DNA of 64,000 nt. Source: a virus. The notes below the pieces were generated by a model. The model saw nothing but the letters and a program-made list of their open reading frames with translations, was not told the DNA's origin and searched no databases. Shown here one piece after another: positions 1 to 64,000 of the stretch. A program made the position numbers and the translations under genes. Numbering within the stretch: position 1 is the stretch's first letter; each line of letters opens with the position of its first letter. The stretch lies in the IMG/VR virus record IMGVR_UViG_3300009788_000087; one strand, given 5' to 3'.

Positions 1-945
1 AAGTAAAGACTCAAGGTTTTTATTATCAGAACTTTTTGTTTCCATTTCAGGATCACGCGTCGCAAAAACTGCAGATCCTGAAGAACTAACAAGACCCGTG
101 CGTAATCCAGTGAATTCATCGATTTTTGTCGTTAGTGAGAGTGAGTTCTCAATTCCATTCTGATCAAACCTGAGACTCTCGTATGCTCCCTCTTTTGCGA
201 AGTTCTTATTTCTCGTTCGCATCGTGACACCCTGTATCTCAGCAGCACCATGTCTATTAAGACGGACGCGGTGTGGTCGTGTAGATTCAGGAGACTTCTT
301 CTTTGCTCTAAAGATGCGAAAAGCTTTTACTTTCTCTTCACGAATAAGTTTGTTAGGTAACGTGAATTTAACCTGTGTAGAATACCTGTCAACCAATCCA
401 CGATCACTGAAGACTATTTGCACAAAGTCAATATCTGGAACTGCTTTATTTATGCGTGGTGATATAATTGGTTTATCTTCGATTGAAGATACAGTACCAC
501 GCTTGATGAGGCTGCTGACAGCAGACTCAACCATCACTCTTGCATCACTACTATTGATTGTTTCAAGACCAATAGCAGTAACGACTGAGTCAATAAAACT
601 ATTCTGTATTGCCTGCAAATCTGACTTTGCATACTTCGTGCCTTGAAATCCTCGCTTATCATCTCCAGTATCAGTTTCGATTGACTCACGTATAGTTTGA
701 TCAAGTTCACCGAGTGTTTGTCTTGCTGCGGCGGCGGCTTTTTCAACAGCTCTTGCTACAACATTCATACCAGATGCCGCTTCAACAAGGTGATCAGAGT
801 TCGATTTAGACTTTACAAAGACATCATCTTGACGATCTAAAGGCTGCTTGCCAAAGAACTTTCGTGTCTGCGTTCCTTTGCCAAGCGGCAGTTTAAATCT
901 GCTGCTAATAGCTTGCTGGTCAGATCTACTATTAGAACCAGCCAT
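1..945 (-). CDS. hypothetical (probably virion) protein, runs off the left edge
   Basis: ATG at 945 directly follows the TAA of the upstream gene, with an AAGGAGAGG RBS. Frame MAGSNSRSDQQAISSRFK... stays open to base 1. Not in the ORF track because it is truncated. Confidence 0.7.
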   Translation of the reverse strand, partial: MAGSNSRSDQQAISSRFKLPLGKGTQTRKFFGKQPLDRQDDVFVKSKSNSDHLVEAASGMNVVARAVEKAAAAARQTLGELDQTIRESIETDTGDDKRGFQGTKYAKSDLQAIQNSFIDSVVTAIGLETINSSDARVMVESAVSSLIKRGTVSSIEDKPIISPRINKAVPDIDFVQIVFSDRGLVDRYSTQVKFTLPNKLIREEKVKAFRIFRAKKKSPESTRPHRVRLNRHGAAEIQGVTMRTRNKNFAKEGAYESLRFDQNGIENSLSLTTKIDEFTGLRTGLVSSSGSAVFATRDPEMETKSSDNKNLESLL

Positions 946-1671
946 TTATCTCCTCTCCTTCGAGAATCCAATAGATCTTGTAAGTGACTCAATCTTGTCA
1001 GAATCAGACTTTCTCAAGTTTTTAGTCTCTTCATCTTTGAAAAGTCTCATATCACAATTGTATGAAAGAACACCTTTCTTGTCACGCTTTGGAACAACTT
1101 CTGTTAAACCATTTGAAGCACTAACAAATACACGGACGAGGTTTCCCTCATGTGATGCTTTATCGAAATAGTCTTCAATTCTCTTACTGAACTCTAATCT
1201 TGAGCTATTAAATTTCTTGAACCCACGATCGAATGGACCACTCTTTGTGATGACATTACCAGACTGATCTAACGTCACATAGATATCCTGAAGTCTCTGC
1301 TGCTTCATCCCTATTGAGCCAGACGTTAGTTCAGGACTCGTTGATATTCGTGGCAGAATCTTCTGACCCTGTGGCATAGTGAATAACATGTTTTTTATGT
1401 TCGTCTGATCCCGAGCTTCACTATTCATACCTTTTTGAAGTCCAAAAACAGCTTCTCGTACAAGTGTCGCTTCAATTTGCTCACCTTTTGACGCTGTTAA
1501 CTGAGTGTTTGTTATGCTTCCACTAGTGCTGACATATGGATCATAGTCCACTTCATCATCAGAGAACGCATAATATGAGAACTCTAGTTCATTTTTCGAA
1601 TATAGCTCACGACCATAGTCAGTGAGAACCATGTCTATTACACGTGTGTTCTTATCGAGAAAACCAGCCAT
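946..1671 (-). CDS. virion structural protein
   Basis: The N-terminus MAGFLDKNTRVIDMVLTDYGRE...AFSDDEVDY resembles a motif I recall from structural proteins of large uncultured phages; structural-module context. Confidence 0.65.
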   Translation of the reverse strand: MAGFLDKNTRVIDMVLTDYGRELYSKNELEFSYYAFSDDEVDYDPYVSTSGSITNTQLTASKGEQIEATLVREAVFGLQKGMNSEARDQTNIKNMLFTMPQGQKILPRISTSPELTSGSIGMKQQRLQDIYVTLDQSGNVITKSGPFDRGFKKFNSSRLEFSKRIEDYFDKASHEGNLVRVFVSASNGLTEVVPKRDKKGVLSYNCDMRLFKDEETKNLRKSDSDKIESLTRSIGFSKERR

Positions 1672-1682
1672 CTGTCAGATAA

Positions 1683-3581
1683 CTATAAAGATCCTGTAGT
1701 TGCCGCCGCAATGATATCACGAGATTGTGTTGTTAATCCCTTGTTGGCGATGATAGACCTGAGAGTCAATGCTCTTGACACGAGTGGTTTTGGTGCTACA
1801 GCATCATTTAGGATTCTAAGATTTTCTGATGGGTCAGTTTGTATGTCAAATGTTGGCTCTTCTCCTGATCCACTAGAAATTGGAATAAATGGTGTATCAT
1901 ATTCATTAATGAGAAACCAAGTTGTATCACTACCTGTCAATCTAGTAGAAAGTGAGCCAGTCAACCTTGAAAAGACTGCAAAATCACTAAGGTTTGATGC
2001 TGTGTTTGATGTTATCCCTACAGTTAGACCCGGTGATCTTGATGTTAGCTCATCATCATAGAAAATTGTAGATGTTCTACCTACAATAACATCTGGATTC
2101 ACATGTTTTGGTCGATCTTCTCCAGGGCTCAAGGATCCACTGACTATTAGTGCTCTTCGCTTTGTTGCGAAAGTATCTGCATTTCTTACACTAAAGAGAT
2201 GTTGTGACATTCTTCCTATACTTGGATCTTTATTTTTCTTGTAGGTTATCTCTAATCTTGCTTGTCTAAAATAACCCCTGACAAATGTTGTGTCACCTGT
2301 TCCTACTTCATCTGCATATATTCTTAGTGTCCAAACGCCATTAATCTCTGTGTTACGTAAACCTGGTCTTCTACCAATAATAAGTGGTGGCTCATGAGCT
2401 AACCCTGTTAAGGGCCATTCTTGAAGAAGAGGGTCTAATATTGGAAGATATGGTCTTATTGTTTCTGGGCCAAAATTTGATCCAGTTGTTGGCCATTCAT
2501 TTGATCCAGTAACACCACCCGCAGCTGTGAGCCAACCGGCTGGAGGAGATCCCGCTGCAGCTTCTGATCCAGTTACGATTCCAGCATCACTTATCCATGA
2601 TATTGAACTTCCAGTGGCATATGCAACACCGGTTACAGCTTGCGCAGGAGAGCCTCTACCAAGTAAATGCTCATCTGCTACCTCAGAACCTGATGCAAAA
2701 TATACTGTTACATCACAGGGATTTCTTTGATTTGATGAATCCCAGAAAATCGTTCTCATATTGACATCGGAATTCCAAACTCTTCTTTGCCCAGCAAGTC
2801 CAAACCCGACATTCGATGTTCCACCAATCCATAGTAAAAACTGATTAGTAAAACGTGATGGGCTAAATTGATCGGAAGCTTCGATATCATTTCCTGCAGG
2901 CCAACCATCAAAACCATTTACATTTGGAGATTCCAGTGTCACCCAAAGATTACCCAAGCGATGGTCTTTTTCAGATGGAACACCTATTCTCGTTGTTAAA
3001 CACTCAAACCAAATTTTAATATCAACCAAATTCCCATAATCAGAAACTTCAATTGGAATTGATAATGCTGGTACTAGCGCATTTCCGCTATTTTTATACT
3101 CTGTACCTTTCACAGCGTCTGTTGTTCCAAGATCTTCAGATCCTGATATTTTGTATGTTGTTGTAACAGTAGATGTCTTGCTATAGAATTCTGATCCACT
3201 TGCTGACACTGCGGTCGACTCAAGCGCTAAAGAACGACTGAGGAATACGTTACGACTGTTTTCTATCGATGCTGTTACTTCATTTATCACAAACGCTTGG
3301 TTACGTCCAGTGTGTGTCTGTACCCACGACGGTGGAGTAGAGAAGTCGCTACCCACTCCATCGATAATTTCATGGCCAAGCTCAGTACGCAGTGCTTCGC
3401 CTTTCAGCCACTTGTTATATCTATTTCGCTCAGTTATTCGACGTGCGTTAATGCTACCTTCAACTTCAAGTGAAGATGTACTAGGTGCTCGTGGAGCATG
3501 TGTGATTATCGATGTGGCACCTCGTGCATTGATACCAACTGAACCACCGGAAATCTTGATTGTGGTATTCTCGTCACTCAT
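1683..3581 (-). CDS. virion protein with a split proprotein-convertase P-domain-like fold
   Basis: IEVSDYGNLVDIKIW...LGNLWVTLESP and INGVWTLRIYAD match the two ends of a P-domain; 12 [ST]GS motifs. Confidence 0.55.
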   Translation of the reverse strand: MSDENTTIKISGGSVGINARGATSIITHAPRAPSTSSLEVEGSINARRITERNRYNKWLKGEALRTELGHEIIDGVGSDFSTPPSWVQTHTGRNQAFVINEVTASIENSRNVFLSRSLALESTAVSASGSEFYSKTSTVTTTYKISGSEDLGTTDAVKGTEYKNSGNALVPALSIPIEVSDYGNLVDIKIWFECLTTRIGVPSEKDHRLGNLWVTLESPNVNGFDGWPAGNDIEASDQFSPSRFTNQFLLWIGGTSNVGFGLAGQRRVWNSDVNMRTIFWDSSNQRNPCDVTVYFASGSEVADEHLLGRGSPAQAVTGVAYATGSSISWISDAGIVTGSEAAAGSPPAGWLTAAGGVTGSNEWPTTGSNFGPETIRPYLPILDPLLQEWPLTGLAHEPPLIIGRRPGLRNTEINGVWTLRIYADEVGTGDTTFVRGYFRQARLEITYKKNKDPSIGRMSQHLFSVRNADTFATKRRALIVSGSLSPGEDRPKHVNPDVIVGRTSTIFYDDELTSRSPGLTVGITSNTASNLSDFAVFSRLTGSLSTRLTGSDTTWFLINEYDTPFIPISSGSGEEPTFDIQTDPSENLRILNDAVAPKPLVSRALTLRSIIANKGLTTQSRDIIAAATTGSL

Positions 3582-3883
3582 TCGAACTTTAGTACCCTTG
3601 TCGCCTTGGGTGTATCTCCTGTTGTATCAACGTTTGCTGTTCGTCCCAGTTTAATAACACCTGACTCTATCAATATAATTGCTGCTTCCTTGCCCGTAAC
3701 ACTACCTCCGAGCATAACAGCACCTCTTCTTGGAGGAGGGAAGAGAATATCTTTTGTTGGTTCAGGTGGTGTAATTAGCTCTACATCGAAACCAACACCA
3801 CCAAATGGTTCATCTAGACCGCCGAACCCACCGTCACCGAATCCAGTACCTTCAATGATGTTTTTTAATATAGGTTTTGCCAT
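3578..3883 (-). CDS. hypothetical protein (Gly/Pro-rich)
   Basis: ATG with a GAGG RBS; stop overlaps the next start (ATGA). Confidence 0.65.
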   Translation of the reverse strand: MAKPILKNIIEGTGFGDGGFGGLDEPFGGVGFDVELITPPEPTKDILFPPPRRGAVMLGGSVTGKEAAIILIESGVIKLGRTANVDTTGDTPKATRVLKFE

Positions 3884-3922
3884 CTATGATTATCCGATTG
3901 TATATTCCTCATTAGCGAGATT

Positions 3923-4324
3923 CTATGATTCAACGTCACCATTGACGAGCAATCGCGTTTCAAGCTTAAGACGCTCATCGACTTGTCGCAACGCTGTGAG
4001 ATCGGATGCAATACCGGTCGTGATCGGTGCGGGGTTGCTCATGTCAGTGCCGGACTGGTCACCGTACTCGTCGCCTGCTACCGCCGATGATGCTAGGCGA
4101 AACCAACGTCGAACGGGTCGTGGATTCGAGAATGGGCCGTCAGCAGGCGTCATTCTGATTCGCTTCGACACGCGTGTAACCTTGCGTCGCTGGACGACCG
4201 GGTCAGCATCGACGTCAGCTAAATTAATCGGGTCGCCGTTCTCGTCAACGTGATACTTGATGACCGTCTCATCGTAACTATCTGTATCTGTGCTCGTGCT
4301 CGTTGTCCAATTTGTCTGTGCCAT
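3923..4324 (-). CDS. hypothetical protein
   Basis: GAAGGA RBS; co-oriented in the structural operon. Confidence 0.65.
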   Translation of the reverse strand: MAQTNWTTSTSTDTDSYDETVIKYHVDENGDPINLADVDADPVVQRRKVTRVSKRIRMTPADGPFSNPRPVRRWFRLASSAVAGDEYGDQSGTDMSNPAPITTGIASDLTALRQVDERLKLETRLLVNGDVES

Positions 4325-4348
4325 AATATTCCTTCGCGAATTATCTTA

Positions 4349-4789
4349 TTATCCAACTATATACTCTTCACCCTCTTCAAATTGTCCATCTAGACCAACT
4401 GAAATAGGTGATTGCCCAGCAAATACAACTGGCGGATGAATACCAACGACAGCATTATCACTACTTCGCCTAATTGGTTTGAAACCAAGCGCTAGAATCG
4501 CATCACGCTGCGCCACTGTCAGGTCTGCTACCAGTTTAATATCAGCACCAAGATGTGCAAGTGCAATTAAAATTTGCTTGGAGCCTGAACCGATGAACCA
4601 GAGTTTTCCTGCGAGTCGACCGATCTTGAAGACGGTCAATGCGTGGCCATCCCAACTCGCTGTGAATATCCCTGGCCCGGTCTTGACGAAGTACTCGCGG
4701 ACGCCTTCACCAATATCCGGCACCGTGCGTGTTCCGTGCTCATCGGTGATCTCGATTAGCTCGACGCCTATGACTACGGGGCGGCTCAT
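4349..4789 (-). CDS. hypothetical protein, possible tail-fibre accessory/chaperone
   Basis: Start moved to MSRPVV (ATGA overlap with the upstream stop); lies directly after a fibre-like gene. Confidence 0.55.
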   Translation of the reverse strand: MSRPVVIGVELIEITDEHGTRTVPDIGEGVREYFVKTGPGIFTASWDGHALTVFKIGRLAGKLWFIGSGSKQILIALAHLGADIKLVADLTVAQRDAILALGFKPIRRSSDNAVVGIHPPVVFAGQSPISVGLDGQFEEGEEYIVG

Positions 4790-6774
4790 GGTACATCCTT
4801 TCTCGGTTTGTTCCAAATGCGGATGCGTGCAATGGTCCCATTCAAGTATTGAGCCCCACCAGTGACGAAACCAAGACGTATTTTATCTGCGTTATTACCG
4901 GCAGTCCATGTAACCGCAGCTCCTGCCGTTCGTACACCGTTGACATGAATGTCCCAGTTTTCCCCGGCGTGTTCGTCTAGTTCGTCCACTGAATCCCAGC
5001 GATAGCGAACCGTGTGTCCAAGGTGGTGCGATGTCGCTGGTGAGGTGACTGTCTTGGTCACCTTGATTACAGCGCTACTATCCCAATGGACAAAATTCGG
5101 TCTATCGTTAACACCGGACGTTCCCTGATATTTCAGGACTAACCTATCGTTGAGCGGATTTCCAATCATCCAGACGTACCCGTCGGAGGCATCATTATCT
5201 AAAGATGCGGCACTAATCGATTCTACTTCGCCGGCCACAGGATTGTGATACGTGTTACCGCCCGCATTGAGCAAGACCACGTCCGTTTTTATTCGTGTTG
5301 CACTCGCACCCGTTGGTGTTGGTATGTATGTCGTTGCCCCTTCATTTAAGTTGCCTCCAACATTTATCTCGAGCTGCCAGCCCCACTCAGCGATCTTGGA
5401 ACCGTCGTCAACCTTGAGCCGGAACTCAATAGAGACGCAGCCGGCCGGCGTCGTGAACGTCGTCTCGTTCCGGCGCACCTTATCATCAACGTTGAAGTCG
5501 AGCGCCAATGCGGCGGAACCAATCACAGCTGTGTTTGTTACGTCAAAGATCTCGACATCACCGAACGCATTGACGCCAGTATCGCCGCGGCCTGCAAACA
5601 AGCTCCATGCGTAATCGGTCTCTGCGAGAACCGTGATTGTCTGCTTACGACCCTCGACTCCACCCGCTGCGGCAATCGTGTTCATTGTCTGTGTACCGTC
5701 AGGCGCCTCGTTGGCATTGGCGACACTGGTCGGCGTTCCTATGTCAACATAGTCAGTGCCGGTCGCAGCCTCTTCACTTCCTTTGCATAGATTTGTTGCA
5801 GCATCTTCGACAAATATTCCGAGCTTGCTTGCGTGTGTGTGGACGCTATTATATCCGCTCGCGAACTGGCCCGGGCCGTACTTGCCCACGCGGTCGCCGT
5901 AGGACGAGTCATCGCCTACGATCGGGCACGCCAAGCTCGCGCGGGTGTACGTGTCGAGCTCGGGGGTCGTGTTCTGTGTGGCATGCGTCCAGAAGGCGTC
6001 GAGGTCGCTCTGGCCGAGGCCCTCGGCGTCGGCGCCCTCGAAGATCGCGCAATAGGCGATATCTACCTTAGCCCCCTGCGTTCTGGATGCTCCCAAGGAG
6101 AACCCGACCGTTGACGTAAGGTCTATCGTTCCCGCAATTGTCCCCGAGTCGCTGCCCTGGTCAGTGAAGAGTTTTACGTCTCCAGTGTTGCGGTCAATCA
6201 TTGTGAGCGCGGCGTGCCAAGCATCATCCTGGTAATCGTAGGCCGCGTCTTGAACTGCGCCGGATACGGTGCCGGAATCTTCCCCGGACCAACCCCAAGT
6301 AATGCGACCACCAGTCTGTGTCGTTATCCAGTAGCCATGCGGCGGTGTCGTTTGTCGCTTGCCAAATAGGTAAAGAGTCGTAGATGATGGGTGGAGACGG
6401 AATACGAGTAGCACAGCGATTGACGTAGTAGGAGCGTCGAACGGCGTTGCGCTCGCTGCTAGGAACTTCTGGTTTGTCGCATCATCGAAGGCTACACACT
6501 TCTTGTTGTAAGTATTTGTGCCGTCGTAGAACCCGACAGATGTTCGTCCCTGGTGGGGGGAGGTGGTCGGCACCAATGCGGTACTCGCAACCTCCCCGAT
6601 AAGGTTTCCAGACGTCTCATCACAGAGCCAGATCTCGCTAGCAGTTCGCCCTGGGATCACACTCCCCGCCTGGTCCGGGAATGCCTGCTGAGCCGGCTCG
6701 CGGAAGTCTAGGTCTAGTAGCAGTTCGATGAACGCGCCCCTAAAAAATGCAACCGGTTTAACAACTGGACTCAT
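4786..6774 (-). CDS. putative tail fibre/receptor-binding protein with concanavalin-A/LamG-like and carbohydrate-binding-like domains
   Basis: Beta-rich; DDAWHAALTMIDR and YLNGTIARIRIWN are LamG-type segments; AATNLCKGSE...WGWQLE resembles a CBM-like module; GC-rich. Confidence 0.6.
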   Translation of the reverse strand: MSPVVKPVAFFRGAFIELLLDLDFREPAQQAFPDQAGSVIPGRTASEIWLCDETSGNLIGEVASTALVPTTSPHQGRTSVGFYDGTNTYNKKCVAFDDATNQKFLAASATPFDAPTTSIAVLLVFRLHPSSTTLYLFGKRQTTPPHGYWITTQTGGRITWGWSGEDSGTVSGAVQDAAYDYQDDAWHAALTMIDRNTGDVKLFTDQGSDSGTIAGTIDLTSTVGFSLGASRTQGAKVDIAYCAIFEGADAEGLGQSDLDAFWTHATQNTTPELDTYTRASLACPIVGDDSSYGDRVGKYGPGQFASGYNSVHTHASKLGIFVEDAATNLCKGSEEAATGTDYVDIGTPTSVANANEAPDGTQTMNTIAAAGGVEGRKQTITVLAETDYAWSLFAGRGDTGVNAFGDVEIFDVTNTAVIGSAALALDFNVDDKVRRNETTFTTPAGCVSIEFRLKVDDGSKIAEWGWQLEINVGGNLNEGATTYIPTPTGASATRIKTDVVLLNAGGNTYHNPVAGEVESISAASLDNDASDGYVWMIGNPLNDRLVLKYQGTSGVNDRPNFVHWDSSAVIKVTKTVTSPATSHHLGHTVRYRWDSVDELDEHAGENWDIHVNGVRTAGAAVTWTAGNNADKIRLGFVTGGAQYLNGTIARIRIWNKPRKDVP

Positions 6775-6775
6775 C

Positions 6776-9481
6776 TTAACTCATATCCTGCACAAATGAT
6801 CCAAGGAAACTAGTGCCATCCCAGAGACCACTGACAATATCTATAGAACCTGAAGTCAGAGCAAGAACCGGCGCTACTCCACTCGGCCACTTGAATACTG
6901 AATCATATGTCACCGCAAAGTCTGGTGTTGTGGCGTGCTGGGTTACTTTCATTAGTACCGTCATTCCTGCTTCCATCGATGTTGGTGCTTGTATCTGTAC
7001 ATCATCACTAAGTACTAAATCCCACACTGTTCCGTGCGTTACTGCATCCGGTGTCACACTACCGCTTGTTGCAAGCACGCCAAATGACGCTGATAGTTTG
7101 TTGCCGTCGATCTCATCTGCACCACCAAGTTCGAGCTGTGTCGAAACATCGATGTATGTACCAGCCACGCTTATATCACCAATGACACTCACGTCACCTG
7201 CTGAATCCACAGAGAAGCGATCGACAAAACCAGCGCTGTTTATGTTGCTGAACAAGTGCCATGCGCCGGTCGGATTTGCTGCGCCTTGCACTGGAATGAT
7301 CTGCTGTGCGAATTGGACCTCTTGGCTTGAGGCAGTTACATTAGTCTTCCAGCCTTGACCTTCAAGCATGAACATCGGGCTGTACTGCTGTGCACCGGCG
7401 GTGGCGGCTGTGTCATTCGTGCAGCTCAACCCGACATCGGCATCCGTCGAAGAAGCCGCGACATTGTCAGGGCCTATTCCTTCGATTTTAAACCCGCTTG
7501 CGAGCACGTCGTCCCTCAGTGATATCGCTGATGACGTATAGCGCATCTTCTCGATACCGCCTGCGATAATCGAGACTGCGCCAGCGACGACGGCGCCGAT
7601 GCCTCCAGTTGTGTCGGAGCGGTCCGGGCAGAGAGTGGGGTTATTAAACGCCGGCGCCTCATTGAGCATCGCCGGGCCGTTGGCGTCCTTCGTAAAGAAG
7701 TTGGCGCCGTAGACATCACCCCAGTGTCGCGATGTAGTTCCTAGGTCTAGACCGGTCACATCGATATTTGGCCTCATGCTTGAACTGTCTACAAAGACCT
7801 CAGCGTTGCCACCAACAGCGAAGGTTATTTGCGTAAAACCGTTGACAGATGTATTACCGCCAGCCTCTGCCCTGACAGCATAGTGTGTAAGATCTTCTCT
7901 TTGATCGAAGTGGCTAAAATATGCGGTATCTGTCGCAGGTGAGGAAAATGCTGCACGCCCGAAGACGAAAGTCGAATCCGTGTTCGGTGCTGCGTTGATA
8001 ACTCTCGGGTCTGTAATGGTTACGTTTGTGTCACCAGTCGGTGCTGCATCAATGAACAGTGTGGACGCCACAGCAATCGTGTCGCCACCGCCGTCGTCAC
8101 TTGTGTACGTCGGTGCAAGGATACGTACTGCTGTTTGATCAGTGGTAACATCCACGAAGTTGATCGACGGTGACAGGTCGAACAGCGCGCTGGTCGCGTC
8201 CGCATCTGCGAGATTCGTGTGTGGTGCTCCAGTGATTTTGAATGCATTAGGCGTTCCGCTGGTTCTCGTCGCCTGAAGAATACCTACGCTAGCCAGATTC
8301 GAAAACGTTGCAGTGGCGGAGATGTTGCCAAACGTCAGTCTTGGTAAGCCAGCCACTACACAATAGAGGTTGTTCGCTGCGCTCGACAGTCCGGTGGTCA
8401 GGTTCGCCCTGTCCGGGATGATAGTCGGATTGATCGTCGATGCCGCCTCGTTGAGGATTGCCGGGCCGTTGGCGTCGGCCGCCTGGATTGAACCACCGAA
8501 TGTGAGATCAGTGCCATCAAATATAAGATTCGCATTTTCAGCAACTTGGTTGCTTCCATCTTCATATACTACACGATTTGCTGTACCACCATTGATCGGC
8601 GCTCCAATAGAAAACCCACTTGCACCACCCGGTCTAGAATCTGCCGTTCCATCGAAGTGAATGTAATAACCCTCAGATCCACTATCAATGATTGTTCCAA
8701 TTTTACGATCTACAACATCGAGGAATGGACTAATGATACCGTCTGATCGAGCAAATACATCATCACCGATCTTTGCATCTAATGATGAAGTTAGCGGTCC
8801 GAATAGACCTGTATGACGTGCAATAAAGAAACTGCCAGAAGCTGGATCTCCTGGAATCCCTGCTGTCGAGCCAGACACCACAATGTCAGAGCCTGTAATT
8901 GACGTGCCCTCCACCACGTAGAGACTGCTCTGGAAGCTCCCAGTCGCTTCACCTGACACTTTAGCGAATTCGAGTAAGCGCTCCTCACCAGGCAACCCAG
9001 GTTGGACTCGAAGCGAACCAGACGGCCTGATGAGATCACCTCTCTGGAGAGCTTCCTGTGCAAGACCGACAACAAACTGGCCCTCACCGAGCATGTCATT
9101 GACTACAGATGTTAATTCCTGCTGAGCTCGAGCCCAACCAAAGCTACCTGATCTCTCTGTCTTCTCACCTGCAGCAGGAGAACTAAGGTTTGACTTCTGG
9201 TGCCTAAATGCTATGATTGCTGAACTTGTGAGAGAGACATCTGCGTCGACAATATTGAGAACAAGATAATTGCCTTCCTTACTTCCGGTCAGAGTTGTAC
9301 TGAATGCTACCGGATCAGTAAATCCATCATAACTGCCTGATGGTTGGCTACCTGTAGCTGCAACCCATAAGATAGTTGACTCACCGCCATCACCATCGTT
9401 ATCGAGAGTTACTGCAGAACCTATGACAGCTTCATAGTATGAACCTGTGATACCATTTATGACAATTTGTGATTGCGCCAT
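6776..9481 (-). CDS. putative tail fibre / long virion protein
   Basis: 901 aa, Gly/Ser/Thr/Ala-rich, with an internal repeat (DANGPAxLNEA...NPTxxPDR) and a C-terminal domain typical of fibre tips. Confidence 0.65.
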   Translation of the reverse strand: MAQSQIVINGITGSYYEAVIGSAVTLDNDGDGGESTILWVAATGSQPSGSYDGFTDPVAFSTTLTGSKEGNYLVLNIVDADVSLTSSAIIAFRHQKSNLSSPAAGEKTERSGSFGWARAQQELTSVVNDMLGEGQFVVGLAQEALQRGDLIRPSGSLRVQPGLPGEERLLEFAKVSGEATGSFQSSLYVVEGTSITGSDIVVSGSTAGIPGDPASGSFFIARHTGLFGPLTSSLDAKIGDDVFARSDGIISPFLDVVDRKIGTIIDSGSEGYYIHFDGTADSRPGGASGFSIGAPINGGTANRVVYEDGSNQVAENANLIFDGTDLTFGGSIQAADANGPAILNEAASTINPTIIPDRANLTTGLSSAANNLYCVVAGLPRLTFGNISATATFSNLASVGILQATRTSGTPNAFKITGAPHTNLADADATSALFDLSPSINFVDVTTDQTAVRILAPTYTSDDGGGDTIAVASTLFIDAAPTGDTNVTITDPRVINAAPNTDSTFVFGRAAFSSPATDTAYFSHFDQREDLTHYAVRAEAGGNTSVNGFTQITFAVGGNAEVFVDSSSMRPNIDVTGLDLGTTSRHWGDVYGANFFTKDANGPAMLNEAPAFNNPTLCPDRSDTTGGIGAVVAGAVSIIAGGIEKMRYTSSAISLRDDVLASGFKIEGIGPDNVAASSTDADVGLSCTNDTAATAGAQQYSPMFMLEGQGWKTNVTASSQEVQFAQQIIPVQGAANPTGAWHLFSNINSAGFVDRFSVDSAGDVSVIGDISVAGTYIDVSTQLELGGADEIDGNKLSASFGVLATSGSVTPDAVTHGTVWDLVLSDDVQIQAPTSMEAGMTVLMKVTQHATTPDFAVTYDSVFKWPSGVAPVLALTSGSIDIVSGLWDGTSFLGSFVQDMS

Positions 9482-9517
9482 TCTGATTAATTACCTTAAA
9501 ACAAAGAACATGTACAG

Positions 9518-9685
9518 TTATTCTCCAGTGAATGGAAAAACCTCAATGCCAAACTCGTTTTTATTTCTCTCAAGATCATTTTTTATGCTATCGGGCACAC
9601 CTGTAGATGTAGACTTTATTGATCCAGATACAAATGTACTCGGAGCGTCAGTCTGAGAAGGAAATCTTCCACCAGGTCTAGACAT
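9518..9685 (-). CDS. small hypothetical protein
   Basis: MSRPGGRFPSQTD...; fills the gap in the operon. Confidence 0.5.
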   Translation of the reverse strand: MSRPGGRFPSQTDAPSTFVSGSIKSTSTGVPDSIKNDLERNKNEFGIEVFPFTGE

Positions 9686-9689
9686 TATA

Positions 9690-12600
9690 CTATGAACCGC
9701 CACCGATCAAAAGCGGGAATTTCTTACCTGACTTATCTTTGTTTCTTCCGAATCTCGTCCAGACTTCAATCCTACCCTCAGGAACAAATTGTGTTTCTTG
9801 GTTTTTCCTTCTCTCATATGTCACTTTTGGACGTTCTAGCATGTGGCTCTCTACCACGAACTCATCGCCGATGAAATATGCACGAGCGGGAATTAGTTTC
9901 TTCACCATCTCGATAAATGTTCGATCGAAGAATTCAAGCATATCTGCAAAAATAGTGAAGTTCAAACGACCTTGCAGACGCTTGAAGTAATTGTCTCGAA
10001 GTATTCGAATATCATCATAATGAATTCGATACTTGTTTGCCGGGAATCCGATTGCTTGGTTTAATTCGTCGAGTGATACAAGCATCTGAACGATATCTTC
10101 ATTTAATGCATCGATCATATTGAACTCTAGACTGACGATCTTCAAGTCATTAACGAAATCGGATCTTTTTAGTGTCGTTGTATTGAATGTACGAACTTTA
10201 TCTTCATTCCATCCAAAGTCTAGTGATGCGATATAGTGGTATCTATTCAAAAACTTCTTGTAACTTTGTTGATCTGAAGCAAATAATAGACCATTAAGAA
10301 AACCTAAAGGATCTGGTATTGCAAGATTTTCGATATCTGAGATAAGAGTACCGACACTTTCATCTCCGCCATTAAGCCTTAGGTGAATCTTAAGATCACT
10401 AAGGTTTTCGTTAATGTCGTTAACGCCATAGCTTTGAAAGTTTATAGCATGATCATCAAGCTCATCTTTCGTTAAAACTCGATCCCAATATCTAATTTCT
10501 TGAGCCCAAAACTGACTCTGTGTAGTTTTACCAAGTGATGAACCGACACCATGTGTATCCGAACCGATGCCGCCGACTGTAATACTATTCCATTTTCCAA
10601 CAAATATCTGACCACTTTCAACACTACCAGAACTTCCCACGGCAGATAAATCTATATCTCCACTTTCATCAATATGGCGTACTTCGATCGATATTGATGA
10701 ACTCAATTGATTTTTAATAATAGCAACGTTGTACCACTCGTTGTTAAATATCCCTATGCTATCTGTCTTTATATTAAGACTAAGTGAATCAGAAGAAGAA
10801 AGAGCAAGAGTTCCTGTATGCGATCCAACACTATCTTTATGGTACCACAACCCCATACCTGTTGCTGCAGTGAAATCGCCTGTAGACATTAAAAAACCCT
10901 CTGTGAGAGTTGCTTGAATATCTGTCGAGGAAGTTAAAGGAAATCTAAATCTACCTTCTAGAGTAAAACTACCTGTGCCTTGAAATGATCCTGCCCCTAG
11001 TGGAAACCTAGCTTCAACACGACTAAGAACCGATCCTGACCCGAACCCAAGAGCATATACTGATTTATCTGCCGTTATTCGTTTAGTTTGAATGCTCACT
11101 TCTGGCTGGTGACTATACTCCTTTAATCTTACGAAATTTTCATTGACACCATATGCTCTTAGAAGAGACTTAACACTCTCACGTGTACCTTTCGTTTTAT
11201 ATAAGTGCATGAGGTTAATGAGTGTCCTTCGCCAGAACTCATTTTTAATCTCAAATAATTTCTTATCAAGATCCTCATTCGACTGAACATTCTTGAGCAC
11301 AGATCTTCCGATCAGATATTGGAATGCATCAGTATTCAAGAAGTTGCCAGTAAACTCCCAACCAAAGAATTTCGCAACAACGTCAAGTAATGCGTCAGGT
11401 GTTTGATCGAAATCGCTGTAGTTAACTTTTAGAACATTGATAAACTGATCGATGTTAGACTTGATTATATCGTAATGACGAGCTGCGATGAGGACGAAGT
11501 TCTTAAGAACATCTGTCTGACCCTGTTGCAGCTCTTCAAGTTTAAAGAAATTCTCAGGCAACATGTCGGTAATTTTATTGCTGTTCTGTCTGTCGTAAGC
11601 ACTTCCAGATGCCTGCTGCACAGCGATATATTCTGATATATCCGAAGTATTGAGGTTTAGAATTAGATCTGGATCCTCTCTAACCAAAAATGTGCCGCTG
11701 TGTCTTAGTGCACTGTGATAGTTTTGAATACGACCATTTAATCCATGACCTGAATAGTCGAGAGCAATCTTGTTGTCTTCATTTTCGAATGCTGATCCCG
11801 TTGTGTTGAATCTATACAACGCATTGAGGTTCTTCTGTGCGAATTGTTTTACATTGAATGATGAGCTAATCTCCTGTATAGTTCGTGCCTTATTCCAGAT
11901 CTTTACGTCATCTATAGATCCTGTAAACCATACATTTAATCCAGCCGTAACGGCCGGTAGTTCTAATGTACCAGAACCAATGTAGAGATTCTCAGCAGGA
12001 ATGTCAAGGGCCTCATGTATATTAATTGAAGCAGACTGGGCTATGACTGGAAATTCTGTTTGACTGCCTGTTAAAATCGCAATTGAACCAGTAAACGATG
12101 ATCGATTAAAGATACCTGCAACATATTGAATAGTACTAGGAGCAAATGGTGTTGAAACTGAATCTGCAACAGAACCTGACCTTACCATGAATGTTATGTT
12201 TGAGCCAGTCAGGAACAGAGAGTAACCGTAGCGTTCCGTCGATGATGAGCCGCTCATCTTTTGGATAAGCATCTGGAAATCGTCTGTGCCCGTTAGAGCA
12301 ACAGACGGTTCATACCACATCTCAACAGTCAGCGAACCGGTTCCAGGACTCAGCAGACCATTTTTTGCCTTGCCGTTCTCACTGCCAATGTCTTCAATGG
12401 CGACGTATGACTTAGCAATCGTTGGATCGATCCTTAAGTGACCAACAGACTTCGGCCAAGCTTTAACTACATGTTGTTGATATTGGTCTAAGTCATTTTC
12501 GAATCTCTCAATGTTTTCACATGTCCCGTCAAAAGGATATTCATTGAGTATCTTCTCACCAGTAATATTGAAATAATCAAGTGCTGAGTTGAAGAATACA

Positions 12601-12785
12601 AAGTTGTCAAAATCAGAATAGTCGATCTTTAGACGCGTCGTTTCAAGGTTAGAAATACGTTCAAGAATTAATCCTTGCTCTTCCTCATTACTAGAAATTG
12701 TTTCAAGAGTATGCGGATCGGTGGCTACAAGTCCGGACTCAATTTTTAACTGATCTCTAAAGAGATCAAATAGATCATTCGCCAC
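9690..12785 (-). CDS. baseplate wedge-like protein with two LamG-like domains
   Basis: SLTVEMWY...FTGSIDDVKIWNKART and FTLEGRF...QEIRYWDRVLT are LamG motifs; LHLYKTKGTRESVKSLLRAYG is a baseplate gp7/gpI-type motif; GAGGTG RBS before the GTG at 12785. Confidence 0.65.
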   Translation of the reverse strand: MANDLFDLFRDQLKIESGLVATDPHTLETISSNEEEQGLILERISNLETTRLKIDYSDFDNFVFFNSALDYFNITGEKILNEYPFDGTCENIERFENDLDQYQQHVVKAWPKSVGHLRIDPTIAKSYVAIEDIGSENGKAKNGLLSPGTGSLTVEMWYEPSVALTGTDDFQMLIQKMSGSSSTERYGYSLFLTGSNITFMVRSGSVADSVSTPFAPSTIQYVAGIFNRSSFTGSIAILTGSQTEFPVIAQSASINIHEALDIPAENLYIGSGTLELPAVTAGLNVWFTGSIDDVKIWNKARTIQEISSSFNVKQFAQKNLNALYRFNTTGSAFENEDNKIALDYSGHGLNGRIQNYHSALRHSGTFLVREDPDLILNLNTSDISEYIAVQQASGSAYDRQNSNKITDMLPENFFKLEELQQGQTDVLKNFVLIAARHYDIIKSNIDQFINVLKVNYSDFDQTPDALLDVVAKFFGWEFTGNFLNTDAFQYLIGRSVLKNVQSNEDLDKKLFEIKNEFWRRTLINLMHLYKTKGTRESVKSLLRAYGVNENFVRLKEYSHQPEVSIQTKRITADKSVYALGFGSGSVLSRVEARFPLGAGSFQGTGSFTLEGRFRFPLTSSTDIQATLTEGFLMSTGDFTAATGMGLWYHKDSVGSHTGTLALSSSDSLSLNIKTDSIGIFNNEWYNVAIIKNQLSSSISIEVRHIDESGDIDLSAVGSSGSVESGQIFVGKWNSITVGGIGSDTHGVGSSLGKTTQSQFWAQEIRYWDRVLTKDELDDHAINFQSYGVNDINENLSDLKIHLRLNGGDESVGTLISDIENLAIPDPLGFLNGLLFASDQQSYKKFLNRYHYIASLDFGWNEDKVRTFNTTTLKRSDFVNDLKIVSLEFNMIDALNEDIVQMLVSLDELNQAIGFPANKYRIHYDDIRILRDNYFKRLQGRLNFTIFADMLEFFDRTFIEMVKKLIPARAYFIGDEFVVESHMLERPKVTYERRKNQETQFVPEGRIEVWTRFGRNKDKSGKKFPLLIGGGS

Positions 12786-12933
12786 TTCCACTCACCTCAC
12801 AGAATTCAATAAACTCATCCACGAGCTCATCATACTCTTTTTCAGACAATTCATTACATTCTAAGCAGTATGTTTCACAGCTTCCTCGAAGCTCATCTTC
12901 ATATTCTCTTCTTGTCTTGTATTTGAACTCCAC
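12775..12933 (-). CDS. small acidic hypothetical protein (52 aa)
   Basis: GTG overlaps the upstream TAG; MEFKYKTRREYEDELRGSCETYCLEC...; not in the ORF track. Confidence 0.5.
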   Translation of the reverse strand: MEFKYKTRREYEDELRGSCETYCLECNELSEKEYDELVDEFIEFCEVSGSGE

Positions 12934-14309
12934 TATATGACCCTAAACCTAAAGTCTTGATTGACTTTTTGTAGTTGTCCATCAATCTCAAAGAAAAACA
13001 CGAGATTATACACTTCTCTCTGTGATAGACTGCTCATAAAGAATTTGAAGTAGTTTCCATTCTTATCATATGACAATCTAGTAGTTTCTAATGTTCCTGT
13101 GCCAAGAGGAATTACATTTTTCTCAGTAAGTGCATTGTCAACACGATAATATCCCTTTGTGATGACAGTGTTGCCCATTTTAAGAGATCCTGTTAGTACA
13201 ACTGCAGGATTATAGGATCTTGTACGAACAAAGAGATTAAAGCGAATATCTTCATTTAACTCATACTCTTTTTTAAGATTCTTTACACTAACGACATGCT
13301 GTTCTTGCTTGTTTTCCTCGAATGGACCATCTTTAAATGGTGTAAACGTACCAGTTAAATATGATACGCTTGACGAGTGCCAAACATCATTAAATCTTGA
13401 ACCAGAATATGATGCAGACGTAAATGTGAATGATGCACTGTATATTCCTGTCAATCCAGTGTGAGATCCAGATATTTGTTGGATAAATGAACCGCTTGGG
13501 TCTTGGATTGTTACTGTTAAGACTTCACCGGATGTCCCGATTCCAGCAATATTTGCTAAAGTTCCTTTTGATTTATTGTAGAGGAATAACGTGTTTGAAG
13601 CATCGAAAGCAAGATTATCCCTATCATCCTTTAGTGAATCATCCCATCTCATTTCAATGGATGGTCTTTTATCTAAGAAATTTGTTTCACGACCATGAAA
13701 TTTCTTTCTAAAGTAATTGATACTATCAGTTTCTTCTGCATCTGTGAGCTTGAGTAAGAAACCATTATTTGGAAGACCACCAGTTAACCAAGCACCTACA
13801 ATATTTGTTACATCAACCTCTATATCTTCATTCCCTGTTACAAACGATGCAGTATTAATCGAAGTCGTAAGGAAATCACTTCCAGTTGTTGTCCAAAGAA
13901 TTGCTCGTGTCGCTTTATCCCAGTTTGCCTCTCCTTTATCGAGATATTCTTCATGGTCAATACCAACACCCTCTGTCCAGGATTGTGACAAAGGTATAAT
14001 GTCAAGATCAAAGCTTGTTGGAACCGTATCAACGTGGATCGCGTTAGTCATCCTAAGCACGTACGTAGAACCGGTTGATGGAGCTCTACCAGACGCTGTG
14101 AGTGCAGCTATTCCAGATAAATCAAACTGAAGTAGTGTCCTTGCAAGACTAGCCGTCGCGGTTACTGTCAAAGATCCAGAAATTCCTCTCTTCTTGAAGA
14201 TCTCAAGTATCTCAGATGCACCGAAGTTTGATCCAGTCATCTGTACAGCATTTTTCTGCACATTCGTAATAAATGTGTCTTTCTCAGGGTATATTCTGAA
14301 GATCGCCAT
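12933..14309 (-). CDS. virion structural protein (DNRLRE-like beta-sandwich)
   Basis: MAIFRIYPEKDTFI...ARTLLQFDLS...NNGFLLK; 8 [ST]GS motifs. Confidence 0.6.
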   Translation of the reverse strand: MAIFRIYPEKDTFITNVQKNAVQMTGSNFGASEILEIFKKRGISGSLTVTATASLARTLLQFDLSGIAALTASGRAPSTGSTYVLRMTNAIHVDTVPTSFDLDIIPLSQSWTEGVGIDHEEYLDKGEANWDKATRAILWTTTGSDFLTTSINTASFVTGNEDIEVDVTNIVGAWLTGGLPNNGFLLKLTDAEETDSINYFRKKFHGRETNFLDKRPSIEMRWDDSLKDDRDNLAFDASNTLFLYNKSKGTLANIAGIGTSGEVLTVTIQDPSGSFIQQISGSHTGLTGIYSASFTFTSASYSGSRFNDVWHSSSVSYLTGTFTPFKDGPFEENKQEQHVVSVKNLKKEYELNEDIRFNLFVRTRSYNPAVVLTGSLKMGNTVITKGYYRVDNALTEKNVIPLGTGTLETTRLSYDKNGNYFKFFMSSLSQREVYNLVFFFEIDGQLQKVNQDFRFRVI

Positions 14310-16129
14310 TATTTTGCCACACCGGAAATATCTTTATTCGGGTATTTGATCTCAAAGATCGCATTATCTGGACAGTAAACAATGTTATTATTTGTTTGTG
14401 ATTGGACGTCAAACCTCGACTGCGAAAAGCCAAAACCATCTACTGTACCAAACACATTCCTGAATTTTAACTCATAAACTGAAATCACGCCCAGCACGCT
14501 CTGTAATTCAGCAGATAGATCAGACAAGACAATTGGTTGACCAATCTGCTGTCTATCAATATCGAAGTAATCCTTGCTTACAGACAAGCACTTGGCTAAA
14601 ACCTCTGATCTATTGAACTTTGGTGCTACAACAATACCAAAATCAAACTTCAAGTTTATGATATCACCGTCGAGGATATTAACACCATCAGTAATCATCC
14701 TAAACTGTGATACATATCTCATGATATTTTTCTTGAGACCTTGAGATGCGACATCAAGCTGTCCATTTTGGTCTTTTGTTAGAATATGCATATCAAGTGC
14801 GAGTGAATTAGCGTTATTTCGCTTAACAAAGACCTTATCAGGCTTCCCGAATTTCTCAGGAAGCGTCATAATCCTCGCAATAAAGTCCTCTTTAGTCACA
14901 ACGCGATTTTGCGTTGCAAAAAACGCGCCCGCGTTAGCTTTTACTTCACTAATTGTTTCAATTGAACTGCCGCCGTCGGTTTTTGTTAGGTTAATACATT
15001 CAATCGAGTTGTTAACCGCTGATTTCTTGGCTGTGTCAAGGTTTGTTGAGCTGAAAGTGAGTGTTGCATTTTCAACATTCTTTATTGCGCCTGCTGCTAC
15101 ATTTGTTTCACTGCCGCCGCCGACTCTATACCGGACAGTGACAGTCACGTTGAATGGGCTAAGCCCCAAACTACGCGTTTTTAGGAAATTCTGTGGATCT
15201 AGAGGGAATGTTGTAAACGTTTTGCGGCCTGCAAGTGGAAGTGCAAGGTCAGCGAGGTTTGGAATGAGCTCATCATCGAAATTAATGCCGTCACCGGAAC
15301 CAAATATCAATGATGTCTTACGTGTCTCTGGATTTCTATCAGTTATGAAGCGTCTCGGAACAGTAAGCAGCTTAAGTGTGTACGGTACCTCACTGCTATC
15401 TGTGCCTGTATTCGTGTCACTGTCAAATACTGTATCCTGCGCAAGGAAATCAACCTCTGTCCATTCATTTCCATCACTATCAGTAACTGAAATTACTTCT
15501 AGTACGTCCTGTTCAGATAATTCAATTGTTTTAAATTGCTCGAAGTCACCAAGTATGAATGCGTCTGACTTTGTTTCACCCGCAATGACCTCAACAGACT
15601 TTCTAAGCGCAAAATGTGTTGGAAGACCGGTATTGCTGTCAAATTGCGAACCCGTGACTTCACGACCATCTGAAGCACTGAACACAATATCTTCAAGCGA
15701 CTCGTATGGCTGACCATTGTTACTGCTGGCGCGGGCGCCTTTGACTAGTCGTGGAGAGAAAACGTCATCAGGGATAATTTCACCTTTTGTATTCGATGTC
15801 GATGGCACTTCAACCATGAAATGCAATTGTCCGCGGGCAGCGCGCGGACCTTTTGGTTTATAACCTAGGCTTTTTGCAAATGAAACGACATTCTTTTCTT
15901 GTCTAGCAGACTCTTGTTTAAGCTCATTAAATGATTGATCTAAGTAGAATGATAGCACATCACCGATATATGCATTGAGCTCAAGTAGTACCATACCTGG
16001 AGATGATTCGTTGAAGTCTTGAAACACTCCGCTATGGTGTGCTTGTGTGAACTTAATAAGATCACGCTTGAAACCATCAAAGTCTTTATTCAAGAACTTA
16101 ATCGTCTTATCTTTGAGAAACTCAGCCAT
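14309..16129 (-). CDS. baseplate wedge subunit (T4 gp6 / baseplate J-like)
   Basis: NKDFDGFKRDLIKF...DFNESSPGMVLLELNAYIGDVLSFYLD; YRVGGG; QNRVVTKEDF. Confidence 0.85.
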   Translation of the reverse strand: MAEFLKDKTIKFLNKDFDGFKRDLIKFTQAHHSGVFQDFNESSPGMVLLELNAYIGDVLSFYLDQSFNELKQESARQEKNVVSFAKSLGYKPKGPRAARGQLHFMVEVPSTSNTKGEIIPDDVFSPRLVKGARASSNNGQPYESLEDIVFSASDGREVTGSQFDSNTGLPTHFALRKSVEVIAGETKSDAFILGDFEQFKTIELSEQDVLEVISVTDSDGNEWTEVDFLAQDTVFDSDTNTGTDSSEVPYTLKLLTVPRRFITDRNPETRKTSLIFGSGDGINFDDELIPNLADLALPLAGRKTFTTFPLDPQNFLKTRSLGLSPFNVTVTVRYRVGGGSETNVAAGAIKNVENATLTFSSTNLDTAKKSAVNNSIECINLTKTDGGSSIETISEVKANAGAFFATQNRVVTKEDFIARIMTLPEKFGKPDKVFVKRNNANSLALDMHILTKDQNGQLDVASQGLKKNIMRYVSQFRMITDGVNILDGDIINLKFDFGIVVAPKFNRSEVLAKCLSVSKDYFDIDRQQIGQPIVLSDLSAELQSVLGVISVYELKFRNVFGTVDGFGFSQSRFDVQSQTNNNIVYCPDNAIFEIKYPNKDISGVAK

Positions 16130-16144
16130 CTACATTAGTCTCCA

Positions 16145-16540
16145 CTACGTCGTAACTATGAATGTCGAACGACCCTGAAGGTCTGGTTTGCTCGTTAGCC
16201 TGTATGCCATGACTACGCCGATCCCGTTCTCTGGTATTTCAGGTAGGTCATCTGAAAATAGTACATTGAGCTCATTTAATTCAACAAATGGAAGCCAAAG
16301 TGCCATCTGATTGTTGATTCGATCTGCGATTTGTCCCCTGAGTTCATTGCTATTCTTTTGCTGGAAGATGAACTCACGGAGATTGCATCCGAAATTGAAA
16401 TGCATTACACGCTCGCCCCAGTTTGTTATAAGGATTGAGCGTATATCGTTCTCAACAGCTTCAAGCTCGGTCTCCGTTACTTGGAAATGACCAAGCGAGC
16501 CAGTCGTGACGTTGAATGGTACAGTAAATCCGATCGACAT
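16145..16540 (-). CDS. baseplate protein, GPW/gp25 family
   Basis: IRSILITNWGERVMHFNFGCNLREFIF; 131 aa. Confidence 0.85.
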   Translation of the reverse strand: MSIGFTVPFNVTTGSLGHFQVTETELEAVENDIRSILITNWGERVMHFNFGCNLREFIFQQKNSNELRGQIADRINNQMALWLPFVELNELNVLFSDDLPEIPENGIGVVMAYRLTSKPDLQGRSTFIVTT

Positions 16541-16584
16541 TCTACCGTAAGTAGGATGTCAGAACGGTATTTTAAGATGGCGCT

Positions 16585-17058
16585 TTAAGCTAGTTTAACT
16601 ATTGCTGTAATTCCAGTAGATATGTTAGTAGTTGTTACCACAATTGTGGTCGTGTATCTATGGAGAGCGGCTGCCAGTTCACGTGCGGCGCGAGCTTTAT
16701 CTTCCATATTTCGAATGATACCCGCAGCTATACCCAACTGAACAGCTGCACCTATAGCGGATGTCGTGATACCGGTGAATCCAGGACCTGCCCATACTGC
16801 AGGCGTCCAGTATGATATCATAGCTAGCTCAAGGCTAGCGAAAAACTGTCCAAACCCTACTGAGGCAAGCTGTGACTCAATGGTCACTTTAACTAGTCCT
16901 GAGGGCGTCGTCAGTCCTGCGACTGCTCCTTGAGCATAGTCATGGTATACCTTTGCCCATCGTCGAGCGGCATCTAGCTTCGACGCTGGTGGATTGTTCT
17001 GTAGTGCTGTAAATCCATCGACCAGCTTCTGCTTGATGAGTGGCACACTACTTACCAT
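16585..17058 (-). CDS. hypothetical protein (baseplate region)
   Basis: Operon position between the spike and gp25-like genes. Confidence 0.65.
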   Translation of the reverse strand: MVSSVPLIKQKLVDGFTALQNNPPASKLDAARRWAKVYHDYAQGAVAGLTTPSGLVKVTIESQLASVGFGQFFASLELAMISYWTPAVWAGPGFTGITTSAIGAAVQLGIAAGIIRNMEDKARAARELAAALHRYTTTIVVTTTNISTGITAIVKLA

Positions 17059-17695
17059 CCACTTTTACAAATGTTGATAGATGAGCATTCGATATGATAT
17101 TCGGTATCGATGATGGTACAGGATTACTCGAAGGTCCTGTTGGTGTTAGATGAATATGACCCTTGAAGTCCTGAGTGAATGTCTTTCCACGTATCACAGC
17201 TTCTGCAACTTTCTCTATCGCTTTGTTGCTGAGATATATCTGTGGACCTTCGAGGATTATCTTTCCATCTTTCACAATGATGTGTGAATCACCCACGACA
17301 ATGCGAAAATCCTTTCGTGCAACGAATCTGATAGAATCAGACTTTATTATTGCTGCAGGAGTTTCATTTGCGTTCGTGCCAGCTTCTCTACTTGGCAAGT
17401 CTTCGATTTGCAGGTTCTTATCGACATCTGTTTTCATGGACACGTAGATATATGACATGTCTGTGTCAAAATTTGGATTAACGCTAGATCTACCAGCAAT
17501 CAAGTGCCACGAACCTGCACTCTTGCCCTCACCAGGAGCATTTATATGCCCATGACCTGAATCAAGAGGAGCTTCTCCGGGCGCTGCTCTATCGGCGCCA
17601 CAAATCATTGTGACATTATTTGACCCTTCAATAACTCTATCACCGTATCGTCTTATGAATCCTGGAACTTCTTCTTTAACAATATCATATGACAT
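17048..17695 (-). CDS. baseplate central spike-like protein
   Basis: Beta-repeat stretch and a C-terminal FKGHIHLTPTGPS HxH spike-tip motif. Confidence 0.65.
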   Translation of the reverse strand: MSYDIVKEEVPGFIRRYGDRVIEGSNNVTMICGADRAAPGEAPLDSGHGHINAPGEGKSAGSWHLIAGRSSVNPNFDTDMSYIYVSMKTDVDKNLQIEDLPSREAGTNANETPAAIIKSDSIRFVARKDFRIVVGDSHIIVKDGKIILEGPQIYLSNKAIEKVAEAVIRGKTFTQDFKGHIHLTPTGPSSNPVPSSIPNIISNAHLSTFVKVDGK

Positions 17696-17697
17696 GT

Positions 17698-18321
17698 CTA
17701 AGAGTCTCCAAAAAGAACTGTGAGAGCAGCGCTTACGACTCTTTCACCTGCATCACGATCTGTCGTAAGCGCTGTATTGTCTTCCGCTAATTCTGCAGAA
17801 TCATCATAAAGAGATGTAAGACGAGCTGTTTCACTCGCTTCAAATGAATCCTGACCGCGAAAATAATTTACATTCTGGTGACCTGGGACTTTGCCAAACC
17901 ACAATCCATGCTGAAAGTCTGTATCTTCGAAGGTCACATAGACGTGCTCGCCTGGTTTGATTGGCATTGCGTCATGATCAGGGAACATTGGCCAAAATAC
18001 TCGAAGTGAGTCATCATCGTCATACTGATCTAATCCAGCAGTGATGATGCGTGCCTTGATACTATTGCGCGGATTCAACGGGCCAACATTCGCTGGTACT
18101 TCAAATTCTCGTTTGTCTATGACATGCGCTAGTCCACCCTCACCCTCTGGATTTTCTAACAGTCCACCTTCTACATCGATTGCTATAACGACGGCGCGCC
18201 ACCAAACTTGTACATTTTCATCTTTATCCCACAGCTCACCACGTACACTTTTATTGATGAGTTCTGAGAGAAAGACCTCTGGTCTTCGGAATTTCTCAAT
18301 CGTTTGGAATTTTTTAGCCAT
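17698..18321 (-). CDS. baseplate hub/spike N-terminal OB-fold-like protein
   Basis: WRAVVIAID...SIKARII...MPIKPGEHVYVTF...GLWFGKV resembles a gp5 OB fold. Confidence 0.55.
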   Translation of the reverse strand: MAKKFQTIEKFRRPEVFLSELINKSVRGELWDKDENVQVWWRAVVIAIDVEGGLLENPEGEGGLAHVIDKREFEVPANVGPLNPRNSIKARIITAGLDQYDDDDSLRVFWPMFPDHDAMPIKPGEHVYVTFEDTDFQHGLWFGKVPGHQNVNYFRGQDSFEASETARLTSLYDDSAELAEDNTALTTDRDAGERVVSAALTVLFGDS

Positions 18322-18330
18322 CTAAGATAT

Positions 18331-18534
18331 CTAGTCTCCACCTCTCTTTTCTAGTTCATCTGTGATGATTCGAACCTCTTCTCGTAAACGACCAATCTTC
18401 TCGAGAAGAGGACCAGCTTCTTTAAGCTTATCGTCCAGACTAATCAACAATGCTGCTACACGAGCTTTAAGGTCATCAACATCACATACAGAAAGATCAG
18501 GCATCTGCTGTTCTCCCCAGTGGTTTTGCTTCAA
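18331..18534 (-). CDS. small coiled-coil hypothetical protein
   Basis: ORF track; tightly packed with neighbours. Confidence 0.55.
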   Translation of the reverse strand: MKQNHWGEQQMPDLSVCDVDDLKARVAALLISLDDKLKEAGPLLEKIGRLREEVRIITDELEKRGGD

Positions 18535-18814
18535 TTACGTCAAATAGACTATCTTTGTCGTCTTTCGTAAGATTTTTATTATCTGTAGTTTCTGGCTTCT
18601 CAAGCTTCTGCTTAAGCTTTGCAAGCTCCACTACCTGGCCAGTCTGCTTAGTGAGAGAATCAACGATCTTCACAAGATTATCACTGATAGCCTGACGTAC
18701 GAATGGATCAGCTGCACCTTGTTCATTGAGCTCATCATAGAGTGTTTCTAGACGCTTTCTATCAGCTGTAATATTCTCTAGCGCCTTCAGTATATAGTCT
18801 TCTGATTGCTTCAC
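18497..18814 (-). CDS. hypothetical coiled-coil protein
   Basis: ORF track; directly downstream of the sigma-like gene. Confidence 0.65.
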   Translation of the reverse strand: MKQSEDYILKALENITADRKRLETLYDELNEQGAADPFVRQAISDNLVKIVDSLTKQTGQVVELAKLKQKLEKPETTDNKNLTKDDKDSLFDVIEAKPLGRTADA

Positions 18815-18819
18815 AATCT

Positions 18820-19491
18820 TTAATATCCCTCAGTAAAATACTTTGACTTCCACTTTGCATAAAGCTCACGCATCTTCTTAAGATTCATTGCGACTTGCTT
18901 CTCGTTCAGTCCAGTCATTTCCCTTAAATAAAGATACACTGCTTTCTTGTTATAAATAGTGACTAGTTCTGGATTACTCATGAGAAAGATCACGGCTTCT
19001 AAAACTTTTCTCTCATTCTTCTTGACAAGCTTTGAACGCCAGAAGTCAAGCTCAGTAAAGAGACTCTTCCAGAATTCCTGCTCAAGAACGTCATCTTCAT
19101 GTGGAGAATATGTCATCGAGGGATTGTCACGTATTGAATCACTATCGACTCCCACGTGCAATTCGCGCTCAATCCTGTTCTTCTTCGCTCTTTCTCTCGT
19201 CTTTTGGATAAACCAGTTCTTTGCTACGACGTTAAAATAAGAGAATCCTTTCGTCCCTTTTTCAGGATCAAACTTCGGTAACATCTCATACAAGTTTGCT
19301 AAGCAATCCTGCTTAAGAGTTTCGACATCATCGATTGTAAAAAATTTGTACACAAAGATAAGATTCTCGATCAGTTTCTCAAATGCAGGTCGAATGCCTT
19401 CATTGAATAGAGCATGTTTATTTTCTGAATCTTCAGTCTTAAGAAATTTCTTAATGTACTCGTCAGTTTCTTTTGTAAAATATTGTGGCAT
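18820..19491 (-). CDS. phage RNA polymerase sigma-factor-like protein (candidate late sigma)
   Basis: Region-2-like LPKFDPEKGTKGFSYFNVVAKNWFI plus a C-terminal HTH (YLREMTGLNEKQVAMNLKKM). Confidence 0.7.
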   Translation of the reverse strand: MPQYFTKETDEYIKKFLKTEDSENKHALFNEGIRPAFEKLIENLIFVYKFFTIDDVETLKQDCLANLYEMLPKFDPEKGTKGFSYFNVVAKNWFIQKTRERAKKNRIERELHVGVDSDSIRDNPSMTYSPHEDDVLEQEFWKSLFTELDFWRSKLVKKNERKVLEAVIFLMSNPELVTIYNKKAVYLYLREMTGLNEKQVAMNLKKMRELYAKWKSKYFTEGY

Positions 19492-19494
19492 AAT

Positions 19495-19830
19495 CTAATC
19501 TACAACAATTGGTCTTTCTACTTCAGTTATTTCTTTCGGGGCAAGAGCGCGTCCAACTCTAACACCATTGAATACTTGTGCGTAGTAATCAAATCGTCCC
19601 TTCATCAAAGTCATATTTCGATTCAAGTGCATGATATCTGGTGAATTTGAAAAGGTCGATTTAGCAAGAAGTGATTCAAAATATTCATTGAAAAGGTCGA
19701 TATCGTCCATGACATTTTCAAACAATTCATCAAACTGTATCGTGCGCTTGATGAAGCGCTTAGTAATAAAATACGAAATAACGTTCCCCAATGCTGACAC
19801 GATAAATAAAATTGTTATAACTGCAGTCAT
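19495..19830 (-). CDS. hypothetical membrane-anchored protein
   Basis: N-terminal hydrophobic helix; ATGA overlap with the upstream gene. Confidence 0.6.
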   Translation of the reverse strand: MTAVITILFIVSALGNVISYFITKRFIKRTIQFDELFENVMDDIDLFNEYFESLLAKSTFSNSPDIMHLNRNMTLMKGRFDYYAQVFNGVRVGRALAPKEITEVERPIVVD

Positions 19831-20021
19831 TTCGTTCCTTTGGAATACCCATCTTTGGCCCAACAAGATCCCTTGAGTGCAAAATTAGACTTCGAAATAA
19901 TTGGATCCATCTCTATGTTGCAGTTTTCTTCACAACACATCGGTTGGTTCTTTTTGTCTAAATTCTGTTGAATCTCAACAATTATCTTGCATTTCGAGCA
20001 TTTATAGGCATATATCGGCAT
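19827..20021 (-). CDS. FmdB-family zinc-ribbon protein
   Basis: MPIYAYKCSKC...C...IISKSNFALKGSCWAKDGY. Confidence 0.85.
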   Translation of the reverse strand: MPIYAYKCSKCKIIVEIQQNLDKKNQPMCCEENCNIEMDPIISKSNFALKGSCWAKDGYSKGTK

Positions 20022-20024
20022 TAT

Positions 20025-20216
20025 CTAACACAGTTCCTCGCCGTCGCCAACAACTCTTCCTTTTCTCTTAAGATAATCTAAGTTTAAATGAAGGACTTCG
20101 TCATTGTCCACTGATAACTCAATATCTCTAAGTGAATCGGATATGTCTGTCTGCGCAAACAAACCACCCTGTACGATAGAAACGATCTCGATAAGAACAT
20201 CTGGTCCTAATTTCAT
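20025..20216 (-). CDS. hypothetical protein
   Basis: GGAG RBS, downstream of a sigma70-like promoter. Confidence 0.6.
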   Translation of the reverse strand: MKLGPDVLIEIVSIVQGGLFAQTDISDSLRDIELSVDNDEVLHLNLDYLKRKGRVVGDGEELC

Positions 20217-20236
20217 TGTGTATTCTCCATTACTCA

Positions 20237-20265
20237 ATTATACCATTGGCAAAACCATAAGTAAA
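20237..20265 (-). promoter_or_regulatory. sigma70-like promoter
   Basis: TTTACT-17 nt-TATAAT. Confidence 0.65.
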
Positions 20266-20287
20266 CCCTACCGATGGCTTATAAGAC

Positions 20288-20749
20288 TTATCTTCCTTTA
20301 CCGGTCCATCGGGCTCGAGTGCCTCTTATATCGTAGTGCACGAATCGACCAGGATAGTGTCCCACTCCACCCTCTTTTATCTTTCCTTCATCGATAAGTA
20401 GCAAAATTAACTCATGGAGTTTAGCCGTAGAACAAAGAGACTTTAAGTCTGCAGCTTTAGCAACCATGTGTTTGGAATTTTTCACTCCACCTATAGCTGC
20501 GTTGTGTTCAGGCGTTCTATACCCTGAAAAGACTTTGATAGAAGTACCGACATGGTCACGAATTACTTGAAGATTCTTAGCAAGCTCTTTGACATTGTCG
20601 ACAAACTGAAGTGGGACTTGAGTCTTTCTGTCATCATTTGTCACAAACTCTCCCAACTTGAAGTTTTCTGTTAGTTGTGTATCTGGAGTGAGTGGTCTTC
20701 TCTTACCAAACTTTTTTATTACTCTTGCAAGTTCCTCGAAAAATCCCAT
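20288..20749 (-). CDS. peptidase M15A family (D-Ala-D-Ala carboxypeptidase-like; possible endolysin)
   Basis: LTENFKLGEF...SGYRTPEHNAAIGGVKNSKHMVAKAAD...FVHYDIRG. Confidence 0.85.
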   Translation of the reverse strand: MGFFEELARVIKKFGKRRPLTPDTQLTENFKLGEFVTNDDRKTQVPLQFVDNVKELAKNLQVIRDHVGTSIKVFSGYRTPEHNAAIGGVKNSKHMVAKAADLKSLCSTAKLHELILLLIDEGKIKEGGVGHYPGRFVHYDIRGTRARWTGKGR

Positions 20750-21621
20750 CTTGAAATCCTCGTTGTACCAAACTTCTCTACTGCTAATGTGGCACACTCA
20801 TTCGCATATCTAACTGCGCCTCTAATATCTTGTGGATCTCTAACAATCCCTAACGCAAATGCTGCAGTATGTGTATCACCACAACCAGTGACATCTACAA
20901 CATGTTTTGCTTCTTTTGTCGAAAAACGTTCAGTATGAACCATGTACGATTTATCATCGCTTTTTGAGCTCTCACACTGGTGAAGCTGAGCTCCCTTTTC
21001 TCCAAGTGTCACAATGACAAAGTCAAACAATCGTTCAACGGCCGTGTAGTCTTTATTCGAAACCTGAAGAGAGTATTCGTGTTCATTCACGTTTAAGAAC
21101 TTTGCTCCCTCAAATATTCTCAGGTCTTTTCGCTTCGAATCAACAACGACGGGAATACCAGAATCTAGAATCTTTTTTGTGACACTTTCTGTTACTGTCC
21201 CCTTGTCATAGTCAGATATGACAATCAGGTCATAGTGCTGACTGAGCTCAAAACACTCTTCAAAATGTTCTCTATATGCTCGATCAAACTTCTTTTTGTT
21301 ATCTACACGACACACTATCTTATCATCACAGACGTATCTATGTTTTTCTAAACTATCTCCCCAGACCATCCACCCGTTAAGATCATTATCTGACATGAGA
21401 TCAGCATCTAGAGCTCTCATTATTCCATTTAGATCTACAGAAATACTATCTCCAGCAAGTGCTTTGATATTTGCTGCTACATTTGCAGCTCCACCTAATC
21501 TACGCTCTTTCACACCAGTTTTATCAAAAACAGGGATATCTGCTTCCTGCGCCATGCGAGAAGTCGTAACGTGTGTGTAGCAATCTATGACTATGTCACC
21601 AACTACTAGGATTCTACTCAT
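20719..21621 (-). CDS. rfaE: PfkB-family heptose-7-phosphate kinase (HldE/RfaE domain I-like)
   Basis: ILVVGDIVIDCY, LGGAANVAANI, ISDYDKG, VDVTGCGDT. Confidence 0.85.
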   Translation of the reverse strand: MSRILVVGDIVIDCYTHVTTSRMAQEADIPVFDKTGVKERRLGGAANVAANIKALAGDSISVDLNGIMRALDADLMSDNDLNGWMVWGDSLEKHRYVCDDKIVCRVDNKKKFDRAYREHFEECFELSQHYDLIVISDYDKGTVTESVTKKILDSGIPVVVDSKRKDLRIFEGAKFLNVNEHEYSLQVSNKDYTAVERLFDFVIVTLGEKGAQLHQCESSKSDDKSYMVHTERFSTKEAKHVVDVTGCGDTHTAAFALGIVRDPQDIRGAVRYANECATLAVEKFGTTRISRWDFSRNLQE

Positions 21622-22034
21622 AGTTTCCTTATCTTCTCTATAGTCTTCGACGTTGATATATCGACACAGTACGATTTAGGCACTATTTCAATACGTGCAA
21701 TATCAGATCCCACAACATCTTTATTCAGGTATTCAGGGCCTTTAACGATGATGTCTGGGTTTAGCTTCTTTATTAAATCGTAGGGTGTTTCCTCATCAAA
21801 TATCATGACACGATCGACATACTTAAGCGCCAAGAGCATATCACGTCGCATCCACTGAGAGATTATTGGGCGATCGTTGCCCTTGATCTTCCTAATGCTG
21901 ACATCACTATTCAATCCAACTACCACAGAACCTAAGCGACCGCCCGTCAGATCTCTTGCGTATCTCAACGTTCCTACATGACCAGCATGCAGAAGATCGA
22001 AACAACCATTCGTGAATACGATATTACTTATCAT
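21618..22034 (-). CDS. heptose-1-phosphate nucleotidyltransferase (HldE/RfaE domain II-like)
   Basis: VFTNGCFDLLHAGHV, VGLNSDVSIRKIKG, PDIIVKG. Confidence 0.9.
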   Translation of the reverse strand: MISNIVFTNGCFDLLHAGHVGTLRYARDLTGGRLGSVVVGLNSDVSIRKIKGNDRPIISQWMRRDMLLALKYVDRVMIFDEETPYDLIKKLNPDIIVKGPEYLNKDVVGSDIARIEIVPKSYCVDISTSKTIEKIRKL

Positions 22035-22371
22035 TAAAATTTATGAACTCTGCAGGATGCATAGCTTTATCGTCGACATAAAAATCTGCTGACGGCTTGC
22101 CAAACAAGAGTCGATCATGACAGACTCTGTTGTCTTTCAACCATTTCTCTGTCATCTCACGATATATTGTCTCAATCATTATGACATCTCCATCACACGA
22201 TTCCATGCCACGAGCAGTGAAGATCGTTACATGCCAGCCGTTCGTCCAAAGACGGTTGACTTCCTCTATAACCTCAAGATTTGGTAGTGCTAGATGATAT
22301 GTTCCCGAACTCTCCTGAGTACACAGGGTCCCGTCCAGATCCATCACTATCTTCTTCGTAGTCTTCGACAA
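22024..22371 (-). CDS. HAD phosphatase (capsule-biosynthesis phosphatase type)
   Basis: MDLDGTLC, IFTARGM, LLFGKPSADFYVDDKA. Confidence 0.85.
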   Translation of the reverse strand: MSKTTKKIVMDLDGTLCTQESSGTYHLALPNLEVIEEVNRLWTNGWHVTIFTARGMESCDGDVIMIETIYREMTEKWLKDNRVCHDRLLFGKPSADFYVDDKAMHPAEFINFNDK

Positions 22372-23272
22372 CTGCTCTTCCTTTCATCTCAAGCCAATCC
22401 TTCTTCTCTCTAAGCTCAAGATTCCGCTCGATGACTGCACTAAATAGTTTCTCACCAGTCCCGAACTCTGCTGCGACACTTCTAAGGCTATTAATGTCTT
22501 TTGGAAAACAGTGACCTCCCGCGCCGAGCTGTCCATCATGTCCTGGAACTTGTAAATGACTGCGTGCAATACGTGGATCTAAACAAGTGAGAAGCATTAC
22601 TTCCTCGTAATCAACGTCGAGATGTCTACAGACTTGAAAAATCTCGTTTGCAATGAGAACCTTTGTCATTAGTAGTGTATTCGTAAAGAGCTTCACCATC
22701 TCTAATGTCGTTGGATCATCTGCCATCCCCAAGACTGCTTTGTTCTGCAGTTTCTTTTGGAAGAATCTTACGACGATAGTCGTATCTTCGTCATCACCAC
22801 CAAATAGAACACGTGATGTATTTTCTAGATCTGCAAAGCTATTCTTCTCAGTAAGAAACTCAGGAGAAAAAACAACACGAAGCCCAGTCTGTTGCATTTT
22901 CTTTGTGAACCCAGGAGTCACTGTGCTCTTGATCACGATGACGAATTCACTCGTATCACGATCAATGCTCTTGGCAACTATTCTAATATCACTGAGAGCG
23001 CTTTCGACGATGCTAGTGTGACAGCTGCCATCTTTGTTCATTGGCGTTGGAACTGCAAGAAAGACCACATTTGACTCACGAACAACGTCTTCAAGTGTGT
23101 CAAGCTTGTATGTATCATGAACTTTCTTAAACTTATCATAGACAACGGTACGACACTGATCATTGAAGAAATTTTCAATTGCTTGACCAACGTAACCAAA
23201 TCCAACGATGCCGACTGTCATATCAGCAACGTTAAAGTTATCCAAGAAATCGGGTGTATTAATGCTTGTCAT
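22274..23272 (-). CDS. ugd: UDP-glucose/GDP-mannose 6-dehydrogenase family (short form)
   Basis: GIVGFGYVG, FLAVPTP, IKSTVTPG, FSPEFL, GGHCFPKD. Confidence 0.85.
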   Translation of the reverse strand: MTSINTPDFLDNFNVADMTVGIVGFGYVGQAIENFFNDQCRTVVYDKFKKVHDTYKLDTLEDVVRESNVVFLAVPTPMNKDGSCHTSIVESALSDIRIVAKSIDRDTSEFVIVIKSTVTPGFTKKMQQTGLRVVFSPEFLTEKNSFADLENTSRVLFGGDDEDTTIVVRFFQKKLQNKAVLGMADDPTTLEMVKLFTNTLLMTKVLIANEIFQVCRHLDVDYEEVMLLTCLDPRIARSHLQVPGHDGQLGAGGHCFPKDINSLRSVAAEFGTGEKLFSAVIERNLELREKKDWLEMKGRAVVEDYEEDSDGSGRDPVYSGEFGNISSSTTKS

Positions 23273-24290
23273 TTATCATACCTTCGAATAGCTTATTGAA
23301 GCGTTTTGCTTGTACTTCCCAGTTTTCACTCACTGCGTAAGTCCTAGCATTATCTGATATCAAAGCGAATGCTGTCGAATCTTCTGTATATTCGATGATC
23401 GTATCTATCCAGCTGTTGACAGGGGATACGATGCCATAGACACCGCATGTAATCAAGTCTGATGGTGTTCCCATGTTTGGCGGATACAGCACTATACATC
23501 CTGCCGCCATTGCTTGCCTGTGAGCTCTTGAAGAGGGTTCCTTAAATGTCGAAGTATACGGCAGAAAACTACACTTATTGAATAATCCCCATAACTCAGG
23601 ACCATTGTCAAGATTCTTATGAAATTCCAATGCAGGATGATCTATGATGACTCCGCCATTCGTGTAGTCAGGCCAACAAATATGTAGCTTGAAGCGTTTA
23701 TCGCGCTGAAAAAGCTTCAGTGTAAGCTCTATTGCACCCTGCAAGCCTCTCCCGATATCAGAAGCCCACAGAAGCGCTCGAGGGTCTTTTTCACAGGGGT
23801 GATATGTCTCTGTATCAACACCAAGCGTGACACCAGGGAGGAGCTGGGGAGCTCTCGTAAGGCGTGAGAGCTCACTTGCCAAATTATTCTCATGCCACTT
23901 AGGAAAACAGAGAATACCATCAAGCTTGCCTTCTTCTGTAGCTTTCTCGACAGTCTTCAACCAACCAAGACCGTATGTGTGGTCCTGACTATTGATTACG
24001 TTTACAGCTTCTGATTTATAACAAGTATCAATCCATTTTCTCCAGTGGACAACAACATCATAATCTCTTTCCTTAAAGATATCATACAGGATTACCTCTA
24101 AGCATGATAATCCTCCGTCACGAGTTGTCTGTGGACCCCACTCAAAATCTGTTACAATATCAACTTCATTCTTACCAAATAGAGAATAGTAGTAAGGAAG
24201 CTCAAGATGACATTTAATAAACTGAAAAACATAATCACGTTTAGCGAGATCTTCCCAATTCCTCTCAATTCCTACAAAAGCTATTCTCAC
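23259..24290 (-). CDS. glycosyltransferase, GT4-like
   Basis: LWASDIGRGL...FKEPSSRAHRQAMAAGC, EX7E-like region. Confidence 0.7.
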   Translation of the reverse strand: MRIAFVGIERNWEDLAKRDYVFQFIKCHLELPYYYSLFGKNEVDIVTDFEWGPQTTRDGGLSCLEVILYDIFKERDYDVVVHWRKWIDTCYKSEAVNVINSQDHTYGLGWLKTVEKATEEGKLDGILCFPKWHENNLASELSRLTRAPQLLPGVTLGVDTETYHPCEKDPRALLWASDIGRGLQGAIELTLKLFQRDKRFKLHICWPDYTNGGVIIDHPALEFHKNLDNGPELWGLFNKCSFLPYTSTFKEPSSRAHRQAMAAGCIVLYPPNMGTPSDLITCGVYGIVSPVNSWIDTIIEYTEDSTAFALISDNARTYAVSENWEVQAKRFNKLFEGMINDKH

Positions 24291-25288
24291 TTATATTCAC
24301 CATCTATGTAAAAAGACTTATACCACTCAACAGTTCTCTTAAGACCCTCATCAAGATCTATTTGAGGCTTCCATGCATGTATCGTTAAAAGCTTACTAGC
24401 ATCGATGTACTGTCTTTGAATTTCCTTAAACAATGGATCACGCCGGCTTACAAATGGTTTCTTCTTTGAACCCATAAGCTCTGATATCTTGGCAGCTAAA
24501 TCATAGATTTTCACTGGGCCTGTTCCACCGATGTTATAAGCTTCACCCTGAGGCGCTTTGATTGGTTTAAGTGCACAATATCCTGTCCCTAACTTAAGAT
24601 AAGCTTCAACTACGTCATCAATGTAGATAAACTCACGCTCCATGCTTTCAATATCTGAATAAAGCATTGGGCCTTTTCCATCAAGAATTAGCTTGATTGT
24701 ATTTGGAACGATTCGTGATAAGCTCATGTCACCCGGACCGTAGACATTACTGCACCTCGTTACGCAGATTGGCATATCATAGTTATGCGCGTAAGATCTA
24801 GCAATCATATCCATACATGCTTTAGAGGTATCGTATGTATTCTTTGGTTGTAGAGCAAAATCTTCAGTATATGGAAGTTCCTCATGATCTCCATATGCTT
24901 TATCTGAGGAAGCAACTACAATGCTCTTACATCTACCAACATTGCGTGCAGCTTCAAGAACATTCACAGTTCCCATTACATTAATACGATACGTTGACAT
25001 TGGATCTTTTGAAGATGATCTAACAATGGCAAATGCTGCAAAGTGAAAGATTACATCAATCTCCTGAAGTGAGATTATCTCACTTAATGTCGTGTAATCG
25101 CAGATATCTCCCGTGAAGAGCTTGCAGTTTCCGTGGTACAAAATATCAGCTGCATGGCTAATTTCCTTAACTAAACCTGAAACATTAGCTCCCTCGAGAA
25201 GAAGTCTTCTGGCAAGAGCTGTGCCAATGAAACCATTGATGCCAGTGATTAATACGTTTTTGTTCTTCCAGCCCATATTTAGCCCCAA
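24287..25288 (-). CDS. NAD-dependent nucleotide-sugar epimerase/dehydratase
   Basis: ITGINGFIG, INVMGTVNVLEA, YDTSK (YxxxK), NVYGPGD. Confidence 0.9.
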   Translation of the reverse strand: MGLNMGWKNKNVLITGINGFIGTALARRLLLEGANVSGLVKEISHAADILYHGNCKLFTGDICDYTTLSEIISLQEIDVIFHFAAFAIVRSSSKDPMSTYRINVMGTVNVLEAARNVGRCKSIVVASSDKAYGDHEELPYTEDFALQPKNTYDTSKACMDMIARSYAHNYDMPICVTRCSNVYGPGDMSLSRIVPNTIKLILDGKGPMLYSDIESMEREFIYIDDVVEAYLKLGTGYCALKPIKAPQGEAYNIGGTGPVKIYDLAAKISELMGSKKKPFVSRRDPLFKEIQRQYIDASKLLTIHAWKPQIDLDEGLKRTVEWYKSFYIDGEYK

Positions 25289-25857
25289 GCATCTTCAGAT
25301 TTAAAAGCTCTTACTTTAAAGTTCCAATTCTGAAAATACGTCTCACCATTCTCATTTTTATCTAGAAATTCGATATCACTGAATCCTATTCGTTTGAGCT
25401 TATGCTCTAAAAGAGACTTTGTAAACGCTGTGTAGTGCCAGTTACCCTCATAATCCTGCCCGCCATAGAGTCTATTCATAGCAGCTTGAGCTATATCATT
25501 GAAAGGCGTGTTGCATTTTGCACATTTTTTATCTTCTGAATACATCTTGTTTGCGCATACGTTGCAAAGACAATCGTCTTTCATTGCAGCCATAGCACAG
25601 TGATCAAAGTCAGGAACTTGAATTTCAACAAATCCACCAGTTTTTAATGTAAACCAAATTTCCTGAAGGATCGTGTCTGTTAGTCGATAAGAAAAATGTT
25701 CGAGAACATCAAGCATCAAGATCTCTTCTGCATCTCTCCACGGCCACGGAAACACTGTCAAGTCAACCTTAACTACATCACGACAACTTAATGTCAGCAG
25801 ATCAGCGTTTATATAGCCTTCCCGTACATCAGAACCGCATCCTAAATTTAATCGCAT
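25279..25857 (-). CDS. class I SAM-dependent methyltransferase
   Basis: LNLGCG...DVLEHF...LKTGG; extra CxxC pairs. Confidence 0.8.
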   Translation of the reverse strand: MRLNLGCGSDVREGYINADLLTLSCRDVVKVDLTVFPWPWRDAEEILMLDVLEHFSYRLTDTILQEIWFTLKTGGFVEIQVPDFDHCAMAAMKDDCLCNVCANKMYSEDKKCAKCNTPFNDIAQAAMNRLYGGQDYEGNWHYTAFTKSLLEHKLKRIGFSDIEFLDKNENGETYFQNWNFKVRAFKSEDAWG

Positions 25858-26771
25858 TCTCTCACTTCTTCGATGAACTGAACGATCTCACGTGCTCTGT
25901 GTTGTGGAGTGTGTCCTTCCATTAGTTCTTGTAACAATGCTTTCCCTTGTTGTTCGTTGATTGGACCATCATACCACCCATCAAGCAAAAGATTTAAATC
26001 TTCAAGAAGCTCTTCTTCTGAATTGAAAGTACAAAACTGTTCTGGCCCATCTCCATCATTATCAAGAAGTGAATTGGAAAGAAGACATGAACCTGCGAAC
26101 CCTGCTTCAAAGTGTCTACATTGGTAGCCATAACCCCAACCAAAATCTTGTCCTACATCTGTAGCATGATTCAACACGATTTTTGATCTATTATAGATAG
26201 CATTAATTATTTCTGGATCAAAAATGCTTAAAGCAACCACGTTATGACCAGCTGCAGTTAGAAGTCTAATCATCTTATTTCGACTTTCGTGCATCACTGG
26301 ATTCGAAAGACTTCCAATAAAACAAAAATCAATATCATGCAGAAGACCGAGCGGTCTATAGAGATCCGGATCTGCAGTCAGAAGTAATTTTTTGGCTTTC
26401 TTATAACCGATCTCGTTCGCTACACGAGCACCTTCCTTATCAAACGTGAATGCATAATCACAAAACTCCCGCATGTGTTCCATCATTCCACGGATGCCAG
26501 GTGCACGGATATCATCTGGTTGATATTCAATTACAGTTTGACCAAAAGTTTTCATATCACGAAGAACAACATGCGAATATTCTCCTTGATCTTTGAATAC
26601 AATAGTTGCATCAGCATCATTACGTAGCGTTTGAGATTCTTTTTGTGAAGGATCCCATGTAAACACTGAAACACCGATCTGCTCAAGTCCTTTCTTGAAT
26701 GCAATCTCAGTGCCAAATGGAGCATTCCTAACGAAAGCACCTATCATGTTAATCTTCATTTTGGATCCCAT
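25848..26771 (-). CDS. CgeB-like glycosyltransferase
   Basis: DFCFIGS...YNRSKIVLN...RHFEAGFAGSCLLS. Confidence 0.75.
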   Translation of the reverse strand: MGSKMKINMIGAFVRNAPFGTEIAFKKGLEQIGVSVFTWDPSQKESQTLRNDADATIVFKDQGEYSHVVLRDMKTFGQTVIEYQPDDIRAPGIRGMMEHMREFCDYAFTFDKEGARVANEIGYKKAKKLLLTADPDLYRPLGLLHDIDFCFIGSLSNPVMHESRNKMIRLLTAAGHNVVALSIFDPEIINAIYNRSKIVLNHATDVGQDFGWGYGYQCRHFEAGFAGSCLLSNSLLDNDGDGPEQFCTFNSEEELLEDLNLLLDGWYDGPINEQQGKALLQELMEGHTPQHRAREIVQFIEEVRECD

Positions 26772-26995
26772 CCAAAGTGTTCGCGAACTTGGTTTCTTAA
26801 ATCTTCTGGTAGAGACTCTAATCTAATATAGTGTATAATGTCTAAATCGAATGTTGGAATATCTGCTTCATATGAATGTCTATACATTACAAACAAGCTG
26901 TTTTCTACTTTAGAAATATCTTCTTGATTAGCTACCTTTTCTAAAGTCGTACCACTAGGTTTTGATCTGTCGGCTTTATCTTCAAAATATTTCAT
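26756..26995 (-). CDS. hypothetical protein
   Basis: ORF track; translationally coupled. Confidence 0.55.
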   Translation of the reverse strand: MKYFEDKADRSKPSGTTLEKVANQEDISKVENSLFVMYRHSYEADIPTFDLDIIHYIRLESLPEDLRNQVREHFGWDPK

Positions 26996-27366
26996 CTTGA
27001 TCCTAACTCGACTCTATAAGAATCTTCTTCTTCATGTTTCGTGCTAAACTCAATCAACGTCGAATCCATCAATGCGATAATTTGGTGTTGTTGCCCACGT
27101 GGTATTCTAACACTATCTCCTACATGAAGATTTATGACATAGTCTTCTGCGTTTGAAGGATCTCTAAAGCGAATATTAACACGTCCTGAACTCAAGTACA
27201 TCGTTTCGAGTTTCTTCATGTGATAATGCATTGAGCCTTTTTTATCTTTCTGTAGAACAAGTATTTTTCCACAGTAGTCATCAAGATTTTCGACCCATTT
27301 TTCATATCCCCAAGTGCGATTTGCACGATATGTGTCATCCCATGTAACTTTTTCTACTTTTGCCAT
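26992..27366 (-). CDS. cupin (sugar isomerase/epimerase-like)
   Basis: WGYEKW...SMHYHMKKLET...QQHQI, cupin metal motifs. Confidence 0.8.
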   Translation of the reverse strand: MAKVEKVTWDDTYRANRTWGYEKWVENLDDYCGKILVLQKDKKGSMHYHMKKLETMYLSSGRVNIRFRDPSNAEDYVINLHVGDSVRIPRGQQHQIIALMDSTLIEFSTKHEEEDSYRVELGSR

Positions 27367-27373
27367 CGTGTGA

Positions 27374-28861
27374 TCACTTTAATTTCTTAATAACAACTTC
27401 TATTGAATATTCTGAATCCAACGGTGCATGTCCATCTGGCATTTTTGGAACGCCATGATAGCCAGCATCACACGTGTTTATATAAATGATCTCATAAGAG
27501 CCTTCTTCAAGTATTTCGTCAACAAGTTGTCTAAAACCTAATGTATCTGGTAGTTCATGTTCATTCGGTAAAAAGAAAACCTTGTGGTCATGATTAAACT
27601 TAGAAGGCAGTGTTTTTTGCTGTTCATACAAATCCCTGTGGGGCATGAGTATTGAAAGATAACCATCTTTCTTTAAGATTCTAAACCAATTCTTTAGACA
27701 AAGAATAGGACTAGTGGTATGTTCTATACAGTGACTAGAATGAACATAGTCATATGTTTCATCTTCGACACCTTCCATTAAAGTTGCATCCCCATGTCCA
27801 AGAAGAATATCCCATTTTTCAGAGTCAGGCAAGATGGGATCTGGTCCGCATCCTATATCAATCCCTTTACCTTTACAATACAAATCAAAGAAATTGCTCT
27901 TTTCTCTTCTAGTTTTAGCTTTACTTGTTTCACCCAATGCAATATATCTCTCAATATAACCCTTAAAGTTTTTTACATGTGAAAACATCTCTTGTACTGA
28001 AAGACCTTCGGCACTATCTTTTGTTATAGTACAACTACAACTGTGACTGTTCCATGGATGAGATTTTACAGCTGAATATTCTATAAAATTTGCCACGATA
28101 CATGGAATATCCATCGATGCGGCTACATGCGTTATACCAGTGTCATTTCCAATATATAATCCACAAGTACTTAACTTCTTAAAAGCATTATCTAAAGTTG
28201 TAATATCAGGTTTAAATCTATTATTCGATACTAATCTTTGAATTGGTCCGAGTGATAAACCCCAATCTAACGTATTTCCTGTTGACCATATAGTAAGATC
28301 TTTATTACCATTATCATCCAATAAAAGTGTTATTAGCTCTGCAAACTTTTCGTTGCCCCAATGTTTCTTCTTCCAAAAACCCGCAGCATCTTTCTTATAT
28401 CCTACGCCAATATAAATATCGAAATTATTACTATCTACATCACCATAAAAAGAACAATCTGGAACTTTATCTTTATATCCAAGTTCACGAGCATTATCCA
28501 TCTGATACTCTATTTCATGTTTCTTCCATGAAATAAATCCAGTAGTAGATGGATCAGGTCTTGTTCTACTGTCCATGACCCTATATGCTCTGTAATGTTC
28601 TTGATTTCTCCATCTTCCATCGAATGGTATAGACATTATGGCTACATCATAGACATAATCCCTAGAGACGTTGATGTTGATACTGTCTATGATGCCATTT
28701 TTAAGCAAATATTTAAAAATATCATAAGCACCAAAATCATCAGGCGTATCACCTATCATTACATCGAGACGTTCAGGTTTTAATGAGCGAAGTGCCTTGA
28801 GCATTGGAATACACATGACAGCATTTCCCAACCCGAATGTTTTACCTACGAGTATCTTCAT
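27374..28861 (-). CDS. GT9 (heptosyltransferase-like) fused to a SAM methyltransferase
   Basis: GLGNAVMCIPMLKAL and YIGNDTGITHVAASM (GT9), then GIDIGCG...SSHCIEH (MTase). Confidence 0.85.
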   Translation of the reverse strand: MKILVGKTFGLGNAVMCIPMLKALRSLKPERLDVMIGDTPDDFGAYDIFKYLLKNGIIDSININVSRDYVYDVAIMSIPFDGRWRNQEHYRAYRVMDSRTRPDPSTTGFISWKKHEIEYQMDNARELGYKDKVPDCSFYGDVDSNNFDIYIGVGYKKDAAGFWKKKHWGNEKFAELITLLLDDNGNKDLTIWSTGNTLDWGLSLGPIQRLVSNNRFKPDITTLDNAFKKLSTCGLYIGNDTGITHVAASMDIPCIVANFIEYSAVKSHPWNSHSCSCTITKDSAEGLSVQEMFSHVKNFKGYIERYIALGETSKAKTRREKSNFFDLYCKGKGIDIGCGPDPILPDSEKWDILLGHGDATLMEGVEDETYDYVHSSHCIEHTTSPILCLKNWFRILKKDGYLSILMPHRDLYEQQKTLPSKFNHDHKVFFLPNEHELPDTLGFRQLVDEILEEGSYEIIYINTCDAGYHGVPKMPDGHAPLDSEYSIEVVIKKLK

Positions 28862-29481
28862 TATTCTTTAACAATATAATGATTGTCATTATTAATTCTA
28901 AGATATTCTATACCTGCATGTTTGACAAAGTCATTAAGGGCACGAAGTGCACCTCGGCATGATGGTGAATTTGTATCATCAAAAAGAATTATACCACCTG
29001 AATTCATTCTATCGTAGAAAAACTCACAGCATGATAATACACTATCATATACATCACAATCAACATGGATAAATGAAAATTTCTTACTTATATCTAAGTT
29101 ATTAAATGTACTAGGAAATTCACCAGCATGATAGTCTATCTTATCGTTATGATCTTGGAGATGAGACTTAACATCTGTAAGGTCTACAGTAGAAAAATCT
29201 CCAACTTTATGAGAATCACTTTTATCTAAAGAAGAATATGGTATGCCGGTAAAAGTGTCAAACAAATGTATTCTCTTATTTGACTCTACAGATTCAAGAA
29301 ATTCACAAATAAAATATGCAGAACCACCTCTGTATACTCCACATTCTGCAACGTCACCTTCAATTGACGTCACATCATTTAACAATTGAAGCATACTTGA
29401 AATTTTTCCTATTGGAATAAGAGATCTAGAAAGAGCTCCAGGTTTCTTTCTCTTTGCAATAAATTTAATATAATCAACCAT
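28861..29481 (-). CDS. TylF/MycF-family O-methyltransferase
   Basis: EGDVAECGVYRGGS, LFDTFTG, FIHVDCDVYDS, GGIILFDD. Confidence 0.9.
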   Translation of the reverse strand: MVDYIKFIAKRKKPGALSRSLIPIGKISSMLQLLNDVTSIEGDVAECGVYRGGSAYFICEFLESVESNKRIHLFDTFTGIPYSSLDKSDSHKVGDFSTVDLTDVKSHLQDHNDKIDYHAGEFPSTFNNLDISKKFSFIHVDCDVYDSVLSCCEFFYDRMNSGGIILFDDTNSPSCRGALRALNDFVKHAGIEYLRINNDNHYIVKE

Positions 29482-30514
29482 TGTTTAAAACCTCGAATAT
29501 GTAGTTCATCCTAGCGTCGATGGTGTGCGATTCCATACATCCATAATGGTCAAGGCAGGCGACATCTTCACAATATCCATTATCGTCAAGACGTTGCTGA
29601 ATGAGTTTGTCCAGTTCTTCCAACGACTCAAAACAAAACCCCATCGCTGGAGCCATAGCAAGGTCAGTAGCAAGCGTTCTCATTGACACCATAAGTGATC
29701 CAACATATGGAATCTCGTAGTATCGAAGAGCCCTTCCATTTGTTGATGCTCCGGGCAAATTAAGACATATTTTGCTTTGGGCGATGAGACGAAACATCTC
29801 ATCATGTCGTACAAAAGCATCATACATGTCCGGTCGTTCTTCAAATACAATACAGTTGTTGAGATGTCCCCACTTCTTCTTTACATGGTCTATCACCACT
29901 TTCCGCGCTGGGTTGCTATTATAGCCGATGAAACAAATGTCATATTTCTTGTCTGCTAAATACTTATCTCTGTTCTCCACATCCCACAAGTGATCGAAAT
30001 TACATGAGAGGTTTGTAAGGTATGTATTCTCTAACTCGTCATACTCAGACTTCCAATCATCTACAAACATTGTTGTATTGGGACCAAAACTAGCTAAAAC
30101 TCCTCTAGGCAATCCTCTAAAGCTATCATGTCCTGCTATTACAACCGTTCTTACAACTCCTGAATACAGAGCAAAGAGCTCATGCCAATACACTGCCGAC
30201 TCATTTGTCTCATCTAAGAAAACAGCGTCTACATTGTGCGAAAAGATCTCTGTTATTATTTCAGAACGTGACCATTCTTTCATGTCTCCACAACCCTCTA
30301 CATAACATAGAGATCTGCGTTCGGCTCCGTAGTCCTGTTCGTCATGCCCAATGAGCTCTGGCTTTCCTTCACGATGCTTAGCTCTTGGTGGCCAATCGAT
30401 TACATTCTCCTTACCAAACCTCCTGACAAGACCGGCAAAAATGAGATCCATGGAGAAATCACTTCCCTCACGAGGAGAAATTATAATGTGTTTTTTCACC
30501 TTATAGCTACTCAA
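29474..30514 (-). CDS. CgeB-like glycosyltransferase
   Basis: KKYDICFIG...IAQSKICLN...RYYEIP. Confidence 0.75.
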   Translation of the reverse strand: MSSYKVKKHIIISPREGSDFSMDLIFAGLVRRFGKENVIDWPPRAKHREGKPELIGHDEQDYGAERRSLCYVEGCGDMKEWSRSEIITEIFSHNVDAVFLDETNESAVYWHELFALYSGVVRTVVIAGHDSFRGLPRGVLASFGPNTTMFVDDWKSEYDELENTYLTNLSCNFDHLWDVENRDKYLADKKYDICFIGYNSNPARKVVIDHVKKKWGHLNNCIVFEERPDMYDAFVRHDEMFRLIAQSKICLNLPGASTNGRALRYYEIPYVGSLMVSMRTLATDLAMAPAMGFCFESLEELDKLIQQRLDDNGYCEDVACLDHYGCMESHTIDARMNYIFEVLNNG

Positions 30515-32042
30515 TCACAGGTAATAGATTAGGCATTTTGGAAACTCGTTTGTTTTGAGATACTCTAAGGATACTTGAAGGTAATGAACCTTGACCCATT
30601 GAATGATCAAAACATATTGATTCAGTAGATTGATTAAATGGAATTTCAAGTTTATTCCTAACGTAACGTTCAAGGTCATCTCTTGCAGTTACAAGGTCAT
30701 TTGAAAATATATAATCTGTATATACATATGCTTGGTAGCCGCCGTCTAGATTAGGATCGCCTTTGTAGTAGTCAGCGGTCTCGTTGTAGTTCAGTTCGAT
30801 AGCATGAAGTCTATCGCCTGTCTTCTCATATGTATAAGTCCATATTCCAGGTTTTGTCTCTACTGCTTCATCATAGTAAGGGCAGCCAGGATATGTCGTG
30901 ATAATCGTACAGTCAAAGTCATCTGGTTCCATGTCTAGAAGCCACTGTTTTGTCTCTTCAATTGTCTCATATGATTCGCCTGGATGACCAATTGACATGA
31001 GAGCCTTGACTTTCAATCCATACTTCTTTGCTATCTCAACAGCACGAGTATTATCATCACGAGTTGCTCTTTTATTGATGTTTTCAAGTATTTGTGGGGA
31101 ACCAGATTCAAAACCAGTGAGTAATTGTCTAAATCCAGCTCTGTACATTGACTTAGCTTGTTCTTCAGTAAGAAGCTCTGCTTTAGCAAATCCCCTTAAT
31201 CTAAATTCGATGCCAAGACGATCCTGAAGATTGGAGATCTCATTCATTAGCTCCACCATCTTCTTATTTACGTTTAGCTCATCATCATAGAACATGAATC
31301 CCGTATAGCCATATTGCTCATGAAGAAATGTCATCTCATCAATAATACTCTGAATCGAGCGCATTCGAATTCGTCTAAGCATTGGAGATTCTCTACCTCC
31401 ACAAAACCCACACTGAAATGGGCAACCAAGTTGAGCGATTAGGCTCGTTGCGCTAAATCCTTCGATCATATATTTGTATGTGTCTAAATCTATTAGATGT
31501 CTAGCTGGTGGCGGCAGCTCACCTAATCTCTTATTCGTAAGAAAGAGAGGGCTTTTTGGATCATCCCCGTCAACCAACCCTTTGCTTTTACCACATAGAT
31601 CCAAAGCTTCAAAAATCGCATCTTCACCATCTCCTGCAACAATTATGTCAAACATCCACGTTAAGTCACTGAATGCTCGATGTGCTCGTCCATTCGTACG
31701 TGACTTTTCTTCCTTCTTTCTTGCAGCATTTATCAACGTCGGATGGGGACCTCCAATAATGACAGCAGCGTCCGGCCTTTCCACCCTTAGAGTATCTACA
31801 AGCTTCGCAGTCGCAGGCATCTGTGGGGTAGTCGACGTAAATCCCCATATAGTAGCTTTTGAATCCTTTGCATGTATAGTCAGAACTTCCAGATAGTTTT
31901 CTATCCCACTCAAGTCCAATACTTCCACTGGCCATCCACGTTCCTCCAATGATGCTGCAACTTTGAGAATGCCAAGTGATGGAAACACTCTTTCGTCAAG
32001 AAGAAAGAGAGAAGGAGGTATGACTAAACAGATAGTTTCCAT
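30507..32042 (-). CDS. B12-binding-domain radical SAM enzyme (class B methyltransferase-like)
   Basis: PSLGILKVAA, IIGGPHPT, GCPFQCGFC (CX3CX2C), GFESGS. Confidence 0.9.
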   Translation of the reverse strand: METICLVIPPSLFLLDERVFPSLGILKVAASLEERGWPVEVLDLSGIENYLEVLTIHAKDSKATIWGFTSTTPQMPATAKLVDTLRVERPDAAVIIGGPHPTLINAARKKEEKSRTNGRAHRAFSDLTWMFDIIVAGDGEDAIFEALDLCGKSKGLVDGDDPKSPLFLTNKRLGELPPPARHLIDLDTYKYMIEGFSATSLIAQLGCPFQCGFCGGRESPMLRRIRMRSIQSIIDEMTFLHEQYGYTGFMFYDDELNVNKKMVELMNEISNLQDRLGIEFRLRGFAKAELLTEEQAKSMYRAGFRQLLTGFESGSPQILENINKRATRDDNTRAVEIAKKYGLKVKALMSIGHPGESYETIEETKQWLLDMEPDDFDCTIITTYPGCPYYDEAVETKPGIWTYTYEKTGDRLHAIELNYNETADYYKGDPNLDGGYQAYVYTDYIFSNDLVTARDDLERYVRNKLEIPFNQSTESICFDHSMGQGSLPSSILRVSQNKRVSKMPNLLPVIE

Positions 32043-32695
32043 TAAAAAAGATTCTTGAGTCGATCCAGATAGTTTCTAAGATTATCAAGCCCTATGTTGT
32101 GTTCCCATGTCCAATGTAGAGCAAGATGTATGTCTTTCTTCGATGCATTCTCAAGCAGATATTCAACAGAACCTCGTTCCATCAGCTCATCAGATCTACC
32201 ATATTCTAATGGCGGCTCAGAATGAATGTAGTTCATCCCTTGTATTGTGATATAGCGCTTGATCTCATCATCTGTCTCAGGACCACCGTATATATTTTCG
32301 AACCCTAGACGAGACAATGCAAGAACTGTGTCTGCATTGACTGTGTTATGTGGTGGAATATAGTCTACCACTCTTGCGCCTGTAGAGCTCTCAAAGACAT
32401 CTTTCATGCGGTGTAAGGAGTTCTCTATATCTTGATATGTGTGGTCTCTGAATTCGTCTGGGTGGCTCTCGTTATGGACCACACCGTGCATGGCGATGGT
32501 GATATGGTCCTGCTCTGCAAGCCATTGTAGATCTCTGGGAGTTGTATATCCTGGGATTACACCCAAGACATATGAAATGTCACGATTCCAGAAGATGTCA
32601 TTAAAACGCTTGAAGTTCTCAAGATTGTGCTTAAAGAACTCTTCTGGTTTCGTTCCAGGAAAATCATCAACTCTGACTCGAAGACTCATATCCAA
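32042..32695 (-). CDS. polysaccharide deacetylase-like protein
   Basis: LRVDD, AMHGVVH, YIPPHN. Confidence 0.75.
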   Translation of the reverse strand: MDMSLRVRVDDFPGTKPEEFFKHNLENFKRFNDIFWNRDISYVLGVIPGYTTPRDLQWLAEQDHITIAMHGVVHNESHPDEFRDHTYQDIENSLHRMKDVFESSTGARVVDYIPPHNTVNADTVLALSRLGFENIYGGPETDDEIKRYITIQGMNYIHSEPPLEYGRSDELMERGSVEYLLENASKKDIHLALHWTWEHNIGLDNLRNYLDRLKNLF

Positions 32696-33719
32696 ACTCC
32701 CTATTCAAATAGGCTCTCCAGTGTGCATGGAAATTATACACTTGATAGGTTTTTGCAACATAACGTGGAGAATTAGAATGTGGAAAATCTTTTAAACCTT
32801 CCAATGCTAACTTTACATACTCCAATGTCATCTCTTTACTTCTACAGATTCTTGGCATTATATAACCAACGTCATATCTTGCTGGCCAAAAGGGATGATC
32901 ATGATCTCGTTTACTTAGCTCATAGAATAATCCAACATTATATGTCACCACTGGGACATCACATGCCAACGTTTCTAATGCAAAATATGAATTTCCTTCA
33001 TATGCTGACGGGATGACGACGAGATCTGCCATTGCTAAAACTTTATGCTTATCTTCTTGATCAAGATGACCGGATGCTTCATCAAGAGATAAAATGACAG
33101 CATCTAAATTCTCTTTAAGATATTCAATATGTTCCCATCCTTTGTTTTTATTCCCACGATCATTTATACCATGTATAATGAATGGTTTTCCTAAATAGTG
33201 TGGTTCATCTGATGGAGTATATTTCTCAAGATCAATAGCATTATTGATTACTTCAGACTCGAATCCCCACTGGATCTGCATCTGGTGCTGGATGAACTGA
33301 GATACAGCGACGAGCTTTCCGCCTCGTTTTAAATGTCCCTTCCTGTATCCCACTTGCATCGCGTGATTAAGAGGGAAGTCAGGTTTCTTGCCAGCGTCGG
33401 CCTCTTCTTTTATGAGATGCGACCAGATACCATGGCACACTGAGATAACATTTGGGAAATCCTCGAGGCCCTGGCCCCAGAATCCATCTACGATGAAGAT
33501 GTCATCTTTGTCTACTTTACCAAACTTCCTAAGCCAGGCATTCAAGACAGCCGCTCGATCCCACTCAGCCATCGGCTCATTGAATTTGCTAAGTGGGCAG
33601 TCCTGCCAGCAATAGTGTTTTGTCTCAGGAAAACAACTAGCAAAATCTCGACACCATCGTGGAACACCACCAGGAGAATCTAATGAAGTAAATGAAATTG
33701 TAACTAATCTACCAGTCAT
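32667..33719 (-). CDS. glycosyltransferase GT4
   Basis: GGVPRW, VINNAIDL, PSAYEGNSYFALETLACDVPVV. Confidence 0.85.
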   Translation of the reverse strand: MTGRLVTISFTSLDSPGGVPRWCRDFASCFPETKHYCWQDCPLSKFNEPMAEWDRAAVLNAWLRKFGKVDKDDIFIVDGFWGQGLEDFPNVISVCHGIWSHLIKEEADAGKKPDFPLNHAMQVGYRKGHLKRGGKLVAVSQFIQHQMQIQWGFESEVINNAIDLEKYTPSDEPHYLGKPFIIHGINDRGNKNKGWEHIEYLKENLDAVILSLDEASGHLDQEDKHKVLAMADLVVIPSAYEGNSYFALETLACDVPVVTYNVGLFYELSKRDHDHPFWPARYDVGYIMPRICRSKEMTLEYVKLALEGLKDFPHSNSPRYVAKTYQVYNFHAHWRAYLNREFGYESSSQS

Positions 33720-34509
33720 TAATGTCCTTAATCACAGCTTTGCTTTTGGTTATGTCGTTCCATCGGATGGCACGCTTATCTTCATTAGACTCTGGCATTT
33801 CACGATCTAACCACGTTGATTGATCGTATCCCATATGTTTTACGAGACCAGGTAGAACTAAACACGTTTTTCCTGACTTGCACACGGAATTCTCATGGTT
33901 TCGTATAAAATGCCAGTCGACACCCGATCCCATCCCGTCGTTCGGTTTAGCGCGCTTTCTACCTGTCTCAGGATCAAATGCAGGAATTGGAAACATACTC
34001 ATCCAATAATCACGTCGACCAAATACTTGTGCTGCACGAATCCAATCTTTCGTGATGAGTTTTGTTCCTTGAAATTCTCCCACTACCTCTTTCATCTCAT
34101 GTTCTATACATTCTACACCAGATGCAAAACCGAGATTCTTTTGTCGCTCGAACAATAAGAAGAACTTTGCTAGCGTCTCGAGCCAACCGGGAGAGTATAG
34201 CAGATCGTCCTGACAGTAGCAAACAAATTCGGTCACTTCGTTACAATCAGCAGGATCAGGTGAAGATTCGTAATATTTATTCAACGCATCAATGTGAGCA
34301 AGAGCCTGATTTATCGACGGACCAAGACCAAGATTATCTGCGTGCCACAATATATGATCACAGTCTTTAACAAAGTCTGGTATATCATATCCATCACAAA
34401 TAACCGTTAAACGATATAACGATGGATCTGTGTTTTCCATAAAAGATGAGTAAGATCTTTCAAAAAGATCATCTCTATTTTTATAAGTTATGAATATGTC
34501 AGTCAGCAA
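33709..34509 (-). CDS. glycosyltransferase GT2-like
   Basis: IFITYKNR, QDD (DxD) motif, HMGYD. Confidence 0.7.
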   Translation of the reverse strand: MLTDIFITYKNRDDLFERSYSSFMENTDPSLYRLTVICDGYDIPDFVKDCDHILWHADNLGLGPSINQALAHIDALNKYYESSPDPADCNEVTEFVCYCQDDLLYSPGWLETLAKFFLLFERQKNLGFASGVECIEHEMKEVVGEFQGTKLITKDWIRAAQVFGRRDYWMSMFPIPAFDPETGRKRAKPNDGMGSGVDWHFIRNHENSVCKSGKTCLVLPGLVKHMGYDQSTWLDREMPESNEDKRAIRWNDITKSKAVIKDINDW

Positions 34510-37500
34510 GCCAATCTCCCATCACGGTCGGATTTGTACGATCCAACCTGAACGTTTTAGCAACGTCGTGTTCCCCACCCTGAGTTTTAAGAGCTTCAGC
34601 AACTCTCTGTATGTTTTCTTTATCATTCTCATCCTTTACATCAGGAAATCTATCTTCTGGCTCCTGCTCGCGGTAGAGATTAGACCACATAGCATCCCAT
34701 GTTTGTTTAAAGTTCTTAATCTTTCTTGGAATATTCGCCCATGAATAATGATAGACACACGGCAATTCACTGAATGCTTTGTTCATTAGTTCACCGTATC
34801 TAGCAGGATCCTGTTGTCTTACTTGATCGATCTCGTTCGTATAAAATCCCTTGTGGGGAATATATTCATTCGTCATGATGTCGATATATTCGCAACCGTC
34901 AGATTGGCCACGCTTCGCATAGACCTTACCAGTCTTCTCATCAATCAATCTTGCGTGTTTAGTGATACCATGAGTAATCCTAAAGTCATTTCTTGAGAAT
35001 CGCCATTTCCATGAGTGGCGGTCTGTTCGAACACAATCTGGCTCACCCCATAGTTCAATAACTGGAAGATGAAGTAAGTTTACATCTTTCGGGAATCTCT
35101 TTGAAAGCTTTCTAATCTTATCGTAATCTTCCTCATGGACAACTTCATCTACATCTTGCTGCCAGAGGAAATCTCCAGTGCACATAGCACGACCATATGC
35201 TTTCTGCATGCCGTCCATGCCTGGCTCATCCCAATCCCACTTACGCTCAATGACTTTAATCCGTTTGTCTCCGATGGCATTTATTTTCTCTACTGTCCCA
35301 TCGTCTGAACCACCATCAACGACGATTACCTCATCACAGAATCCAAGCATCGACTTGATTGACTCTACGAATGGATACTCTCCGCCTTCTGCATTATAGA
35401 CATGTGTGTATCCTGAGATCTTTGGATTATATTCTTCATAGTTTTTAAGAAAATTCTTTTGATCTCTATCTGGATAGAGAAGTCTTAACGTTGAGCGAAA
35501 AACATTTTCTGGCATTATCTCGTTGATACAAGGATAGTCTTTGTCAACTTCACACTGATATTTATAGCATGCTTTGTCACATGTATAGCGACTTGATGTC
35601 TCTAGAAGAACACTTTTACACGATTTTTTTCCAAACTCTACAAATCCATTGTCTGATACGTCAATTAATGAAACTACTGGACCTGTTGATGTTGGATATG
35701 AACTACCGAAGAGCGCTACGTGATCGACACTGAGACCTGCCGCCATGTGCATCGTGACGCTATCGATGCCGAGAACGAGTTTTGACTTGCTAATCACATG
35801 TGCGAGTTGATTAAAGTTCTCTGTTTTCCCTCTAAAATCAGTGCAGCCTGCATACAATGGATCGTCTTTCAGTCCTACTTGAACAATCTGTGTTTCATCA
35901 CCTAGCTCTCTAATAAGATTATTGATGATCTCCTGCCAGTGCAGATAGTTCCGTGCTTCCCACTGTCCCTCACCGGAACCAGGATTGAAGACAATATAGT
36001 TTTCTGGAGTAGAAATCTCCTCTGTCTTAATGAAATAATCACCGAGCTCTACATTACACTGATTTGCAATTTCATTTGCAAGCAGACGACCTTTTCCACC
36101 ATGTACCCAGTTTGAGAATGTCATCTGGACAGCAAGGTTCGGCGTATAAACCTCATCAAATACTTGCTCAAGCAATGGAACATTATTCATCCAGTCCTGA
36201 TGCTGCAAGACTTTGTGTATATCAGTGTTATCTTTCAGAATTGATGTATACTCTTGGCTTGTCGCAAAGAAAATCTTATGCTCTGGGAATTTCTTCTTCA
36301 GCGAATTAACAACTGCAGTTGAAATGTATACATCACCGGCAGATATTGGCATTGTATAAAGAAGTTTCAAGCCAGAATCTTCTTTATCGAAACTCGACTT
36401 AAGTGTGCTAATGACTTCGTTTACAGATGTTGGATTCACTTGGCGATGCATATGTGAAACGCGTGTGATGTCATTAACGAGCTGAGACATCACTTTACCT
36501 TCAGTGAAGTTCTCATGTACATGCTTTGCGAGACTTTCTGCCCACTCTTTTGGTTTGTCATAGCTATCAACTACTTTTCGTAGCTTAAACTTGACATCTT
36601 CTTCCTTAACTGATGCCCATTGCGTTCCCTTTTCAATTACACCCTTCCATACTGCAGAATCTGGAACAGGTGTCAGATCGAAGTCAAGTTTTACGAATGA
36701 CGTCTTTACATCAGGAATATTAAGAAAATCAAGATGTCCTGACCAATTTGTAGCAATTACTGGTAGACCACAAGCTGCAGCTTCAAGTAGTGGCAGTCCG
36801 TACCCTTCGCCGTGTGTCAGACTAACGAAAGCTTTAACTTTCGGGTTCTTGTAGAGTAGTGCCATCTCTTCATCTGAGAGACGACCGTGTATCAATTCGA
36901 TACGCGGATATTTCCCACAATCAGTTGATTTCTTAATCTGTTCAATTAGATATTTTGTATTTCTAAAATCTGCAAGCGAATTATTAACAATCGCTGTTTT
37001 CATTACAAGACCGACATCTTTACGGTCTTTGAATGCTTCACAAAACCACTTAATGAGATTTGACGTATTCTTTCTTTCTTCGTCAAATTTCCCACTTATA
37101 CCGAGCCCAACGAAAAGAAAATTGAAATCACATTCGAAATCGTTGAACGACTCATTGACTTCATCTGTATTAAAATACTTGGGATTGAATCCCTCGTGTG
37201 CAAGAAATGCCGGCTTATTCAAGCTAAGCGTATTTCCTGCTTGATCTTGAAATCCCGTCTGTTCAAAGACCTGCTTCGAATGCATTGATGGAACGAATAA
37301 GGCATCCACCATCTCATTTGCTTTAACGATCCATTCAGGAGAACATGCGTTCACTTCGATACCTGCAGTGATACCGATATTGCACTTAGCTAGCTTTTCA
37401 AATTCATTCGGAATCGTAACCTGAACTGACAGATCATATTCAACTCCGCCTTTTTCGTGCTCACTGCCAAATTTTGAAGCAAGCTCATAGATTTTATCGA

Positions 37501-37663
37501 AGAAGAGAGAACCGTCATGGATCATCGACGTATTACCCCAACTTATAGCTTTTACGCTGATATCATAGACACCACTGGCAACCAGCGCTTTTAGAATCTG
37601 CCTAGCATGGACACCATATCCGGATGCTGTTGTAACTGGTCCTTTAAAGAGGAGTTTCTTCAT
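34499..37663 (-). CDS. three-domain glycosyltransferase (GT4 + GT9 + GT2)
   Basis: SGYGVHAR...HGEGYGLPLLEAAACG; SAGDVY...GIDSVTMHMAAG; EVIVVDGGSDDGT...QQDVDE. Confidence 0.85.
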   Translation of the reverse strand: MKKLLFKGPVTTASGYGVHARQILKALVASGVYDISVKAISWGNTSMIHDGSLFFDKIYELASKFGSEHEKGGVEYDLSVQVTIPNEFEKLAKCNIGITAGIEVNACSPEWIVKANEMVDALFVPSMHSKQVFEQTGFQDQAGNTLSLNKPAFLAHEGFNPKYFNTDEVNESFNDFECDFNFLFVGLGISGKFDEERKNTSNLIKWFCEAFKDRKDVGLVMKTAIVNNSLADFRNTKYLIEQIKKSTDCGKYPRIELIHGRLSDEEMALLYKNPKVKAFVSLTHGEGYGLPLLEAAACGLPVIATNWSGHLDFLNIPDVKTSFVKLDFDLTPVPDSAVWKGVIEKGTQWASVKEEDVKFKLRKVVDSYDKPKEWAESLAKHVHENFTEGKVMSQLVNDITRVSHMHRQVNPTSVNEVISTLKSSFDKEDSGLKLLYTMPISAGDVYISTAVVNSLKKKFPEHKIFFATSQEYTSILKDNTDIHKVLQHQDWMNNVPLLEQVFDEVYTPNLAVQMTFSNWVHGGKGRLLANEIANQCNVELGDYFIKTEEISTPENYIVFNPGSGEGQWEARNYLHWQEIINNLIRELGDETQIVQVGLKDDPLYAGCTDFRGKTENFNQLAHVISKSKLVLGIDSVTMHMAAGLSVDHVALFGSSYPTSTGPVVSLIDVSDNGFVEFGKKSCKSVLLETSSRYTCDKACYKYQCEVDKDYPCINEIMPENVFRSTLRLLYPDRDQKNFLKNYEEYNPKISGYTHVYNAEGGEYPFVESIKSMLGFCDEVIVVDGGSDDGTVEKINAIGDKRIKVIERKWDWDEPGMDGMQKAYGRAMCTGDFLWQQDVDEVVHEEDYDKIRKLSKRFPKDVNLLHLPVIELWGEPDCVRTDRHSWKWRFSRNDFRITHGITKHARLIDEKTGKVYAKRGQSDGCEYIDIMTNEYIPHKGFYTNEIDQVRQQDPARYGELMNKAFSELPCVYHYSWANIPRKIKNFKQTWDAMWSNLYREQEPEDRFPDVKDENDKENIQRVAEALKTQGGEHDVAKTFRLDRTNPTVMGDWLAD

Positions 37664-37666
37664 TTC

Positions 37667-38671
37667 TCATACTCCAACGATTATCGCTGTCCTTTTTTGA
37701 AATTCGTGTGTGATAGCAAGACCTTCTTCAAGAGAAATAGTTGGTTGCCATCCAAGAAGGTTTTTTGCTTTCTCTACTGCCGCTAATGTTATTTGAGCCT
37801 CACCTAGTCGTGGAGGCAGATATTTTAAATCTACGTCACCGACAGTATCACCATGTTTTACTCTAGCACACAAGTAAGCAACTTCATTAATGCTATGGTT
37901 TACACCCGTGCCGATGTTGATCACACCAGTAACATCTCTGTTCATCCCTGCAAGGATATTTGCCTCTACGACATCTGTTACAAACGTAAAATCTCTACGT
38001 TGTTCGCCATTACCAACAACTGTTAATGGTTTCCCATGTCGAAGTTGTCTCATGAAGATAGCAATAACAGTAGCGTAATCACCTTCTTCTTGGTGTTTTG
38101 GACCATACACGTTGAAATACCTGAGTGACACAGTGGAGAGACCATATAGATCATTGTAGAGCTTCATAAGCTCCTCGCCGACCTTCTTACTAAGAGAGTA
38201 AGGATTCAGACAATCTGTCTCATATTCTTCCATTAACGGTGGTTCGTTAATCTTTCCATATGCAGAAGAGCTAGCAGAGTATACAACTCTTTTTACGCCA
38301 GCATCTCTACATGCCTCAAGCACATTTGCAGTACCAGTAATATTCTGTTCAAATGCAAGAAGTGGATCAGTGATAGAAGGTTGAATTCGACTCATCGCAG
38401 CTAAATGAAACACCCAATCTTTGTGGTCTACAACACGTCTCACAATATTGTAATCACGTATATCACCATTCACAATTTCAAGATTTGGATGTTTGACTAG
38501 ATTCTCACGTTTACCCTCTGAGAAATTATCAAGTACTGTAACCTCAAAGCCCTGAGCTAAAAGCTTATCAACGAGATTTGATCCAATAAAACCTGCTCCA
38601 CCTAAAACTGCAACTGCCATTTTGTCACACTGCTTTCTTTTAATATCTTTCCATCTATGCACGCCACTCAT
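37667..38671 (-). CDS. NAD-dependent epimerase (UDP-glucose 4-epimerase-like)
   Basis: GGAGFIGS, SASSSAYG, YSLSK, RYFNVYGP, RDFTFV. Confidence 0.9.
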   Translation of the reverse strand: MSGVHRWKDIKRKQCDKMAVAVLGGAGFIGSNLVDKLLAQGFEVTVLDNFSEGKRENLVKHPNLEIVNGDIRDYNIVRRVVDHKDWVFHLAAMSRIQPSITDPLLAFEQNITGTANVLEACRDAGVKRVVYSASSSAYGKINEPPLMEEYETDCLNPYSLSKKVGEELMKLYNDLYGLSTVSLRYFNVYGPKHQEEGDYATVIAIFMRQLRHGKPLTVVGNGEQRRDFTFVTDVVEANILAGMNRDVTGVINIGTGVNHSINEVAYLCARVKHGDTVGDVDLKYLPPRLGEAQITLAAVEKAKNLLGWQPTISLEEGLAITHEFQKRTAIIVGV

Positions 38672-39996
38672 ATCACCGCTCTTCGCATACTGACGGGCTC
38701 AAAATCATCAAAGGCCATCTCAATTAGCGTATCCCATTTGTCAGTCATCTGCTGTAAGCCAAATGTTTGCAAAGCCCACTCTCGTGCTTCTGCGCCAATC
38801 TCACGTCGGCGAGCATCTCCCATTTCATAAAGCTTCATTAGTGCCTTTACGATATCATCGTGGCAAGCACGATCGTCATAAATGTATGGGATTACCTGTG
38901 AACCTGTGCAACTTCTTGATGCTGTAAAAACAGGAACTCCCCACCATCGTGCAGTTTTACTAACCCATGCTTTCTTAGCACCAGCAGTTAGTTTATCTTG
39001 GTCACTGAAGTCTTTGATCTTATCGTACCAATCACCCATCTGGTACTGAAGACCACCTGTCATGTGAACAATCATTGGTGTACCTGTGTAGAGAGACTCA
39101 AGCGCCGATAAACCAAATCCCTCATTTGACGCAATGTTAATCACGATATCTGCAGAGTTATAATACATGTTCATCGCTTCAGATTGGACACGTTTGTCTG
39201 AAATTATGAGACAATCTTCAACATCATATTTCCTGGCGACTGCCATGATGTTCTGTCCTTCTTCATCTGTTGGAGATGTATGCATTAGCAGTGACGTGTT
39301 ATCTCTCCCTATTTTCTTTGCAAATTTAGCAAAAGTTGCGATAACATCGCCTGTCTGTTTACGGCGAGCATTGCGGTTATTCCACATCACGATAAACTTC
39401 TTATCCTTGTGTGGTCCGTAAGTTTCTTGCTTAAATTTCTTTACGTCTTCTCTTGGAAGTGGTTTAAAGAGCTCTGCTGGTAGAGAGTGAGGTACATACC
39501 CAAACTTTCTCTCAGGATATTTTAAGTCCTGAAGGAGACCGTAAGTCTTTAGAGATATGCAACCGATCATGTCTGTTGAATCGTAGTAGATTTCATTGAA
39601 ATCAGGGGATGGGTCATTATCCCAAACATGCCAATACAACAGAGGACAAACTGATCTAATCTCGTCTTCCATCTCCCAAACCCACACAAAGAATCTAGGA
39701 TCTGTGACAAGTAAGACAGCATCTGGTTTTTCCTGACGAAGGAAGTTCCTGAGTAGATCTTTGTTTCCATGACCATCGACTGGATAGATTATCCAATTCT
39801 TGTCACCGAATTCTTCAGGGTTAACATGTTGAATTCGTTTATCTGGGTGTTGGATTGCTCCACCCATGCAGACAAATTTATACTTCCCAGTCTTTAACAA
39901 ACCCTCGATGAGGTACTTCGTCTGAATCCCCACTCCAGAAGGCACGAGAGGATGATCTGATAGCACTAGAATTTTTTTTCGATTTGTATCGGGCAT
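38668..39996 (-). CDS. glycosyltransferase GT4
   Basis: PSGVGIQT, NRNARRK, NEGFGLSALESL. Confidence 0.85.
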   Translation of the reverse strand: MPDTNRKKILVLSDHPLVPSGVGIQTKYLIEGLLKTGKYKFVCMGGAIQHPDKRIQHVNPEEFGDKNWIIYPVDGHGNKDLLRNFLRQEKPDAVLLVTDPRFFVWVWEMEDEIRSVCPLLYWHVWDNDPSPDFNEIYYDSTDMIGCISLKTYGLLQDLKYPERKFGYVPHSLPAELFKPLPREDVKKFKQETYGPHKDKKFIVMWNNRNARRKQTGDVIATFAKFAKKIGRDNTSLLMHTSPTDEEGQNIMAVARKYDVEDCLIISDKRVQSEAMNMYYNSADIVINIASNEGFGLSALESLYTGTPMIVHMTGGLQYQMGDWYDKIKDFSDQDKLTAGAKKAWVSKTARWWGVPVFTASRSCTGSQVIPYIYDDRACHDDIVKALMKLYEMGDARRREIGAEAREWALQTFGLQQMTDKWDTLIEMAFDDFEPVSMRRAVI

Positions 39997-40016
39997 CTTA
40001 CACTAGATAAGATTTC

Positions 40017-40853
40017 CTAATCATCTAGACACAAGTCTGTCTGGTAATAAGCACAACGATCACCGTATCTATTGATACAAACCTCACGATTCTTCTTGTA
40101 GTCATTCGACTGCATTCCAGTAATCGCGCTGTTGAGATTACTGACAGCTCTCATGACAGTCTTTGGTCCTGCACTGATTGAAAAGAACTCTGTAGTCTGC
40201 TCTGGATTCTTAGCAACACGCTTAAGCAAAGCGAATGCTGTCTTTACATTTCTTGGATCAAGATTGAATCTCTTCGAAAAGAAATGTTTATAAAGTCTAA
40301 TCTGAGATGCTAAATGCTCGTCTTGTCTCTTAGCACGAGGCCAACCCCAACTACAGGTTTTATAATCTATGATGTAAACGATTGACTTTCCTTTCTTATC
40401 TTTCGTCTTAATCACAAGATCGATAAAACCCTTGAATTTTATCTCAACGTCATCTGTTCTTGAGATCTTCTCCATCAAGGGGTACTCAACGAAGAGAACT
40501 TGTGCTTCTTCGATCTCACCACAATGATGGAGATTCTCAATTATTCTTCGACCAGCAACTACCCACTCATCAATTTCTTTGTCTGTTAGGGGCTTCTTGT
40601 CTTTGTCTCGTATTTCGATATATCTTGATCTAAACTTACTTTCAAAAAGATCGCAAGAATCTGACAGGTTTAGATTTTTTTCTACTTCAGGATGCTTGAA
40701 TTTCTCCAGTGCATCATGTACTGCTTTACCAAATTCAAGATTAACGCCGTATATCTGCGATCTACGCTCTTCACGATAATCGCGCATCCAGCGCCATTGA
40801 CATTCCTTCCATAGGCCCCACTCACTGAAACTAATGTGTGGACGAACTCCCAC
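40017..40853 (-). CDS. PD-(D/E)XK nuclease, Cas4/AddB-like
   Basis: HISFS...EC, FGKAVH, KGFIDLV, IIDYKT, QIRLY, C-terminal Cys cluster. Confidence 0.8.
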   Translation of the reverse strand: MGVRPHISFSEWGLWKECQWRWMRDYREERRSQIYGVNLEFGKAVHDALEKFKHPEVEKNLNLSDSCDLFESKFRSRYIEIRDKDKKPLTDKEIDEWVVAGRRIIENLHHCGEIEEAQVLFVEYPLMEKISRTDDVEIKFKGFIDLVIKTKDKKGKSIVYIIDYKTCSWGWPRAKRQDEHLASQIRLYKHFFSKRFNLDPRNVKTAFALLKRVAKNPEQTTEFFSISAGPKTVMRAVSNLNSAITGMQSNDYKKNREVCINRYGDRCAYYQTDLCLDD

Positions 40854-41173
40854 TACGCGCCACTTCGATCAATAGCAATTACTGTTGCGTCGTCAATGAC
40901 ATAGCGCTTTTTGATCTGTTCTATCATCTCTTTAGCTGCTGCAACTAGCTTAATCTTGTGTTTCTTACCATCAAGAACAACATAGTCACAACTAAGATCA
41001 ACTGAGTGGTGTTTTGCTTTCAATACTTGAACTTCAGCCTTAAGCGCTCTAACTTCAGCTTCAAGCACTTTTTCATAATCTGTCTTTCGTTCAACTTGAT
41101 GTGTTGTTTCATGTCCTGTTCTTCGCTCAGTTTGATTCTCTGTTTCTACTTTTGTTTTCGTCTTTTTTGCCAT
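40853..41173 (-). CDS. hypothetical protein
   Basis: ORF track; coupled to neighbours. Confidence 0.6.
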   Translation of the reverse strand: MAKKTKTKVETENQTERRTGHETTHQVERKTDYEKVLEAEVRALKAEVQVLKAKHHSVDLSCDYVVLDGKKHKIKLVAAAKEMIEQIKKRYVIDDATVIAIDRSGA

Positions 41174-41934
41174 TTTTCATATTCCCTTAAACACATGTCA
41201 TCTTTTACAAGACATTTCTTTAACTTACCCTTTTTAGCGAGTTTTCTATAATAATCAGAGTTCACCATTACATAGTTTTCATCTCTTTGCTCGAGAAGAA
41301 TTTTGTAGATATACATCACGCTCAGCCAGTGTCTTTTACTATTCCAGTTGTAGTGTCGCATCCACCAATGAGACTTTAAAATATTTATAAGTCGTATCTG
41401 ATCGTTTTGAGTTTGATACTTATCAGGGACTAGGGCAACAGACCTACAATCCCTACAAACCCTACAGTCTTTTAAAAGATCTAGTATATTAAATATAAAG
41501 AGATTAGATCTAGAGAGTTTATTACTACAGTCTATAAAAGAATGCAAGAATCTATCATCTCCATGTTTCTTCAGACAAGCTTTTTTCCAAAAAGACATTT
41601 CTTTAAACCCAGCATAAATGTTCCCTTTAATCGTTCTTAAATACTTACGACGCTTAGGATCACAGAGTCGTCTTCTCCATTTCATGTGGATTTGGTCTAG
41701 ATCACGACAGTTAAACTGCATCAAACCAATATCGACTGAGCCGTTCTTATTCGTATGCAGTTTTCTTGGCTTGAAATTAGTTTCATGTCTCATGATAGCG
41801 ACACCAATAAGTGGATCGATATCACGCCTCTCAGACTCAATGCAGATAGGTTCTGCGTACTTCTCAGCCTTATCCTCACTCCATGTAGGATTGAGAGCCA
41901 TAAGAGCAGTAAGTACGACTTCGAGACAACTCAT
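41146..41934 (-). CDS. lytic transglycosylase (SLT)-like secreted protein with insertion
   Basis: Signal-like N-terminus; AIMRHETNF (catalytic E), DIGLMQFN, C-terminal HYN. Confidence 0.65.
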   Translation of the reverse strand: MSCLEVVLTALMALNPTWSEDKAEKYAEPICIESERRDIDPLIGVAIMRHETNFKPRKLHTNKNGSVDIGLMQFNCRDLDQIHMKWRRRLCDPKRRKYLRTIKGNIYAGFKEMSFWKKACLKKHGDDRFLHSFIDCSNKLSRSNLFIFNILDLLKDCRVCRDCRSVALVPDKYQTQNDQIRLINILKSHWWMRHYNWNSKRHWLSVMYIYKILLEQRDENYVMVNSDYYRKLAKKGKLKKCLVKDDMCLREYEKWQKRRKQK

Positions 41935-41986
41935 TGAAGATCCTTAAATAGGGTTTCATTGAATAGTGAATGCAATGTAAATAGTG

Positions 41987-42538
41987 TCATCTACTTGATC
42001 GTTTTCCATGATTATCTGGAGCATCATATCCGCGCTTTTTCATGATCTCCGCCACTTCATCCATTGAAACAGGACAAAAAGTATTGCTATCTACTCCGAC
42101 ATCTAACCTCTTGATATCCTTAAAACCAAGTGTTCCGTGACTGTGGCCATGAAGATGCCATGATCCATGGTGAGACTTATTCCAGACTTCAAAAGCATAG
42201 TGGCTCAAGACAATCTTCACTTTATCTGGACCCCGCAATTCATGGTAATCCTTGATCCATTCAAAGTGCTTTTGAGCTTCTAGACTCTTGAGCACTTTAT
42301 CGTGGTTACCTCGAATCAATCTAATTGTCCCATTCAGTTGATTGACAATCCGTGCTAGGTCTTTTCGACCACCAAAGACAAAATCACCTAGATGGTAGAC
42401 TGTATCTCCTGGTTTTACATGTAAATTCCAACGCGTAATAAATGCACGTTCCATGTGTTCTATGGAATCAAAAGGCCGATCACAGAACTTAATGATGTTC
42501 TTGTGACCGTAGTGTGTATCTGATGTAAAGTGTATCAT
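41987..42538 (-). CDS. calcineurin-like metallophosphoesterase
   Basis: SDTHYGH, HLGD, GNHD, HGHSH, DVGVD. Confidence 0.9.
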   Translation of the reverse strand: MIHFTSDTHYGHKNIIKFCDRPFDSIEHMERAFITRWNLHVKPGDTVYHLGDFVFGGRKDLARIVNQLNGTIRLIRGNHDKVLKSLEAQKHFEWIKDYHELRGPDKVKIVLSHYAFEVWNKSHHGSWHLHGHSHGTLGFKDIKRLDVGVDSNTFCPVSMDEVAEIMKKRGYDAPDNHGKRSSR

Positions 42539-42539
42539 G

Positions 42540-42746
42540 TCATTTTGGATGAGTACATATACGTATCCCTATTTTTATGGTAGCTACTATCGCAACTATA
42601 CCCAATATCAATACTAATCCACCCCAAAGTGGAGCAGTTACCCACCACCAAGACCAATCGATATGATCTGTTAGTTTAAGCACTAGAAAAATGATAAATA
42701 CAACAGTACCTAAACTTACGCCACCTGAACTTGTTGATTCTGCCAT
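42540..42746 (-). CDS. small two-TM membrane protein
   Basis: LVLKLTDHIDWSWWWVTAPLW, a common phage membrane family. Confidence 0.75.
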   Translation of the reverse strand: MAESTSSGGVSLGTVVFIIFLVLKLTDHIDWSWWWVTAPLWGGLVLILGIVAIVATIKIGIRICTHPK

Positions 42747-42770
42747 TTCCTTTCCTTTCTTTTCTTAAGT

Positions 42771-42845
42771 TGGAGAGCAATCCCGGGATCGAACCGGGGC
42801 ATCTGAGGGTTGCAACCTCAAGCCTTTCCGCTTGGCTAATCGCTC
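42771..42845 (-). tRNA. trnC: tRNA-Cys(GCA)
   Basis: Cloverleaf, loop TTGCAAC, U73, CCA encoded. Confidence 0.9.
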
Positions 42846-42849
42846 GTAG

Positions 42850-42925
42850 AGGGCCGTGTGAGAATCGAACTCACCTATCACGGATTAACAGTCCGCCGCA
42901 ATCAAACCAGACATGCCAACGACCC
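42850..42925 (-). tRNA. trnN: tRNA-Asn(GTT), copy 1
   Basis: Loop CTGTTAA, T-loop TTCGATT; U73, no CCA. Confidence 0.8.
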
Positions 42926-42934
42926 TAAAATTTG

Positions 42935-43009
42935 CTCCAGGAGAAGGAGTCGAACCTTCAAGTCAAGCGCTTAACAGGCGCCCGGCATTACCAATTTGCC
43001 TACCCTGGA
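42935..43009 (-). tRNA. trnN: tRNA-Asn(GTT), copy 2
   Basis: Loop CTGTTAA, G73. Confidence 0.9.
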
Positions 43010-43010
43010 A

Positions 43011-43085
43011 TGGAGCTCCTACGCAGAATCGAACTGCGAGTTTGGCATTACGAAAGCCATGTGTTACCATTAACACCATAAGAGC
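43011..43085 (-). tRNA. trnT: tRNA-Thr(CGT)
   Basis: Loop TTCGTAA, CCA encoded. Confidence 0.85.
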
Positions 43086-43126
43086 AATTATATCATATCT
43101 AGTGTGTTAGTACACTAAATAAAGAG

Positions 43127-43210
43127 AGGAAGATGAGTGAGTCGAACACTCTTCACCTTTCAGCGGCCTGGGATTAGCAATCCCGCACATTACCGTTCTG
43201 TCAATCTTCC
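43127..43210 (-). tRNA. trnS: tRNA-Ser(GCT)
   Basis: Loop TTGCTAA, long variable arm; U73. Confidence 0.85.
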
Positions 43211-43214
43211 ATAG

Positions 43215-43289
43215 ATGCGGCCCAGGGACTTGCGCCCTGTAAGTTTCACAAGGTTATGAGCCTCGCAGCGTCTGTTTGCACTAGCCGCA
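43215..43289 (-). tRNA. trnM: tRNA-Met(CAT), initiator-like, non-canonical T-loop
   Basis: CGAGG-CTCATAA-CCTTG arm; T-loop CGCAAGT. Confidence 0.65.
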
Positions 43290-43294
43290 ATAAA

Positions 43295-43516
43295 TTACCA
43301 TCCAAATATATCGTGATCCAAGTAATCAAGTTCTTCATCAATATCTGGATAATCTCCAATTATATCACAAACTTGCTTGTTATATTCTTTAACTGTCATT
43401 GTTCTTTTACACTTTGGATATATTGAACATCCGTAGAAAGAATTTAAATTCTTTCTGTTGTGTCTCAGGACAACTCCATTTCCACATTTCTGACACTTTA
43501 CTTCTTCAATCTTCAA
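43295..43516 (-). CDS. topoisomerase C4 zinc-finger-like small protein
   Basis: CQKCG...FYGCSIYPKC. Confidence 0.8.
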   Translation of the reverse strand: MKIEEVKCQKCGNGVVLRHNRKNLNSFYGCSIYPKCKRTMTVKEYNKQVCDIIGDYPDIDEELDYLDHDIFGW

Positions 43517-44208
43517 TATCTCTCAATCAACTTTCTTGTATGTTCAGGTCCTTTTACTTGGTGGACATGATGTTGTATACTCCCTTTCATCTTTATAGCA
43601 AGTGGATAATCATTTCCACCCTTGCCACACTTATCTCCGAAGAAATGAACTTCGCCAAACAGATCATCTAATATCTGTGACTTATCTTTTCCAATCGGAT
43701 GAACGTCAATGCTAATTTCACCACCGACTGAGGCATCAAGCGTGTATCTGTGAATTCTCTTTATGACTTTGCACCAGTGTTCACGCTCTTTATTGGTAGC
43801 GTCCCAAGCTACGTAGTCTTCACGTTGTTTCGTCGTTGCATTTCTTCCAACCGTTGAGACATTTACCATCCCTGTTCGAACTTCAACGTGGTTTCCGTGT
43901 CTTTCAGGATATTTTGATTTATTGACAATGTCATTGAATAAAGCCATCATGGAGTCAGATGCTTCCCATTTATTCTCGTAAACAAGTTTTCCTTGAGTCC
44001 AGACTTCATTACCGCATGTTTGATGAACTGCGGTCACACCTTCCCAGATTTTTTGACCAACTTGACTTATCGTCTTGTCTTTATCACTTCCGGTTAGAAG
44101 ATAAACTTGTTTGTCTTTCATCCATTCAAGGAAAAATTCCTTAAACTCTTTTGACATCTTGCTCCGCGGAGGAGTGAGAGTGCCATCTACATCAAATACA
44201 AAATTCAT
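43513..44208 (-). CDS. phosphomannomutase, HAD-IIB (eukaryotic PMM-like)
   Basis: FDVDGTLT, TGSD, EVRTGMVN, GGEISIDV, DKSQ, FFGDKCGKGGNDYP. Confidence 0.85.
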   Translation of the reverse strand: MNFVFDVDGTLTPPRSKMSKEFKEFFLEWMKDKQVYLLTGSDKDKTISQVGQKIWEGVTAVHQTCGNEVWTQGKLVYENKWEASDSMMALFNDIVNKSKYPERHGNHVEVRTGMVNVSTVGRNATTKQREDYVAWDATNKEREHWCKVIKRIHRYTLDASVGGEISIDVHPIGKDKSQILDDLFGEVHFFGDKCGKGGNDYPLAIKMKGSIQHHVHQVKGPEHTRKLIERY

Positions 44209-44444
44209 GGTTTGACTTTAAGTATGTGTTTCCCATTCAGATGAACTGCCCAGTAGTATGGCACTGAAAAACAAGATCCAGAAACTATACGATAGAATGA
44301 CTTTAATTCGATCCACTTCTCTGCAGCTTTTCGTTTATTCTTGAAATAATGAATTCCACCGAATACACATTCTGGGATTTTATCAACTGGTGCTCCAATC
44401 TTATTCCAAAGATCACAGTCACAATCACATGTAATCACTGACAT
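44205..44444 (-). CDS. hypothetical protein
   Basis: ORF track; ATGA coupling. Confidence 0.6.
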   Translation of the reverse strand: MSVITCDCDCDLWNKIGAPVDKIPECVFGGIHYFKNKRKAAEKWIELKSFYRIVSGSCFSVPYYWAVHLNGKHILKVKP

Positions 44445-44445
44445 T

Positions 44446-44519
44446 TGGAGCCTAGAGAGAGAATCGAACTCTCATATTCGCTATACCACAACGATATTCT
44501 ACCATTGAATCATCCAGGC
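44446..44519 (-). tRNA. trnT: tRNA-Thr(GGT)
   Basis: Loop GTGGTAT (G32/U38), CCA encoded. Confidence 0.85.
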
Positions 44520-44716
44520 ATTTCATAGTCATCGTACCACACATGCTCCATCGGTGTAACATTGTACAGATTATTCCATGAGATAAATTCTAAAACTTTT
44601 TCTTTGGATTCGAAGACCAGTAATCGATCGCTCATGAAACTTACAAGCTTGAGTTCTTCATGACATCTTCCGATGCCAAGGTGACAAAATTTATGTTCAG
44701 CTATCCAACCTACCAT
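44510..44716 (-). CDS. hypothetical protein
   Basis: Lies between two tRNA-Thr genes; its last codons overlap the tRNA 5' end. Confidence 0.5.
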   Translation of the reverse strand: MVGWIAEHKFCHLGIGRCHEELKLVSFMSDRLLVFESKEKVLEFISWNNLYNVTPMEHVWYDDYEMPG

Positions 44717-44717
44717 T

Positions 44718-44791
44718 TGGAGCCCTCACCCAGAATCGAACTGAGATATATGGTTTACAAAACCATGGTTCTGCCATTGAACTATAAGGGC
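44718..44791 (-). tRNA. trnT: tRNA-Thr(TGT)
   Basis: Loop TTTGTAA, CCA encoded. Confidence 0.9.
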
Positions 44792-44885
44792 AATTCAGAG
44801 TCCCTCTCGACTCTCGGGGTGTAACCCCATGGGTGTCTCACTTGAGTGTCTCTGAGTGGAGCTGGTGGGACGAGAGAGGATGCTA
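44792..44885. repeat. GC-rich CTC/GAG element, copy 1
   Basis: Shares CCAGCTCCACTC-N53-CTCTGAATT with 63636-63726, in inverted orientation. Confidence 0.5.
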
Positions 44886-44895
44886 GAGTGTATAT

Positions 44896-44969
44896 TGGAG
44901 CGCCTGGTGGGAATCGAACCCACATCGCCAGGGTGGAAACCTAGAATTCTGCCTTTATACCACAAGCGC
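44896..44969 (-). tRNA. trnG: tRNA-Gly(TCC)
   Basis: Loop TTTCCAC, U73, CCA. Confidence 0.9.
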
Positions 44970-44975
44970 TTAGTT

Positions 44976-45060
44976 GAGACATGGTTGTGGTTACTTCGTC
45001 TAGCTCTTTGTTCTGGCATCGCTAGATCCCACGCTACGCCGCCAAAGCTCGCCATGTCTC
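44976..45060 (-). ncRNA. end-paired structured RNA, family X copy 1
   Basis: GAGACATGG/CCATGTCTC terminal stem; AGCTAG-N3-AAGT-N4-ACAAC motif. Confidence 0.5.
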
Positions 45061-45133
45061 GGTGCGGACATAGGGAATCGAACCCTAATCTCAACGTTGG
45101 CAACGTCGAATAATACCACTATACCATATCCGC
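45061..45133 (-). tRNA. trnG: tRNA-Gly(GCC)
   Basis: Loop TTGCCAA; A73. Confidence 0.9.
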
Positions 45134-45184
45134 ATTAGTCCGAGTTTTTTATATTTGGCAGAACCCGAAGAGAACAAAACTGCC

Positions 45185-45259
45185 GGTCGGGGAGAGCGGA
45201 TTCGAACCGCTGACCTCTCGTGTCCAAGACGAGTTGTCTGACCACTGACTTACACCCCG
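45185..45259 (-). tRNA. trnP: tRNA-Pro(TGG)
   Basis: C1-G72, loop CTTGGAC. Confidence 0.9.
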
Positions 45260-45318
45260 TAGTGGGGAGATTGTTCTTTTATATAGCGTCGGAACCTCCC
45301 GAACAACGCTAAGCTAAG

Positions 45319-45528
45319 CTAAACTCCCATTAAGATAGAAACTGCTACTTCATCCCTTGGAAAGATATTTGATCTCAACACAGCGACTCTTTCCACAAAA
45401 TCGCTGGCAAAAGGTATATCAACTTTGCATAAGTTGTCGTCATCTGGGCCAGTCACAATTTTAACATCGTAAGTCTCTCCACAGACGATAGCTTCAGCGT
45501 TACATTCAAATACTTCAATGCTACTCAT
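45319..45528 (-). CDS. hypothetical protein
   Basis: GAGG RBS; ORF track. Confidence 0.6.
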   Translation of the reverse strand: MSSIEVFECNAEAIVCGETYDVKIVTGPDDDNLCKVDIPFASDFVERVAVLRSNIFPRDEVAVSILMGV

Positions 45529-45562
45529 TTGCTTTTCCTCTCAGCTTATGTTATACCAGCGC

Positions 45563-45637
45563 GGTTGGCGAAGTAGGATTTGAACCTACAACCTTTCGGG
45601 TCAGAGCCGACTGCACCGCCAATTGTGCTACTCGCCA
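45563..45637 (-). tRNA. trnQ: tRNA-Gln(CTG)
   Basis: U1-A72, loop CTCTGAC. Confidence 0.9.
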
Positions 45638-46299
45638 TTGTATTGCTTTCTTCCAATCTTCCATCCTTGAGAAAGATAAACCTCTATTTCTTCTTTCATA
45701 ATTCTTTTGGATTGTCTTAATCTTTCATTAAAGATCCATTTTGATCCAAAAGATCCATTCTTGTCGCCCATATGTTTTCCAACTGCAGACTGTCTCATTT
45801 TTTCAATTGTTTCTGGCTCATGTTTCTTACCTAACCAATTTTGATTATTTAAAAGTTTTTTTCTTTGAGCTTCACTTGTTCGACCTTTTTCAAGGTTTTT
45901 AAACATTTTTTCTTTTTGAATAATCCAAACTTGACGATTTGCTTCTCTTGTTTTTCCATTCTTCCATCCCATAGCAGATATTCGACTTGCTTCTTCACTA
46001 TCAAATCCGCTCCCGCCTTTTCTGAGATTCATGCACAGTTTATCGTCGATCAAATCTTCTGTTATGATCTGTATTTCTTGTTTTTTAAGACTTTCTCGAT
46101 CTGAAAAAAATTCTACAATTTCTCGAACATGATTCTCTTTTCCATATTTCTTAATTGAATACCAAAGTCTTTTTCCTGATCCTAGATAACCATCTTCGAG
46201 ATCATCTGTAGAATGCATTCCAATGTAATATCGATTCGTTATAGTACATGTTGTTTTATAAATGTAGTGGTATTTTCGTCTACCTGCTTGCTTTCTCAT
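45628..46299 (-). CDS. GIY-YIG (Seg-like) homing endonuclease
   Basis: YHYIYKT...RYYIGMH...GYLGSG...YGKENH...E...CMN; NUMOD-like KHEPETIEKMRQS; AT-rich. Confidence 0.9.
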   Translation of the reverse strand: MRKQAGRRKYHYIYKTTCTITNRYYIGMHSTDDLEDGYLGSGKRLWYSIKKYGKENHVREIVEFFSDRESLKKQEIQIITEDLIDDKLCMNLRKGGSGFDSEEASRISAMGWKNGKTREANRQVWIIQKEKMFKNLEKGRTSEAQRKKLLNNQNWLGKKHEPETIEKMRQSAVGKHMGDKNGSFGSKWIFNERLRQSKRIMKEEIEVYLSQGWKIGRKQYNGE

Positions 46300-46336
46300 G
46301 CATTAAGTATGCAAACATGGTAGATTTTTCTAAAAG

Positions 46337-46409
46337 TGACTCCGGAAGGATTTGAACCCTCGTAAACTTGATTAGGAATCAAGTGCCTGATCCTCTAGAC
46401 TACGGAGCC
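46337..46409 (-). tRNA. trnR: tRNA-Arg(CCT)
   Basis: Loop TTCCTAA. Confidence 0.9.
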
Positions 46410-46411
46410 AT

Positions 46412-46482
46412 TGGCGCCGAACCGGGGAATCAAACCCACGCTAGCAAGGTTTGGAATCTCGCCTAATCTCAGATTGCTCGAC
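46412..46482 (-). tRNA. trnW: tRNA-Trp(CCA) with truncated D-arm
   Basis: Loop TTCCAAA, G73, CCA; D region only AATCTGAGATTAGG. Confidence 0.75.
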
Positions 46483-46953
46483 TTATTTTCTAACGCTGAT
46501 CGCATAAATTCTCTTTTGATCTACCGTTATTGACTTTCTATCGTTCCACCACATATGTATGAGTTTCTTGTCATTCCATACGTGTGTGCCGTTCTCATAT
46601 AAGTTGACTTTGAAATTCGAGGAATCGAAGATAGCAATCCCAGAAGTTCCTAGACTGCCAATTGCGAGAATCCAATGCTCCCAATTCTCTACGGCTAATA
46701 TAACCGGCTGGCCGTTCGCCAGAGTCTCGTGGAGCCACTCTGTTGCTTTCTGCTTATCATCGAAGGAGTGCTGTTTCGGATGGAATCCCCAAGCTCTGAG
46801 AGCTTTCAAGATTCCTACTTCTGACGTTCCATAATCTTGGTGAGTTCCAGCACATGCTCTAATTTCGTGTTCTGCGACTCGCACTCCAAATACTCGGAAA
46901 GTATTTCTTACGACGGCAGCGCCGCAGGACCACTTCTTTTTCTGACGCTTCAC
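46483..46953 (-). CDS. peptidase C39-like cysteine protease
   Basis: QKKKWSCGAA, YGTS, EHWILAIG, IAIFDS. Start moved to the GTG at 46953 because the longer ORF runs through tRNA-Arg. Confidence 0.8.
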   Translation of the reverse strand: MKRQKKKWSCGAAVVRNTFRVFGVRVAEHEIRACAGTHQDYGTSEVGILKALRAWGFHPKQHSFDDKQKATEWLHETLANGQPVILAVENWEHWILAIGSLGTSGIAIFDSSNFKVNLYENGTHVWNDKKLIHMWWNDRKSITVDQKRIYAISVRK

Positions 46954-46967
46954 GATATAAGTATGAG

Positions 46968-47040
46968 TACCATCGAGAGGATTCGAACCCCCATAAACCG
47001 GAGTAGAAATCCGGCGCCTATCCTTTCGAGCCACGATGGC
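46968..47040 (-). tRNA. trnR: tRNA-Arg(TCT)
   Basis: Loop TTTCTAC. Confidence 0.9.
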
Positions 47041-47045
47041 AAAAC

Positions 47046-47336
47046 TTAGAAAGTTTTTGTTAATGCTTGTTCAAGAAGAGCAGGATCAACTTTGATAACT
47101 CGCTCTGGCCGCTGCAGCCCGCGCGCATATCCTAAACCGGTTTTATATGTCTTCGTTGCATATTGGTATTGCTTTTCAAGAGGTCGAACTGACATGTATG
47201 AGCGTTCCCAACGACTATCTTCTCTTAGAACCATCTTTGTAATTTTTGCAATTGTTGCAACTTTTGTAGAATATCCTTTTGCATAAACTACGACATCACC
47301 AATAGTCAAAACATTTCCAAATTGATCTTTAAACAT
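47046..47336 (-). CDS. hypothetical phage protein
   Basis: MFKDQFGNVLTIGDVVVY, an SH3/KOW-like start common in phage; AAGGA RBS. Confidence 0.7.
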   Translation of the reverse strand: MFKDQFGNVLTIGDVVVYAKGYSTKVATIAKITKMVLREDSRWERSYMSVRPLEKQYQYATKTYKTGLGYARGLQRPERVIKVDPALLEQALTKTF

Positions 47337-47355
47337 GATTTTCCTTTCAAAAAAT

Positions 47356-47432
47356 TGGTCCCCCCTCTAGGATTTGAACCTAGATCTCACGGGTTAAGAG
47401 CCCGGTATGTTGCACATTGCCACCAAGGAGGG
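47356..47432 (-). tRNA. trnK: tRNA-Lys(CTT)
   Basis: Loop CTCTTAA, CCA encoded. Confidence 0.85.
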
Positions 47433-47485
47433 ATATCCCGATGAGGATTTTAACCTCTCCTTCCCGTCGGGTCGGGAAAACTAAT

Positions 47486-48508
47486 CTAAGCTTTTACAGT
47501 TTCTACTTTCTTTTTCTCGGCCTTGAATGAAAGACCAAGAACATTACCACCAACGATTTCATAACGAAGACGTGCTTCGTCTTTATACTTCCTTGCCTGA
47601 GCGGTGATGGCGTTTACCAGGTCCCAACGACTCTTGAACGAGAGATCTTCACTAATTGCAGTCATCGTCTTTACAACAAAGGACTTAGGCAATTTCTTTT
47701 GTTTTTCAAGTTCTACGAGCCTGTCGAGAGCATCAGACGCAGTCATGCGATCTGTCTGTGCAGTTCTTACATTTTCATAACACTGCTTTGCATCATCACC
47801 AACTCGATTAGATACTGACTTGATGACAGCTTCATAATCGAAGATTGCGGACTTTTTGTTGTCCATGTAGAAATACGGTCGACCACCATACTGCGCAATC
47901 ATTCCATTCGTGCAGATCTGACGGTAAAGCAAGAGATTGATCTGCTCTTGGACATGTTCAACATCAGAGTTCAACAGATCCATGCCCATCATGATCGGTG
48001 AGCCATCAACTTCAATTCCAGTATCTGGCCAAATGAGGCGAGTGCGGAAGAACGCTGGATGATCACTAACTGACCACGGAGCATGTTCAATCTTTACATC
48101 GTCGTTGAAAATGCGTTTTACATTCTCCAACATAAGAGCATTGGCGCGGAATTTCTTTCCTTCAGCGATAACGCCACGAAGAGTGAACCTACCGTCGACA
48201 GGGTTCTGATGAATAATAGCTTGACCGATTGGATTTTGAAGCTGTTCACCGAACTCCCTGAGCGATTTATTGACAAGTGTTGAAGATGCTGTCCGGATGT
48301 AACCAGCAGGCAGCTTGATAAATCTTGCCAACGAAGTGACGCTAGCTTTCGTGAGAGAGAGACGCTTGTCATCCTCTGTCACAAGCATCCCGTGATCTTC
48401 ACTGTCTGTAAATGTTAGCTTTCCAACATCTACCGCTTGGGTAAAAATATTAGAATCATATTCTTGAAGTTTACTAAGTGCGCCATCGATATTTCCATAC
48501 TTTTGCAT
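47486..48508 (-). CDS. DUF932-like protein
   Basis: GMDLLNSD...LLYRQICTNGMI...RWDLVNAITAQAR. Confidence 0.65.
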   Translation of the reverse strand: MQKYGNIDGALSKLQEYDSNIFTQAVDVGKLTFTDSEDHGMLVTEDDKRLSLTKASVTSLARFIKLPAGYIRTASSTLVNKSLREFGEQLQNPIGQAIIHQNPVDGRFTLRGVIAEGKKFRANALMLENVKRIFNDDVKIEHAPWSVSDHPAFFRTRLIWPDTGIEVDGSPIMMGMDLLNSDVEHVQEQINLLLYRQICTNGMIAQYGGRPYFYMDNKKSAIFDYEAVIKSVSNRVGDDAKQCYENVRTAQTDRMTASDALDRLVELEKQKKLPKSFVVKTMTAISEDLSFKSRWDLVNAITAQARKYKDEARLRYEIVGGNVLGLSFKAEKKKVETVKA

Positions 48509-48541
48509 GTTTTCTCCGTTTCAATTGAGAGTGTGAATTAT

Positions 48542-48570
48542 ATAATACCACTCTCACACTCATATGTAAA
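48542..48570 (-). promoter_or_regulatory. sigma70-like promoter
   Basis: TTTACA-17 nt-TATTAT; spacer resembles the one at 53070-53098. Confidence 0.65.
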
Positions 48571-48585
48571 CAAAAGAAAGATTAG

Positions 48586-48658
48586 TCCCACCCTGTGGAC
48601 TCGAACCACAATCTCTCGGGCTTCAACCGAGCGCATTGACCATCTCTGCAAGAGTGGG
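48586..48658 (-). tRNA. trnF: tRNA-Phe(GAA)
   Basis: Loop TTGAAGC. Confidence 0.9.
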
Positions 48659-48662
48659 AAAT

Positions 48663-48736
48663 TGGTCGCACCGAAGGGATTTGAACCCTCGCCTTCCACA
48701 TTGACAGTGTGGTGCACTACCTTATGCTACGATGCG
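48663..48736 (-). tRNA. trnD: tRNA-Asp(GTC)
   Basis: Loop CTGTCAA; atypical A73; CCA. Confidence 0.85.
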
Positions 48737-48741
48737 AAATT

Positions 48742-48820
48742 TGCCCGTTGTTCGACTTTAGCTAGCTTATCTCACTTTGTAGAGAGCTGCAGTATACTGC
48801 TACTGGGTGACGGACGGGCA
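48742..48820 (-). ncRNA. end-paired structured RNA, family X copy 2
   Basis: TGCCCGT/ACGGGCA terminal stem; AGCTAG-N3-AAGT-N3-ACAAC motif. Confidence 0.5.
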
Positions 48821-48829
48821 CCCACTGTT

Positions 48830-48904
48830 TGGTGACGTGGACGAGAGTCGAACTCGCACAACCAAGATTGAAAGTCTCGGAGACTACCGTTATCCTACCA
48901 CGCC
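48830..48904 (-). tRNA. trnE: tRNA-Glu(TTC)
   Basis: Loop CTTTCAA, CCA. Confidence 0.85.
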
Positions 48905-48909
48905 GAAAT

Positions 48910-48987
48910 TGGTACCCCCGGAAGGATTCGAACCTTCACCGCACAGATTAAAAGTCTGGTATGCTGCACATTAAACACCACGGAGGC
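48910..48987 (-). tRNA. trnK: tRNA-Lys(TTT)
   Basis: Loop CTTTTAA, CCA. Confidence 0.9.
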
Positions 48988-48999
48988 AATAAAAATTAG

Positions 49000-49071
49000 T
49001 AGGCCAGAAGGGAATCGAACCCTAAATCACACGCTTATAAGGCATGCGCTCTACCATTGAGCTACTGGCCT
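49000..49071 (-). tRNA. trnI: tRNA-Ile(TAT)
   Basis: CATGC-CTTATAA-GCGTG; clean cloverleaf. Confidence 0.9.
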
Positions 49072-49081
49072 ATTTACTTTG

Positions 49082-49155
49082 TGGGCCCTCTAGGATTCGA
49101 ACCTAGGATGACTCGGTTATGAGCCGAGAGCTTTAGACCGCTAAGCTAAGGGCCC
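49082..49155 (-). tRNA. trnI: tRNA-Ile2(CAT), lysidine type likely
   Basis: GGGCCCT acceptor and CTCATAA loop resemble ileX-type tRNAs. Confidence 0.75.
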
Positions 49156-49162
49156 TGAGTAT

Positions 49163-49477
49163 CTACAAACAGATTCTTCCGTATGTTGTTCCGATAATTT
49201 CACCGTCTTCTTTATCGAACCCATCACTCCAAGCACTTACATACATCATACCAGGAATGTCATAACAAGCATCGAAATTAAATTCTGGTTCGATCAACTC
49301 ATCTTTATCGCTTCTGACATTATTCCAATACCAGGACTCGATAGTCTGAAGAGCTTCATCCGTGCAGACAAATTCGTGGTGATACAGTGGTGTGCTAAAA
49401 CATAAATTATGCTTATAGTCGATACCATCTTCGAATTCTGCTAGGACTGAATTTTTACTTGAGCTGTGTAGTTTCAT
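49163..49477 (-). CDS. hypothetical protein
   Basis: AAGGA RBS before MKLHSS. Confidence 0.65.
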   Translation of the reverse strand: MKLHSSSKNSVLAEFEDGIDYKHNLCFSTPLYHHEFVCTDEALQTIESWYWNNVRSDKDELIEPEFNFDACYDIPGMMYVSAWSDGFDKEDGEIIGTTYGRICL

Positions 49478-49494
49478 GATATTCCTTTTCATTC

Positions 49495-49577
49495 GGTGGG
49501 AGCCGGTGGAGTTGAACCACCAACAGCCGAAGCGTCTGGTTTACAGCCAGGTGAGCTCGCCAATGCTCAGCACTCCC
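49495..49577 (-). tRNA. trnY: tRNA-Tyr(GTA)
   Basis: Loop CTGTAAA, long variable arm. Confidence 0.9.
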
Positions 49578-49688
49578 TAGATCAGGCCTTCCACCCGTAC
49601 GATCGGCGTTACCGGTATACCGACTCTTGTTTATTCACCTACCGGCGGATCGACTTAATTTAAAGACGCACGACTAACGTCTGACTTT

Positions 49689-50102
49689 CTATAGAGGTGG
49701 AACGCAGGCCTGAGCATCACAGAAGAAGTCTAGACAGACACATTCCCAACCTTCATTAACCCTACAGTCTTCATTAGCAGTACATTTTTGAAAACAAACT
49801 TTTTCACCGGTCGGATTATACCTGAGACAAAGTTCTGTATCTGGACAGGAGTCTACTAGACAATCCAAACCAGCTTCACATTCTTCGCCGTCGGTGGTGA
49901 GCCACGCACATTCATCAGTACAAAAACCACCGGCAACTTCTGTCTCATCCTGAAATTCTGTTACACAGTTTCCAGATACACATTCTTCACTTAGCTCGCA
50001 CGTCACACCATTTTCTACAGGATCAGGTCCACCAGATCCACACGATGAGGTAATGAGACAAATCGCAAAAATTACAATCGTAAACCCGATAAACTTTTTC
50101 AT
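49689..50102 (-). CDS. Cys-rich lipoprotein
   Basis: Lipobox-like ITSSC after a hydrophobic signal; many Cys in the mature part. Confidence 0.8.
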   Translation of the reverse strand: MKKFIGFTIVIFAICLITSSCGSGGPDPVENGVTCELSEECVSGNCVTEFQDETEVAGGFCTDECAWLTTDGEECEAGLDCLVDSCPDTELCLRYNPTGEKVCFQKCTANEDCRVNEGWECVCLDFFCDAQACVPPL

Positions 50103-50177
50103 TCTTGGTCCTTTCGTGACCCTGTTATACTCTCTTATTATATCAAATCAAGAACCAATGTGAAACTAAAAAGGCCC

Positions 50178-50256
50178 ACCATTGTAAAAGTCAAGATCGA
50201 TTTACACCGACCGCTGTATCTGCTTAACGCTAGTGCCCGGTCTCTAATACAATAGT
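50178..50256 (-). ncRNA. end-paired structured RNA directly after tRNA-Leu CCA
   Basis: ACTATTGTA/TACAATGGT stem; GACCG/CGGTC and GGT-GTAA-ATC hairpins. Confidence 0.45.
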
Positions 50257-50257
50257 C

Positions 50258-50333
50258 TGGTACCGCCGAGTGGATTCGAACCACCACTTTACGCGTTCTA
50301 AGCGCGCTCTCTCTGCCGTTGGAGTACGGCGGT
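50258..50333 (-). tRNA. trnL: tRNA-Leu(TAG), short variable loop
   Basis: Loop CTTAGAA, A73, CCA. Confidence 0.9.
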
Positions 50334-50363
50334 ATAGCTGTTGGATTTGTGATCCAACGATGC

Positions 50364-50440
50364 TGGTGCCCCGAGTGAGATTCGAACTCACACTGTCACG
50401 CGTCTCAGGCGTGTCTCTCTTCCAATTGGAGTATCGGGGC
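50364..50440 (-). tRNA. trnL: tRNA-Leu(GAG), short variable loop
   Basis: Loop CTGAGAC, A73, CCA. Confidence 0.9.
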
Positions 50441-50445
50441 AGATA

Positions 50446-50521
50446 ACTGAGATTAAAGGACTCCCTAACCAAGGAGATTATAACTGATCAATCAGACCTA
50501 CTGGTATTCCAGCGTCTCAGT
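50446..50521 (-). ncRNA. four-way-junction structured RNA
   Basis: ACTGAGA/TCTCAGT stem enclosing three hairpins. Confidence 0.45.
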
Positions 50522-50548
50522 CCGGTTTGTTTCTAGAAAACTCCCCGT

Positions 50549-50620
50549 TGGTACCCTCAAGAGGACTCGAACCTCTCCATTCCGGTTCGTAGCCGGAAGT
50601 TCCATCCAGTGGCTGAGGGC
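50549..50620 (-). tRNA. trnR: tRNA-Arg(ACG) with truncated D-arm
   Basis: TCCGG-CTACGAA-CCGGA; D region GCCACTGGATGGAACT; CCA. Confidence 0.8.
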
Positions 50621-50625
50621 AAACA

Positions 50626-50704
50626 TGGGACCGCCAGCAAAGTCCCACTAACAGGATCCCTCGATTCGGAGTCGAGCCTGCTAAGCATCTCCTATACCTG
50701 GCGA
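50626..50704 (-). ncRNA. tRNA-like RNA with a perfect Arg(CCG) anticodon arm and degenerate D/T arms
   Basis: TCGCCAG/CTGGCGG acceptor-like stem; CTCGA-CTCCGAA-TCGAG. Confidence 0.5.
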
Positions 50705-50723
50705 TCAACCAGACTTTGAAGAC

Positions 50724-50796
50724 GGTACCGCCTGAGAGAATCGAACTCCCGCCACAGCCGTGTAAAGACTAGGCCCTGCCATTAGACGAAGGCGGC
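50724..50796 (-). tRNA. trnV: tRNA-Val(TAC)
   Basis: Loop TTTACAC. Confidence 0.9.
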
Positions 50797-50833
50797 AAAT
50801 TATAACATTTCACTTTGCTAGCATATTTATTCT

Positions 50834-51433
50834 ATGCAACGATTTCTTATTACTGGTTGTCCGAGATCTGGAACTAAATTCATTGCTGACCTCTTAAGCA
50901 ACTTAGGAATTAAATGTGGTTGGGAGCAAATCTATAATTATGATATCGCTGCGTGGGGAGAAGGTGTTGTTGGTGAATCTAGCTGGCTTTCTGTCCAACA
51001 CTTTGATGTTCTTCCAGAAGATGTCATTGTGTTGCACCAAGTTCGTTATCCTCCAGAAGTTATCAAATCAATGATGCACTGGACTATATTAGAATCTGGT
51101 AAAGATAAAGCACATGCTTCTCGAACCACAAATAAACCCGAAAGATATGTCATTAGGGGATCAGAAAGAAGACAGCTGATATACGAAAGATTTTGGGTAG
51201 ACATCAACAATATCATTGCTGAACGTGCAGTGTATAGATGGAAAGTTGAAGATATAGATTTCGAAATTTACAACTTGCTTGACATCATCAAAATCAAAGT
51301 GCCAGAAGACAAAATAAAAAAAGAACTTGAATCAATCAATCGAAAAATAAACTCGGGTCATTATAAAGGACCTAAGCAGTTAAAAGATCCGGATGCAATA
51401 AAGCTCGCAGAATCCTATGGCTACAAACTATAA
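50834..51433 (+). CDS. sulfotransferase-family protein
   Basis: ITGCPRSGTKF 5'-PSB motif, GESSW, VLHQVRYP; only convincing plus-strand gene. Confidence 0.8.
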   Translation: MQRFLITGCPRSGTKFIADLLSNLGIKCGWEQIYNYDIAAWGEGVVGESSWLSVQHFDVLPEDVIVLHQVRYPPEVIKSMMHWTILESGKDKAHASRTTNKPERYVIRGSERRQLIYERFWVDINNIIAERAVYRWKVEDIDFEIYNLLDIIKIKVPEDKIKKELESINRKINSGHYKGPKQLKDPDAIKLAESYGYKL

Positions 51434-51436
51434 ACG

Positions 51437-51525
51437 ATGGGCGTCCTAGGCCAGACTAGACGATACCTCCCTACGTATGCATCCGTAAGTTGAAAGGCAG
51501 TAGGATTTGAACCTGCGTTTCCCAT
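51437..51525 (-). ncRNA. circularly permuted, anticodon-less tRNA mimic (unit D)
   Basis: Order: ATGGG / var / T arm / TGCCTTT-hairpin-GGAGGTA / D arm / CCCAT. Confidence 0.75.
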
Positions 51526-51531
51526 AAACTT

Positions 51532-51619
51532 GAGGTGGCTCTGCCGCTGAGCTACAATTCCTCGTCGGTCATGGCCGAACATCATCAGAATTGGTTGGAT
51601 TCGAACCAACGCACACCCC
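51532..51619 (-). ncRNA. circularly permuted, anticodon-less tRNA mimic (unit C)
   Basis: Order: GGGGT / var / T arm GTTGG-TTCGAAT-CCAAC / CAATTCT-hairpin-GGAATTG / D arm / ACCTC. Confidence 0.8.
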
Positions 51620-51621
51620 TT

Positions 51622-51697
51622 TGGTATCCTCAGATGGATTCGAGCCAACATTCTCCACCATGTCACGGTGGCGCTTTTCCGGTTAAGCTATGAGGAC
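51622..51697 (-). tRNA. trnV: tRNA-Val(GAC)
   Basis: Loop GTGACAT (G32/U38), CCA. Confidence 0.85.
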
Positions 51698-51702
51698 AAA
51701 AC

Positions 51703-51833
51703 TGGTGGGGGAGACGGGATTCGAACCCGCATAACCTGAAGCCCTTTAAAAACTTCGCGCCAGTCCAATTGCTGGACTTCTAGGTGTTAACACCACATAT
51801 AAAGCGGCTGCCTATCCAATCGGCTACTCCCCA
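51703..51833 (-). ncRNA. 131-nt tRNA-like RNA with giant branched variable region and encoded CCA
   Basis: Acceptor, D arm, T arm and ACCA all present; about 60 extra nt 3' of a TTTATAT-loop arm. Confidence 0.7.
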
Positions 51834-51839
51834 AAAACT

Positions 51840-51914
51840 TGGTACCTCGTGTCAGAATCGAACTGATCGTCGTGCGGTTATCGGCCGCACACTCTGCCAT
51901 TGAGCTAACGAGGT
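51840..51914 (-). tRNA. trnI: tRNA-Ile(GAT), C33 variant
   Basis: TGCGG-CCGATAA-CCGCA, CCA. Confidence 0.85.
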
Positions 51915-51920
51915 AAAAAG

Positions 51921-52000
51921 TGGACGCGAAGAGAATCGAACTCTTGTCCTAAATTGTTCCATTTGTCGGCTTACAACCTAGTCGAAACCAGCGCGCGCCC
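51921..52000 (-). ncRNA. ssrA: mini-tmRNA (tRNA-like domain only)
   Basis: GGGCGCG...TGGTTTCGAC, G3:U70, P2a stem, GGAC linker, T arm, A73; only a 15-nt loop where the mRNA domain should be. Confidence 0.75.
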
Positions 52001-52081
52001 TAAAACTGCCTGCCGCCACCCTCCGGACTTCCATCACTGATGTCGTGAGTAGCATACCATTGGGACGTACAGACATAAAGA

Positions 52082-52181
52082 AGAAGGTGGGCCGGACTCG
52101 CACCGGCAAGACTTATCCATGGTTACGTCTTTTATACAGAGCTTGCAAATTCTCTGCACGGACTCTAATACCCGCCCCTCC
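52082..52181 (-). ncRNA. Sec/allo-tRNA-like non-canonical cloverleaf
   Basis: Acceptor with bulged A, compact D arm, 7-bp stem with AATTTGCAAG loop, long variable arm, T arm GCCGG-TGCGAGT-CCGGC. Confidence 0.55.
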
Positions 52182-52188
52182 ATAAAAT

Positions 52189-52262
52189 TGGCAGATGTTG
52201 AAGGAATCGAACCCTCACCTACAGACTTGGAAACTGTCGTGCTACCACTACACCAAACAAAT
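52189..52262 (-). tRNA. trnW: tRNA-Trp(CCA), copy 2, two acceptor mismatches (possibly degenerate)
   Basis: Loop TTCCAAG, G73, CCA. Confidence 0.6.
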
Positions 52263-52269
52263 ATAAAGT

Positions 52270-52408
52270 CACCCACGAGAAGCATTACGACGTGTGTAAG
52301 TCTTCAGCTAATCCTCACATTTCGAACCAAAGGAATAGTACAGATCTTACAGCGATACGTATCTTCTATCTGCCACGATGCTGCAATACGCGCTTGCGAT
52401 GCCGTGGG
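52270..52408 (-). ncRNA. approx. 140-nt end-paired structured RNA
   Basis: CCCACG/CGTGGG plus GCAT/ATGC terminal helices; begins right after tRNA-Met CCA. Confidence 0.45.
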
Positions 52409-52482
52409 TGGTGCTGAAGGGTAGAATCGAACTACCATTATACGCATATGAAACGCACGTTTTCCCGTTAAACTACATCAGC
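52409..52482 (-). tRNA. trnM: tRNA-Met(CAT), elongator-type likely
   Basis: Loop TTCATAT, A73, CCA. Confidence 0.8.
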
Positions 52483-52601
52483 AGAAGAGATAGAAGACAA
52501 CCGTCATGCAACATGCTTGCAATCTATCTCAATGAATCAACAAGTTGCAATTGAAGATCCATAACTCATCCTGAATAGCCCAAGGATTTCCAGACGAGTA
52601 G

Positions 52602-52675
52602 TGCCCGCCGCGAGATTCGAACTCGCAACTCTCACTTTTTGAAAGTGATCCCTCTTCCAATTGGGGTAGACGGGC
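52602..52675 (-). tRNA. trnL: tRNA-Leu(CAA), short variable loop
   Basis: TCACT-TTCAAAA-AGTGA. Confidence 0.9.
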
Positions 52676-52785
52676 TAACGACCGCGATTGAACCCGGCCG
52701 ACACGTTTTTGATTCCGATGCAATTAATATTACAGCAGCTAATGATCGTCCGGTTCGAACATACCAGGAACGTGCTCCTGGATTG

Positions 52786-52858
52786 TGCTCCTGAAGAGAT
52801 TCGAACTCTTGCTGGACCGGGCTTAAACCGGATGTCTCTGCCGTTGGACTACAGGAGC
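52786..52858 (-). tRNA. trnL: tRNA-Leu(TAA), short variable loop
   Basis: Loop TTTAAGC. Confidence 0.9.
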
Positions 52859-52859
52859 A

Positions 52860-52936
52860 TGGGGCGGTAAATCGGATTCGAACCGACATTGGCAAAGTTC
52901 ACAACCTTGTGCATTAACCGTTATGCTATTACCGCC
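52860..52936 (-). tRNA. trnH: tRNA-His(GTG)
   Basis: Encoded G-1:C73, loop TTGTGAA, CCA. Confidence 0.92.
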
Positions 52937-53069
52937 ATAAAAGAGAGGGTCATCATTCAACGATGATGCTCTTAAAGGGCCACGTCATTTAGACAACCCT
53001 CTCGTTGTTTTTATTACATTCACTATTCAATTATCAATGAGCACAGCACCTTTGCGCCATTGTGAGAGT

Positions 53070-53098
53070 ATTATACCATCTCACTTTTCATATGTAAA
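53070..53098 (-). promoter_or_regulatory. sigma70-like promoter
   Basis: TTTACA-17 nt-TATAAT. Confidence 0.75.
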
Positions 53099-53110
53099 CT
53101 CTTATTTGCT

Positions 53111-53185
53111 TGGTGGACATGGGGAGAATCGAACTCCCATCGAGCAGCTTGCAAGGCTGACGTAATCCCGTTATACCACACGCCC
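53111..53185 (-). tRNA. trnA: tRNA-Ala(TGC)
   Basis: G3:U70, loop CTTGCAA, CCA. Confidence 0.92.
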
Positions 53186-53187
53186 GT

Positions 53188-53346
53188 TTACTTTTTCTTA
53201 TCGTATTCTTTCTTTGCTTTAGGTTCCCAATTTTTCGGCGGCTCTTTTCCTTGTAGCCAATTACTAGCTTCGCGCATCGCTGAGTTATTCATGTGTCCAG
53301 AAGCTAGTTTTGTTATTAGTTTTCTTGTCCAGTCGTCTTTTTTCAT
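53188..53346 (-). CDS. small basic protein (52 aa)
   Basis: MKKDDWTRKLITKLASGHM...; overlaps the upstream stop; not in the ORF track. Confidence 0.55.
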   Translation of the reverse strand: MKKDDWTRKLITKLASGHMNNSAMREASNWLQGKEPPKNWEPKAKKEYDKKK

Positions 53347-53675
53347 TTATAACCTAGTTTCTTATTCCACTCTTCTAACATTGCTTCTCGCCCTTTCTTA
53401 GGGCAACCACCGAAACCCCAGTCGACATCAAGGACTTTTCCACAATTTCCACATGCTACTTCCATTAATGGATTATTCTGCGGTCGCCAAGATCCATATT
53501 TACTTTTCTGAAAGATCAAGACGTGTTTTCTACCTTCTTTGCCTTTGCACCATTTCTTCTTATTTTTCTTCTTTGCTTTATGTTTTGGCACGTCTTCTAC
53601 TGACTTGTCGTGCCTGTTATCCCTATGTTTGATGCCGCCTGATTTCCAACTAGTATTATCTTCTTTTAAACGCAT
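53343..53675 (-). CDS. Lys-rich hypothetical protein with CxxC
   Basis: ORF track; coupled. Confidence 0.65.
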   Translation of the reverse strand: MRLKEDNTSWKSGGIKHRDNRHDKSVEDVPKHKAKKKNKKKWCKGKEGRKHVLIFQKSKYGSWRPQNNPLMEVACGNCGKVLDVDWGFGGCPKKGREAMLEEWNKKLGYK

Positions 53676-53836
53676 GAAGAATTTCTTTCGTATTCTAAAA
53701 TTTCTTCTTCTATGTCTATTTGTAATTCTCTTTCTACGCTTGCTTTTTCTTCATTTACTCCGTTTGCCTTGTGTGGTTTGCAGAGTAAACAGCCGGCTCG
53801 TCTATTCTTTGGTCTTTTCCGTTTATGGTTTGCCAT
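53666..53836 (-). CDS. small basic protein (56 aa)
   Basis: MANHKRKRPKNRRAGCLLCKPHK; ATG immediately follows tRNA-Ser CCA. Confidence 0.6.
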   Translation of the reverse strand: MANHKRKRPKNRRAGCLLCKPHKANGVNEEKASVERELQIDIEEEILEYERNSSCV

Positions 53837-53920
53837 TGGAGGAGAGTGGAGTAATCGAAACCCGTACCTTTCAGCACCCCAGGGGTTCAAACCCTGTTCG
53901 TCGCCTTGACGGCACTCTCC
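53837..53920 (-). tRNA. trnS: tRNA-Ser(TGA)
   Basis: Loop TTTGAAC, long variable arm, U73, CCA. Confidence 0.85.
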
Positions 53921-53974
53921 AGTTGCCCGCTCTATCGGCGGGCTATATCTTGTGATATTTACTATCACCCCCTT

Positions 53975-54487
53975 CTAACGTGTTTGTGTTTTGCTTCCAA
54001 CATTATATCTACCAATATTTTTATGTTTTACACAGAAGTCCGCAACGTGCATAGCAGCCCATGAATCTGGCTTCGTAAGAACATTAAATCCCTGACCAGT
54101 GACGTAACCAACAAGTTCTTGCAAATACTTTGAAGACTTGTATCGCAACTTTGGATTTACGTCAATGTGGATACAAAGTTCAACATCCTCCGATAAAACT
54201 TCGTTGAGTTCGAATCCAATCTCAATGCTTTTCGATACTTCCGTGAGAAGACGTTCCCTGAGAGATGTGATGCGTGGCACTTTTTCCGTTGTCCACAGGA
54301 CTCTTCCACCTTTTCCAGGCTTCAAGAGGACAACGACTCGCACGAATTCAGTGATAAGCTCGTGCTGCTGTGAGTCACAACCAACGTGGATCAAGCGATT
54401 ACCATCAGCAGTTGACTTCACAACCTCAGCAACATAATCATCAACATGTTTTCCACTCAACGTCTTCCATGTTAGTACGCTTGCCAT
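53975..54487 (-). CDS. RNase H-like YkuK (DUF458) family protein
   Basis: IHVGCDSQ, RERLLTEVSKS, IHIDVN, KPDSWAAMHVAD. Confidence 0.85.
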   Translation of the reverse strand: MASVLTWKTLSGKHVDDYVAEVVKSTADGNRLIHVGCDSQQHELITEFVRVVVLLKPGKGGRVLWTTEKVPRITSLRERLLTEVSKSIEIGFELNEVLSEDVELCIHIDVNPKLRYKSSKYLQELVGYVTGQGFNVLTKPDSWAAMHVADFCVKHKNIGRYNVGSKTQTR

Positions 54488-54506
54488 TTTCTTCCTTTCT
54501 TTCTCC

Positions 54507-54580
54507 TGGTTCGGAAACGAGGGATTGAACCTCGATTAAGCGAGTCAAAGTCGCTTGTCTTACCATTAGACCATTCCCGA
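54507..54580 (-). tRNA. trnQ: tRNA-Gln(TTG)
   Basis: U1-A72, loop CTTTGAC, CCA. Confidence 0.9.
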
Positions 54581-54583
54581 ATG

Positions 54584-54616
54584 AAAAAGGGACCGCCCTT
54601 TCGAGCAGCCCCTTTT
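54584..54616 (-). terminator. intrinsic terminator
   Basis: AAGGGGCTGC-TCGAAAG-GGCGGTCCCTT hairpin followed by a T-run. Confidence 0.7.
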
Positions 54617-54816
54617 AGTGTCTTTCTTTATTGACTACTTCAAGGGGCTATGTTCCTCGGGTTAGTAATCGCTGTATCAACAGACTTCTCCATCCCAAGG
54701 CGTGAAGGCGTTTGATAAAACAAATGCCAACTAGCCAGTAACGATTCTATGCAATGGAGTTTTCTCATGTCTCTAGAGTTATATAGGAGCTCGCCTACGA
54801 AAATTCCCTTTTTAGG

Positions 54817-54927
54817 CTAGCAACTACCGAGGTAGGTCACGACGCCGCCGCCGAGAACCATCCACCAGGAAACCTGGAACCAATAGGGAGTCTTCTTCTT
54901 AAATTCCGACCAATATTTCTTGACCAT
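54817..54927 (-). CDS. small membrane peptide (36 aa)
   Basis: AGGAGA RBS; MVKKYWSEFKKKTPYWFQVSWWMVLGGGVVTYLGSC. Confidence 0.55.
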   Translation of the reverse strand: MVKKYWSEFKKKTPYWFQVSWWMVLGGGVVTYLGSC

Positions 54928-54976
54928 ATTTTAGTGTCTCCTATCGGGGCGAAATGCCCGTCTCAGTATATAGGCA

Positions 54977-55267
54977 CTAACTTTTCTTCTTATACTTCTT
55001 CGCTTTTGATCGTTTCTTTGGAGTCTCCTCAGTCTTCTTCTGTGGCTTCTCCTGCTTGATTGGATTATATAACCGGAGCTCAAAATATTCTCTCTTGTTG
55101 CTTCTCCGTGGCCCTCGCCGTACGATTTTCACCTTGGAGGGAGCAGGATTGAGAATTTCAGCGTCATTTACTGCTATTTTAGCTTCTCTAAAAGTCCCAA
55201 AACGATGTTTTTCATAGCAGATCAAGCGCTGCATGCTCTCCGGTTTCACTTTTTCATTTTCCACCAT
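54977..55267 (-). CDS. basic hypothetical protein
   Basis: ATG about 7 nt after a -10 box (leaderless-like). Confidence 0.65.
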   Translation of the reverse strand: MVENEKVKPESMQRLICYEKHRFGTFREAKIAVNDAEILNPAPSKVKIVRRGPRRSNKREYFELRLYNPIKQEKPQKKTEETPKKRSKAKKYKKKS

Positions 55268-55273
55268 GATTCC

Positions 55274-55302
55274 ATTTTACTCCATTGAAGCTCAATTGTA
55301 AA
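55274..55302 (-). promoter_or_regulatory. sigma70-like promoter
   Basis: TTTACA-17 nt-TAAAAT. Confidence 0.7.
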
Positions 55303-55304
55303 AC

Positions 55305-55343
55305 AAAAAAAGACCCAAGGAGAATAGCCTTCTCCCCGGGTCG
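55305..55343 (-). terminator. intrinsic terminator closing the permuted-RNA transcript
   Basis: GACCCGGGGAGAA-GGCTA-TTCTCCTTGGGTC followed by a T-run. Confidence 0.85.
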
Positions 55344-55367
55344 TTGTCTATTGACTATGAATCAATA

Positions 55368-55558
55368 ATTGTTGCGACTTATGTTGATCAACACGTTTAA
55401 TCTTCGTCTTTAGATCTAAGAACCTGCGAGTTACCATTACTCCACCTCGTCGCTCAATTCACTGATTATTTCAATGAACTCAGCGACAAGGGCTGGATAC
55501 GAACCAGCATTTCAGGTGAATTTGTACGAAGAGTTAGAGATGACCTACCACAACGATA
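55368..55558 (-). ncRNA. YrlA-like (Y RNA) permuted tRNA mimic (unit B)
   Basis: ACCTG / AAAT / T arm / approx. 20-bp closed acceptor hairpin / D arm / CAGGT, extended by a long terminal helix. Confidence 0.75.
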
Positions 55559-55561
55559 TTA

Positions 55562-55793
55562 AACTTTTGAGGAATAGTCTAAGTTTTACTTATCACTTTT
55601 AATGGACATAGAGAGTTAATCTCTACGCGTCTACCAATTTCGCCACCCGATATAAACGGAGCAGTGAGATATCCACGACTTAACGTATTCATCTTTGCTC
55701 CTAACCAGTATATCTACTGGTTTAGTTATCGGGGCAGGCATCGAACCTACACGTCCCTAAAATGATCAATGAACTTTAGTCTAAATCTCAGCT
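55562..55793 (-). ncRNA. circularly permuted tRNA-Leu(UAA)-like RNA opened in the variable arm (unit A)
   Basis: T arm, CCCGATA+A73, 74-nt insert, TATCGGG, Leu-type D arm, TAGAG-ATTAACT-CTCTA; TGTCC pairs with the upstream GGACG. Confidence 0.75.
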
Positions 55794-55806
55794 TACCTCA
55801 AACCTC

Positions 55807-56541
55807 CTAGCTACCAAACAGGTAGTCAAAAACTCGTTTACCGACCGTTGCCTTTGGAGCATTGGTGCTATTTGCTTCTTCACGTGCAAACTTCGCTGCC
55901 TTAAGCAGAGTTTCAATACGACGAAGGAACGTTTTCTTCCGTGAAGAGAGAATCGCGCCGGACTGCTTCACTGTATCCCAGTGACCGACCGTAACATCTC
56001 TAGTGATGAGCTGTGTCTGAGCTGGATGTTCTGGCGTTGCATCGTACATGACAATCGGCTCTTGGACCTTTGCCGTCGAACGTGTTGTCACTGCGGCAGT
56101 CTTGAATAGACTCGCAGCATCATCATGATTCCACTCCTCATCCGTGGAGAGAGTTGGCAGCGACTCAACGAATGTCCTAATGTCAATCAACTGCTTCTCA
56201 AGGAAAAGCAAATACGTTGCTGGAACCTTTTCCAAAAGAACAGCACCGTCTACAACAACATCAGCTTTTGCTGCAGTGTTGGCAAAATCCTTCTGAGCGG
56301 TGACATCAAACAATTCACTAAGCGACTCAGACGCCGCATCGAGAACTTCATCAACACGCGCTTGGACATGCTTGATCTCGTTAGGGCGTTCTTCACCTTC
56401 CTCATTACTCTTTCGCCACGATTTAGCAAAACCGTTAAAAAGATCACTCTTTTGAGCGACCTTGTACAACCTTGTGAGCTCCGACTTTGCTCGAGTCTTC
56501 ACACCCTTCTCAATAGCGATTACTTGATTTAGTTTTGGCAT
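55807..56541 (-). CDS. conserved coiled-coil hypothetical protein (phage/actinobacterial family)
   Basis: MPKLNQVIAIEKGVK...VPATYLLFLEK...HPAQ...AKFAREEAN; I recognise the family but know no function. Confidence 0.85.
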   Translation of the reverse strand: MPKLNQVIAIEKGVKTRAKSELTRLYKVAQKSDLFNGFAKSWRKSNEEGEERPNEIKHVQARVDEVLDAASESLSELFDVTAQKDFANTAAKADVVVDGAVLLEKVPATYLLFLEKQLIDIRTFVESLPTLSTDEEWNHDDAASLFKTAAVTTRSTAKVQEPIVMYDATPEHPAQTQLITRDVTVGHWDTVKQSGAILSSRKKTFLRRIETLLKAAKFAREEANSTNAPKATVGKRVFDYLFGS

Positions 56542-56601
56542 TGAAATTCCTTGTGTTTAAATTTGTGAGTATATTATATCAACTCATTTATCAAAAGGGA
56601 A

Positions 56602-57021
56602 TTAAAAAGAGATATGATATTTCTTGCTTTGACTACGGCATGGAGTGCAACGTGTATTGTACCAAGCATTATCACTAGTAAAACACACATCGATCGTTGT
56701 ACCACAAGTTTGACAGACATAAAAACTCATGCTTTCAGAAAATTCTACATATGTTCTTGCACTAGCTCTTGTTTCATTATCAACTTCTTTATCAAAACCA
56801 TAATAAAAACGAAGACCACCAAATTTTTCTTTAACTTGTGCTACTTGAAACACGTCAGGTTCTTCACATCCTAAACTTTCAAGACGATCGCATAGTTTCC
56901 ATACGACCGTATTCCAACCTCTTGGTAGATTAAAACCACAGTAGACTTTCTTGAACATATTGGGCCAGCGTTTTTGAAAATCTTTAAATTCATATTCAAT
57001 CGCTTTTTCGCTGTATGACAC
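56602..57021 (-). CDS. hypothetical phage protein
   Basis: GWNTVV...QVKEKFGGLRFY...CQTCG...WYNTRCTPC; GGAG RBS before GTG. Confidence 0.75.
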   Translation of the reverse strand: MSYSEKAIEYEFKDFQKRWPNMFKKVYCGFNLPRGWNTVVWKLCDRLESLGCEEPDVFQVAQVKEKFGGLRFYYGFDKEVDNETRASARTYVEFSESMSFYVCQTCGTTIDVCFTSDNAWYNTRCTPCRSQSKKYHISF

Positions 57022-57277
57022 TCTTTTTCTCCAGATAACCATGAGTCCTAAGACCCACGTATGTACCAAAACCTAAACCAAATAGATATGGAACAGTCAA
57101 CCACCTTACTTCATACATTTCGAAGTATCCAAAAAGTGCCGGCGCAGCCATTGCCATGCTTGCTCCAGATGCCATCGAGTATAATTTCTTCGTGACAAAC
57201 AGAATATAGAATACCCAGAGGAAATCTATTAGAAACCCAAAGCAAAAAACTTTTACTATGATAGAAATTTCTTCCAT
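56996..57277 (-). CDS. membrane protein
   Basis: Three hydrophobic segments. Confidence 0.65.
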   Translation of the reverse strand: MEEISIIVKVFCFGFLIDFLWVFYILFVTKKLYSMASGASMAMAAPALFGYFEMYEVRWLTVPYLFGLGFGTYVGLRTHGYLEKKSVIQRKSD

Positions 57278-57723
57278 TTAAGTCCCTTGAATGATTTGCG
57301 ATATATCGACATAGCTTCATTTCGCCATCGTTTCATATCAATTTTCTTAAGCTTGACACCTGCTTTTTCAAGTATCTGCTCGCCGTAGTCGAATGCTTTC
57401 TCCTCTGATATCGTAATCATGCCAACGATCTCTTTAGGCGTCTGAAGACCTGAGTTCATACATTCTTCGAATATCCCTCCTGCTGTATTCATTGCTACAT
57501 AATACTCATCACCACGCTTGGCAAAGTCATGTTGATGACCGAGTTCGTGCGCAAGAATATACAGTGTCTGCGGATCTTTTCGACTCAATCCTTTCCAATC
57601 AAGATGGATTTCATTCATTTGCAGATCATATGCAGCAATGCCAAAACCGCCAACCATTCTGACGAACCTTACTGCCACATCACGATCTTCAGCATACTTC
57701 AGAAGTTTTTCAAAATCACCCAT
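57256..57723 (-). CDS. HExxH metallopeptidase-like (ImmA/IrrE-type)
   Basis: LAHELGH...EEKAFDYG. Confidence 0.7.
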   Translation of the reverse strand: MGDFEKLLKYAEDRDVAVRFVRMVGGFGIAAYDLQMNEIHLDWKGLSRKDPQTLYILAHELGHQHDFAKRGDEYYVAMNTAGGIFEECMNSGLQTPKEIVGMITISEEKAFDYGEQILEKAGVKLKKIDMKRWRNEAMSIYRKSFKGLKWKKFLS

Positions 57724-57728
57724 GTCTC

Positions 57729-57757
57729 ATTATAACACAAGATGAACTATGAATAAA
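57729..57757 (-). promoter_or_regulatory. sigma70-like promoter, extended -10
   Basis: TTTATT-17 nt-TATAAT preceded by TGT; ATG 6 nt downstream. Confidence 0.65.
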
Positions 57758-57762
57758 GGACT

Positions 57763-57963
57763 TTAATCTTCGAAGTCGAAAGGGTCGTAATTTTTTAAGA
57801 AATTGAAAGAAATGGGATTAGCCCAATCAAAGGGATACAGTGGATCTGTGATTTGATCTTTATCGTAATCCCACTCTTCTTCGATTCCATCACACCAGTC
57901 ACATACAACGGATGTAAATAATTCAGTTAGATCTTTTCCACAGTCTTTACATTTCTGTTTCAT
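57763..57963 (-). CDS. small zinc-finger hypothetical protein
   Basis: CKDC...CDWC. Confidence 0.65.
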   Translation of the reverse strand: MKQKCKDCGKDLTELFTSVVCDWCDGIEEEWDYDKDQITDPLYPFDWANPISFNFLKNYDPFDFED

Positions 57964-58157
57964 AGTAGTTGATTGATCGACTCTGAAAATTGATTAGCAT
58001 AATATAGTGTACTAAGCAAAAAGACAATACAACCAATAACTATAGCGACGGAGAGCGTCCAGACCTGCCAGTTAGGTCTTATTCCAAGATCGTGGAGGGA
58101 GAGTTCCAACGGCTCCTCCTGCTCCACCTTGTGGGGTTTCTTTTCCATGGTACTCAT
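57960..58157 (-). CDS. small membrane protein
   Basis: One TM segment; ATGA coupling. Confidence 0.55.
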   Translation of the reverse strand: MSTMEKKPHKVEQEEPLELSLHDLGIRPNWQVWTLSVAIVIGCIVFLLSTLYYANQFSESINQLL

Positions 58158-58335
58158 CTGTTGTTCTTAGAAATTTAATATACGAGTCTAATATCTTATA
58201 TATTCGCACATCGTCAACGGGCGGCCAACCTTTCTGTTTCCATGCATATTCTGAGTAATGTTCGGAGAAGAATGTACCATCTGAATACATCTCTTCAGCT
58301 ATGACAATCAGTTGCTCTTTAGAGAGAGTTGACAT
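58072..58335 (-). CDS. hypothetical protein
   Basis: ATG abuts the upstream TAA. Confidence 0.55.
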   Translation of the reverse strand: MSTLSKEQLIVIAEEMYSDGTFFSEHYSEYAWKQKGWPPVDDVRIYKILDSYIKFLRTTDEYHGKETPQGGAGGAVGTLPPRSWNKT

Positions 58336-58704
58336 TTATTTTCCTGTATCTTTTGCTTGTTTCTCTTCCTCTTCGCGTACTGCTTTCATCCAATGCTCAT
58401 TGAAAACACTGCAATCACACATTTCACAGTCATACCACCTGTGAACTACAAGTGGTTTCTTTGACCTAGTCGTTCCACTATACAATCGTTTTTCTGATGG
58501 ATGTGGACATACTATTCCATACTTCGATAAAACCTTGATATAAGATTTATCCATGTCGTTGTTGAGCTTGAATAAACTGAAGACTTCTGCGACGATTCGA
58601 GCCATATCTTGATATTCAATGTCATCGATATTCATTAGACCACCGATGCCACCTGATTTAAGAAATAACTTAGAATGTCGCTTGAAAGTACTTTCAGACA
58701 TCAA
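58336..58704 (-). CDS. hypothetical protein
   Basis: ORF track; CPH...CEMC. Confidence 0.65.
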   Translation of the reverse strand: MMSESTFKRHSKLFLKSGGIGGLMNIDDIEYQDMARIVAEVFSLFKLNNDMDKSYIKVLSKYGIVCPHPSEKRLYSGTTRSKKPLVVHRWYDCEMCDCSVFNEHWMKAVREEEEKQAKDTGK

Positions 58705-59081
58705 TTCATATCCTCTCCGCTTGATGATCTCTTTGCAGCACCGGGAAGCGCAACAACTTCTATTACATTACATTCACTAATGTTATTTTTTTCTTTTTCT
58801 ATGATCTCATTTAGATCACTTGCCATAACGGATACTAACTGTATTAGCTTAGTGAAAGCGTGATATTCTTCTGCAGAATTTAGAAACTGCTGTCCGGCGA
58901 GCTCTGATCTCGGGTGGTTCTCTTGGATCATGGATTCAGTTAATGCTTTGGCTGCATCACATCTTTTTTTGAGGTGCGCCCTCAATCTATCGATCGCTGC
59001 TTGGAACTTCTCTCCGTTGTCCAGCACTGTTTTGTTGTGTGGTTGTTTGTCTCGTTCTAGGTTTCTTGTTGACTTTGACAT
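58701..59081 (-). CDS. hypothetical protein
   Basis: ORF track. Confidence 0.6.
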   Translation of the reverse strand: MSKSTRNLERDKQPHNKTVLDNGEKFQAAIDRLRAHLKKRCDAAKALTESMIQENHPRSELAGQQFLNSAEEYHAFTKLIQLVSVMASDLNEIIEKEKNNISECNVIEVVALPGAAKRSSSGEDMN

Positions 59082-59496
59082 AGTTCTTCGCCCATTTTAA
59101 GTATGTTTGAAGAACTATGTCGTTAGCATTTTCGATTAGAATTCCTTCACAGAATATCCTGTGACTGTCGGCGGCATACTGGCCTACACCTGGAATATCC
59201 CTAATGGATTTATACGAGCCGTCTCTGAATGAGCGAGAGAGCCTCTGGAGCGTACGTGTGCGCCTATTATAAAGGCCAAGGGGACGTATCAGCTCACGAA
59301 TTTCGTCTGGATCTGCACTAACACAGTCACTTGCTGTCGGCCAGCGTCGAAAGAATTCCCAGATAATTTGCTTGACTTGAACGGCTGTTGTTAGGTTTAA
59401 CATGGAACACGCGACGAAAAGCTTCCACTCATCGCCGCGCAATTGCTCCTGTATCAGAGAGTATGGAGATTGTTTTCTTGGTGTTCTTACATCCAC
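58987..59496 (-). CDS. MBD4-like HhH-GPD DNA glycosylase
   Basis: LIQEQL...EWKLFVACSMLNLT...FFRRWPT...PLGLYNRR...IPGVGQYAADS..IF. Confidence 0.85.
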   Translation of the reverse strand: MDVRTPRKQSPYSLIQEQLRGDEWKLFVACSMLNLTTAVQVKQIIWEFFRRWPTASDCVSADPDEIRELIRPLGLYNRRTRTLQRLSRSFRDGSYKSIRDIPGVGQYAADSHRIFCEGILIENANDIVLQTYLKWAKNYVKVNKKPRTRQTTTQQNSAGQRREVPSSDR

Positions 59497-59798
59497 CAGC
59501 TGCTCACGGCATAACCGACTAGTAGAGCCATACCCGACATGATAAGAATTGCGAGAGAACGTACCATTCCCTGCGCGTAATCATCATTTTTGAATTTATC
59601 ATTCATCTTGAGAGAAAGTGATGTCGTTATTGGTGACATAAATAACGCAATGACGAGTATTAAACCATATGCTTCAACTGCATTAATTGCAGGTACTCCC
59701 AATGCCGGCACAACAAACCAACCCCACATAGTTGATGTTGCTATCGATAGAACGACTGCCGCAAGAATCCCAAGGGGAATATACAATAACCATTTCAT
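59487..59798 (-). CDS. membrane protein
   Basis: Three TM segments; MWGWFVVP motif. Confidence 0.7.
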   Translation of the reverse strand: MKWLLYIPLGILAAVVLSIATSTMWGWFVVPALGVPAINAVEAYGLILVIALFMSPITTSLSLKMNDKFKNDDYAQGMVRSLAILIMSGMALLVGYAVSSWWM

Positions 59799-60280
59799 TC
59801 TTTATCTTCTTTCTTTTTCTCGTTTGTTAATCGTTCGAAAAATGCATCTTCACGTTTATTTGCTCTAACTACTAAACTTTGAAGAGCCAATGCAAATGCA
59901 TCACGTTGATCTGGTGTCATGACTATGCAGGTTCGTTCGCATTTGAGTTTAAAGTATTCTTTGTCATCATGAAATGTTCTTTCTGGCAATGACATTAGAT
60001 TATGCATTGTTATTTCAACATCTCTTGACGGAATCGTTATGCTTAAAACATCAATCTTTAAATGTTCTTCTGGTCGACTTGCAAAATAAACTGCAACCGG
60101 GAGTTCGAATCTTGTACTTACAGTTGGAGTAGAATCGTATATGTGATATCCTCTTGACTCTAAGTCTGCTACGAGTTGAGAATATAAACATTTATGCACA
60201 TAGTGATTTTTAAGATCCCTTGCTCTAACTAACATCCAATCGCCGCCATCTCCTGGCGAAATATCTGTAACTTCGATCAC
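59795..60280 (-). CDS. hypothetical protein
   Basis: ORF track. Confidence 0.65.
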   Translation of the reverse strand: MIEVTDISPGDGGDWMLVRARDLKNHYVHKCLYSQLVADLESRGYHIYDSTPTVSTRFELPVAVYFASRPEEHLKIDVLSITIPSRDVEITMHNLMSLPERTFHDDKEYFKLKCERTCIVMTPDQRDAFALALQSLVVRANKREDAFFERLTNEKKKEDKE

Positions 60281-60285
60281 TCAAT

Positions 60286-60561
60286 CTATCCTCCTTTATA
60301 AATACGCTCTGTTGAAATATCGTCAACGTAATGTGGGATACAATATTCATTATCATCAATGGGTTCGGGTACTGAGAGTAATTCATTGTCGACTGCAGCT
60401 TCTGCTTCAGGATCTTCAATGTGCTCGTCGAGATCCCCTCTCCAAATCCATTTTAACTTATACGATCGAAGATCACGTAATTCTTTATCGACTTCATCAA
60501 GCTTCTCAAGCGCGTCGGTCAATGCTGATCTAATAAATTCAATCCTGCTAAGATTACTCAT
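60286..60561 (-). CDS. hypothetical acidic protein
   Basis: ORF track. Confidence 0.6.
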   Translation of the reverse strand: MSNLSRIEFIRSALTDALEKLDEVDKELRDLRSYKLKWIWRGDLDEHIEDPEAEAAVDNELLSVPEPIDDNEYCIPHYVDDISTERIYKGG

Positions 60562-60564
60562 TTG

Positions 60565-60891
60565 TTATTTTTCTTTGATAACAGCGAAAATTTCAGGTTC
60601 ACGAACAATAAGAAGCTTTTCACCTTCTAACTCTATTTCGATCCCACCGATTTTATCGATAATGACAGTATCGCCAGGTGCTACAGATGTTTCTGCAAAT
60701 CCACCACCAGATAAATACATTCCCGGTCCCACAGCAAGTACTTCAGCCTGCAGTGACTTTTCCTGAGCTCTTGTCGGAAGAAATAATCCACCTGCAGATT
60801 TCTCTTTAATGTCGGCTCGTCTCAGTATGACATAATTGCCAACTGGAATAATTTCATGTTTTTCAAATAGTCTTGTCATATCTAACTCCAT
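60565..60891 (-). CDS. groES: co-chaperonin GroES
   Basis: PVGNYVIL, EKSAGGLFLP, VLAVGPG, VAPGDTVI, LLIVREPEIFAVI. Confidence 0.92.
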   Translation of the reverse strand: MELDMTRLFEKHEIIPVGNYVILRRADIKEKSAGGLFLPTRAQEKSLQAEVLAVGPGMYLSGGGFAETSVAPGDTVIIDKIGGIEIELEGEKLLIVREPEIFAVIKEK

Positions 60892-61262
60892 TACACACCA
60901 GCGTCAGGTGCATCTGCGAGAACATAAAGAGCTGTACACTCATCAGGGAAAATACCACGCATTAGATCATCACATGATGTAGCTAAAAGAGCGGGAAGAC
61001 ATGAGTCATATACAAGATCTGCGTGTGCTGGATTCGTTTTGTAGTGTGCACACGTCTTAAGACCAGCTTCTTGACATGCTACTTCGAATTCAGGTGTATT
61101 ATCTACACACATGGTTGCTCGTTCGCATGTAGCAACAACAATCTCTGCACATAACGCTGTCTCAGACAACGTTCTACATTCTTCAGCAACTTGTGCTTGA
61201 CATGATATTGCAAAAAGCAAGAGCGCCGAAACTACTAGTAACCTTCTCATTCTATTCTCCAT
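60891..61262 (-). CDS. Cys-rich lipoprotein-like protein
   Basis: Signal plus FAISC lipobox-like site; CERATMC; C-terminal PDAG. Confidence 0.7.
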   Translation of the reverse strand: MENRMRRLLVVSALLLFAISCQAQVAEECRTLSETALCAEIVVATCERATMCVDNTPEFEVACQEAGLKTCAHYKTNPAHADLVYDSCLPALLATSCDDLMRGIFPDECTALYVLADAPDAGV

Positions 61263-61283
61263 TCTAAATTAAAAGTGTGAGCC

Positions 61284-61448
61284 TTATTCCAATAAAATTG
61301 ATTTTACATCATCAAGAGACACCATGAATTTCTTGGCAATATCCTCAAGTTCCATCCCTTGATCTAGCATAAGATTGATCGCGCCGTCCCTGACTAACAC
61401 GAGATCGTCATCAATCTCAACAGCATACATCGTATTGTTATTCATCAT
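61284..61448 (-). CDS. small hypothetical protein (54 aa)
   Basis: Read by hand; AAAGA upstream; HTH-like C-terminus. Confidence 0.45.
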   Translation of the reverse strand: MMNNNTMYAVEIDDDLVLVRDGAINLMLDQGMELEDIAKKFMVSLDDVKSILLE

Positions 61449-61713
61449 TCTTTACACCATAAATGCGCGCATCCAGTTGAATGGAGCATTGTTCATTGTC
61501 TACTGAAAAAATTACCTCATCACTGCCATCCCACTTGAATGACAATGAACTAACACATCCAGCTTCAACTTCATCAGCAATTCTTTTCATAATGATTGCA
61601 ATACCACGAGGCACAGAAACTCCCCACCATTTTGTCGTACTATCAATTGGGATTTCATTCACAAGTGTTTGACGTCGTTTACGTTTAGGTTTATTAGAAA
61701 TACAATATTGCAT
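61438..61713 (-). CDS. hypothetical protein
   Basis: ATG just downstream of the promoter at 61726-61754. Confidence 0.55.
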   Translation of the reverse strand: MQYCISNKPKRKRRQTLVNEIPIDSTTKWWGVSVPRGIAIIMKRIADEVEAGCVSSLSFKWDGSDEVIFSVDNEQCSIQLDARIYGVKNDE

Positions 61714-61725
61714 AAAACTGTATCC

Positions 61726-61754
61726 ATTATAACACAAAGAGTATCTAATGAAAA
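61726..61754 (-). promoter_or_regulatory. sigma70-like promoter, extended -10
   Basis: TTTTCA-17 nt-TATAAT; shares TTGTGTTATAAT with the 57729 promoter. Confidence 0.6.
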
Positions 61755-61758
61755 ACTT

Positions 61759-61980
61759 TTATTGATCATCTTTCACGGCTTTTCTAATCTTACTAAGAAT
61801 ATTCTCTAATCTTACGACATCACCTTCTGACGGGATGCCATCACGTGATTGTACTAAACCATCGAGATACATAAGATCAGCAACAATAGACTTATCATAG
61901 AAATTGCTCACCCAGTTTATTTCAGTGTCAGTTAACTCATTAATGAGGAAATTCCATTTTTCTATGTTATCCATATTCAT
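61759..61980 (-). CDS. hypothetical protein
   Basis: GGGGA RBS before MNMDNIEK. Confidence 0.6.
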   Translation of the reverse strand: MNMDNIEKWNFLINELTDTEINWVSNFYDKSIVADLMYLDGLVQSRDGIPSEGDVVRLENILSKIRKAVKDDQ

Positions 61981-61984
61981 TGAG

Positions 61985-62947
61985 TTATCCCCATTTATGC
62001 TTAAACTGATAGGGTTCCAATTCGTAATAATCCTTTTTGTACTCAGGATTTGACCAACGATTATTTTCATCTAAAGAAACTGTAGATGAAATTATCTCTA
62101 AAGGAACATGTGTATCATCACATTCATGACCAAGTTCAGCGACGGCATCGACAATGTCGCCGTCTGCCATTGTAAACCCGCGGTCTACATACTTCTTAAT
62201 ACGACGCATCATAGATACTGGAAAAATTGTATTAGAGATAACAATTTGTCTTTTTCGTAAGAGGTCTAAACCATCTTTGTGGTATGCACATTGTATTTTA
62301 GAATCGTCTGTGTTTGCCCATATGGCAGATTTAACATGAAGCATATCGAATGACTCGAGGACATCATATACTGATTCATACCAGACCATTTTGATAACTT
62401 GAACAGTCTTTGTCTGTGTACACTTGGGTCCTGGTTTTGCTTCGATGAATTTTATTCTTGAAGGATCAGCTTTACATTCCTTTATGTGTTCAGGATCAAC
62501 AATGAAATTCATCGATTCTAACTTTGTTAAAGTACCTAGAAATGAATTGTAACTACCGCAAAAGATATCGATATCTTTTGCTTTTCCATATTCACCTAAT
62601 AGTGATGATGCAACGGCACCACCAGCAATCCACACAGTTGGGTTCTTCAATGCTATAGCAAGATCTCTAAGTTCATGTCTAATTTCACCAGCGCCGACGA
62701 GATGTCCATTGTTACCTATTAATGAACCATAAACCGTTACTTCATTTTTAATGTAGTCATCTACAGGATGTATACAAGTTTTGTAGAATAGTCTTCGTTC
62801 TGGCGGATCAAGATATTCGGTTTGCTTAGTTTCTACTGTGGGATTTGTATTACCGAGTACAATATTACCTCCAGTAGAAAATGCTTGTGTTGGAAAGACA
62901 ATAGGGTTAAATATTGACGATTTCTTTACTCGACCAAAACTAGCCAT
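61985..62947 (-). CDS. nucleotidyltransferase (poly(A) polymerase/CCA-adding head-like)
   Basis: WIAGGAV...KDIDIF, FDMLH, RIKKYVDRGF. Confidence 0.7.
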   Translation of the reverse strand: MASFGRVKKSSIFNPIVFPTQAFSTGGNIVLGNTNPTVETKQTEYLDPPERRLFYKTCIHPVDDYIKNEVTVYGSLIGNNGHLVGAGEIRHELRDLAIALKNPTVWIAGGAVASSLLGEYGKAKDIDIFCGSYNSFLGTLTKLESMNFIVDPEHIKECKADPSRIKFIEAKPGPKCTQTKTVQVIKMVWYESVYDVLESFDMLHVKSAIWANTDDSKIQCAYHKDGLDLLRKRQIVISNTIFPVSMMRRIKKYVDRGFTMADGDIVDAVAELGHECDDTHVPLEIISSTVSLDENNRWSNPEYKKDYYELEPYQFKHKWG

Positions 62948-63159
62948 CCCAACGCTCCTTATTGTTGTTCTAGCACACTCTTACATGAGTTGAGTGTGTG
63001 ATCTATCAGAAACAAACTAACTTTCTGATACGGGCATCTTTGTGTGTTTTTCTATTCCATGTAAACTGCTGATATTCAATCGCGGTAGATCCTGGTATTT
63101 TATTTCGGAGAGTTATTAGGTCGACATCTTCAGATAGTTGTTCAACCTTATGTACTCCA

Positions 63160-63357
63160 TCACCATCCACCGGCATTTCTGTGTTCAGGGCTTGCGTAAA
63201 TTGTTAGAAATTTTCCACAATCTGGGCATTCGCCTTGGTATCGTGGGAATTTCAATTGAATATCATGAGCACTCATTTCACGTGCTTCATTGAGATCAAA
63301 ATCAGGTGGCCGCATCCTAGAATGTGTACAGTTTTCTACAGTTGGTTGATTTGCCAT
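63160..63357 (-). CDS. small hypothetical protein
   Basis: ECPDCG...YAS.EH..AGGW. Confidence 0.6.
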   Translation of the reverse strand: MANQPTVENCTHSRMRPPDFDLNEAREMSAHDIQLKFPRYQGECPDCGKFLTIYASPEHRNAGGW

Positions 63358-63370
63358 AACTTATCTATGC

Positions 63371-63478
63371 CTACAGTTTATCGATGAGTCTATATCCGAG
63401 ATAAAATAAACCGATCCAGAAAGTGATCATTGCTAAACCTACGAATATAAACCAACCCTTGAAGAATTTATCGTCCAT
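63371..63478 (-). CDS. small membrane peptide (35 aa)
   Basis: Read by hand: MDDKFFKGWFIFVGLAMITFWIGLFYLGYRLIDKL. Confidence 0.5.
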   Translation of the reverse strand: MDDKFFKGWFIFVGLAMITFWIGLFYLGYRLIDKL

Positions 63479-63635
63479 CGTTTATAGCATCCTTAATGAT
63501 ATCACTTAAGATCCAAGCAGCAACACTAAAGTTCATTGCTGGTATGTAAGCGCTTACATCACCTAATGCACACAGAGTACCAGCAAAAATATTCACACCA
63601 AATAAAAATCGATTCAACAAGTCGGTCTCCTTTCA

Positions 63636-63726
63636 CGCCTCACTAGAGCTCTCCAGCTCCACTCTAAGGCCTCGGGGTTGGCTCCGTATGGAGTATTGCC
63701 CACTGTGTCTCATGCGTCTCTGAATT
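63636..63726. repeat. GC-rich CTC/GAG element, copy 2
   Basis: CCAGCTCCACTC-N53-CTCTGAATT on the plus strand. Confidence 0.5.
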
Positions 63727-63889
63727 AATCTTGTGTGTAATTACTAAGAAAGAAGTAATAGAGACAAAAGTTGAACGCACAGAGCGCGATCAGTGCTATA
63801 AAGAATGTAGCACCAGCTGGTTTTATGAAATGCCCGATGACACCACCAGAAGCTGCGCACCAAAACAAATATGAAAGACGTATAAGCAT
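63725..63889 (-). CDS. small membrane protein (54 aa)
   Basis: Read by hand; AAAGGA RBS; two hydrophobic segments. Confidence 0.5.
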   Translation of the reverse strand: MLIRLSYLFWCAASGGVIGHFIKPAGATFFIALIALCAFNFCLYYFFLSNYTQD

Positions 63890-64000
63890 AGTTTTCCTTT
63901 CGAGTTAACCTAGACTATCGAAGACATCATCATCGTCTGACTCAACTGGATCTTCATCACAGAATGAGTCAAACATATCATCAATGAGTTCACGGAGATG

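What the first reader, a model, noticed from the sequence alone, without database searches (positions are those of the whole stretch)
55562..55793. tRNA-Leu(UAA) permuted through its variable arm: a possible two-piece tRNA
Seen: it keeps an anticodon arm (UAA), a Leu-type D arm and A73. The RNA ends form the variable arm (TGTCC/GGACG), extended into a ~35-bp helix with TAGACT on both strands. The acceptor strands are joined by a 74-nt two-hairpin insert. Known: two-piece tmRNAs mature by excising such an insert with RNase P and 3' trimming plus CCA addition. Inference: a new permutation class giving a chargeable two-piece Leu-tRNA with a giant arm, or a Y-RNA variant. A32 and C37 argue against normal decoding.
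Basis: partly seen in the sequence, partly recalled or inferred. Interest (0 to 1): 0.88.

Follow-up and report, generated by a model that had tools for sequence, protein, structure and literature searches.

The report
Phage tRNA-Leu mimic RNA beside DUF7873
The flagged stretch is a real back-to-front tRNA-Leu look-alike, the first of two tRNA-shaped domains in an apparently undescribed RNA. That RNA follows one unknown protein gene (DUF7873) in many phages and bacteria, and it is a tRNA mimic, not a decoding tRNA.

Summary
On the minus strand, 55562-55802 folds exactly as described (z -4.6): T arm, 7-bp acceptor stem closed by a 74-nt two-hairpin insert, Leu-type D arm, a hairpin at the anticodon position, and a long interrupted closing helix at the variable-arm position.

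It is not a one-off. A covariance model built from 30 relatives, without the window, finds it as its top hit (51 bits, E 3e-13). The same core follows the DUF7873 gene in 46 of 47 phage or assembly loci and 75 of 80 bacterial species loci. A second permuted module (B, 55372-55555) and a terminator come next.

Stems covary: 0 broken pairs in 39 sequences.

The "anticodon" is not conserved. Relatives carry 3-11-bp hairpins with 4-10-nt loops there, or none. A decoding two-piece tRNA-Leu is therefore rejected.

The acceptor end follows pre-tRNA rules (A73, C74, CCA in 21 of 42, U-1, G+1). RNase P opening, as shown for M. smegmatis YrlA, is plausible but untested.

No Ro60 gene, Ro-binding motif or Rfam match was found. 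The closest known kind is YrlA, and this is a Ro60-independent variant.

This scan has flagged the same family many times on other DNA.

The parts
55807..56541 (-). DUF7873 gene (244 aa), the conserved protein partner or neighbour. Its stop codon abuts the RNA.
   Evidence: Pfam PF25283, E 8.9e-94. 5280 homologous clusters, all unnamed. AF2 model pLDDT 91.8 with no informative fold match.
55753..55802 (-). Domain A, 5' strand of the closing helix. It carries a six-nucleotide repeat track (GCUGAG AUUUAG ACUAAA ...).
   Evidence: Folds. Own flanks pair better than flanks of other loci, permutation p<=2e-4. YUNAR spacing peaks at 6, 12 and 18 across the family.
55734..55750 (-). Domain A T arm (5 bp, loop UUCGAUG).
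   Evidence: CM R1 alignment. T-stem covariation with 0 broken pairs in 39 sequences.
55727..55733 (-). Domain A acceptor 3' strand. A73 follows at 55726 and CUA at 55723-55725.
55653..55726 (-). A73 plus a lineage-specific 74-nt insert of two hairpins that closes the acceptor stem. A putative RNase P site lies between 55653 and 55652.
   Evidence: Fold. The insert is absent from the closest relatives, whose loops are 7-14 nt. No Rfam ribozyme match at E<=10. No copy elsewhere.
55646..55652 (-). Domain A acceptor 5' strand (U1-G7).
55627..55645 (-). U8 G9 plus the Leu-type D arm (3-bp stem, 11-nt loop).
   Evidence: 22 of 23 bases match annotated tRNA-Leu genes, with hits in all 5426 E. coli genomes. 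D-stem covariation.
55608..55626 (-). Capped hairpin at the anticodon position (loop AUUAACU, or 7 bp plus UUAAC). Neither its loop size nor its sequence is conserved.
   Evidence: relatives have 3-11 bp stems with 4-10-nt loops (GAAA, CACAA, AACG ...).
55566..55607 (-). Domain A, 3' strand of the closing helix. It starts with GUCC, which pairs with GGAC two nucleotides before the T stem.
   Evidence: (junction pairs fully compensated in 11 loci).
55372..55555 (-). Domain B, a second permuted tRNA-like module. T arm 55492-55508; acceptor 55485-55491 with 55445-55451; G73; D arm 55428-55442; 3' tail with a UUAAACG motif.
   Evidence: R1 hit of 30.8 bits, E 2e-7. Closing helix: own partner is the best partner in 32 of 39 loci. 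Fold.
55312..55342 (-). Intrinsic terminator that ends the DUF7873-A-B unit.
   Evidence: 13-bp stem plus a U tract.

Best explanation
The stretch is domain A of a roughly 440-nt non-coding RNA transcribed behind the DUF7873 gene and ending at the terminator at 55312-55342.

Architecture:
- The RNA carries two circularly permuted tRNA-shaped domains, A and B.
- Domain A copies the acceptor, T and D body of tRNA-Leu, including A73, but has no working anticodon.
- In this sub-lineage the stalk that carries domain A leaves the junction at the variable-arm position, and a small non-conserved hairpin occupies the anticodon position.

Function, inferred:
- The RNA most likely works as a tRNA mimic within an RNA-protein unit with DUF7873. 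It would present tRNA-like heads to enzymes that recognise tRNA bodies and ends.
- Because the acceptor end obeys the same sequence rules as real pre-tRNAs, I think it more likely than not that RNase P and 3'-end trimming or CCA repair open the closing loop. That would leave a nicked, two-piece molecule held together by the stalk, as shown for M. smegmatis YrlA.

Shown here: structure, family membership, gene linkage and end signals.
Inferred, not shown: transcription as one unit, processing, protein binding and any charging.
For: Structure and membership:
- The fold equals the proposed cloverleaf, z -4.63. The whole unit folds as two domains, z -4.9.
- All 15 core pairs are kept in 39 sequences, and 14 of them show double changes.
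- CM R1, built without the window, gives 51.2 bits, E 3e-13, as the top hit of the window. Domain B scores 30.8 bits.
- Closing helices of A and B pair better with their own partner than with others, p<=2e-4.

Linkage to DUF7873:
- The core lies downstream on the same strand in 46 of 47 viral or assembly loci.
- The same holds in 75 of 80 bacterial species loci, among them Streptomyces, Nocardia, Myxococcales, Planctomycetota and Chloroflexota.
- No promoter-like site lies between the gene and the RNA, and one terminator follows B.

End signals:
- A73 in 33 of 42 loci, and in 63 of 68 bacterial loci.
- C74 in 38 of 42, and CCA in 21 of 42 (p 5e-27).
- U-1 in 24 of 42 and G+1 in 31 of 42.
- The helix breaks exactly after 7 bp in 39 of 42.
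- The phage's own 32 tRNA genes show the same positions 74-76: CCA 18, CUA 4, CCG 4, CAA 3, CUC 2, CUU 1. U-1 occurs in 22 of 32.
- Domain A in the window reads A-CUA.

Other:
- The D arm matches tRNA-Leu genes.
- Precedent for cutting and CCA addition: PMC4201824.
Against: - No transcript, end-mapping, binding or charging data.
- DUF7873 is near-neutral (median pI 6.3) and has no recognisable RNA-binding fold. Direct binding rests on gene linkage only.
- In the window CCA is degraded to CUA, and the loop holds a 74-nt structured insert.
- In 3 of 42 A modules and 7 of 39 B modules, the window's B among them, the helix runs on past 7 bp. That would hinder RNase P.
- S. Typhimurium YrlA is not cleaved.
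My samples are biased towards close relatives.
Confidence: 0.62

Rival explanations
1. A true two-piece (split) tRNA-Leu. After RNase P cutting and CCA repair it is leucylated and decodes UUA/UUG on the ribosome, with the long helix acting as an oversized variable arm.
For: - Class-II connectivity, a 5-bp stem with a 7-nt loop and U33-UAA is possible.
- Leu-type D arm and A73.
- The phage's four ordinary tRNA-Leu genes lack a long variable arm.
Against: - The loop is not conserved. The closest relatives have 4-7-nt loops (UAAC, GCUUCAA, CACAA, GAAA) and other lineages have no hairpin at all.
- Positions A32 and C37, and an A32-U38 pair that shrinks the loop to 5 nt.
- A normal tRNA-Leu(UAA) already exists at 52785-52858.
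- The module always travels with domain B and DUF7873.
Confidence: 0.03
2. A YrlA-type Y RNA that works with a Ro60/Rsr protein, encoded elsewhere in the phage or by the host, as in known bacterial and phage Y RNAs.
For: - Same module order as YrlA: terminal stem, T arm, capped acceptor stem, D arm.
- Tandem Y RNAs are known.
- 22 phages with YrlA were reported in PMC4201824.
Against: - No ORF longer than 250 aa lies within 4 kb.
- No TROVE domain in the 19 window ORFs scanned.
- TROVE is absent from 4 of 5 large related phage records.
- The GNCGAAN0-1G motif is absent from the window and present in only 2 of 42 relatives.
- No Rfam match, even at E<=10.
- The constant neighbour is DUF7873.
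Confidence: 0.07
3. A structured 3' UTR acting in cis. The tRNA-like folds only stabilise or regulate the DUF7873 mRNA, for example as exonuclease blocks or processing signals. There is no separate RNA product and no mimicry function.
For: - The RNA starts at the stop codon, with no promoter-like site between gene and RNA.
- tRNA-like structures at mRNA ends are known stabilisers (general knowledge).
Against: - Very deep conservation of tRNA tertiary-interaction nucleotides, discriminator bases (A for A, U for B) and CCA. This goes far beyond what a generic block needs.
- Two distinct heads and a conserved repeat track.
- Pistol ribozymes sit just after domain B in two close relatives, which suggests a defined RNA 3' end.
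Confidence: 0.08
4. A closed, never-cleaved decoy that soaks up host tRNA-targeting toxins or tRNA-modifying enzymes on its own, with DUF7873 only co-expressed.
For: - It sits inside the phage's tRNA region.
- One bacterial copy lies beside a type I R-M and AAA_21/RloB genes.
- Some members have fully paired extensions past the acceptor stem.
Against: - There is no anticodon loop to attract anticodon nucleases.
- The tight, near-universal linkage to DUF7873 argues for a joint function.
- CCA, U-1 and G+1 signals are unexplained if the loop is never opened.
Confidence: 0.15

Closest known systems
YrlA (Y RNA-like A) of bacteria and phages, especially M. smegmatis YrlA (Chen et al. 2014, PMC4201824; structure preprint 10.1101/312249)
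   Same: - A terminal helix made by the RNA ends carries a tRNA-like body in the order T arm, capped acceptor stem, D arm.
- tRNA tertiary nucleotides are kept.
- It often occurs in tandem with a second RNA.
- The 7-bp-acceptor form is cut by RNase P and gains CCA in vivo, giving two pieces.
   Different: - No Ro60/TROVE neighbour, no GNCGAAN0-1G motif and no Rfam match.
- The constant neighbour is DUF7873.
- The stalk carries a six-nucleotide repeat track.
- In the window's sub-lineage the stalk leaves at the variable-arm position and a hairpin sits at the anticodon position. YrlA has the reverse arrangement.
Two-piece tmRNA from permuted ssrA genes (alpha-proteobacteria, cyanobacteria; from my own knowledge)
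   Same: - Gene order: the 3' acceptor half with the T arm and CCA comes first, then an intervening segment, then the 5' acceptor half.
- Maturation by removal of the intervening segment.
   Different: - No G3-U70 alanine identity: 1 of 39 relatives, and U3-A70 in the window.
- No tag reading frame or pseudoknots were identified.
- A full D arm is present.
Circularly permuted tRNA genes of Cyanidioschyzon merolae and some archaea (from my own knowledge)
   Same: The 3' half is encoded upstream of the 5' half, and the two acceptor strands are joined by a short linker.
   Different: - Those genes mature through a bulge-helix-bulge cut and a circular intermediate into an ordinary decoding tRNA.
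- Here the ends form a conserved 40-50-nt-per-strand stalk and no conserved anticodon exists.
Bacterial class II tRNA-Leu
   Same: - D arm nearly identical to the E. coli tRNA-Leu D arm.
- A73 and an A15-U48-type Levitt pair.
- Five-way junction with two nucleotides between the variable-position helix and the T stem.
   Different: - Permuted, with the acceptor stem closed.
- The anticodon-position hairpin varies in size and sequence.
- Not found by ARAGORN or the Rfam tRNA model.

Membership tests
YrlA / bacterial Y RNA | tRNA-like module (T arm, capped acceptor stem, D arm) enclosed by a helix made of the 5' and 3' ends | tested here: met
YrlA / bacterial Y RNA | Encoded within about 4 kb of a Ro60/TROVE gene and on the same strand (criterion of PMC4201824) | tested here: not met
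   No ORF longer than 250 aa within 4 kb. No TROVE in 19 window ORFs. 4 of 5 related large phage records lack TROVE. The rest of this phage genome could not be searched.
YrlA / bacterial Y RNA | GNCGAAN0-1G Ro60-binding motif near the 5' end | tested here: not met
   Absent from the window. Present in 2 of 42 relatives.
YrlA / bacterial Y RNA | Match to a curated Rfam Y RNA or YrlA model | tested here: not met
   No Rfam match over the element at E<=10. None at gathering score in 27 related loci.
DUF7873-linked tandem tRNA-mimic RNA (undescribed; defined by this and earlier scan work) | Lies directly downstream of a DUF7873 gene on the same strand | tested here: met
   The RNA starts at the stop codon of 55807-56541. 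Linkage in 46 of 47 and 75 of 80 loci.
DUF7873-linked tandem tRNA-mimic RNA (undescribed; defined by this and earlier scan work) | Core matches a covariance model built from relatives only | tested here: met
   51.2 bits, E 3e-13, full length, all pairs standard.
DUF7873-linked tandem tRNA-mimic RNA (undescribed; defined by this and earlier scan work) | Second permuted module B and a six-nucleotide repeat track on the stalk | tested here: met
   Domain B at 55372-55555. Repeat spacing 6/12/18.
Decoding tRNA-Leu | Conserved 7-nt anticodon loop with U33, a Leu anticodon and a purine at 37 | tested here: not met
   The window has C37. Relatives' loops are 4-10 nt and unrelated in sequence, or absent.
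Decoding tRNA-Leu | LeuRS identity elements (A73, Leu-type D arm and tertiary core; from my own knowledge of E. coli tRNA-Leu identity) | tested here: met
   A73. The D arm matches tRNA-Leu genes.
Decoding tRNA-Leu | Aminoacylation with leucine | not testable with these tools
   Needs a charging assay.
Two-piece tmRNA | G3-U70 alanine identity pair | tested here: not met
   The window has U3-A70. G3-U70 occurs in 1 of 39 relatives.
Permuted tRNA gene (C. merolae type) | Ends joined through a short bulge-helix-bulge motif, giving a normal contiguous tRNA | tested here: not met
   The ends form a conserved, interrupted stalk of 42-50 nt per strand with a repeat track. No conserved anticodon.

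The most novel reading that the evidence does not exclude
After RNase P cutting and CCA repair, head A is charged by LeuRS and head B by another synthetase (its U73 and class-I D arm resemble tRNA-Gly). The DUF7873 particle would then carry aminoacyl groups outside translation. It could serve as a donor for a non-ribosomal aminoacyl transfer, as a sensor of charging, or as bait for toxins that attack charged tRNA ends. The variable-arm-open class seen here would be a living intermediate showing that the family descends from a class II tRNA-Leu.
Probability: 0.12. Interest if true: 0.9.

Novelty: new variant of a known kind. Interest (0 to 1): 0.66.

Why it matters
If this holds, a very widespread gene would gain its first functional handle: a conserved RNA with two tRNA-shaped heads. 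DUF7873 has over 5000 protein clusters and occurs in at least 600 bacterial species, including culturable Streptomyces, Nocardia and Myxococcus, as well as many large phages.

It would show that Y-RNA-style tRNA mimicry is not tied to Ro60.

The window adds a topological variant with the stalk at the variable-arm position. That variant links the family to class II tRNA-Leu.

The pre-tRNA-like end signals make one question directly testable: are these mimics opened, CCA-tailed and perhaps charged?

Tried and rejected
- ARAGORN and Rfam do not call the element.
- blastn against phage records found nothing.
- No whole genome is held for the window.
- DUF7873: no PHROG, NCBIfam, PADLOC or PDB sequence match.
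- Foldseek against PDB gave no hit at E<=0.001.
- VIA-align's best match was 3kdq_A, an uncharacterised protein, at Z 8.9 with rmsd 8 Å. The Atlas returned only DUF7873 itself.
- The 74-nt insert is not a known ribozyme at E<=10 and has no copy in the window or in IMG/VR.
- No paper in the library mentions DUF7873.
- A raw comparison of own against foreign flank duplex energies was only weakly discriminating, because the stalk motif is conserved. It needed double-centring.
- My first registration of tRNA 3' ends was off by one and was redone.
- In the DUF7873 tree, rows L009 and L017 were mis-translated by my script. Their placement should be ignored.
- Readings rejected: decoding tRNA-Leu, tmRNA, C. 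merolae-type permuted tRNA and Ro60 Y RNA. The reasons are in the membership tests.

Full report
**What is there**

ViennaRNA's unconstrained fold of 55562-55793 reproduces the proposed permuted cloverleaf exactly. The energy is -71.7 kcal/mol against -51.1 ± 4.5 for shuffles, z -4.63, and none of 200 shuffles fold as well.

The order of parts along the RNA is:
- stalk 5' strand;
- T arm (55734-55750);
- acceptor 3' strand (55727-55733);
- A73 (55726), followed by CUA;
- a 74-nt insert with two hairpins;
- acceptor 5' strand (55646-55652);
- U8 G9;
- a 3-bp D stem with an 11-nt loop (55627-55643);
- a hairpin (55608-55626);
- stalk 3' strand.

ARAGORN and Rfam do not call the element. The D-arm segment matches annotated tRNA-Leu genes at 22 of 23 bases, with hits in all 5426 E. 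coli genomes, so "Leu-type D arm" is correct.

Two corrections are needed. The stalk is an interrupted helix of five paired segments with one 15-nt internal loop.

**It is a member of a large family**

The upstream gene (55807-56541) is a DUF7873 protein (Pfam E 8.9e-94). I fetched 55 IMG/VR loci through this protein. Nearly all carry, 50-190 nt after the stop codon, a first module with the same order of parts. About 150 nt further on sits a second module, B. The window has B at 55372-55555, followed by a terminator at 55312-55342.

Evidence for the shared structure:
- In a MAFFT alignment of 39 A modules, RNAalifold recovers the T stem, the 7-bp acceptor stem and the D stem. No pair is broken in any sequence, and 14 of 15 pairs show double changes.
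- A covariance model built from 30 relatives, without the window, scores the window's module A at 51.2 bits, E 3e-13. That is the best hit in the 64-kb window. Module B scores 30.8 bits. Most remaining hits are junctions between adjacent real tRNA genes, with non-standard acceptor pairs where the alignment was shown; two further hits (51529-51620, 51465-51526) are other permuted units.
- The stalks were tested by pairing each 5' flank with every 3' flank. After row and column centring, own partners pair better than foreign ones for both A and B. The permutation p is <=2e-4, and for B the own partner is the best partner in 32 of 39 loci.

Evidence for the gene linkage:
- The model finds a core downstream of DUF7873, on the same strand, in 46 of 47 non-duplicate viral or assembly loci. 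That includes 16 of the 17 loci not used for training.
- It also finds one in 75 of the 80 best bacterial species loci. These span Streptomyces, Nocardia, Rhodococcus, Actinoplanes, Myxococcales, Planctomycetota, Chloroflexota, Armatimonadota, Acidobacteriota and Cyanobacteria.
- DUF7873 itself has 5280 protein clusters, all unnamed.
- Two bacterial chromosomes that I read directly show gene, A, B and terminator in that order.

These samples favour close relatives.

**The "anticodon arm" and the permutation point**

I folded each A module with the three core stems fixed and walked round the junction. Three classes appear.
- Class 1 is the majority. The D stem is followed after 1 nt by the stalk, and the stalk is followed after 5 nt by the T stem. 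This is the plan of a class I tRNA whose anticodon stem is opened.
- Class 2 covers 11 of 42 loci: the window, its closest relatives L059-L061 (63-67% protein identity), L001, L003, L007, L008, L033, and the bacterial loci L057 and L058. The D stem is followed at once by a capped hairpin, then by the stalk, and the stalk ends 2 nt before the T stem. The four junction-proximal stalk pairs differ in nearly every locus and are always complementary.
- Class 3 covers 7 loci. It is the reverse arrangement, with the stalk at the anticodon position and a hairpin at the variable position, as in YrlA.

The classes cluster on the DUF7873 tree: 0 of 500 label shuffles were as clustered. Two rows in that tree are faulty, and the root is unknown.

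The hairpin at the anticodon position is not an anticodon arm in any functional sense. Across class 2, stems run from 3 to 11 bp and loops from 4 to 10 nt (GAAA twice, CACAA, AACG, GCUUCAA and others). For L059 the automatic walk mis-assigned the stalk partner; read by eye, its hairpin is GAGU/ACUC with loop UAAC. Only the window can be drawn with a 7-nt loop, and its free-energy fold prefers 7 bp with a 5-nt loop. The phage also already has an ordinary tRNA-Leu(UAA). A decoding two-piece tRNA is therefore rejected.

**Acceptor-end signals**

Across 42 non-redundant A modules:
- N73 is A in 33.
- C74 is present in 38.
- Positions 74-76 read CCA in 21 (binomial p 5e-27) and otherwise mostly CUN.
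- Position -1 is U in 24, and +1 is G in 31.
- In 39 modules the helix stops, or nearly stops, after exactly 7 bp.

B modules have U73 in 26 of 39 and CCA in 12 of 39. In 68 distinct bacterial A modules, A73 occurs in 63 and CCA in 19.

The phage's own 32 tRNA genes show the same pattern. All have C74. Positions 74-76 read CCA 18, CUA 4, CCG 4, CAA 3, CUC 2 and CUU 1. U-1 occurs in 22 of 32. The window's module A reads A-CUA, as do four genuine tRNA genes of this phage.

A capping loop has no reason to keep these signals. They are what RNase P and 3'-end maturation use. Chen et al. showed that M. smegmatis YrlA, which has a 7-bp acceptor stem, is cut by RNase P and gains CCA in vivo. S. Typhimurium YrlA is not cut (PMC4201824).

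Against a universal cut, 3 of 42 A modules and 7 of 39 B modules continue the helix by 3 or more pairs. The window's B is one of them.

**What it is not**

- There is no Ro60. No ORF above 250 aa lies within 4 kb. No TROVE domain was found in the 19 ORFs scanned. TROVE is missing from 4 of 5 large related phage records.
- The Ro-binding motif GNCGAAN0-1G occurs in 2 of 42 A modules and not in the window.
- No Rfam family matches the element in the window or in 27 related loci.
- The alanine identity pair of tmRNA is absent.

**The stalk and the protein**

The stalk 5' strand carries a YUNAR word repeated every six nucleotides, with spacing counts of 61 at 6, 34 at 12 and 21 at 18. The window reads GCUGAG AUUUAG ACUAAA.

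DUF7873 folds confidently (pLDDT 91.8) but has no informative structural or family relative. It is near-neutral, with a median pI of 6.3. Binding between protein and RNA is therefore an inference from linkage alone.

**Verdict**

- The best reading is a Ro60-independent, YrlA-like tRNA-Leu mimic that forms domain A of a two-headed RNA linked to DUF7873.
- Its acceptor loop is probably opened by tRNA-processing enzymes. I put this at about even odds for this copy.
- I found the pairing described in no Rfam family and no paper within reach.
- This scan has flagged the same family on other DNA many times. My scores rest only on what I tested here.

Noticed in passing
L061:1996-2060 and L060:3144-3207: Pistol self-cleaving ribozymes (Rfam RF02679, 57.7 and 52.5 bits) lie just after domain B in two of the window's closest relatives. 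The window has an intrinsic terminator at that place. They may set the 3' end of the RNA.
   Followed up: partly
window 52785-52858, 52601-52675, 50258-50333, 50364-50440 (minus strand): All four tRNA-Leu genes of this phage are only 74-77 nt and have no long variable arm. That is unusual, because bacterial tRNA-Leu is class II. Their D arms resemble the D arm of the majority class of module A.
   Followed up: partly
window 51529-51620 and 51465-51526 (minus strand): The permuted-core model also hits two further small permuted tRNA-like units that are not next to DUF7873 (29.1 and 11.8 bits).
   Followed up: partly
window 51918-52000 and 51706-51833 (minus strand): An 83-nt Rfam tmRNA hit that spans only the tRNA-like ends (64.1 bits), and a 128-nt tRNA hit with a large internal insert (36.5 bits).
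   Followed up: no
L058:1-8732: In a 3.5-Mb bacterial chromosome the DUF7873-RNA unit sits directly after a type I restriction-modification system and an AAA_21/RloB pair, which is a defence-island setting.
   Followed up: no
L074, L077, L078 (Herpetosiphon), L090: These DUF7873 loci gave no hit to the permuted-core model within 1.5 kb downstream. They are possible exceptions to the linkage, or they carry diverged RNAs.
   Followed up: no
window 53975-54487 (minus strand); L059:4062-4577: An RNaseH_like (PF04308) gene lies about 1.3 kb downstream of the RNA in the window, and again in two close relatives (one of them a record without DNA).
   Followed up: no
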